Below are positions 1 through 31,005 of a DNA stretch of 31,005 nucleotides, piece by piece. Where the stretch lies: contig JAPUKI010000389.1 of the NCBI GenBank assembly GCA_027295745.1, forward strand, positions 1-31,005, written 5' to 3'. Positions within the stretch are counted from its first letter, which is position 1, and each line of letters opens with the position of its first letter. Below the pieces are notes generated by a model. The model made no database searches, was not told the DNA's origin, and saw only the letters and a program-made list of their open reading frames with translations. A program made the position numbers and the translations under genes. The stretch is from Acidobacteriota bacterium (GTDB lineage Bacteria; Acidobacteriota; UBA6911; RPQK01; JADFOI01).

Positions 1-2366
1 ATTGGAAGGTCATTGAGGCGGGTCTGAAGTGCCTGCAGGGGAAGTCCGTGGTGAATTCCATCAGTCTCAAGGAGGGGGAGGAAGAGTTTCTCCGGCAGGC
101 TCGACTCGCCCGACGCTATGGGGCGGCTGTGATCGTCATGGCTTTTGACGACGAGGGTCAGGCCGACACCCGGGAGCGCAAGGTCGAAATCTGCACTCGT
201 GCTTGCCAGCTCCTGACCGAAAAGGTGGGCTTCCCCCCCCAGGACATCATCGTCGATCCCAATATCTTCGCGGTGGCGACTGGAATCGAAGAGCACAACA
301 ATTACGCCGTCGACTTCCTTGAGGCCACCCGGGAAATCAAAAGAACCCTGCCTCATGTGAAGGTGAGCGGAGGACTCAGTAACATCTCCTTCTCCTTCCG
401 CGGCAACGATGCGGTTCGCGAAGCCATGCATTCGGTCTTCCTGTACCACGCCATCCAGGCGGGACTGGATATGGCCATTGTGAACCCTGCTCAACTGGCG
501 GTGTATGAAGAGATTCCTGAGGATCTGCGGGAGCGGGTGGAAGACGTCATTCTCAACCGCCGGCCCGATGCCACTGACCGGCTGCTGGAGGTAGCAGAGT
601 CGGCAGTGGGTCAATCGAAGAGTGTGACAGAGGATCTGGCCTGGCGTGAAAAACCGGTCAGTGAGCGCCTGTCCCATGCGCTGGTGAGCGGTATCAGTGA
701 GTATGTGGTGGAGGATACGGAGGAGGCTCGTCAGCAATATGCTCGTCCGATTCAAGTGATTGAGGGTCCCCTGATGGATGGAATGAACATCGTAGGGGAC
801 TTGTTCGGATCGGGAAAGATGTTCCTCCCTCAGGTGGTGAAAAGTGCCCGGGTGATGAAGAAGGCAGTGGCCTACCTGCTTCCCTTCATCGAAGAGGACA
901 AGAGCAAACTAGAGGACACCCGTTCCAAGGGCAAGATTCTGATGGCCACCGTCAAGGGAGACGTCCATGACATCGGCAAGAATATTGTGGGTGTGGTTCT
1001 GGAGTGCAATAACTATGAAGTGCTCGATCTCGGGGTGATGGTGCCGGCTGATCGTATTTTGAGGACCGCTCGAGAAGAAGGAGTCGACATCATCGGGCTG
1101 AGCGGTCTGATTACACCCTCACTGGCTCATATGGCTCAGCTTGCCTCTGAAATGACACGGGAAGGGTTTGATCTTCCTCTGCTGATCGGCGGGGCTACCA
1201 CTTCCCAGGTTCACACAGCAGTCAAGATTGCTCCTAACTACAGTCAAACAGTCTATGTTCCCGATGCCTCCCGCAGCGTATCGGTGGTCTCCAAGCTGCT
1301 CGGTGATGAGAGAGGCCGCTATACGAAGGAAGTCAACGCCAAATACAGGCAGATTCGTGAGCGGCACGAAGAAAGAAAGAAGCAGATCCGATTCCATCCT
1401 CTGGAGAAAGCACGCAGGAACAAAATCAGAATTGAATGGGCCAGTTACAGTCCGCCTGTTCCTCAACTGGTCGGGATCAAGAGGTTTGATCGATATTCTC
1501 TGAAAGAGCTGATCCAGTACATCGACTGGTCACCCTTTTTCAAGGTCTGGGAGCTGTCCGGACGTTACCCCCAGATTCTGGAAGATGAAAGGGTCGGTAA
1601 AGAAGCCACCGAACTCCACCAGAATGCCCAAAGTTTGCTGCAACGCATCGTGGATGAAAAACTGCTGGAAGCCAGGGGGGTCATTGGATTTTTTCCCGCC
1701 AACAGTGTGGAGGACGACGATATTGAAGTTTACACCGATGAATCCCGGTCACAGGTCCGGCTCACCCTTCACAACCTCAGACAACAGATCCAGAAACAGC
1801 CGGGCCGGCCCAATCGCTGTTTGAGTGACTTTATCGCACCCAAAGAAACAGGGGTGAAGGATTATATCGGGGCCTTTCTGGTCACCGGCGGGATTGGGAC
1901 TCAAGAAATCGTAACGGCCTTTGAGACAGAGCAGGATGTCTATCAGAGCATTATGGTGAAGGCATTGGCGGACCGCCTGGCCGAAGCCTTTGCGGAGAGA
2001 ATGCACCAGAGGGTTCGCCAGGAGTTTTGGGGTTATGTGTCTGAGGAGCAGCTGGACAAGCAGGCTCTGATCCAGGAGCGATACCAGGGCATTCGGCCTG
2101 CACCCGGCTATCCCGCCTGTCCCGAGCACAGCTTGAAAGCTGAGCTCTTTGAACTGTTGGGAGGCGAGAAACATTTGCCTGTTTGCCTGACCGATAGCTT
2201 TGCCATGGACCCGGCAGCTTCTGTGTGCGGATTTTACTTCTCCCATCCGGAGTCTCACTACTTCGGGGTCGGAAAAATCGACCGCGATCAGGTCAAGGAC
2301 TACGCCCGCAGAAGGAGGATCGACCAGGACACAGCCGAGCGTTGCCTCGCTCCCCTTCTGGATTAG
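1..2366 (+). CDS. metH: Cobalamin-dependent methionine synthase, 5'-truncated by the window edge
   Basis: Frame is open from base 3 ([25 protein letters not shown]). Contains the B12-binding motif GDVHDIG, SGLITPS, and the activation-domain motif [12 protein letters not shown]. Confidence 0.97.
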
Positions 2367-2400
2367 GGAGAGTTTGGGGAGAGTCCCCACACTCCCTTTC
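2365..2400 (+). terminator. Imperfect GC-rich hairpin after the metH stop; possible weak terminator
   Basis: GTTTGGGGA-GAG-TCCCCACAC core stem with one mismatch, followed by only a short T run (CCCTTTC). Confidence 0.3.
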
Positions 2401-2425
2401 AGGGAGATGATGTATCATAATACTC

Positions 2426-2662
2426 ATGAAGCGCATCAGCGTGAGTGTGAGTGACGCATTAGCCAAACGCGCCAAAGCCATCGCCAAAAGCCAGAAAATA
2501 TCAGTTGGTGAGCTGCTCAGGAAAAGCCTGGAGACCTATGTATCTCGTTTACCCGCCCAGCCACGACAGCTCGGGAAGCTGCCCGTGTTCAAGCTGGGAA
2601 AACCGCGCCAGCAGGACTTAAGAAGAGCCATCTACCAGGATGCTCACGTGGTGAGTCCATGA
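2426..2662 (+). CDS. Ribbon-helix-helix (CopG-like) antitoxin, VapB-type
   Basis: 78 aa. N-terminal alternating beta strand KRISVSVS followed by two helices. Overlaps the downstream PIN gene by ATGA. Confidence 0.75.
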   Translation: MKRISVSVSDALAKRAKAIAKSQKISVGELLRKSLETYVSRLPAQPRQLGKLPVFKLGKPRQQDLRRAIYQDAHVVSP

Positions 2663-3105
2663 ACAGCGCAGTTGACACAAACCTGCTACTTTACGCCCAT
2701 AACAGCTCGGTCTCTCAACACTCGGCCGCCAGAGACTTTGTCGAGTCCAGAGTCTTGGCTGTCGGAGAGGAAGAGTTTGTTATCTGTCACCAGACCCTGT
2801 GTGAGCTCTTCGCGGCATTGACCAATTCGATTCTTCTTCCCAATCCCCTCACAACCGAACAGGCCTGGGACGTCTGTCGGATCTATTTGGACCACCCTCT
2901 CATCCAGAAGATTGCCTACGAGCCTGCCATCCTTAAAGTCATTGAATCCTTACTTCGCGATGGACCGCAAAGAGGCAAACGCCTCTTTGATCTCAAACTG
3001 GCGGCGACACTCAGGTATCATCGTGTCAGAAGACTCTATACCTGCAACCCGAAGCATTTTGCCGGCTTTGACTTTCTGGAGGTCGTGCATCCACTAAAAG
3101 GGTGA
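2659..3105 (+). CDS. vapC: PIN-domain ribonuclease toxin, VapC family
   Basis: 148 aa with VDTNLLLYA at the N-terminus, a conserved acidic CELF, LFDLKLAA and TCNPKHF. Coupled to the upstream RHH gene. Confidence 0.85.
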   Translation: MNSAVDTNLLLYAHNSSVSQHSAARDFVESRVLAVGEEEFVICHQTLCELFAALTNSILLPNPLTTEQAWDVCRIYLDHPLIQKIAYEPAILKVIESLLRDGPQRGKRLFDLKLAATLRYHRVRRLYTCNPKHFAGFDFLEVVHPLKG

Positions 3106-3119
3106 AGAGGAAATGTGGA

Positions 3120-3677
3120 TCAACCCGGGATCATGATCCCCGTTTGATCCAGTTCTTCTATGACTTTTTCCCACTTACCGGTGGTCTTGAGCAAAAGATC
3201 CACCACTTCGCGAACTGCCCCGTAGCCGCCTCTTTCACGGGTGACGTAGTGCACGCAATATCTGACGGCTTCCGCTGCGTTGCGCGGTGCTGCCGAAAAG
3301 CCCACCCGCTTCAGCAGTGGAATGTCGGGCAGATCGTCTCCGACATACGCCACTTGCGAGGCTTCCAGGTTTCGCTCCTTCAAGATCTTCTCAAAATCCT
3401 TGACCTTGTCCCTGGAACCCTGGACCAGGAGTTCAACACCCAGCTCGCGGGCTCGAGCCTCGACCTCTTCACTGGTGCGTCCACTGAGAAACCCCACTTC
3501 CCAGCCCACCTTTCCGGCCAGTCGAATTGCCAGGCCATCATAAACTGAAAAGAACTTGATTTCGCCACCATCGGGAAGCAGACCAATTCGCCCGTCCGTC
3601 AATACGCCGTCCACATCCAACAAAATCAGGCGGATCTTCTGAAGGTTAGCCACGACTTGAACAGGTAGTGTTGTCAT
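3120..3677 (-). CDS. kdsC: KDO 8-phosphate phosphatase (HAD family)
   Basis: DVDGVLTDG motif I and YVGDDLPD motif; lies in the kds operon. Confidence 0.93.
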   Translation of the reverse strand: MTTLPVQVVANLQKIRLILLDVDGVLTDGRIGLLPDGGEIKFFSVYDGLAIRLAGKVGWEVGFLSGRTSEEVEARARELGVELLVQGSRDKVKDFEKILKERNLEASQVAYVGDDLPDIPLLKRVGFSAAPRNAAEAVRYCVHYVTRERGGYGAVREVVDLLLKTTGKWEKVIEELDQTGIMIPG

Positions 3678-3680
3678 GAT

Positions 3681-4640
3681 CTAAAACATCTCCGTTCCCC
3701 ACAGGTCATGCAGGTGAATGATGCCGATGAGCCTTCGGGAGGCATCAGTGACCATCAAAGAAGTGATCTTTCGCTGCTCCATGAGGTGGAGCGCACCCGT
3801 GGCCAGCTCATCCTGGCTGATCGTCAGAGGATCTTTCGTCATGCACTGACTTGCGGTGCGGGAGAGAACCTCCTCGCGCTCAGTTTGAAGCAACCTTCGT
3901 ATATCTCCATCTGAGATGACTCCAACCAAACGATCATCGTCTTCCACGACACTGGTAACACCCAGCCCTTTGCGCGACATCTCATAGATGACAGCATCCA
4001 TCCCAGCCTCCACGGTCACTTTGGGAATTTGTTCTCCCTGATGCATCAACTCTCCCACCTTGGCCAGCCTCTTGCCCAGTCTCCCGCCGGGATGCAGACG
4101 GGCAAAGTCCTCCAGATGAAATCCCTTCTTCTCCGACAGGGAAAGGGCCAAAGCGTCGCCCAAAGCCATGGAGGCGGCGGTGGAAGCAGTAGGCGCCAGC
4201 CCAAAGGGACAGGCTTCCTGGTCCACACCAACATCCAGCACCACATCCGCGTTCTGGGCCAGGGTTGAATCGGTATTGCCCACCATTGAGATCAAGGGAA
4301 TACCCAAACGCTTGATGGTCTCCACCAGCTTCACCAGCTCTTCCGTTTCCCCACTATTGGAAAGTGCCAGAACCACATCTCCGGAGACGAGCATCCCCAC
4401 ATCCCCGTGGACTGCTTCTGCCGGGTGAAGAAAAACCGATGGAGTACCGGTGCTGCTCAGTGTGGCCGCAATTTTTCTAGAGACAATGCCCGACTTTCCC
4501 ATACCCGTGACCACCACCCGCCCCTGGCAGTTGGCTAACAACTCCACTGCACCATCAAAGGTTTCGCCCAGCCGCGGGATCAGACTCGCAATGGCGTCCG
4601 CTTCAATTTGGAGAACTCTGCGCCCAGTTTCTTGAGACAT
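3681..4640 (-). CDS. kdsD: Arabinose-5-phosphate isomerase, KpsF/GutQ family (SIS plus 2 CBS domains)
   Basis: GMGKSG, HPAEAVHGD.G, APTASTA and HPGG motifs plus CBS domains. Start moved to ATG 4640 because the upstream extension is translated heptamer repeat. Confidence 0.93.
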   Translation of the reverse strand: MSQETGRRVLQIEADAIASLIPRLGETFDGAVELLANCQGRVVVTGMGKSGIVSRKIAATLSSTGTPSVFLHPAEAVHGDVGMLVSGDVVLALSNSGETEELVKLVETIKRLGIPLISMVGNTDSTLAQNADVVLDVGVDQEACPFGLAPTASTAASMALGDALALSLSEKKGFHLEDFARLHPGGRLGKRLAKVGELMHQGEQIPKVTVEAGMDAVIYEMSRKGLGVTSVVEDDDRLVGVISDGDIRRLLQTEREEVLSRTASQCMTKDPLTISQDELATGALHLMEQRKITSLMVTDASRRLIGIIHLHDLWGTEMF

Positions 4641-4645
4641 TCTTA

Positions 4646-4729
4646 AGACCACAGACCACAGACCACAGACCGGAAGAAGAATCCAGAATACAGAATCCAG
4701 AAGACAGAAGATTCTTGGAACCTGGAAGT
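4646..4729. repeat. Heptamer tandem-repeat locus A (kdsA-kdsD junction)
   Basis: (AGACCAC)x3+AGACC at 4646-4671; AGAATCC/AGAATAC/AGAATCC/AGAAGAC/AGAAGAT at 4678-4712; TGGAACC/TGGAAGT at 4716-4729. Confidence 0.9.
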
Positions 4730-5577
4730 TCACTCCTGGTCTTTGACCAGGCGGTCAATTTGTTGCAACTGGCTTAAAACATTCTTCACTTCATCGATTA
4801 ACAAGGCGTTGGCGCCGTCACTGAGTGCCTTGTCAGGTCGATCATGGACTTCGATAAAAACGCCGTCCGTTCCCACCGCCACTGCGGCTCTTGCCAGATG
4901 AGGAATGAACTCGGCCTGTCCGCCGCTCGCCCCACCCGCCCCACCTGGCAGCTGCACACTATGGGTGGCGTCAAAGACGACCGGGACACCCAGGGCTCGA
5001 ATGATGGGAAGAGACCTAAGGTCCGACACAAGGTTATTGTATCCGAAGGACACGCCTCGCTCTGTGAGGATTATTCGAGAGCCTTCCACCGAGCGGGCCT
5101 TCTCCAAAACATGCTGGACATCCCCGGGGGCCATAAACTGGCCCTTCTTGATATTGACGATCTTTCCGGTGGAGGCGGCGGCCAGGATTAAATCGGTTTG
5201 CCGGGAAAGCAAGGCCGGAATCTGCAGCACATCCAGCACCTGGGCCGCTGGTTCGACTTGAGCTACCTCATGGACATCGGAGAGCACAGGAATCTTGAGA
5301 TCCTGACTCACCCGCTGGAGGATTCCCAGGCCCTTCTCCAATCCAGGCCCCCGATAAGAGTGGATCGAGGTACGATTGGCTTTGTCGTATGAGGCCTTGA
5401 AAATAAAAGGGATCTTCAGGCCGGAAGTGATCTCTTTCAACCGCCCGGCCATGTCCATGCAGTGCGCCTCACTCTCAATCACACAGGGACCGGCAATCAA
5501 AAAAAAGGGGTTGTTGCCACCAAGTTTCCAGTTCCCCAGGGAAATCACGGGCGTTGGTGTCATCAATCGACTGGTCA

Positions 5578-5578
<1 letters not shown>
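4730..5578 (-). CDS. kdsA: KDO 8-phosphate synthase
   Basis: IAGPCVIES, KASYDKANRTS, NIKKGQF, ERGVSFGY, DATHSVQ and EVH motifs. Confidence 0.96.
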
Positions 5579-7988
<2,410 letters not shown>

Positions 7989-7998
7989 AGGGAAGTGT

Positions 7999-8185
7999 AC
8001 AACAGACAATAGACAACAGACAACAGACAACCGCCGGCCGAAGGCCGTCGGAAATTCAAAATTCCAAATCCCAAATTCCAAACAATTTCAAAATCCGGAC
8101 CCCTGGAAGGCGCGCTTCGCGCTGACTCCTATCTCCTACCTCCTGCCTTGTCTATTGTCTGTTGTCAGCTGTCAGTTGTCAGCTG
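7999..8185. repeat. Heptamer tandem-repeat locus B, bounded by a perfect 18-bp inverted repeat
   Basis: ACAAYAG-type x5 (7999-8033), AAATYCM x4 (8052-8079), CTCCTRN x3 (8126-8146), YTGTCWR x5 (8148-8182). 7999-8016 is the exact reverse complement of 8148-8165. Confidence 0.92.
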
Positions 8186-8187
8186 CT

Positions 8188-9150
8188 CTAATGACAGTAC
8201 GTCGTGTCACTGGGACAGAGGTCCTCATCTTCGAGCTGGATTGTTGCGTGATGAATCTTGAATTGTTCTCGAGAGACGGCAATGAGTTGTTCCAATATTT
8301 GATGCCGGCTGTTCTCTCTCCCCACGACAGCATGGCAAGTCATGGCATGCACACCGGAAGTCAATGTCCAGACATGAAGATCGTGAACAGAGTCCACCCC
8401 GGCAACTGTACACAGAGCATGCTGCATCACCGCCAGATTGACATGGGCCGGCGTGCCCTCCAAAAGGACCAGGACTGAGTCTTTGACCAACCTCCAGGCA
8501 CTAAACAGAATGAGGAAACTGACCAGAGCACTCACAGCAGGATCGGCCCAATAGGCCTGCCAAAACAGGATGGCCAGGCTGGCAAGAATGGCGCCAAGCG
8601 AGCCCAGCACGTCTCCCATCACATGCAGAAAAGCTCCCCGGATGTTGAGACTGTCTTCCTCACAACGGTGTAAGATCCAGGCACTTAACAGGTTCGCGCC
8701 CAGTCCCAGAGTTGCGATGACAAGCATCTCCAGACTTCGAACTGGCTCCGGTTGCACAAGACGTTGGTAGGATTCGTAAAGAATAAAAAAGGCAATCACC
8801 AGCAGAGTTGCACCGTTGATCAAGGCGGCCAGAATCTCCACGCGGAAATATCCATAAGTTTTCTCGGGAGTCGCCGGCCGGCGAATGAACCAGACTGCAA
8901 ATAAACTGAGGCCCAATGCCGCGGCATCTGTCAGCATGTGGCCGGCATCGGCCAACAGCGCCAAACTGTTGGTCCAGAGGCCGCCCACAAACTCCACGAG
9001 CATAAAGGTCACTGTGATGAGGAGGGCAATGCGCAAGGAGCGGGCTCCCCGGCGGCGACTCACGTCCAGCTCGGCCGGTTCTTCTATCCCGTCCGATTGT
9101 GCCCGCCCAGCGGGCGAACGCTGTGCTTCGTCCTGACCGTTCTCGGTCAT
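8188..9150 (-). CDS. Cation diffusion facilitator family transporter (CzcD/ZitB-like)
   Basis: LALLADAGHMLTD, TYGYFRVEILAA, AFLHVMGD and HDLHVW motifs; six predicted TM helices plus a C-terminal domain. Confidence 0.93.
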   Translation of the reverse strand: MTENGQDEAQRSPAGRAQSDGIEEPAELDVSRRRGARSLRIALLITVTFMLVEFVGGLWTNSLALLADAGHMLTDAAALGLSLFAVWFIRRPATPEKTYGYFRVEILAALINGATLLVIAFFILYESYQRLVQPEPVRSLEMLVIATLGLGANLLSAWILHRCEEDSLNIRGAFLHVMGDVLGSLGAILASLAILFWQAYWADPAVSALVSFLILFSAWRLVKDSVLVLLEGTPAHVNLAVMQHALCTVAGVDSVHDLHVWTLTSGVHAMTCHAVVGRENSRHQILEQLIAVSREQFKIHHATIQLEDEDLCPSDTTYCH

Positions 9151-10238
9151 TGAATCTCCTGCCCCAAGGCAGCTGAGGAAAGGTCCGAAGATGAATCCCG
9201 ATGCAAGATTTTGGGAAAGTTCTCAAAGTAAGAAATGGCGGCTTGTCCTATGAGGTAAGTCCAGAGTCCGGCAATGGAGACGGCGATGAGTTTCCGATAC
9301 TCGGGATAGCGGCGTCGAAGCCGATGGCTCGCTTCTCGCACGGCAACTCCCGCTATCAACATGGGAAGCAGCTCCCGGGCTCGCTCCCGGTTGAGATCGT
9401 ATCCAAAGACCCGCGCGATCTTCAAGAGCATTCCAGTCTGGATGGCCGTGATGGGCAAAAGGTCGGCCACGGGAATCGGAATGGCTCCCACAATAGCCCC
9501 GGAAAAGGCGGCCTGACTGACAATTCCTGTACAAATGCTGCGACGAAACTTGGGAAACCTCCGGGTCAAGGGAGAAAGGGTTTTGGGATCAGTATCCACT
9601 ATGGCTTTCAATAATCGCTCGGTGGTCTCCGGCTGCACTGCGGAGGCGCCAAAAACGTTGGCTCCCAGCTGCTTCCTGGCCTTTCTGAGTGCGGCCCCAG
9701 GAGCTTCAACCAAATCCATCTTGTTGAGGACCACCAGCACCGGCTTGTTCAAGCTTCGGAGTCGTTCGTACAACCGCCTCGTGCTCTCAGATAACTCATA
9801 TTGACCATCTAAGATCAGCAGGATGAGATCTGCATGCTCGAGCCGGTTGGGCAACCTGTCACCGGTTCTGTACCCCAGGAACTCATCCAAACCCCGAATA
9901 TCGACGATGGTAAAGATGGGCTCCGATCCAACCAGTTGTCGTTCCGATATGGCATCCACAAGGGAGGACTTCCCGGTTTGGGCCGGGCCCACAACCGCTA
10001 TCTGAACCCACTCCTGAGTCTGAATGTCCTTCCATTGACACCGAACCAGCTCCCAGACCTTTTGTAAGTTATCGCCTTGGGGAGGAAGAGAATCCAAGAC
10101 CTGCTTGAGACGATATTTAACCCCATCAGGTAAAAAAAGTGTGATCTGATCAAGAAACGACAGCAGCTCATCCGGTGCTGAATCTCGCACGTTTGCGAAG
10201 ACATCTGGTGGCGCCGTGGGAGTTTCTACAGATTTCAT
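9147..10238 (-). CDS. P-loop GTPase fused to a C-terminal DUF697-like hydrophobic domain
   Basis: G1 GPAQTGKS, G3 DIRG, G4 NKMD; C-terminal GAIPIPVADLLPITAIQTGML typical of DUF697. Start placed at ATG 10238 (GAGGTG upstream) to avoid overlap with the JAB gene. Confidence 0.72.
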   Translation of the reverse strand: MKSVETPTAPPDVFANVRDSAPDELLSFLDQITLFLPDGVKYRLKQVLDSLPPQGDNLQKVWELVRCQWKDIQTQEWVQIAVVGPAQTGKSSLVDAISERQLVGSEPIFTIVDIRGLDEFLGYRTGDRLPNRLEHADLILLILDGQYELSESTRRLYERLRSLNKPVLVVLNKMDLVEAPGAALRKARKQLGANVFGASAVQPETTERLLKAIVDTDPKTLSPLTRRFPKFRRSICTGIVSQAAFSGAIVGAIPIPVADLLPITAIQTGMLLKIARVFGYDLNRERARELLPMLIAGVAVREASHRLRRRYPEYRKLIAVSIAGLWTYLIGQAAISYFENFPKILHRDSSSDLSSAALGQEIQ

Positions 10239-10263
10239 TTTACACCTCTGTGACTTTAGTGCC

Positions 10264-10665
10264 TCAGACCACCCTGAAGGAGACGCTTTTAAAACCCACC
10301 CTATCCCAATGAAAACAGCCGATATCGGCCTTTTCACCTTGCAATGAGACAATCCAGTAGCTCACTCCCTGATAGTGAAACTCAGCCACATCGCGAGGAG
10401 AAGGAAGGCATTCCGAGCGGGGATGAGAATGGTAGATCCCTAAATGGTCCTTACCACTCTGTCGCAATCCCTGAAAGAAGGCAAAAAGCTCTTCCAGTGG
10501 GACAAAGAATTCCTTTCGGCTGCGCCTTTGATTACAGGTCGCCTGTATCGTGTCGATTTCTCGCCCCCGGCCTGACAAGAGCCCACAGCACTCCAGCGGG
10601 TATTCACGACGAGCATGTTCGACCATTTTCTCCAGAACTCTCGGATGGATTCGAACTTCCGCCAC
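10264..10665 (-). CDS. JAB/MPN+ (Mov34, M67-like) metallopeptidase
   Basis: ECCGLL plus YHSHPRSECLPSPRD, matching the E-xn-HSH-x7-S-x2-D motif. GTG start at 10665 preferred; ORF track start is 10701. Confidence 0.88.
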   Translation of the reverse strand: MAEVRIHPRVLEKMVEHARREYPLECCGLLSGRGREIDTIQATCNQRRSRKEFFVPLEELFAFFQGLRQSGKDHLGIYHSHPRSECLPSPRDVAEFHYQGVSYWIVSLQGEKADIGCFHWDRVGFKSVSFRVV

Positions 10666-10672
10666 TCTTCCA

Positions 10673-12952
10673 TTAGAGCAAGTTAATGGGGTCAATATCA
10701 ATGGAGGGCTTCTTCCAAGTCACCCCCTTTTGGTTGAGCTCGTCCAGGGCAGACTCCAACACTTCATGAAGTTCCTTCCGACTGGTGCTCTTGATCAAGA
10801 TCTGAAAGCGGTAGTCGCCTTTCAGTTTCTCGATGGGTGCCTGGGCAGGTCCCAAAACCCGCATTCGCCTCTGTGCTGAAAGGCGGCTCCGGTGATGAAG
10901 TAACAAATCCGCTACCTGCTTTGCCTGGAGTTGGGTTTTCTTCTGTGGCCTCCCCTGTATCATGATATTGGCCAGCGCTGTAAAGGGGGGATAGTGAAAA
11001 TTCCGGCGAAAACGAATCTCCTCCTCAAAGAAGAGCCGGTAATCCTGGGAACGAGCGTGTTTCAGACTGTAATGATTGGGGAAGTAGGTCTGGATAATCA
11101 CTTCCCCGGGATGTTCTCCCCTTCCTGCCCGCCCGGCAACCTGGGTCAGAAGCTGAAAGGTTCTTTCGGCAGCGCGAAAGTCCGCCATCCGGAGAGCCTG
11201 CTCGGCACTTAAGACTCCCACCAGAGTGACCCGTGGAAAATCGTGCCCCTTGGCGATCATTTGCGTCCCGATCAAGATGTCTGTGTGACCCGAGGCGAAA
11301 GCTCCCAGAATCTTCTCGGAACTTCCCTTCCTCTGAACCGTGTCTCGGTCCAGACGGTCTATCGCCGCCTCGGGAAAGAGCTCTTTCAGAATGACCTGGA
11401 CCTTTTCAGTGCCGTGACCCAGGAAGTGGATGTACTCCCTTCCGCACTCCCCACATCGCTTGGGAACAGCCTTCACATACCCGCAATAATGACAAAGCAG
11501 ACGGTTTGAGCCCTGGTGATAAGTGAGGCTGAGGCTGCAGTTCTCACACATTTCTGTGCTTCCACAGCTTCGACACAGCAGGGCTGATGCGTATCCTCGC
11601 CGATTTAACAAGACCAGAACCTGCTCCCTCCGGCTCAACCTCGGAACAATGGCTTCTCTCAGGGCTTGCGAGATAACGGTGGCTTTGCCCAGCCTTTGAA
11701 ACTCCTCTCTCATGTCGACAAGATGTACCTTGGGCAGAGGACGTTTCAGGATCCGTGAGCTGAGGATCTCATACTCGAGACTTCCACCATGCACTGCGTG
11801 GTAGAACGTTTCCAATTGAGGGGTTGCACTACCGAGAATAACCAGCGTCTTTTCAATTTCTCCGCGTTTGAGTGCAACGTCACGAGCATGGTAGCGAGGC
11901 AATTCATCTTGCTTGTAGGAGCTGTCCTGCTCTTCATCGACGACGATGATCCCCAAGTCGGGGAGTGGAGCAAAAACGGCCGAACGAGTTCCCACTACCA
12001 CACGGGCTTGACCCTCCCGGATTCGCCGCCATTGATCGAATCGCTCCCCGTCAGATAAGGCGCTGTGCAGAATCGCGACTTCCTTCCCGAACCAAGCTCT
12101 AAAGTAATGGGAAATTTGAGGAGTCAAGCCGATCTCAGGAACCAAGACCAGCGCTGAGCGTCCTCGAGCCAGGGCAGTGGCGATTGCGTTCAGGTAGATC
12201 TCTGTCTTCCCGCTTCCGGTAACGCCATGGATCAAGAGGCTGCGAAACTGGTCAGCCGCGAGATGCTGCTCAATCTTTTTCAAGATTCGATTCTGGTCTG
12301 AGTTCAGTGAATGTTTCGTAACTTGCGGGGAGGTCTCGGACTGAGACCAGGGCGAGCGATACGTCTCAACCGCCTCAGTACGAATGACACCCCGAGAGGT
12401 CAGGCCGTAAAGCACTGACTGACTGCAGCCCACCTCACGCAGGAACGGCTGCACCAGGACGGGAAGTGTCCGCTTCCGCAGCAGCTCTAGAACCTCCCTC
12501 TGTCTCTCTGTCAGCTTCGCAACAGCGGAAGTGATTTCCACCACGGCCAACCGTCGCTGAGCGGGCCAAACTTTCTGCAGTCGTCCATCCTGATCCAGCG
12601 TGACCTTTCTGGCTAAAAGCCCGGGTGGCAACATCACTCGCAACGCCTCCCCGGGCGGAGCAAGATAATAGGAAGCTATCCATAGGCCGAGTTTGAGAAG
12701 TGCAGGAGAGAGGAGAGGTTCCCGGTCCAGAATCTGGCGAACTGGCTTGACTTTTCCCGGCCGAGCAAGGTGATGCACCTTGGTGGCCAGACCGATCAGG
12801 TAGCGGGCACCGAAGGGCACAAGGACCCGACACCCTGGAGCAAGCCCGTTTCTGATGGACTCCGGAACAGAGTAGGTAAAGGTCTGGAAAAGAGGGAAAG
12901 GCACCGCAACATCGGCGAAGACAGCTGGGAGGTTTCGAGTATTAGCCCGCAC
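10673..12952 (-). CDS. priA: Primosomal protein N' (replication restart helicase)
   Basis: HGVTGSGKTE, DEEQ, LLNRRGY, eight-Cys zinc module, GTQMIAKG, QVAGRAGR. The GTG start lies inside the left terminal repeat of the 12945-13418 element. Confidence 0.96.
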   Translation of the reverse strand: MRANTRNLPAVFADVAVPFPLFQTFTYSVPESIRNGLAPGCRVLVPFGARYLIGLATKVHHLARPGKVKPVRQILDREPLLSPALLKLGLWIASYYLAPPGEALRVMLPPGLLARKVTLDQDGRLQKVWPAQRRLAVVEITSAVAKLTERQREVLELLRKRTLPVLVQPFLREVGCSQSVLYGLTSRGVIRTEAVETYRSPWSQSETSPQVTKHSLNSDQNRILKKIEQHLAADQFRSLLIHGVTGSGKTEIYLNAIATALARGRSALVLVPEIGLTPQISHYFRAWFGKEVAILHSALSDGERFDQWRRIREGQARVVVGTRSAVFAPLPDLGIIVVDEEQDSSYKQDELPRYHARDVALKRGEIEKTLVILGSATPQLETFYHAVHGGSLEYEILSSRILKRPLPKVHLVDMREEFQRLGKATVISQALREAIVPRLSRREQVLVLLNRRGYASALLCRSCGSTEMCENCSLSLTYHQGSNRLLCHYCGYVKAVPKRCGECGREYIHFLGHGTEKVQVILKELFPEAAIDRLDRDTVQRKGSSEKILGAFASGHTDILIGTQMIAKGHDFPRVTLVGVLSAEQALRMADFRAAERTFQLLTQVAGRAGRGEHPGEVIIQTYFPNHYSLKHARSQDYRLFFEEEIRFRRNFHYPPFTALANIMIQGRPQKKTQLQAKQVADLLLHHRSRLSAQRRMRVLGPAQAPIEKLKGDYRFQILIKSTSRKELHEVLESALDELNQKGVTWKKPSIDIDPINLL

Positions 12953-13418
12953 TTCTCACACCCCCTCTACTGCAGCGGCGCAATGATCCGACCTGACTGC
13001 GTTCCACTCGGTCGGCCTCCTTAGTGCCTCGCTTCATAGATATGATGGTGTTTGTGGCGAGCGCGACGGCATCGAGTTCGCGAAGCGACGACGACGAGAT
13101 GTCTGTGTGCATCGCGGAGAAGGAGGGACAAAGAAATCGATGCCGTCCCGCCGCCACCCGTTGGGCTGATGGGGGTTGCGGGCGACCTCTGTGTCGCTCG
13201 TCGTCGCCGATGTCCCTGCATCGCCTTCTCCTTGCTCCTTGATCTCGCCTCGCAAGACCCATCAGCAAACGTCACCATATCTATGAAACGAGGCACTTCC
13301 GTACTCAAGAGTACGTTTGCGGGGGCCTGGGGCACCCGCTTGCGGGTCACGCGTGGCGCAACGCACTCAGATCGGCCCTTCCGCCGCTTCGTGACGACCT
13401 GGTGTGAGAAATGCGGGC
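12945..13418. mobile_element. Non-autonomous fold-back element (MITE-like), 474 bp, with 18-bp TIRs and flanking TA dinucleotides
   Basis: GCCCGCACTTCTCACACC (12945-12962) versus GGTGTGAGAAATGCGGGC (13401-13418): 17/18 complementary. TA at 12943-12944 and 13419-13420. No recognisable coding capacity. Confidence 0.7.
13023..13297. repeat. Inner 275-bp unit with 32-bp imperfect inverted repeats and two internal stems
   Basis: 13023-13054 versus 13266-13297: 28/32 complementary. Internal stems 13065-13075/13137-13147 (11/11) and 13165-13173/13258-13266 (9/9). Confidence 0.8.
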
Positions 13419-13424
13419 TAGATT

Positions 13425-14060
13425 TCAAGTTCCAAGTTCTTTTAAGCGGGCTTGAACGGCTTTCATATCCTCCCACACCGGGCGCTTGGCCGAAGGGTTG
13501 CGAAGCAGATAGGAAGGGTGAAAGGTGGGGATGAGGAGACTCTTTTGAAATTGAAAGAACTCTCCCCGAATCTTGGAAATGGGAGCATTCGTTTGCAGCA
13601 GAATTTGAGCTGCATACCTGCCTAAAGCCACAATGATTTTCGGTTGAACAGCTTCGATCTGTTTGAACAAAAAGCCTTCACAAGTATCCACTTCATCCGG
13701 CTCCGGATTGCGGTTGTTGGGAGGACGGCATTTTAAGATGTTGGCGATGTACACCTGTTCTCTCTTGAGTCCCATGGCTTCGATGATCTTGGTCAAAAGC
13801 CGGCCGGCCCGTCCCACAAAAGGTATCCCCTGAGCATCTTCGTCCGCCCCAGGCGCCTCCCCCACAAACATCAGATCAGCCTCCCGATTCCCTACCCCAA
13901 ACACAATATGCGTGCGGCTTTTCCACAGTTTGCAGCGCCGGCAGTCCCCCAACTCCTGGCGGATTTCCTCAAGTGACTGGGGAGCTTCCTCGGCTGGCAC
14001 CCGCAGGTGAGTCACACCGAGATCCGAAAAAAACTTGAGTTGCTCAACAACCTCGCGCAT
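13425..14060 (-). CDS. Uracil-DNA glycosylase, family 4 (4Fe-4S type)
   Basis: CRRCKL, VGEAPGADED (motif A), PFVGRAG, KCRPPNNR, FHPSYLLR (motif B). Confidence 0.93.
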   Translation of the reverse strand: MREVVEQLKFFSDLGVTHLRVPAEEAPQSLEEIRQELGDCRRCKLWKSRTHIVFGVGNREADLMFVGEAPGADEDAQGIPFVGRAGRLLTKIIEAMGLKREQVYIANILKCRPPNNRNPEPDEVDTCEGFLFKQIEAVQPKIIVALGRYAAQILLQTNAPISKIRGEFFQFQKSLLIPTFHPSYLLRNPSAKRPVWEDMKAVQARLKELGT

Positions 14061-14072
14061 GGGTCGGAAGAA

Positions 14073-14215
14073 AGGAGGTAGGAGTCAGGAGGTAGGAGTA
14101 AGAATCCAGCACTTAAGAAGCTTGACACCTCTTGACATCCTGACTCATAACTCCTAACTCCTATTCTCCTGACTCCTGCTTCCTATCTCCTCACTCCTGT
14201 ATCCTATCTCCTTCT
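14073..14215. repeat. Heptamer tandem-repeat locus C (era-udg junction, overlapping the era 3' end)
   Basis: AGGAGKH x4 at 14073-14100 faces about 11 TCCTnnn-type units at 14138-14215. 14080-14091 is the exact reverse complement of 14166-14177. Confidence 0.9.
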
Positions 14216-15119
14216 GAGTATAGAGCCGTGACCTGACACCCAGTTCGTCCAAGAGATGCTCCTGATCTCTCCAGCCTGAGATGACCCTGACGTTCAAGTC
14301 AAGGTAGACCTTGGGAACACCGAGAAACGTCTGAAGGTCAAGCCGTGCTTCGGTTCCAATCGTTTTGATCATGTGTCCCGCGCGCCCGATTACGATTTTC
14401 TTGTGGTTGTCCTTATCCACGATGATGGAGGCTGTAATCCGCACGAATCCTTTCTTCCTTTTACTGTCATCAAACTCCTCCACCAGGACAGCCGTCGAGT
14501 AGGGGAGCTCTTGCCGACTGTGGTGAAGAACTTTTTCCCGAACGATTTCCGAGACAATGAACAGCTCTGGTTGATCGGTGATGTACTCAGCGGGGTAAAA
14601 CCACTCCCCGGTTGGAAGATACTCTAAGATCTTCTCCTCTAGCACTTCCACATTGTCCCCCTGGGTGGCTGAAATGGGGATGATCTCTCCATACTCAAAC
14701 TGCTGACTGTAAAAGTCCATCATGGGAAGAACTTTGCCCTTGCTGATCAGGTCCATTTTATTGAAGACCAGGATGGTCGGCTTCCGGATCTTCTGGACCA
14801 AGCTCAGGACATATTCTTCTCCTTTGCCGTACCTCTGAGAGACATCTACGACCTGAATCAGGAGATCAACCCCTCTGATCGAGTCGTAGACCTCTTCCAT
14901 CATCCGTTTATTCAACAGGTGACCAGGACGGTGAATTCCAGGAGTATCGACGAAGATCATCTGGCTGTCTTCGCCGGTTCGAACCCCAAGAATACGATTG
15001 CGCGTAGTTTGAGGCTTATCACTGACGATAGCAATTTTCTCTCCGACGAGCCGATTCAGAATGGTGGATTTGCCGACGTTGGGACGGCCCATGAGGGCAA
15101 TGAAACCTGATCTGGGCAT
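14154..15119 (-). CDS. era: GTPase Era
   Basis: GRPNVGKS, QTTR, DTPG, NKMD, EIVREK, ELPYS and KH-domain IGRAGHMIK. The C-terminal 20 residues are encoded by heptamer repeats. Confidence 0.96.
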   Translation of the reverse strand: MPRSGFIALMGRPNVGKSTILNRLVGEKIAIVSDKPQTTRNRILGVRTGEDSQMIFVDTPGIHRPGHLLNKRMMEEVYDSIRGVDLLIQVVDVSQRYGKGEEYVLSLVQKIRKPTILVFNKMDLISKGKVLPMMDFYSQQFEYGEIIPISATQGDNVEVLEEKILEYLPTGEWFYPAEYITDQPELFIVSEIVREKVLHHSRQELPYSTAVLVEEFDDSKRKKGFVRITASIIVDKDNHKKIVIGRAGHMIKTIGTEARLDLQTFLGVPKVYLDLNVRVISGWRDQEHLLDELGVRSRLYTQKEIGYRSEEIGSRSQENRS

Positions 15120-15128
15120 GGCGAAAAA

Positions 15129-15226
15129 CCTGACACCTGACAGCTGACACCTGACACCTGACAGGTTCTCTCTTTCTCTCTACGAACGAAGCGCGTTCTT
15201 CTGGATTCTGGATTCTAGATTCTGAA
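15129..15226. repeat. Heptamer tandem-repeat locus D (coaBC-era junction)
   Basis: SCTGACA x5 at 15129-15163; TTCTGGA/TTCTGGA/TTCTAGA/TTCTGAA at 15199-15226, inside the coaBC 3' end. Confidence 0.9.
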
Positions 15227-16385
15227 TTCGGTCCCAGAGTATGCCGGCGATATCGGTTTTGGGAAGTCGAGGAAGTTCTTCTTCCTTCCCCTCGCAATCG
15301 ATCAGGATCACCTGGTTGGAATCTGATTGAAAACCTTGATCATCTCGAGAGATATCGTTTCCGACAATCAGGTCCAAACCCTTCTCTTTCAGTTTCTTGC
15401 GGGCCTTTTCACGCACTGGGCCTGACTCTGCGGCAAATCCAACCAAAAATTGCCACTCCTTTCGCTGACCCAGCTCCTTCAGGATATCCACTGTCTTTTC
15501 CAGCTGGATGACCGGCTCCACATCCTCTTTTTTCAGCTTCTCAGAAAAGACGCTTGCCGGCGTGAAATCGGAGACCGCTGCTGCCATCACCACCACATCT
15601 GAATCGGGGAAGTGATGAAAGACGGCCTTGGCCATTTCTGAAGCGGACCGAACCCCGACCAGCTTCACCCCTTCTGGGGGTTCCAGGTGGGTGGGGCCCG
15701 AGATCAGCACGACTTGAGCACCTCGCAAATGAGCTTCATGGGCCAGGGCATAACCCATCTTTCCGGAGGAGCGATTAGAAATGAACCGCACCGGGTCCAG
15801 AGCCTCAATCGTGGGCCCTGCGGTAATGAGCACCCTCTTGTTCAGCAGAGATTTCTTCCGCGTGAAGGTGTTCAGCACCGCCTCCAAGATCCGTTCAGGT
15901 TCCGCCAAGCGTCCCTCGCCTTCTTCCCCACAGGCAAGATAACCGGAACCTGGCTCGACAATCACCGTTCCTCTCTGCTTCAGAGTCTTCAAATTCTCCT
16001 GCGTCGCAGGATGGTGCAACATCTCAACATTCATGGCAGGTGCGATGATGACGGGTGTCGTGGTTGAGAGGTAGAGCGTACTCAAGAAATCGTCAGCAAT
16101 ACCCTGAGCAAACTTGGCCAGGATATTGGCGGTAGCTGGAGCCACCACCAGCAAATCGCTCTGGCGGGCCAAGGCGATATGTTCGATCTGCACCGTGTGA
16201 TCGCTGAAAAGATCCGAAACCACCTTGTGACCGGACAGCTTCTCCAGGGTGAGCGGGGTAATAAACTGTTGGGCAGCCCGAGTCATGACGGGGAGGACCT
16301 CAAAACCTTCTCTTTGCAGAAGCCGGAGGAGGACGGCCGACTTATAGGCTCCTATGCAACCCGTCACTCCCAGAATGATTTTCAC
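15180..16385 (-). CDS. coaBC: Bifunctional phosphopantothenoylcysteine decarboxylase / phosphopantothenate-cysteine ligase
   Basis: LGVTGCIGAYK, APATAN, PAMN, LACGEEGEGRL, DPVRFISNRSSGKMG, AAVSDF and VGFAAE motifs. Confidence 0.97.
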   Translation of the reverse strand: MKIILGVTGCIGAYKSAVLLRLLQREGFEVLPVMTRAAQQFITPLTLEKLSGHKVVSDLFSDHTVQIEHIALARQSDLLVVAPATANILAKFAQGIADDFLSTLYLSTTTPVIIAPAMNVEMLHHPATQENLKTLKQRGTVIVEPGSGYLACGEEGEGRLAEPERILEAVLNTFTRKKSLLNKRVLITAGPTIEALDPVRFISNRSSGKMGYALAHEAHLRGAQVVLISGPTHLEPPEGVKLVGVRSASEMAKAVFHHFPDSDVVVMAAAVSDFTPASVFSEKLKKEDVEPVIQLEKTVDILKELGQRKEWQFLVGFAAESGPVREKARKKLKEKGLDLIVGNDISRDDQGFQSDSNQVILIDCEGKEEELPRLPKTDIAGILWDRIQNLESRIQKNALRS

Positions 16386-16606
16386 TCCTGGGTCTCTTCC
16401 TCCTCTTGGTCCTCTTTTTCTTTTTTCTCAAGAATCTTGAATGGAACGAGCTGCTGCTCCACCTCTCTGATGGCGATATAGGACGCCTTTCTTGACTTGA
16501 CCGACACTCTGGCAGGCGCTCCATTTTGAAGCTGTTTAGCCCGCTCAGCAGCCACAATGATAAACCTGAACTTACTGTCAAACTCGTCTGGAATTTTGAT
16601 AATCAT
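16382..16606 (-). CDS. rpoZ: RNA polymerase omega subunit
   Basis: SKFRFIIVAAERAKQLQNG motif; located between gmk and coaBC; coupled by 4-bp overlaps on both sides. Confidence 0.9.
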   Translation of the reverse strand: MIIKIPDEFDSKFRFIIVAAERAKQLQNGAPARVSVKSRKASYIAIREVEQQLVPFKILEKKEKEDQEEEETQE

Positions 16607-17226
16607 GAGTTTTCCGGAAAAGTCTTGAGGATTTCCTCGGCCAGTGCCTTTCGCCGCTCCATGCGATAGCCAGCAACCTGGATGATGGATTTCAACTCAA
16701 GCAACGATTCCTCTATCTCCTTATTGATGATGACGAACTGATAATTTGTGTAATATTCGATGACCTTTCTTGCAATCTTAAGCCTATCAGCAATAACACC
16801 TGGATCATCCAGACCGCGGTTCCTCAATCGCCTCTGGAGCGCCTCGAGTGAAGGGGGTAACACGAAAAGCAGAATAGCTGCAGGGTATCGTTCCTTGACC
16901 TGCGCGGCACCCTGAACGTCCAGATCCAATAATACATCATAACCGGCATCCAGCTTCGCGTCCACGAAATCCCGGCTCGTTCCATAGTCATTTCCGTAAA
17001 CATGGGCAAACTCCAGGAAAGCATCCTGTTCAACCATCTTCTGAAAATCGTCTTTCGACACAAAGAAATAGTCCACTCCTTCCCGTTCTCCCTCCCGTGG
17101 CTGCCGTGTGGTATGGCTCACAGAAAAAGTCATATCTGACATTTCTCTGAGAGCCCGTTTTGCCAAACTGGTCTTCCCACAGCCTGAGGGAGCGCTCATC
17201 ACAATGAGACTCCCTTTATTCGACAT
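16603..17226 (-). CDS. gmk: Guanylate kinase
   Basis: SAPSGCGKTS, SHTTRQPREGE, YFFV, YGNDYGT and LDLDVQG motifs. Start placed at ATG 17226. Confidence 0.96.
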   Translation of the reverse strand: MSNKGSLIVMSAPSGCGKTSLAKRALREMSDMTFSVSHTTRQPREGEREGVDYFFVSKDDFQKMVEQDAFLEFAHVYGNDYGTSRDFVDAKLDAGYDVLLDLDVQGAAQVKERYPAAILLFVLPPSLEALQRRLRNRGLDDPGVIADRLKIARKVIEYYTNYQFVIINKEIEESLLELKSIIQVAGYRMERRKALAEEILKTFPENS

Positions 17227-18088
17227 TTTGAACTTGTTCTCGAAGCTTTTCGATCTCCATCTTTCCTTCAACCCCAAAATCTGAGATGGTTTTCAGGGGG
17301 GACTTGGCGAGAATAGTGTTCATCTCCCGGCCCATCTCCTGACTCAGGAAGTCCAGTCGTCTACCCATTGCCTGATCCTCAGAGGCGCTCATGTCTTCCT
17401 GAAAGCGGGATATGTGACTGTTCAAACGTGTGATTTCCTCCGCAATGTCGGCCCGCTCAGCATAGTGGAGAATCTCCTGGGCCAAGCGGTGCTCATCCAC
17501 GTGTTTCTCCTGGGTGAGGCTCTGGATGCGCTGCCTCAGCTTCTTCCGATAATAGTCGGGAACCTGCTCTGCCTCCTCAGCGATTCCACGGGTCAGCTCC
17601 GCCAGGTGCTCCAGTCGATCTTGTAAATCCTTCTTGAGGGCGGCTCCTTCGCTGGTGCGAGCCTGTACCACATTCTCCAGGCCTTCCCGGACGACCTTCA
17701 CAGTGCTCTCCAGGATCCCATCAGCTGAGAGGTCCATCTGACGCGGTGCCACCACTCCTGGCAGTTGCAAAATCGCAGACACATCAAGTGCGCCTTTCGC
17801 GCCCAGGGACTGGACCTTCTTGGCGGCCGAGAGATAATTTTCCACAAGCGCCTCATTCAAGTCGTACTGGTGGTTGGACTTGAGATTGAGAGCAAGGTGG
17901 ATCTCCACCCGACCCCGACTGAGAAAGGATTGCACCTCCTTTCGCAGATCCGGCTCCAGAGAAGACAATTCCCTGGGAAGATGTAAATGCAGATCGAGGT
18001 AGCGGCTGTTCACTGTCTTAATCTCAACAGCCAGATCCATCTCCTGGCTAGAGTGATGGGCCTGTCCAAATCCTGTCATACTGCGCAT
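17216..18088 (-). CDS. yicC: YicC/YloC family endoribonuclease
   Basis: MRSMTGFG, TVNSRYLD, RGRVE, DIAEEITRL, GRRLDFLSQEMGRE and EKLREQVQNVE; AGGAG RBS upstream. Confidence 0.93.
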   Translation of the reverse strand: MRSMTGFGQAHHSSQEMDLAVEIKTVNSRYLDLHLHLPRELSSLEPDLRKEVQSFLSRGRVEIHLALNLKSNHQYDLNEALVENYLSAAKKVQSLGAKGALDVSAILQLPGVVAPRQMDLSADGILESTVKVVREGLENVVQARTSEGAALKKDLQDRLEHLAELTRGIAEEAEQVPDYYRKKLRQRIQSLTQEKHVDEHRLAQEILHYAERADIAEEITRLNSHISRFQEDMSASEDQAMGRRLDFLSQEMGREMNTILAKSPLKTISDFGVEGKMEIEKLREQVQNVE

Positions 18089-18111
18089 GGTTCTCCTACT
18101 TTCCTCTATTA

Positions 18112-19914
18112 CTACGATGATGAAACGAACTGAGTACCTTCAAACTGAACCTCATAAAGTTTCCGATACACTCCTGAACACTTTAACAAACTCTGATGAT
18201 CTCCCATCTCAACAACCTGACCTGCTTCAAGGACGATGATTCTGTGGGCCAGTCGAACCGTTGACAGGCGGTGAGCAATGACCAGGGTCGTACAATGCTG
18301 CATGAGGTGATGAAGGGCCTCCTGAACCAGACGTTCCGATTCGCTGTCCAGTGCCGAAGTCGCTTCGTCCAGGATCAGAATGGGGGCCTTTTTCAAAAGG
18401 GCGCGGGCGATGGCAATCCTCTGGCGCTGGCCACCGGAAACCCGCTTCCCCCGCTCTCCAATCACGGTCTCGTATCCCTGGGGAAGAGTGGTGATAAAAT
18501 CATGGATCAAGGCGGCCCGCGACGACTCAACGATCTCCTCCAGAGTGCAATCCTCTCTTCCGTAAGCAATATTTGACCTCACGGTATCGTTAAACAGAAA
18601 CGTGTCCTGAGTAACAATCGCAATCTGACCCCTCAGGGAGGCCAGGGTCACCTCACGAATGTCATTCCCATCGATGCTGATCAACCCCGAGGTCACATCG
18701 AAAAAGCGAGGTATCAGAGCAGCCAGACTGCTCTTTCCAGCGCCGCTGCTCCCCACCAAAGCCACAATCTCCCCCTTCTTGATTTCCAGGCTAATGCCCC
18801 GCAAAACGGCTTGTGAGCCGGAGCCCTGGTAGCTGAAGGAAACGTCTTCAAAGGCGAGTTTTTCCTGAAACAAAGGTAAGTTGCGTGCCCCTGGTGAATC
18901 CTGAATCTCAACATTCGTTTCCAACAGTTGGAAGATTCGATTGGAAGAGGCAAAGGCCTGCTGAAAATGCAAATGCATGCGCGAGAGTTTTCTGACGGGT
19001 TCATACAATCGGAAGAGAGCAGCCACGAAAACGACAAAGGCGCCAATCGTAAATCCCCGATTAATCTGATAGTCGGCGTAGAGAAAAAACGGGACAAAGG
19101 AAACATACCCGATGAATTCCACCAGGGGTGAACTCAGCGCACTGATGCGGGCAGCTTTGAGATTAGTGCCCACCAGCTGATCGGTTGATTTATCGAATCT
19201 TTTCCCTTCATACGCCTCCATGCCAAAGGCCTGAACAATCTGGTGACCGGAAATGGTCTCCTGAAGCACATGCGAGATCTCGGCGAGATTCTCCTGACTG
19301 CGCTGACTCACCGTTCGCATCTTCCGGCCCAGCTTGAGAGTGATCGATAGAACCAGCGGGGCAATCAAAAGAGACAACAGGGCCAGCCTCCAATCGATGT
19401 AGAAAACCAGACCCAGAAAAAACAACAGCAGCAGCACTTGCCGGGTCAAGTCTGTCAGCGTCTTACTCACTGTTTCCTGAAGTCGTTCGGTATCGGTAAC
19501 GACACGCGCCATCAATTTTCCGGTGGGATTTGCAGCATAGAAGGCCAGAGACTGACTCAATAGATGCCCATACAGCTGCTTCCTTAAAGCGGCTACCACC
19601 TGCTGACCGGAATAACTCATCGCGTATTCGGCACAGTACAGAAAGGTCCCCTTGAAGAGCGCAAAAGCCACCAGACAAGCGGCGATGCGTCCCAGACTGT
19701 CTGGACTCAGACCCAGGAGTTGTTGGAGAAAAGCAAACTTTGCATCCCCATCCACAACCACACCTGCCCCCTCCGACAATTGGTTAAAGATCGGTGCTAA
19801 AAGCATGATCAGGAACGTCTCAAGAGCACTACTGAGGACCAGAAGCACTACAGCTAAGGCCAGCAAGTGGGAATGGGAACGGATGTAGGGTAAAAGTTTG
19901 CGAAAATCCTTCAC
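18112..19914 (-). CDS. msbA: ABC exporter, MsbA-like (probable lipid A-core flippase)
   Basis: N-terminal TM domain; Walker A GSSGAGKS, signature VSGGQRQR, LILDEATSALD, AHRLST. The LPS context supports msbA, but the substrate is inferred. Confidence 0.8.
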   Translation of the reverse strand: MKDFRKLLPYIRSHSHLLALAVVLLVLSSALETFLIMLLAPIFNQLSEGAGVVVDGDAKFAFLQQLLGLSPDSLGRIAACLVAFALFKGTFLYCAEYAMSYSGQQVVAALRKQLYGHLLSQSLAFYAANPTGKLMARVVTDTERLQETVSKTLTDLTRQVLLLLFFLGLVFYIDWRLALLSLLIAPLVLSITLKLGRKMRTVSQRSQENLAEISHVLQETISGHQIVQAFGMEAYEGKRFDKSTDQLVGTNLKAARISALSSPLVEFIGYVSFVPFFLYADYQINRGFTIGAFVVFVAALFRLYEPVRKLSRMHLHFQQAFASSNRIFQLLETNVEIQDSPGARNLPLFQEKLAFEDVSFSYQGSGSQAVLRGISLEIKKGEIVALVGSSGAGKSSLAALIPRFFDVTSGLISIDGNDIREVTLASLRGQIAIVTQDTFLFNDTVRSNIAYGREDCTLEEIVESSRAALIHDFITTLPQGYETVIGERGKRVSGGQRQRIAIARALLKKAPILILDEATSALDSESERLVQEALHHLMQHCTTLVIAHRLSTVRLAHRIIVLEAGQVVEMGDHQSLLKCSGVYRKLYEVQFEGTQFVSSS

Positions 19915-19922
19915 TCGGGAGG

Positions 19923-19931
19923 ATTTTAGCA
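19923..19931 (-). promoter_or_regulatory. Extended -10 element (TGCTAAAAT) 8 nt upstream of the msbA GTG
   Basis: TG-n-TAAAAT matches the sigma70 extended -10 consensus; there is no SD between it and the start codon. Confidence 0.45.
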
Positions 19932-19951
19932 GGGGAGTGTGGCTAGAAGAA

Positions 19952-20310
19952 AGGAGGCAGGAGACAGGAGGTAGGAGATAGGCAACTGACCGCTGACAAC
20001 TGACAGCTGACAGTTGACATAAGAGAAAGCACAGCAGTTAGAAGCCGAAGGGCCGAGCTTGAAACTTGGAACTTGGAGGGCGTGTTGCTCAAATGATTCT
20101 ATGGTCCGTGGGAGGCACTTGTGCCAAGGCACCCTCAGGTGCCGAATTTGAGGCGGCTCCCACACTCCGGTCCCTTGCGGCTGGGAGAATGTGGGAGGCA
20201 CTTGTGCCAAGGCACCCTCAGGCCGCGAAGAGATGTCGAAAGTCATTTGAGCAACACGCCCTTGGAACCTGAGAACGCGCGCGAAGCGCGCCTCCTACCT
20301 CCTGTCTCCT
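19952..20310. repeat. Heptamer tandem-repeat locus E, bounded by a perfect 19-bp inverted repeat and interrupted by a MITE
   Basis: AGGAGRN x4 (19952-19979), NCTGACA-type x5 (19985-20019), and a GAAACTT/GGAACTT/GGAACCT array split by the insertion. 19959-19977 is the exact reverse complement of 20292-20310. Confidence 0.9.
20077..20262. mobile_element. MITE, 186 bp, with perfect 20-bp TIRs and target duplication, carrying two REP-like 32-bp direct repeats
   Basis: AGGGCGTGTTGCTCAAATGA (20077-20096) and its exact complement (20243-20262); TGG on both sides (alternatively 19-bp TIRs with TTGGA). Identical 32-mers at 20108-20139 and 20191-20222. Confidence 0.8.
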
Positions 20311-20359
20311 TTCTTCTGTCTCCTGGATTCTTTCCCCGGTCCTATTGTAAGGTTGAGCC

Positions 20360-21391
20360 ATGATTCGAACCATTGAGTGGACCGACGATGGCGTGGTCAT
20401 GATCGATCAGCGATTACTGCCTACCGAGGAAGTTTACAACACCTATCGAAGCGTGGAAGAAGTGGCCGAAGCCATTGAGACCATGGTGATTCGAGGAGCT
20501 CCCGCCATCGGAGTTGCCGCGGCTATGGGGATCGCCCTGGGCGTTGCAAACCTGGCCTCCAAGGAAAACGTGGAGGAAAACTTCGCCGCCATTGCCCTGA
20601 GGATACAGAAAACGCGTCCCACTGCGCGCAATCTCTTCTGGGCCATTGAACGAATGGAAAAGGTCTTTCAGAAAGTCCAGGATCGCTCACTGGAAGAGAT
20701 TCAAAGCGCTATGACGACGGAGGCCGTCACAATCCATCGAGAAGACATCGAGATTAACCGCAAAATCGGAGAACATGGACAGCAACTCCTCTCAGACAAG
20801 ATGACTTTGCTGACCCACTGCAATGCCGGCGCTCTGGCAACGGCAGGCTACGGAACTGCTCTGGGTGTGGTGCGAGCGGCTGTTGAAAATGGAAAAAAAA
20901 TCCAGGTTTTCGCTAACGAGACGCGACCCTTTCTTCAGGGCTCGCGGCTGACCGCCTGGGAGATGATGAAGGAGGATATTCCCTGCACGCTCATCACTGA
21001 CAACATGGCTGGTTACTTCATGCAGTTGAATCAGATCCAAGTCGTGGTCGTGGGAGCCGATCGCATCGCCCGAAACGGGGACGTGGCCAACAAGATTGGA
21101 ACGTATACAGTGGCTGTTCTGGCCAGGGAACACCAGATCCCTTTTTATGTTGCAGCACCTCTTTCCACCATTGACCTGGATACGCCGACTGGGGAGGGCA
21201 TTCCCATCGAGCAGCGAAACATCCAGGAAGTGACCGAGATTAAGGGCCAGGTCATTGCGCCCGCTTCCGTCTCCGTCGCCAATCCGGCCTTTGACGTCAC
21301 TCCCAATCGGCTCGTCTCCGCCATTATCACGGAAAAAGGGGTCGCCACAGATCCCTATGGAGAGTCGATCCCGGCACTATTCGAGAAATGA
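20360..21391 (+). CDS. mtnA: S-methyl-5-thioribose-1-phosphate isomerase
   Basis: [53 protein letters not shown] and NPAFDVTP motifs. Confidence 0.96.
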
Positions 21392-22458
21392 TTGTCCTGG
21401 GTATTGAGTCCAGCTGTGACGAGACGGCCGCAGCCCTGGTCAGGGACGGCCAAACCATTCTCTCCAGCGTGGTGGCCTCACAAATTCCCATGCACGCCGC
21501 TTTCGGTGGTGTGGTTCCTGAGCTGGCGAGCCGCGAGCACGTCGAGAACATCTGCTTCATCATCGAGAAATGTTTACAGGAGGCAGACATGACCTGGAAG
21601 GACATCACGGCCATTGCAGTGACACGGGGACCGGGCCTAATGGGCGCGCTGATGGTCGGCATGGCTTACGCAAAGGCACTGGCCTTTGCCGTGAAAATTC
21701 CTTTTGTGGGAATAAACCACCTGGAGGGACATCTCTGTTCTATTTTCCTGGATCATCCCGATGCCGAGCTGCCCGCCCTTTCTCTGGTGGTCTCGGGAGG
21801 ACACACCAGCCTCTTTCATCAGAAGGAGCTGGGGAGCTATCAGGAGATTTCCAGAACTCGAGACGATGCTGCCGGAGAAGCCCTGGACAAGCTTTCCAAA
21901 TACTTAGGCTTAGGCTATCCCGGAGGACCGGTCATAGATCGACTGGCGCCTCAAGGGGATCCCCACAGTGTTGCCTTTTCGATACCGAAAATCAGCGACG
22001 GCAGCCTCGATTTCAGCTTCAGTGGGATCAAAACAGCCGCCTTGCGTCACATCAAGCAGCACGATATTTCCCCGCTGAAGCGGAGTGTTTCAGAGAATTC
22101 TGACCTGGTGCCCCAGCCGATTCTGGATCTTCTGGCCAGCTATCAAAGCTCCATTGTGGATCAACTATTGGACCGCTTGAAGAAGGCACTGAGAGGCAGA
22201 GATGTCCGTTCCATCCAAATCTCGGGAGGAGTAGCCGGTAACAGTGAACTGCGCCGGCGCGCCCGGGAATTTTTCCAGGAGCGGGGACTTCCCGTCTACT
22301 ATCCCCGATCCGAGCTGACCACGGATAACGCCGCCATGATAGCGGCTGCTGCTACTGCTCGACTTCAGGCTAAAGCAGCCGACCCCTGGGACCTTCGCCC
22401 CGATCCCAACTTGAAAGTGAGCGCGACGCGCTCACTTTCAAGAAATCACAAATCCTAA
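21388..22458 (+). CDS. tsaD: tRNA N6-threonylcarbamoyladenosine transferase subunit
   Basis: [55 protein letters not shown] and DNAAMI motifs. Confidence 0.97.
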
Positions 22459-22652
22459 ATCCCAAATTCCAAATAAATTCCAAATCATAAATTCCAAATT
22501 CTAAACTCAAAGCATGAAACCCTTCGAAAGACGCGAATGTCGAAATTCTTTAGAGAAATCAGTTGGGAGGTTTCAGAATTGGGATTTGTAAAGTTACCCC
22601 ACTTTCGTGGACAGTTTCTAGTTTGGGTTTTGGGATTTGGAATTTGGAATTT
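22443..22652. repeat. Heptamer tandem-repeat locus F (between convergent tsaD and brx-rhodanese)
   Basis: About nine AAATYCN-type units at 22443-22509 face TTTGGRW units at 22622-22652 (imperfect inverted pair) around a core of about 110 bp. Confidence 0.9.
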
Positions 22653-22686
22653 CAGCTGAAAGCTGACGGTCGTCAGCTTTCAGCTG
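22653..22686. terminator. Perfect 16-bp hairpin between convergent genes; candidate bidirectional terminator or processing site
   Basis: CAGCTGAAAGCTGACG-GT-CGTCAGCTTTCAGCTG. It contains the TGA stop of the minus-strand gene. No long U tract is present. Confidence 0.55.
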
Positions 22687-23428
22687 CCGCCCAAGCTTCA
22701 AAGCCGCCTGAGAGGGTGAAGACGTTTTGGAATCCCTGCGTTCTTAAGAACTGGGTCGTCGTCAGACTCCTCTCGCCATGCTGGCAGTAAACAATGATCT
22801 GGCGATCTCGGGGCCAACTGCTGACGATTTCCTGCCCCAGCTTCTCATCCACCATCAGGGCACCTTCGATCTTTCCCTTCTCGACTTCAGAAGGCATCCG
22901 CAGATCCAGAAGAGTCAGCTCGGAGTTAGCGGAGATCTTCTCCCGGGCTTCCTCCACCGTCATCTGCAGCTCATTCAGGGGATCGAAGATCTCGGCCGAT
23001 TCATCGATCTCTTCCCCGCAGTACCTGTTGTAGGCGCTGGTCAGCATCTTTGTGAGAGCCTCCGCCGTCTGACCCTCTACTTGATGTCTTTCGATCATGT
23101 GCACGAGTCGGCCGTCGCGGAACAGAGCCATGCAGGGGGAAGAGGGAGCATACCCGACGAAACATTCTCTGGCCCGATCCACAGCTTCCACGTCGTTGCC
23201 TGCAAAGGCCGTGGCCAGATTTTGGGGAAGGATCTCATTCTTCAAGGATTCAATGAGTGCAGGCCTGGCTATACCGGCGGCACAGCCACAGATGGAATTA
23301 ATGAAGATCAGATTAGTTGTCTCCTTTTGCCCCACCAGGGCATCCACATCTTCGGCGCTGCTCAATTCCTTGAAACCAGCCTGGGTCATTTCATCGCGCA
23401 TGGGCTGAACCATCACGGGATCGTACAT
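22673..23428 (-). CDS. BrxA/BrxB-family bacilliredoxin fused to a C-terminal rhodanese domain
   Basis: N-domain: INSICGCAAGIARP (CGC motif), FAGND, PSSP, ERHQVEG as in YphP/YqiW. C-domain: DLR..E...G.IEGA, YCQHGERS, LSGGFEAW. AAAGGAGG RBS precedes ATG 23428. Confidence 0.88.
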   Translation of the reverse strand: MYDPVMVQPMRDEMTQAGFKELSSAEDVDALVGQKETTNLIFINSICGCAAGIARPALIESLKNEILPQNLATAFAGNDVEAVDRARECFVGYAPSSPCMALFRDGRLVHMIERHQVEGQTAEALTKMLTSAYNRYCGEEIDESAEIFDPLNELQMTVEEAREKISANSELTLLDLRMPSEVEKGKIEGALMVDEKLGQEIVSSWPRDRQIIVYCQHGERSLTTTQFLRTQGFQNVFTLSGGFEAWAAAES

Positions 23429-23470
23429 AAGCAAATTCCTCCTTTATTCGGTCTAAACATTAGACGAAAC

Positions 23471-23782
23471 TTAGGGTAACTCTATCTTGATATCATCGCC
23501 TTCGACGAGCACCTTATAGGTTCCGACGCCATCCTGAGCGGGTGCCCGCACCACATTACCCGTCTCGAGATCGAACTGAGCACCGTGCCAGGGGCAGGTC
23601 ACGCTGGTAGAACTCACCTCTCCCTGCGACAGAGAGCCTCCAACGTGAGTGCAGGTATCGTCGATGGCGTAGTAAGTTCCCTCAACGTTGAAGAGGGCGA
23701 TCTTCTGCCCATTCACCTCAACACAGAGGGCGTCACCAGGCTTCAAATCCTGCTTCGCTGCTACTTTAGTCGCTTCTCCCAT
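23471..23782 (-). CDS. Rieske (2Fe-2S) ferredoxin
   Basis: 103 aa with CTH-x16-CPWH; AGGAGG RBS 8 nt upstream. Confidence 0.92.
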   Translation of the reverse strand: MGEATKVAAKQDLKPGDALCVEVNGQKIALFNVEGTYYAIDDTCTHVGGSLSQGEVSSTSVTCPWHGAQFDLETGNVVRAPAQDGVGTYKVLVEGDDIKIELP

Positions 23783-23790
23783 TTTTTAGT

Positions 23791-23814
23791 CCTCCTGATT
23801 TACTTTTTATACCA
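23791..23814 (-). promoter_or_regulatory. Extended -10 (TGGTATAAA, 23806-23814) and RBS (AGGAGG, 23791-23796) for the Rieske/brx-rhodanese unit
   Basis: AT-rich intergenic stretch with TG-n-TATAAA; no good -35 at 17-bp spacing. Confidence 0.45.
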
Positions 23815-23858
23815 ATATATCGAAAATCTCATCCTGGGGGAAGCGGGAAACTGAGAAT

Positions 23859-24866
23859 TCATGGATCCAGGGCTGTAGGAGTAAAAGAAAACCAATGGAC
23901 GATGCCATCAGAGCTCACACGGCGCGTGCCCTGAACGTGCTCACGCTTCTGCCTGAACTTTTGTCGAAGGCACCACACTTCACGATAAGCCGGCAGAGAA
24001 CTCCACTCGAAGAGCAGGACATAGGCAAGAATGCCCACATCCCGCATCCACATATGGGGAAAGCAGCGTCTTCGCACCGCTGAGTCGAGGTTCTTCATCC
24101 GCATCAGATAGCGGTTTTTGAGGGAATGGTAATTAATGAGTGGGGGGAGCTGTTTCCTGCCCCGGGGGAGCACCCGACGGCAATGCAGGGCCTCAGCTCG
24201 CGGTTCGTAAACCGCCCTCCAACCTCGCAGCTGAGCCCTCCAGGCCAGATCTGCGTCTTCACGATAGGCAAAGAAGTCTTCATCCAGATACTCATCCCCC
24301 AGGCGCAAATCCTCCAACATTTCTTTTCTGCATAAGAGGGTCGCTCCGGTGATACCGAAAACGAGTTGACGAAGATCATACTGTCCGCGGTCTTCTTCTT
24401 CACTGCCCCGGTCAAAATGTCTTTGAGAAGGAGTGAAGAACATCCCGGTGCTATCCAGAACTGGAAAGGCCTCCCGAAAAACCTGGCGTCCTTCCGTATT
24501 CATCCGATACAGTTTTCCCCCTGCCATCCCGGCATTTTCAACCTCATTCAGGGCCCCCACAAGCACCTCCAGATAGTTGAGCTGCAAAATGACGTCTGCA
24601 TTGAGAAGCAGGGCAGTGTCGAAATCCTCACCCAGAAGGTTGTGGTTGTGGCCAAAACTGTAGCCGCGATTTTCCGTCGATTCATGCAATTGGACTCCAT
24701 AGCTGCGAGCAATGTCTAGAGTCCCATCGTGAGAATCGTTATCAAAGAGCTTCACACGCACATCAATGGTTTGTCTTTGCACCGCCTCCAGGCAACGAGC
24801 TAGAAAAGACTCGTCATTGTATGTGACCAGGCTCACCAGGACCGGACCTCTGCTTGCGGTGTTCAT
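23859..24866 (-). CDS. Glycosyltransferase family 2
   Basis: LVTYN, DNDSHDG, NRGYSFGHN, LLNAD, GATLLCR and FAYREDADL motifs. Start at ATG 24866 overlaps the upstream stop (ATGA). Confidence 0.9.
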   Translation of the reverse strand: MNTASRGPVLVSLVTYNDESFLARCLEAVQRQTIDVRVKLFDNDSHDGTLDIARSYGVQLHESTENRGYSFGHNHNLLGEDFDTALLLNADVILQLNYLEVLVGALNEVENAGMAGGKLYRMNTEGRQVFREAFPVLDSTGMFFTPSQRHFDRGSEEEDRGQYDLRQLVFGITGATLLCRKEMLEDLRLGDEYLDEDFFAYREDADLAWRAQLRGWRAVYEPRAEALHCRRVLPRGRKQLPPLINYHSLKNRYLMRMKNLDSAVRRRCFPHMWMRDVGILAYVLLFEWSSLPAYREVWCLRQKFRQKREHVQGTRRVSSDGIVHWFSFTPTALDP

Positions 24867-25738
24867 CTTGATTTCAACAGCCGCCTGATCCACATTCCAG
24901 TTTGGACGGGAAGCCACAGCAGCGGATAGAGACGGGCATGATGCTTTTTCAGGTATCTGAGCAGATTTTGGTAAAAGATTCCAACAAAACCCGCATAACT
25001 CAGTGTTTCTAACGCCAGTCCGCCTCGGTGGATCATGGGCAAGTCAGGAAAATAGAAAATCTGCCACCCGCAGCCCTGGAGTCGCTTGCAATAATCGACA
25101 TCCTCAAACCAGGCCGGATAAAATCTGGTATCGAACCCACCCAGTTCCTTCCAGGCCTCCTTGCGAAGCAACCAGGCAGCCGCAGCCGGCTGCTCAGAGT
25201 CCAATTTTCGCACGCCCCGGGAAGAGGACCCACCGACTGCATTCGACTTGCGCCTCAGGGATCCACTGCCAAGCCCTGGCATGAGCTCATCGATAAAGAG
25301 TGCATCGGACAATACACTTTTCCAGCTGGGAAAGGGGCGAAGCTGAAAGGCGCTCTGTGATTTTCCCTCTGGATCCTCCAGTGCACCACAAACGATGGCA
25401 GCTCGGGGCCTCTTCTTCATCTCCTGGTAGAGCTTCCGAACGCTGTCTGGGAGCACTTCCACATCCGGGTTGAACAGCAAGATGAAAGCGGAGCTGCTTC
25501 GAGAGATGCCTTCATTGGCTCCACCAGCAAAACCCTGATTCTCCGGGAGAGACAGGATCTGGACACCAGGAGTGTTCTCGAGCCCACCCAGGCTGGAGTC
25601 GCTGGAGGCATTATCCACAACCCAGATTTCTTCCAACTCATCTTTTAAGGGGAGGAGAGAAGTCAGCAGACGCGCCAGGTAGGTCCCGCTGTTCCAATTC
25701 ACGATGACCACGCTCAGATCCATCAGCAAACGCCTCAT
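24863..25738 (-). CDS. Glycosyltransferase family 2
   Basis: SVVIVNWNS, VVDNASSD, NQGFAGGAN, LFNPD and GGFD.RFYPAWFEDVD motifs. Alternative start at 25723. Confidence 0.9.
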   Translation of the reverse strand: MRRLLMDLSVVIVNWNSGTYLARLLTSLLPLKDELEEIWVVDNASSDSSLGGLENTPGVQILSLPENQGFAGGANEGISRSSSAFILLFNPDVEVLPDSVRKLYQEMKKRPRAAIVCGALEDPEGKSQSAFQLRPFPSWKSVLSDALFIDELMPGLGSGSLRRKSNAVGGSSSRGVRKLDSEQPAAAAWLLRKEAWKELGGFDTRFYPAWFEDVDYCKRLQGCGWQIFYFPDLPMIHRGGLALETLSYAGFVGIFYQNLLRYLKKHHARLYPLLWLPVQTGMWIRRLLKSR

Positions 25739-25745
25739 TGATGAA

Positions 25746-26720
25746 TTAGTGCCCCCTCAAGTTCTGGAGCTCCTCACCCAGTTGGGTAACCCCCTGCAGA
25801 TGCCTTGCTCCGATCTCCTGGACAACTTCACGGTAGCTCCAGGCAGATCTGCCGCCCACCAGCAATGAGATAGGATCCTCCAAATGGCGGCGGAGCTTCC
25901 CCAGCTCTTCCGGCAGCTGGGGGTCATCAGGCGGATAAACAATGCTGAGATCAACCGCTCGAGCTCCCTTCTGCTGGGCCGCAGCTGCGATTTCTTCAGC
26001 CGAGAGGCTGGTACCCAGATAAGTAACACACCAGCCCAGCGATGCAGCTGTGGCAGCCACCATCCGAGCACCCACCTCGTGAAATTGTCGCACAGGTGTT
26101 GCAACCACCAATTGAGGCGCCCCTTCCGGCACCTCACATCCCGCTGGCAGCCCCGACAGAAACGAACACGTGACCGCACAGGCCATATGCTCATGGGCCA
26201 CCCTCAGAGATCCCTGGTCCCACTGCTCCCCGACCTCTTCCATCAATGGGACCAGGACACCTTCCATGAGCTGAGGTTGACTTAAGTCGACCGCGGCAGG
26301 TTCGAGCAGGATCGCCAGCTCACCGGCCTCGAGTTCCTGAACGGCCCACAGGCAGGCAGCTAAATGCTGCTCGGCATTCGCTTTCTGAACAACCTCCTGG
26401 CGAGTTCTGAGGTGCGGGGTGGCGCTTCGATCTGCCACCACCAATTCCTCCAGCTCCGCATGATTGAGCTGAGCCACCTGAGAGATTCTGCGCCCACCTT
26501 CAATCGCCTGACGCAAGAAAAGAAGTTTTTCTATGTCTGCATCCGAGTAAACGCGCCGATTTCCAGAGGACCGGGCAGGACTCACTGCACTGTAGCGCTT
26601 TTCCCAGGCACGCAGGACATCCGGTTTCAAACCTGTGCGCCGGAACACCACGCCAATGGGATGACGGGGTTGGTGGTAAAGCGAGTCAGTCGGCTGTGAG
26701 CTCATAGAAGATGTCCTCAT
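25746..26720 (-). CDS. MerR-family regulator with a cobalamin-binding domain (CarH/LitR-like)
   Basis: MerR HTH with WEKRY and R..GNRRVYS; W-x9-EH (WDQGSLRVAHEH); QxHxxG-x41-SxV-x27-GG B12 motif. Alternative start at 26705. Confidence 0.85.
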   Translation of the reverse strand: MRTSSMSSQPTDSLYHQPRHPIGVVFRRTGLKPDVLRAWEKRYSAVSPARSSGNRRVYSDADIEKLLFLRQAIEGGRRISQVAQLNHAELEELVVADRSATPHLRTRQEVVQKANAEQHLAACLWAVQELEAGELAILLEPAAVDLSQPQLMEGVLVPLMEEVGEQWDQGSLRVAHEHMACAVTCSFLSGLPAGCEVPEGAPQLVVATPVRQFHEVGARMVAATAASLGWCVTYLGTSLSAEEIAAAAQQKGARAVDLSIVYPPDDPQLPEELGKLRRHLEDPISLLVGGRSAWSYREVVQEIGARHLQGVTQLGEELQNLRGH

Positions 26721-27807
26721 ATTGAGTCACCACTGCTTCCCAATTGTAGGAATCCTGCACCCGTCGCTGCGCCCGCTCCCGGTATTGTTCGTATTGGTGA
26801 GGTCGGGAGCAGACCCGCAGCATCAACCGGGCCAGTGACTTCGAATCGTTGAAAGGATAGAGAAAACCTGCCTCGCCGAGAACCTCACGATTCTCCGGTG
26901 TCTCGTTGACCAGCACCAGGCAACCCACTCCCATTGCCTCAATGAGGGCAGGATGAGTCCCCCCCACCTCGGTTGCGTGAATGTAGCACAGACAGTGGGA
27001 AAGCAATTCACGGTAGCCCACACCGTAGATGGCTCCAGGCAGAAGAACCTTCCTGCCCTCGGCCAGGCGATTCAGCTCGCGGATATAATCTTCAGCATAG
27101 GGCGCATCTCCCACCACAACCAGTGGGTAGTCCAGACCGGATTCGATATAAGACCGGATCACCAGATGGGCATTGTTCTCGGGTTCAAGCCGGCTGACGT
27201 AGAGAAGATAATTTCGAGGTGTCAGCCCCAGGGATTGCACTGCTTCGAGGCTTTTGCACTCTTGCACGGGTGCTCCATAAGGGATAAACGGGGAACGAAA
27301 TCCATACTCTCTCAAGTAGTATTGTTGAACGGAACGAGCGTCGGTCACCGCCCGATCAGGGAGTAGTGTGGACAAGAACTCATTCAACCGATAGTAGGTC
27401 TTGCCCAGACGGTTCCACTTCTTCCTGAGGCGCTCGATTCCATCGACGTTCAGCACCACTTTCTGCCCGGTGAGTGTCGGGATCCAGCAAAAACAGGCAT
27501 TGGCGGCATTACAGATCAAGATCACGTCATAGGGCTTGAAGAGAGCCGCCAAAACGGAGAGAAATGTGTGGGTGACTGTCTCCAGATATTTCGTCTGCAC
27601 ACAAGGAAGTGGGCAGATATTCACCCCACGATAGGAGCGCAAGTCAGGATCGACAAAGTGAGAGCGCCCGTAGACAGTGACCCGGTGTCCCCGCTCTACC
27701 AGACGAGTGGAAAGTTCCTCAGCAAAGGTTTCAAAACCTCCATAATTGGCAGGAATTCCACGGGTTCCCAGCAGTGCAATATTAAGCGCCTTTTTCCTGT
27801 CCGCCAT
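26686..27807 (-). CDS. Glycosyltransferase family 4 (DUF1972-like N-terminus)
   Basis: LGTRGIPANYGGFETFAEEL, NVDGIE, SRLEPENN and HATEVGGTHPALIEAM motifs. Confidence 0.9.
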   Translation of the reverse strand: MADRKKALNIALLGTRGIPANYGGFETFAEELSTRLVERGHRVTVYGRSHFVDPDLRSYRGVNICPLPCVQTKYLETVTHTFLSVLAALFKPYDVILICNAANACFCWIPTLTGQKVVLNVDGIERLRKKWNRLGKTYYRLNEFLSTLLPDRAVTDARSVQQYYLREYGFRSPFIPYGAPVQECKSLEAVQSLGLTPRNYLLYVSRLEPENNAHLVIRSYIESGLDYPLVVVGDAPYAEDYIRELNRLAEGRKVLLPGAIYGVGYRELLSHCLCYIHATEVGGTHPALIEAMGVGCLVLVNETPENREVLGEAGFLYPFNDSKSLARLMLRVCSRPHQYEQYRERAQRRVQDSYNWEAVVTQYEDIFYELTAD

Positions 27808-29047
27808 GGACCACATAGGGAATCGTAATGAAAAACAGAAGCAGGATCAGGATCTCCGAGTCACCGAAATTATACTCAAACAAACCCGCCAGCAAAAACG
27901 CTACCAGCACCCCGATTCCGCTCATGGCTAGGCATGACAGAAAGCGATCGGAAGCTGGATCTCGAAAGAAACGAGCGAAATCCCAAAACAGGCGAACCCA
28001 CAGCGCCACCCAGATCAAGAGAGTGATCACCCCCATTTCAGCGGCGATCTGCAGGAAATTGTTGTGAAGATGTTGATAGAGCCAGGTTTCAAATTCGTCC
28101 GTTTCATTGTAATCCTGATAGCGACGAGACACCATGTTGGGCCCCAAACCCGTCCAGGGATGAGCTACGATCATATTCTTGGCGGTAAGCAGCAACTCCA
28201 TGCGACCACGCGTGGTGGTATCAGTCAGGTCAAAACTGGAATAGAAACGTTCTTTCAAACCACTGGGGAGAGCAAAAAACAGCGCTATCAGGATGAGGAT
28301 GGCAGCCAGAAGCCATCTGACCCGATAAACCGATAAGAGCAGCAAAAGCCCGCCCATGGTCCCCAGCCAGGCACTACGAGTGTGGGTCAGAACCAGGACA
28401 AAAAGAAGAAGGGCCAGCAGTACGCTCCCGGCCCCCAGGGAGAGGACTTCCCGACTCAGCCAGCCCATGCGCTCGCCCTTTTCCGCTTCTTGAGAAGTCC
28501 CATCCTGTCCTCCAGCCAAGGTTTGGGGCAGCTGATAGAACAAGAGATACCCCCCTAGCGCGACTGAAACCAGCATCAATTGTCCCGAGAAGGTCATCCA
28601 GTGTCCCATGAAGCCGTCGATACGATTGACCAGATTGATGTCCAGCAGCCAGAAATACTGCAGGATCCCGTACCCTGCACTGATTCCCAGAACCATGACC
28701 ATCGCTTTGAGAGCGTACTCAACCCGCTCTCGATTCAGATAAGTGAAGATCAAAAAGACGTAGAAAAACTTGATGAATTTCTTCAAGTACAAGGCACTGA
28801 TGAGGACATCGCTGGAAAAGACGATAGCAATCAAGACGGCTGCCAAAAATGCCCACAAAAAGGCGATGAAAGGAGGGGCCTTCAGACTCAGTTTTCTGCG
28901 TTTCCAGCAGTGGACCAGCCAGAGTAGGATAGAAATGCCAAACAAGATATCCGAGACAGCGATCGACAGCAGAGAGCTCACCACCCCGCCCATAAGAGCG
29001 AGGGAAATCCACCGCTCCCAGATCAGATCATCCGTAGTGTGGGTCAC
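27782..29047 (-). CDS. O-antigen ligase family membrane protein (WaaL/Wzy_C)
   Basis: Multi-pass hydrophobic protein with THTRSAWLG, GRM, HPWTGLGP and HLHNNFLQIAAEMG motifs. Confidence 0.85.
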   Translation of the reverse strand: MTHTTDDLIWERWISLALMGGVVSSLLSIAVSDILFGISILLWLVHCWKRRKLSLKAPPFIAFLWAFLAAVLIAIVFSSDVLISALYLKKFIKFFYVFLIFTYLNRERVEYALKAMVMVLGISAGYGILQYFWLLDINLVNRIDGFMGHWMTFSGQLMLVSVALGGYLLFYQLPQTLAGGQDGTSQEAEKGERMGWLSREVLSLGAGSVLLALLLFVLVLTHTRSAWLGTMGGLLLLLSVYRVRWLLAAILILIALFFALPSGLKERFYSSFDLTDTTTRGRMELLLTAKNMIVAHPWTGLGPNMVSRRYQDYNETDEFETWLYQHLHNNFLQIAAEMGVITLLIWVALWVRLFWDFARFFRDPASDRFLSCLAMSGIGVLVAFLLAGLFEYNFGDSEILILLLFFITIPYVVHGGQEKGA

Positions 29048-29074
29048 TTTTCTAATGCTGCCATTCTGTTTTCA

Positions 29075-30367
29075 TCAAAGCTTAACGAGGGTATCGAAAG
29101 CTTCTCTGAAGACGTTTCGAGTATCGAAAACTAACTGTGCCGATTCCTGGATCATCTTGTAATCGAAACTAGAATGATCGGTCACCATCACCACCAGGTC
29201 GTATCCCTTAATCTTAGCTGGACTCAGAGACACTGATTTCTTCACAACTTCATCAAAGCGCAGTTGTGAAACATAGGGGTCAGAGTAGTCCACTTGGGCC
29301 CCACCAAGCTCCAACAGCCGGATGATATCCAGGGCCGGGGACTCGCGCACATCGCTCACGTCTTTCTTATAGGTCAAGCCCATGATCAATACCTTTGTCC
29401 CGTTCACACACTTTCGATTTTGGTTGAGGACCGCCACCATTCGATGGACACAATATTCCGGCATCTGAGTGTTGACCTCACTGGCCAGTTCAATACAGCG
29501 GGCATTGTAGTTAAGCATCTTCAACTTCCAGGAGAGGTAGAGAGGATCAATGGGGATACAGTGTCCACCCAGTCCGGGACCGGGGAAAAACGGCATAAAT
29601 CCAAAAGGTTTTGTTGCGGCAGCTTCAATGACTTCCCAAACCGAGACTCCCAGCTTGTCGCACATAATGGTGATCTCGTTGACCAGTCCTATGTTCACGG
29701 CACGAAAGGTGTTCTCCAACAGTTTCACCATTTCAGCCGTGGCTGCCGAAGAGACTGGGATAACCGTATCGATGACTTGCTCGTAAAGAATCTTGGCCAT
29801 CTCGGTGCAGTGGGGGGTGATCCCGCCTACGATTTTGGGCGTGTTCCTGGTGGTGAACTTGAGGTTTCCTGGATCGACTCGCTCTGGAGAAAATCCCAGG
29901 AAGAGATCTTTTCCGACTTGAAACTTCTCACTTTCCAACTCCACCCTCAAAAGTTCATCCGTGGTGCCCGGATAGGAGGTGCTCTGTAAAATGATCAACA
30001 TATCCTTATGAAGGTGTTCCTTTACCTTTTTGGCCGCGTCAACCATATAGCTAATGTCGGGATCTCTGGTTTGTCGCAAAGGGGTTGGAACACACAGGAT
30101 GACACAATCCAACTGGGAGACGATTTGGTAGTCGGAGTGAGCCCTAAAGCACCCGGATGAGATAGCAGCCTGGACCATCTCATCCTTGACGTCCTCAATA
30201 TGAGACTTCCCTTGGTTAAGTTCCTTGACCATCTCATCATCCACATCGATGCCGTGCACCATGAATCCACTGCGCGCAAAGGCCATGGCCAGTGGCAGCC
30301 CGGCATAGCCAACACCCACCACGCCGATCTTCGCCCGCTTGGTCAGTATTTTTTCCTTTAATTCCAT
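29075..30367 (-). CDS. Nucleotide-sugar dehydrogenase (UDP-GlcNAc 6-dehydrogenase, WbpA/WbpO-like)
   Basis: GVGYAGLP, CVPTP, FSPERVDPG, KLLENTFR, GPGLGGHCIP and GLTYKKDVSD motifs. Confidence 0.92.
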   Translation of the reverse strand: MELKEKILTKRAKIGVVGVGYAGLPLAMAFARSGFMVHGIDVDDEMVKELNQGKSHIEDVKDEMVQAAISSGCFRAHSDYQIVSQLDCVILCVPTPLRQTRDPDISYMVDAAKKVKEHLHKDMLIILQSTSYPGTTDELLRVELESEKFQVGKDLFLGFSPERVDPGNLKFTTRNTPKIVGGITPHCTEMAKILYEQVIDTVIPVSSAATAEMVKLLENTFRAVNIGLVNEITIMCDKLGVSVWEVIEAAATKPFGFMPFFPGPGLGGHCIPIDPLYLSWKLKMLNYNARCIELASEVNTQMPEYCVHRMVAVLNQNRKCVNGTKVLIMGLTYKKDVSDVRESPALDIIRLLELGGAQVDYSDPYVSQLRFDEVVKKSVSLSPAKIKGYDLVVMVTDHSSFDYKMIQESAQLVFDTRNVFREAFDTLVKL

Positions 30368-30368
30368 G

Positions 30369-31005
30369 TCAGGGGCTCTCCCTGGTTAGACAATCAGGTC
30401 TTTTCCGGAACCATTCCACCGTCCGACACAAGCCTTCACGGACTGAGATCTTGGCATCGAAATCTATCAACTGGCTGGCCCGGGTAATATCGGCTTGAGA
30501 GTCACGGACATCACCGTGACGAGCAGGCTGGTAAGCTGGTTTCAGCTTCAACGCCAGAATTTCATTCAGCAGGCCAGCCAGTCCATTAATCGTCATGCTC
30601 TTGCCACTGGCAATGTTCAAAGTCCTTCCCTGAGTATTGGACGCAGCCGCCAAAAGATTGGCTGAAACGACATCTTCAACAAAGATAAAGTCGCGACTTT
30701 GTTCACCGTCGCCATAAATGATGGGGCCTTCCCCACAGAGGGCTCGGGAAATAAAACGAGGGACCACCGCGGCATACTCGGATTTCGGATCCTGCTTGGG
30801 ACCGAAGACGTTGAAGTAACGCAGTGCAAGAGTTGGCAGGTGATGAATTTCTGAGAAAATCTTACAGTAAAGCTCACCCACATATTTGGTGACAGCATAA
30901 GGAGAGATCGGGTCTGGTTCCATATCCTCCCGCTTGGGAAGGTCTTCTGAGTTCCCGTAAACCGAAGTGCTGCTTGCAAAGATCACCTTTTGAACCCCCG
31001 CATCT
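30369..31005 (-). CDS. NAD-dependent nucleotide-sugar epimerase (WbpP-like), 5'-truncated by the window edge
   Basis: FASSTSVYG, SPYAVTK (YxxxK), RYFNVFGPKQDP and GDGEQSRDF motifs; the frame stays open to the window end. Confidence 0.92.
   Translation of the reverse strand, partial: DAGVQKVIFASSTSVYGNSEDLPKREDMEPDPISPYAVTKYVGELYCKIFSEIHHLPTLALRYFNVFGPKQDPKSEYAAVVPRFISRALCGEGPIIYGDGEQSRDFIFVEDVVSANLLAAASNTQGRTLNIASGKSMTINGLAGLLNEILALKLKPAYQPARHGDVRDSQADITRASQLIDFDAKISVREGLCRTVEWFRKRPDCLTRESP

Follow-up and report, generated by a model that had tools for sequence, protein, structure and literature searches.

The window analysed here, a stretch of 31,005 nucleotides from an Acidobacteriota bacterium, carries on its minus strand a two-gene unit, in which the gene for a small Rieske-type protein lies upstream of a gene encoding a bacilliredoxin (Brx) joined to a rhodanese (Table 1). 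The source genome (G000) is a fragmented MAG, consisting of 436 contigs with 5.8% contamination. The fusion starts at an ATG codon, and its homologues open with the residues MYDP in the alignment; a TTG located two codons upstream was rejected as the start because its spacing to the RBS is too short and because of this common MYDP beginning. At the other end of the gene, the inverted repeat that overlaps the stop codon may be a terminator common to the fusion and the convergent tsaD gene. No T-tract follows this repeat, and a terminator scan of positions 22400-24000 found none at the gene ends and did not report it.

Table 1. Features of the Rieske-fusion unit and its borders (window positions)
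Feature	Position	Strand	Basis or content
Perfect 16-bp inverted repeat with 2-nt loop, overlapping the fusion stop codon	22653..22686		Sequence
Bacilliredoxin-rhodanese fusion CDS, 251 aa	22673..23428	-	ORF list and sequence, Pfam/NCBIfam matches; stop codon 22673-22675
Single-domain rhodanese, residues 157-249	22682..22960	-	PF00581; catalytic loop C215-QHGE-R220 at nt 22769-22786
Fusion-specific linker, residues 138-156 (GEEIDESxEIxDP...)	22961..23017	-	Alignments: kept among fusions, missing from stand-alone Brx proteins
BrxA/B domain (PF06491, TIGR04191), residues 2-137	23018..23425	-	Profile matches, fold matches
Intergenic spacer between Rieske gene and fusion, 42 nt	23429..23470	-	Carries fusion RBS AAGGAGG (23438-23444)
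Soluble Rieske-type [2Fe-2S] protein CDS, 103 aa	23471..23782	-	PF00355; ligands C44, H46, C63, H66
Rieske upstream region	23783..23858	-	RBS AGGAGG (23791-23796) and conserved element GATTTTCGATATATTGGTATAAAAAGTA (23801-23828)

The Brx domain matched PF06491 of Pfam with 183 bits (E 4e-54; cut-off 25) and the NCBIfam BrxA/BrxB model TIGR04191 with 181 bits (cut-off 100) along the entire 136 positions of the model. In a Foldseek comparison based on the AlphaFold2 model of the fusion (pLDDT 92.3, pTM 0.78), it resembled YphP of B. subtilis (3fhk; 49% identity, TM 0.85, E 3e-15) and the BrxA-bacillithiol structure of S. aureus (7rzb; TM 0.93). The CGC motif (C47-G48-C49, nt 23282-23290) shows no variation among 55 fusions and 24 stand-alone Brx proteins. 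The C-terminal Cys137 typical of the family is also present; it was rejected as a third cysteine special to the fusions because stand-alone Brx proteins conserve it too. Described BrxA/B proteins are single-domain (PMC8301015, PMC10950700), with a size of approximately 140-150 aa, and the protein encoded here, which reaches 251 aa through the added rhodanese domain, thus represents a variant architecture within the BrxA/BrxB family. A genome equipped for bacillithiol was one of the points on which the initial annotation had rested its proposal, and the genes for BshA, BshB1, BshC and Bdr (YpdA) were all found in G000, each above its curated NCBIfam cut-off (555, 271, 432 and 436 bits, respectively). 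A PF06491 search of G000, G112, G327 and G124 matched the fusion alone in each genome, and no BrxC turned up in G000. The window's genome has no bacilliredoxin other than the fusion, which has presumably also retained the ordinary de-bacillithiolation role.

The C-terminal domain matched all 102 positions of the Pfam rhodanese profile, with 65.7 bits (cut-off 22.2). Its active-site cysteine, C215 of the CQHGERS motif (codon at nt 22784-22786), is invariant in the 55 fusions, while H217 and R220 are at least 90% conserved. The initial reading of a single ORF joining a CGC-type BrxA/B domain to a rhodanese with an intact cysteine is thus borne out by the profile matches and by both motifs. In fold, the domain matched E. 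coli GlpE (1gmx; TM 0.78) and human TSTD1 (6bev) when the model was searched with Foldseek, and it scored 55.9 bits against the cut-off of 102 of the GlpE equivalog NF001195; it is GlpE-like in fold and not a GlpE orthologue. Loop length separates the rhodanese types, with six residues (CX4R) in sulfurtransferases and seven (CX5R) in Cdc25/Acr2 proteins (Bordo and Bork 2002). The loop found here is of the six-residue kind, and an arsenate-reductase or Cdc25-type function was rejected on account of this CX4R spacing.

We determined the distribution of the fusion by order- and phylum-level genome searches. The architecture was present in about 95 protein clusters (at 90% identity) and in 27 of the 61 genomes searched of the window's order, the only order among the genomes searched to carry it, and so it is not peculiar to this assembly, a point that the initial annotation had marked for checking. 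Homologues with the same architecture, recovered by protein-cluster search, are 45-99% identical to the fusion, and include a distant clade (45-50% identity) with a C-terminal ...IDxxIPxY tail. By comparison, scanning contigs with the fusion alignment returned mostly single-domain Brx genes, with one fusion among 80 loci kept from at least 600 rows. The fusion is genuine and not a chimera: an assembly artefact, whether a chimeric contig or a lost stop codon fusing two genes, is barely credible in view of an architecture of 247-260 aa that recurs in these clusters from independent samples, its presence in closed or near-closed genomes (e.g. G112, G393 and G406), the linker conserved among fusions and the confidently predicted two-domain model. 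When the Brx domains of the 55 fusions were compared with those of the 24 stand-alone Brx proteins, the fusions formed one clade with a branch support of 100/99, and the fusion arose a single time and has been conserved. A split form in G230, with Brx and rhodanese as adjacent genes, was considered and rejected because the Brx-only copies of this genome break off after residue 151 and no rhodanese ORF follows. Our literature searches for a bacilliredoxin-rhodanese architecture found no description, in line with the earlier statement that it had not been characterised, although redoxin-rhodanese fusions do exist as a class.

The upstream gene encodes a protein matching the Rieske profile PF00355 with 81.9 bits (PF00355/PF22543 type), whose CxH...CxxH ligand set is invariant across 15 orthologues. 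A role as the ferredoxin component of a ring-hydroxylating dioxygenase was rejected, because the protein fell below the equivalog cut-offs of the HcaC models NF007422 and NF042948 and of AndAb (95.2 bits against 113, 87 against 150 and 71.7 against 150, respectively) and no oxygenase lies nearby; it also fell below that of NirD (62.5 bits against 74.65), and neither an oxygenase nor a nitrite reductase gene occurred in any of the Rieske/fusion neighbourhoods inspected. The gap of 42 nt and the strong RBSs of both genes were found as first annotated. The shared promoter that had been postulated for the pair fared less clearly, since a sigma-70 consensus scan of positions 22400-24000 returned no promoter, while an upstream element, GATTTTC-N10-GGTATAAAAAGTA, is kept in 9 of 11 genomes of the family despite differing flanks, and fits a dedicated control region. 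The upstream region with this element may hold the promoter or operator of the two genes.

The Rieske gene lies directly upstream of the fusion, and in the same direction, in all 11 genomes of the window's family, with gaps of 24-149 nt in the other ten, and this adjacency holds in spite of three kinds of flanking context and, in one case, an inversion with respect to tsaD. The co-occurrence noted at the outset is therefore real within the family, but it is not universal, as most other fusion-bearing families are devoid of a Rieske orthologue altogether; conversely, G402 harbors a Rieske orthologue where no Brx was found with this query. Elsewhere, Rieske orthologues adjoin either the fusion or a gene for the carrier Mrp/ApbC. 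The latter genes are located in relatives, outside the window, and were assigned to Mrp/ApbC/NBP35 by the combination of DUF59 (PF01883) with a NUBPL-type P-loop NTPase domain (PF10609), which scored 75-78 and 340-348 bits, respectively, at loci L133, L136, L138 and L140. Compilation of these neighbourhoods revealed Mrp linkage in distinct lineages and differing orientations: (i) in G230 the order is Rieske, Mrp, fusion, (ii) on contigs of G406 and P0021 the fusion is divergent from an Mrp-DUF971 gene pair, 144 nt apart, (iii) on contig C343 of G421 the fusion, only 59% identical to that of G406, is followed by Mrp, and (iv) in G408 Mrp precedes the Rieske gene. A literature search on Rieske/Mrp neighbourhoods returned no description of this linkage. 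All these adjacencies may derive from one ancestral cluster, and are therefore not counted as independent events. Among 66 loci with a stand-alone Brx gene outside the order, 3 have a SufT-like DUF59 gene as its immediate upstream neighbour, and in a Gemmatimonadota locus a Rieske orthologue occurs near Brx. On the P0010 contig and at the Gemmatimonadota locus L045, the vicinity of the Rieske gene also includes a 4Fe-4S ferredoxin gene.

From the domains, motifs and gene context, we infer that the fusion may well be a bifunctional, bacillithiol-linked persulfide reductase/sulfurtransferase that serves Fe-S cluster assembly or repair, a reading that we hold tentatively. Thiosulfate, a cysteine desulfurase or a persulfidated protein would pass sulfane sulfur to Cys215 of the rhodanese domain, and the persulfide formed there would be resolved either by the tethered CGC site or by bacillithiol in a Brx-catalysed step. 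The products would then be sulfide together with oxidised Brx or Brx-SSB, to be recycled by bacillithiol and Bdr/NADPH, or alternatively bacillithiol persulfide. The resulting sulfide supply or thiol-redox service would most likely go to Fe-S cluster assembly, transfer or repair, a destination suggested because the fusion gene is repeatedly linked to Mrp/ApbC and to the small Rieske [2Fe-2S] protein, the latter acting as a one-electron donor or as a client. The Fe-S role put forward at first thus gains support from the recurrent Mrp/ApbC linkage, its activity being predicted, whereas the sulfide-detoxification role proposed alongside it finds no support in the gene context: no SQR, persulfide dioxygenase, Sox, TusA/DsrE or sulfate/thiosulfate-assimilation genes were seen in the approximately 20 neighbourhoods inspected. 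Several observations speak against the Fe-S destination. The window's genus keeps Mrp far from the fusion (at a distance of 2.6 Mb in G112, and on a different contig in G000), and 13 of the 27 fusion-bearing genomes of the order have neither Rieske nor Mrp nearby; these comprise families f5 and f7, most of g13 and G404, where the neighbours are unrelated (truB, a methyltransferase, a CDP-alcohol transferase and a sulfatase). Moreover, Mrp carriers usually hold [4Fe-4S] clusters while the neighbour here is a [2Fe-2S] Rieske protein, and a Rieske centre transfers one electron while thiol and persulfide chemistry requires two.

To our knowledge, the bacillithiol redoxins described so far are all de-bacillithiolases of Firmicutes that consist of a single domain; here, an order of Acidobacteriota has joined its only bacilliredoxin directly to a predicted persulfide carrier. 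As the fusion gene recurs beside Rieske and Mrp/ApbC genes, it may link bacillithiol, which could be among the most widespread bacterial thiols (PMC6282198), to Fe-S cluster assembly. S. aureus lacking bacillithiol resembles a mutant in an Fe-S carrier, and it is not known which electron donors serve SUF-type Fe-S synthesis and repair (PMC8593673). A small, soluble, well-folding protein with two defined partners makes testable both the contribution of bacillithiol to Fe-S protein maturation and the source of electrons and reduced sulfur for Fe-S synthesis or repair outside the ISC system.

The same domain logic would equally suit general sulfane-sulfur housekeeping that has no particular connection with Fe-S clusters. 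In this case the fusion would act as a bacillithiol-dependent enzyme, either a thiosulfate/persulfide sulfurtransferase or a protein depersulfidase, and would take part in the assimilation of thiosulfate, in clearing persulfides of bacillithiol or of proteins, or in H2S signalling; the Rieske and Mrp genes would be remnants of an ancestral gene order. Around half of the genomes with the fusion lack an Fe-S-related neighbour, rhodanese fusions to Trx, Grx and AhpC are widespread in other phyla (ESM Atlas; PMC11763069), and thioredoxin-like proteins reduce protein persulfides in S. aureus (PMC6196236). We nevertheless consider this alternative somewhat unlikely, in view of the lack of sulfane-sulfur pathway genes in the neighbourhoods inspected, and of a Rieske-fusion pair that is kept through rearrangements and accompanied by Mrp in three orientations, which pure drift explains poorly.

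A bolder proposal, which we regard as unlikely, holds that Rieske, Mrp/ApbC and the fusion constitute a previously unrecognised bacillithiol-based module of Fe-S formation or repair. Sulfane sulfur would be brought in by the rhodanese domain; the Brx domain and bacillithiol would together reduce this sulfur to sulfide, or else the Brx domain itself would ligate and pass on a [2Fe-2S] cluster, in the manner of monothiol glutaredoxins with glutathione; and the Rieske centre would supply single electrons, for instance for reductive coupling on Mrp. If true, it would provide a molecular route for the so far unexplained part of bacillithiol in Fe-S protein maturation, together with a candidate for the missing electron donor of non-ISC systems.

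The tight co-directional adjacency of the two genes throughout the family, and the 4Fe-4S ferredoxin genes near Rieske in P0010 and L045, could also be read as signs that the Rieske protein reduces the fusion, which would then be a ferredoxin-driven bacilliredoxin/persulfide reductase bypassing or supplementing bacillithiol and Bdr. This reading makes the electron-partner role suggested in the initial annotation the core function. We find it improbable. No Rieske centre is known to us to reduce a CxC disulfide, and one- to two-electron coupling is normally achieved through a dedicated cluster or flavin, ferredoxin:thioredoxin reductase being an example. In addition, the orthologue is missing from most other fusion-bearing families, and a reductant already exists, given the Bdr and bacillithiol genes. 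A predicted complex of the fusion with the Rieske protein scored 0.05, a value that gives no argument either way on binding.

Rhodanese domains that are inactive have typically lost their catalytic cysteine. The fusion could be an ordinary bacilliredoxin whose rhodanese domain transfers no sulfur and serves in docking, regulation or redox sensing, or as a built-in site of protective S-bacillithiolation, but the cysteine is invariant, and the loop His and Arg nearly so, in 55 fusions down to 44% identity, and there is accordingly little to be said for this alternative. In its favour, the Brx-only truncated copies persist in G230, the fusion is the sole Brx in several genomes and must therefore cover general de-bacillithiolation, and non-catalytic rhodanese domains are common (Bordo and Bork 2002, cited in PMC11763069).

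Compared with known systems, the N-terminal 137 residues of the fusion correspond to a full-length BrxA (YphP) or BrxB (YqiW) of B. subtilis and S. aureus, from which the protein differs by its linker and a rhodanese with a catalytic-type cysteine, its host in the Acidobacteriota rather than the Firmicutes, its status as sole bacilliredoxin and its Rieske/Mrp linkage. A precedent for a lineage-specific bacilliredoxin with a C-terminal extension outside the Firmicutes is AbxC of Deinococcus radiodurans, which works with bacillithiol and Bdr (PMC8301015); AbxC, however, is a monothiol BrxC/DUF2847 protein with a colicin-immunity-like extension and not a rhodanese. The C-terminal domain shares its fold and six-residue cysteine loop with E. 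coli GlpE and human TSTD1, whose persulfides are resolved by a redoxin that is a separate protein, according to PMC4618214 (citing Ray et al. 2000, where GlpE is found to interact with thioredoxin) and PMC11763069. In the fusion, by contrast, donor and acceptor share one polypeptide and the acceptor is a redoxin of the bacillithiol system.

Other enzymes likewise combine a rhodanese with thiol chemistry. The CoADR-RHD, Npsr and CoA-persulfide reductase proteins (3ict, 3nt6 and 8a56) join a thiol-redox enzyme to a C-terminal persulfide rhodanese (PMC5790435), and their rhodanese domains superpose on that of the fusion (Foldseek, ranks 10-18), but they use CoA and their own FAD/NAD(P)H reductase domain, whereas the fusion, devoid of a flavin domain, would need bacillithiol and a separate Bdr. 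CstB of S. aureus, which takes bacillithiol persulfide (PMC5790435), and the Burkholderia PRF (5ve3) have a rhodanese fused to a thiol-persulfide enzyme; the fusion lacks their metallo-beta-lactamase/dioxygenase domain, and its proposed chemistry is reductive or transferring instead of oxidative. Pfam reported PF06491 and PF00581 as the only domains of the fusion, with no dioxygenase or FAD/NAD(P)H reductase domain, and neither sqr nor cst (CstA/CstB-type) genes were seen in the fusion neighbourhoods inspected. Both CstB/PRF and CoADR-RHD/Npsr are functional analogues only. The scheme that we favour, a bacillithiol-linked persulfide reductase/sulfurtransferase, would be the bacillithiol counterpart of the GlpE/TSTD1-thioredoxin pairs and of the rhodanese-bearing CoA-persulfide reductases. 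Even if the Fe-S link fails, the fusion would stand as such a counterpart, also to the Trx/Grx-rhodanese systems, and would extend persulfide biology to a third thiol system.

The Grx-MST fusions (PMC11763069) and the Grx-, Trx- and AhpC-rhodanese clusters of the ESM Atlas likewise tether a thioredoxin-fold oxidoreductase to a rhodanese and match it to the thiol system of the host. They differ in carrying a CxxC Trx or Grx in place of the CxC DUF1094 found here, and in their low-molecular-weight thiol and phylum; since the Atlas matches score 0.76-0.81, they are taken as analogues and not as demonstrated relatives. These fusions are themselves largely uncharacterised. In the Atlas Grx-rhodanese cluster, an Fe-S_biosyn domain occurs on 16% of the members, an observation that we take as a lead only.

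The fusion of a BrxA/B bacilliredoxin (Brx) with a rhodanese is a real, conserved and uncharacterised protein, and sequence, domain matches, motifs, ribosome-binding sites and the 42-nt gap bear out the initial annotation of this ORF and its Rieske neighbour. The fusion ATG follows an AAGGAGG site at 9-nt spacing; a TTG two codons 5' of it was rejected as the start, because it lies too near that site and every homologue begins with MYDP. The cysteines of the CGC motif (C47 and C49) are invariant across 55 fusion proteins, with identity down to 44%, as is rhodanese C215, which opens the six-residue loop CQHGER, of sulfurtransferase type. Alignment against stand-alone Brx showed the linker GEEIDESxEIxDP to be fusion-specific and Cys137, C-terminal in the Brx domain, to be a general Brx feature. 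In the AlphaFold2 model (pLDDT 92.3, pTM 0.78), the N-domain aligns structurally with B. subtilis YphP (3fhk; 49% identity) and with the S. aureus BrxA-bacillithiol mixed disulfide (7rzb; TM 0.93), and the C-domain with E. coli GlpE (1gmx; TM 0.78), human TSTD1 and the rhodanese domains of CoA-persulfide reductases. None of the structure matches of the model was a solved chain spanning both domains.

Coordinates of the fusion, its partners and related loci (window positions unless a locus, L, or a genome and contig, G and C, is named)
Feature	Position	Strand	Remarks
Fusion CDS	22673-23428	-	251 aa, two domains
BrxA/BrxB domain	residues 2-137		PF06491 183 bits; TIGR04191 181 bits (cut-off 100); end to end
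Rhodanese domain	residues 157-249		65.7 bits; end to end
Rieske CDS	23471-23782	-	103 aa; directly upstream of fusion
Element GATTTTC-N10-GGTATAAAAAGTA	23801-23828	-	upstream of Rieske gene
CarH-like regulator	25746-26720	-	MerR-HTH + B12-binding; arrangement repeated in P0039 contig
Heptamer repeats and 16-bp inverted repeat	22440-22686		between tsaD and fusion
Truncated fusion copies	L135 (G230:C3:1221500-1227500) 2909-3406; G230:C6:2733351-2733806
Decayed fusion copy and Rieske	L137 (G406:C1:1899500-1906500) 3011-4155		Brx profile positions 39-136, rhodanese fragment, internal TAG
Methyltransf_11 loci	L102 436-1266; L103 2637-3494		genus g13
BshC-family matches	G000:C416:11255-12841; G000:C227:1990-3243		window's genome

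A search of 5.8 billion proteins returned about 95 clusters (90% identity) that combine the fusion's two Pfam domains, 241 to 272 aa long and 45-99% identical, whose NCBI-named members read 'BrxA/BrxB family bacilliredoxin [Acidobacteriota bacterium]'. The architecture thus extends beyond a single assembly, and these clusters, together with the confident two-domain model and the fusion-specific linker, exclude an assembly artefact. Among 401 genomes sampled phylum-wide, 10 carry the full-length fusion, every one in the window's order, and about 200 others carry single-domain Brx. Within the order, 27 of 61 genomes are carriers (tallies that take in the unpublished genome G049): 11/11 in the window's family, 5/5 in genus g13, 3/9 in g6, 3/3 in g9 and one in each of four further families. 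None of the individual claims depends on G049 or G024. A distant clade, 45-50% identical and with the rhodanese tail ...IDxxIPxY, occurs in metagenomes. In an unrooted Brx-domain tree with a limited outgroup, a 100/99 branch separates the 55 fusions, without exception, from the 24 closest stand-alone Brx, which is consistent with one single fusion event. Genome G230 also has two identical copies that break off at residue 151, immediately beyond the linker, each leaving an ORF of 165 aa with Brx alone; a repeated insertion or duplication event seems to have produced them, and the protein database contains similar forms of 158-180 aa (P0075, P0079, P0080 and P0091).

By every sequence and fold criterion the fusion is a member of the BrxA/B family, as an architecture variant; its rhodanese is of catalytic type, yet is no GlpE orthologue. 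Deinococcus AbxC, a lineage-specific bacilliredoxin that has an extra domain at its C-terminus (PMC8301015), provides a precedent for its plan. The chemistry that we propose would be that described for the rhodanese persulfide reactions of GlpE or TSTD1 with a separate thioredoxin (Ray et al. 2000, in PMC4618214; PMC11763069), and that of the CoADR-RHD/Npsr enzymes, which use CoA (PMC5790435). The fusion may work like such thioredoxin- or glutaredoxin-rhodanese pairs and CoA-persulfide reductases, but has none of their defining flavin or dioxygenase domains, and so belongs to none of the families that it resembles functionally. Natural glutaredoxin-sulfurtransferase fusions are mentioned in the literature (PMC11763069), and ESM Atlas contains glutaredoxin-, thioredoxin- and AhpC-rhodanese clusters, in one of which 16% of the members bear an A-type Fe-S carrier domain; since their scores are below 0.9, these are leads only. 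A full-text literature search found no description of a Brx-rhodanese protein, in line with the earlier view of the architecture as uncharacterised, and none of the Rieske/Mrp neighbourhood.

The bacillithiol system that such an enzyme had been supposed to need is encoded in the window's genome (88% complete), with BshA (555 bits) adjoining BshB1 (271 bits), BshC (432 bits) and the reductase YpdA/Bdr (436 bits) all above curated cut-offs. There, as in the closed same-genus genome G112 and in G327 and G124, the fusion is the sole PF06491 match, and a search of the window's genome for BrxC found none; these organisms therefore have the fusion as "the" bacilliredoxin, rather than as an accessory copy. 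Two BshC-family matches exceed the cut-off in the window's genome, the first full-length and the second truncated at the edge of its contig; paralogy or contamination of the bin (5.8%) may account for them.

Each of the 11 genomes of the window's family has a Rieske orthologue (54-92% identical) as the gene immediately 5' of the fusion and on its strand, at 24-149 nt; in the window the gap is exactly 42 nt and the Rieske gene has its own AGGAGG site. All 15 orthologues aligned keep the four cluster ligands. The pair holds together while its surroundings differ: two GT2 glycosyltransferase genes precede it in the window, in G112 and on the P0039 contig; its orientation to tsaD is convergent in the window and G112, and on P0039 an epimerase gene and the IF-2B gene separate it from tsaD. 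On the P0002 contig it comes after tsaD and is transcribed the same way, and is thus inverted relative to its flanks; on P0010 it stands between nuoA/B-ferredoxin genes and selO. Outside this family the co-occurrence mostly breaks down, most other fusion lineages (g6, g9, most of g13, and G404) having no Rieske orthologue at E<1e-20, so that the link is strong but family-level. Of the private promoter first proposed for the pair, a sigma-70 scan found no trace nearby, but the AT-rich element GATTTTC-N10-GGTATAAAAAGTA is kept upstream of the Rieske gene in 9/11 genomes of the family, with differing flanks (alignment A5). Five of these nine share a leader of about 60 nt, which the window and G112 lack.

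The link of the fusion to Mrp/ApbC, an Fe-S cluster carrier, is new here. G230 has a second copy of the fusion, preceded in order by genes for sigma-70, a Rieske protein (63% identical to that of the window) and Mrp/ApbC (DUF59 with a NUBPL-type P-loop NTPase), and followed by one for a ketoacyl synthase. In G406, as on the P0021 contigs, the fusion diverges from Mrp-DUF971 with 144 nt between; in G421 (contig C343) it precedes Mrp on the same strand and, being only 59% identical to that of G406, represents a different lineage. G408 has Mrp followed by a Rieske orthologue (74% identical), with the fusion elsewhere, and in G407 a second, frameshifted copy of Mrp lies at 3.5 kb from the fusion. 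Mrp is otherwise a housekeeping gene present in single copy across the order (58/61 genomes). Every pairing of the three genes thus occurs side by side, as does the full triple, in differing orientations. Overall, 14 of 27 carriers, from 4 of 8 families, have Rieske or Mrp within 5 kb of the fusion; these related genomes are not independent, a single ancestral cluster could have left all the arrangements behind, and within the window's own genus the Mrp gene is remote from the pair. In G406, a further Rieske orthologue (71% identical) precedes a decayed fusion copy, apart from the intact one adjoining Mrp.

Two intact catalytic domains thus lie on one chain of single origin, both active sites being under purifying conservation, in organisms with a complete bacillithiol pathway, and the fusion is linked to two Fe-S-related genes. 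Cys215 would take sulfane sulfur as a persulfide, to be resolved by the tethered CGC site, or by bacillithiol with Brx catalysis, giving sulfide or bacillithiol persulfide; bacillithiol/Bdr/NADPH would then restore the fusion. With Mrp and Rieske genes as neighbours, the fusion most likely serves the assembly, transfer or repair of Fe-S clusters. That the fusion is a bacillithiol-linked persulfide enzyme serving this end we hold tentatively, at a little under even chances. This destination connects with the finding that bacillithiol-deficient S. aureus mimics Fe-S carrier mutants, and with the electron donors for SUF-type synthesis and repair, which are unknown (PMC8593673). General persulfide or thiosulfate housekeeping, with no Fe-S destination, is possible but less likely; the inspected neighbourhoods contained no sulfide-oxidation or thiosulfate-assimilation genes. 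A Rieske protein acting as direct reductant of the fusion is improbable, absent as the orthologue is from most other fusion lineages; a rhodanese that is a non-catalytic add-on is equally hard to credit beside the invariant Cys215. For experiments, the fusion is a compact entry point to bacillithiol-dependent persulfide chemistry and to the possible role of that chemistry in Fe-S biogenesis.

Outside the order, weak echoes of the link were seen. At 3 of 66 loci, all from other phyla, the gene just upstream of stand-alone Brx encodes a SufT-like DUF59 (PF01883) protein (confirmed by tblastn in L023 and L061, Bacteroidota); one locus has a class-V aminotransferase gene upstream. In a Gemmatimonadota MAG (L045, 3239-7562), a Rieske gene (51% identical to the window's) followed by a 4Fe-4S ferredoxin gene diverges from MarR and stand-alone Brx; a convergent 546-aa nitroreductase-like gene comes after this Brx, and a similar large gene is near the fusion on the P0051 contig. 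At 23 loci of Flavobacteriales type, the upstream neighbour of Brx encodes a TerB-DnaJ protein, nearly always on the opposite strand. In two g13 genomes, a class-I SAM methyltransferase gene (Methyltransf_11) is immediately 3' of the fusion on the same strand. In the window, a CarH-like, light- or B12-responsive regulator gene lies upstream of the two GT2 genes, and between tsaD and the fusion are inverted runs of 7-nt repeats (AAATTCC-like; arms 32 nt, 81% complementary). After these, overlapping the fusion stop codon, comes a perfect inverted repeat of 16 bp (2-nt loop) that no T-tract follows.
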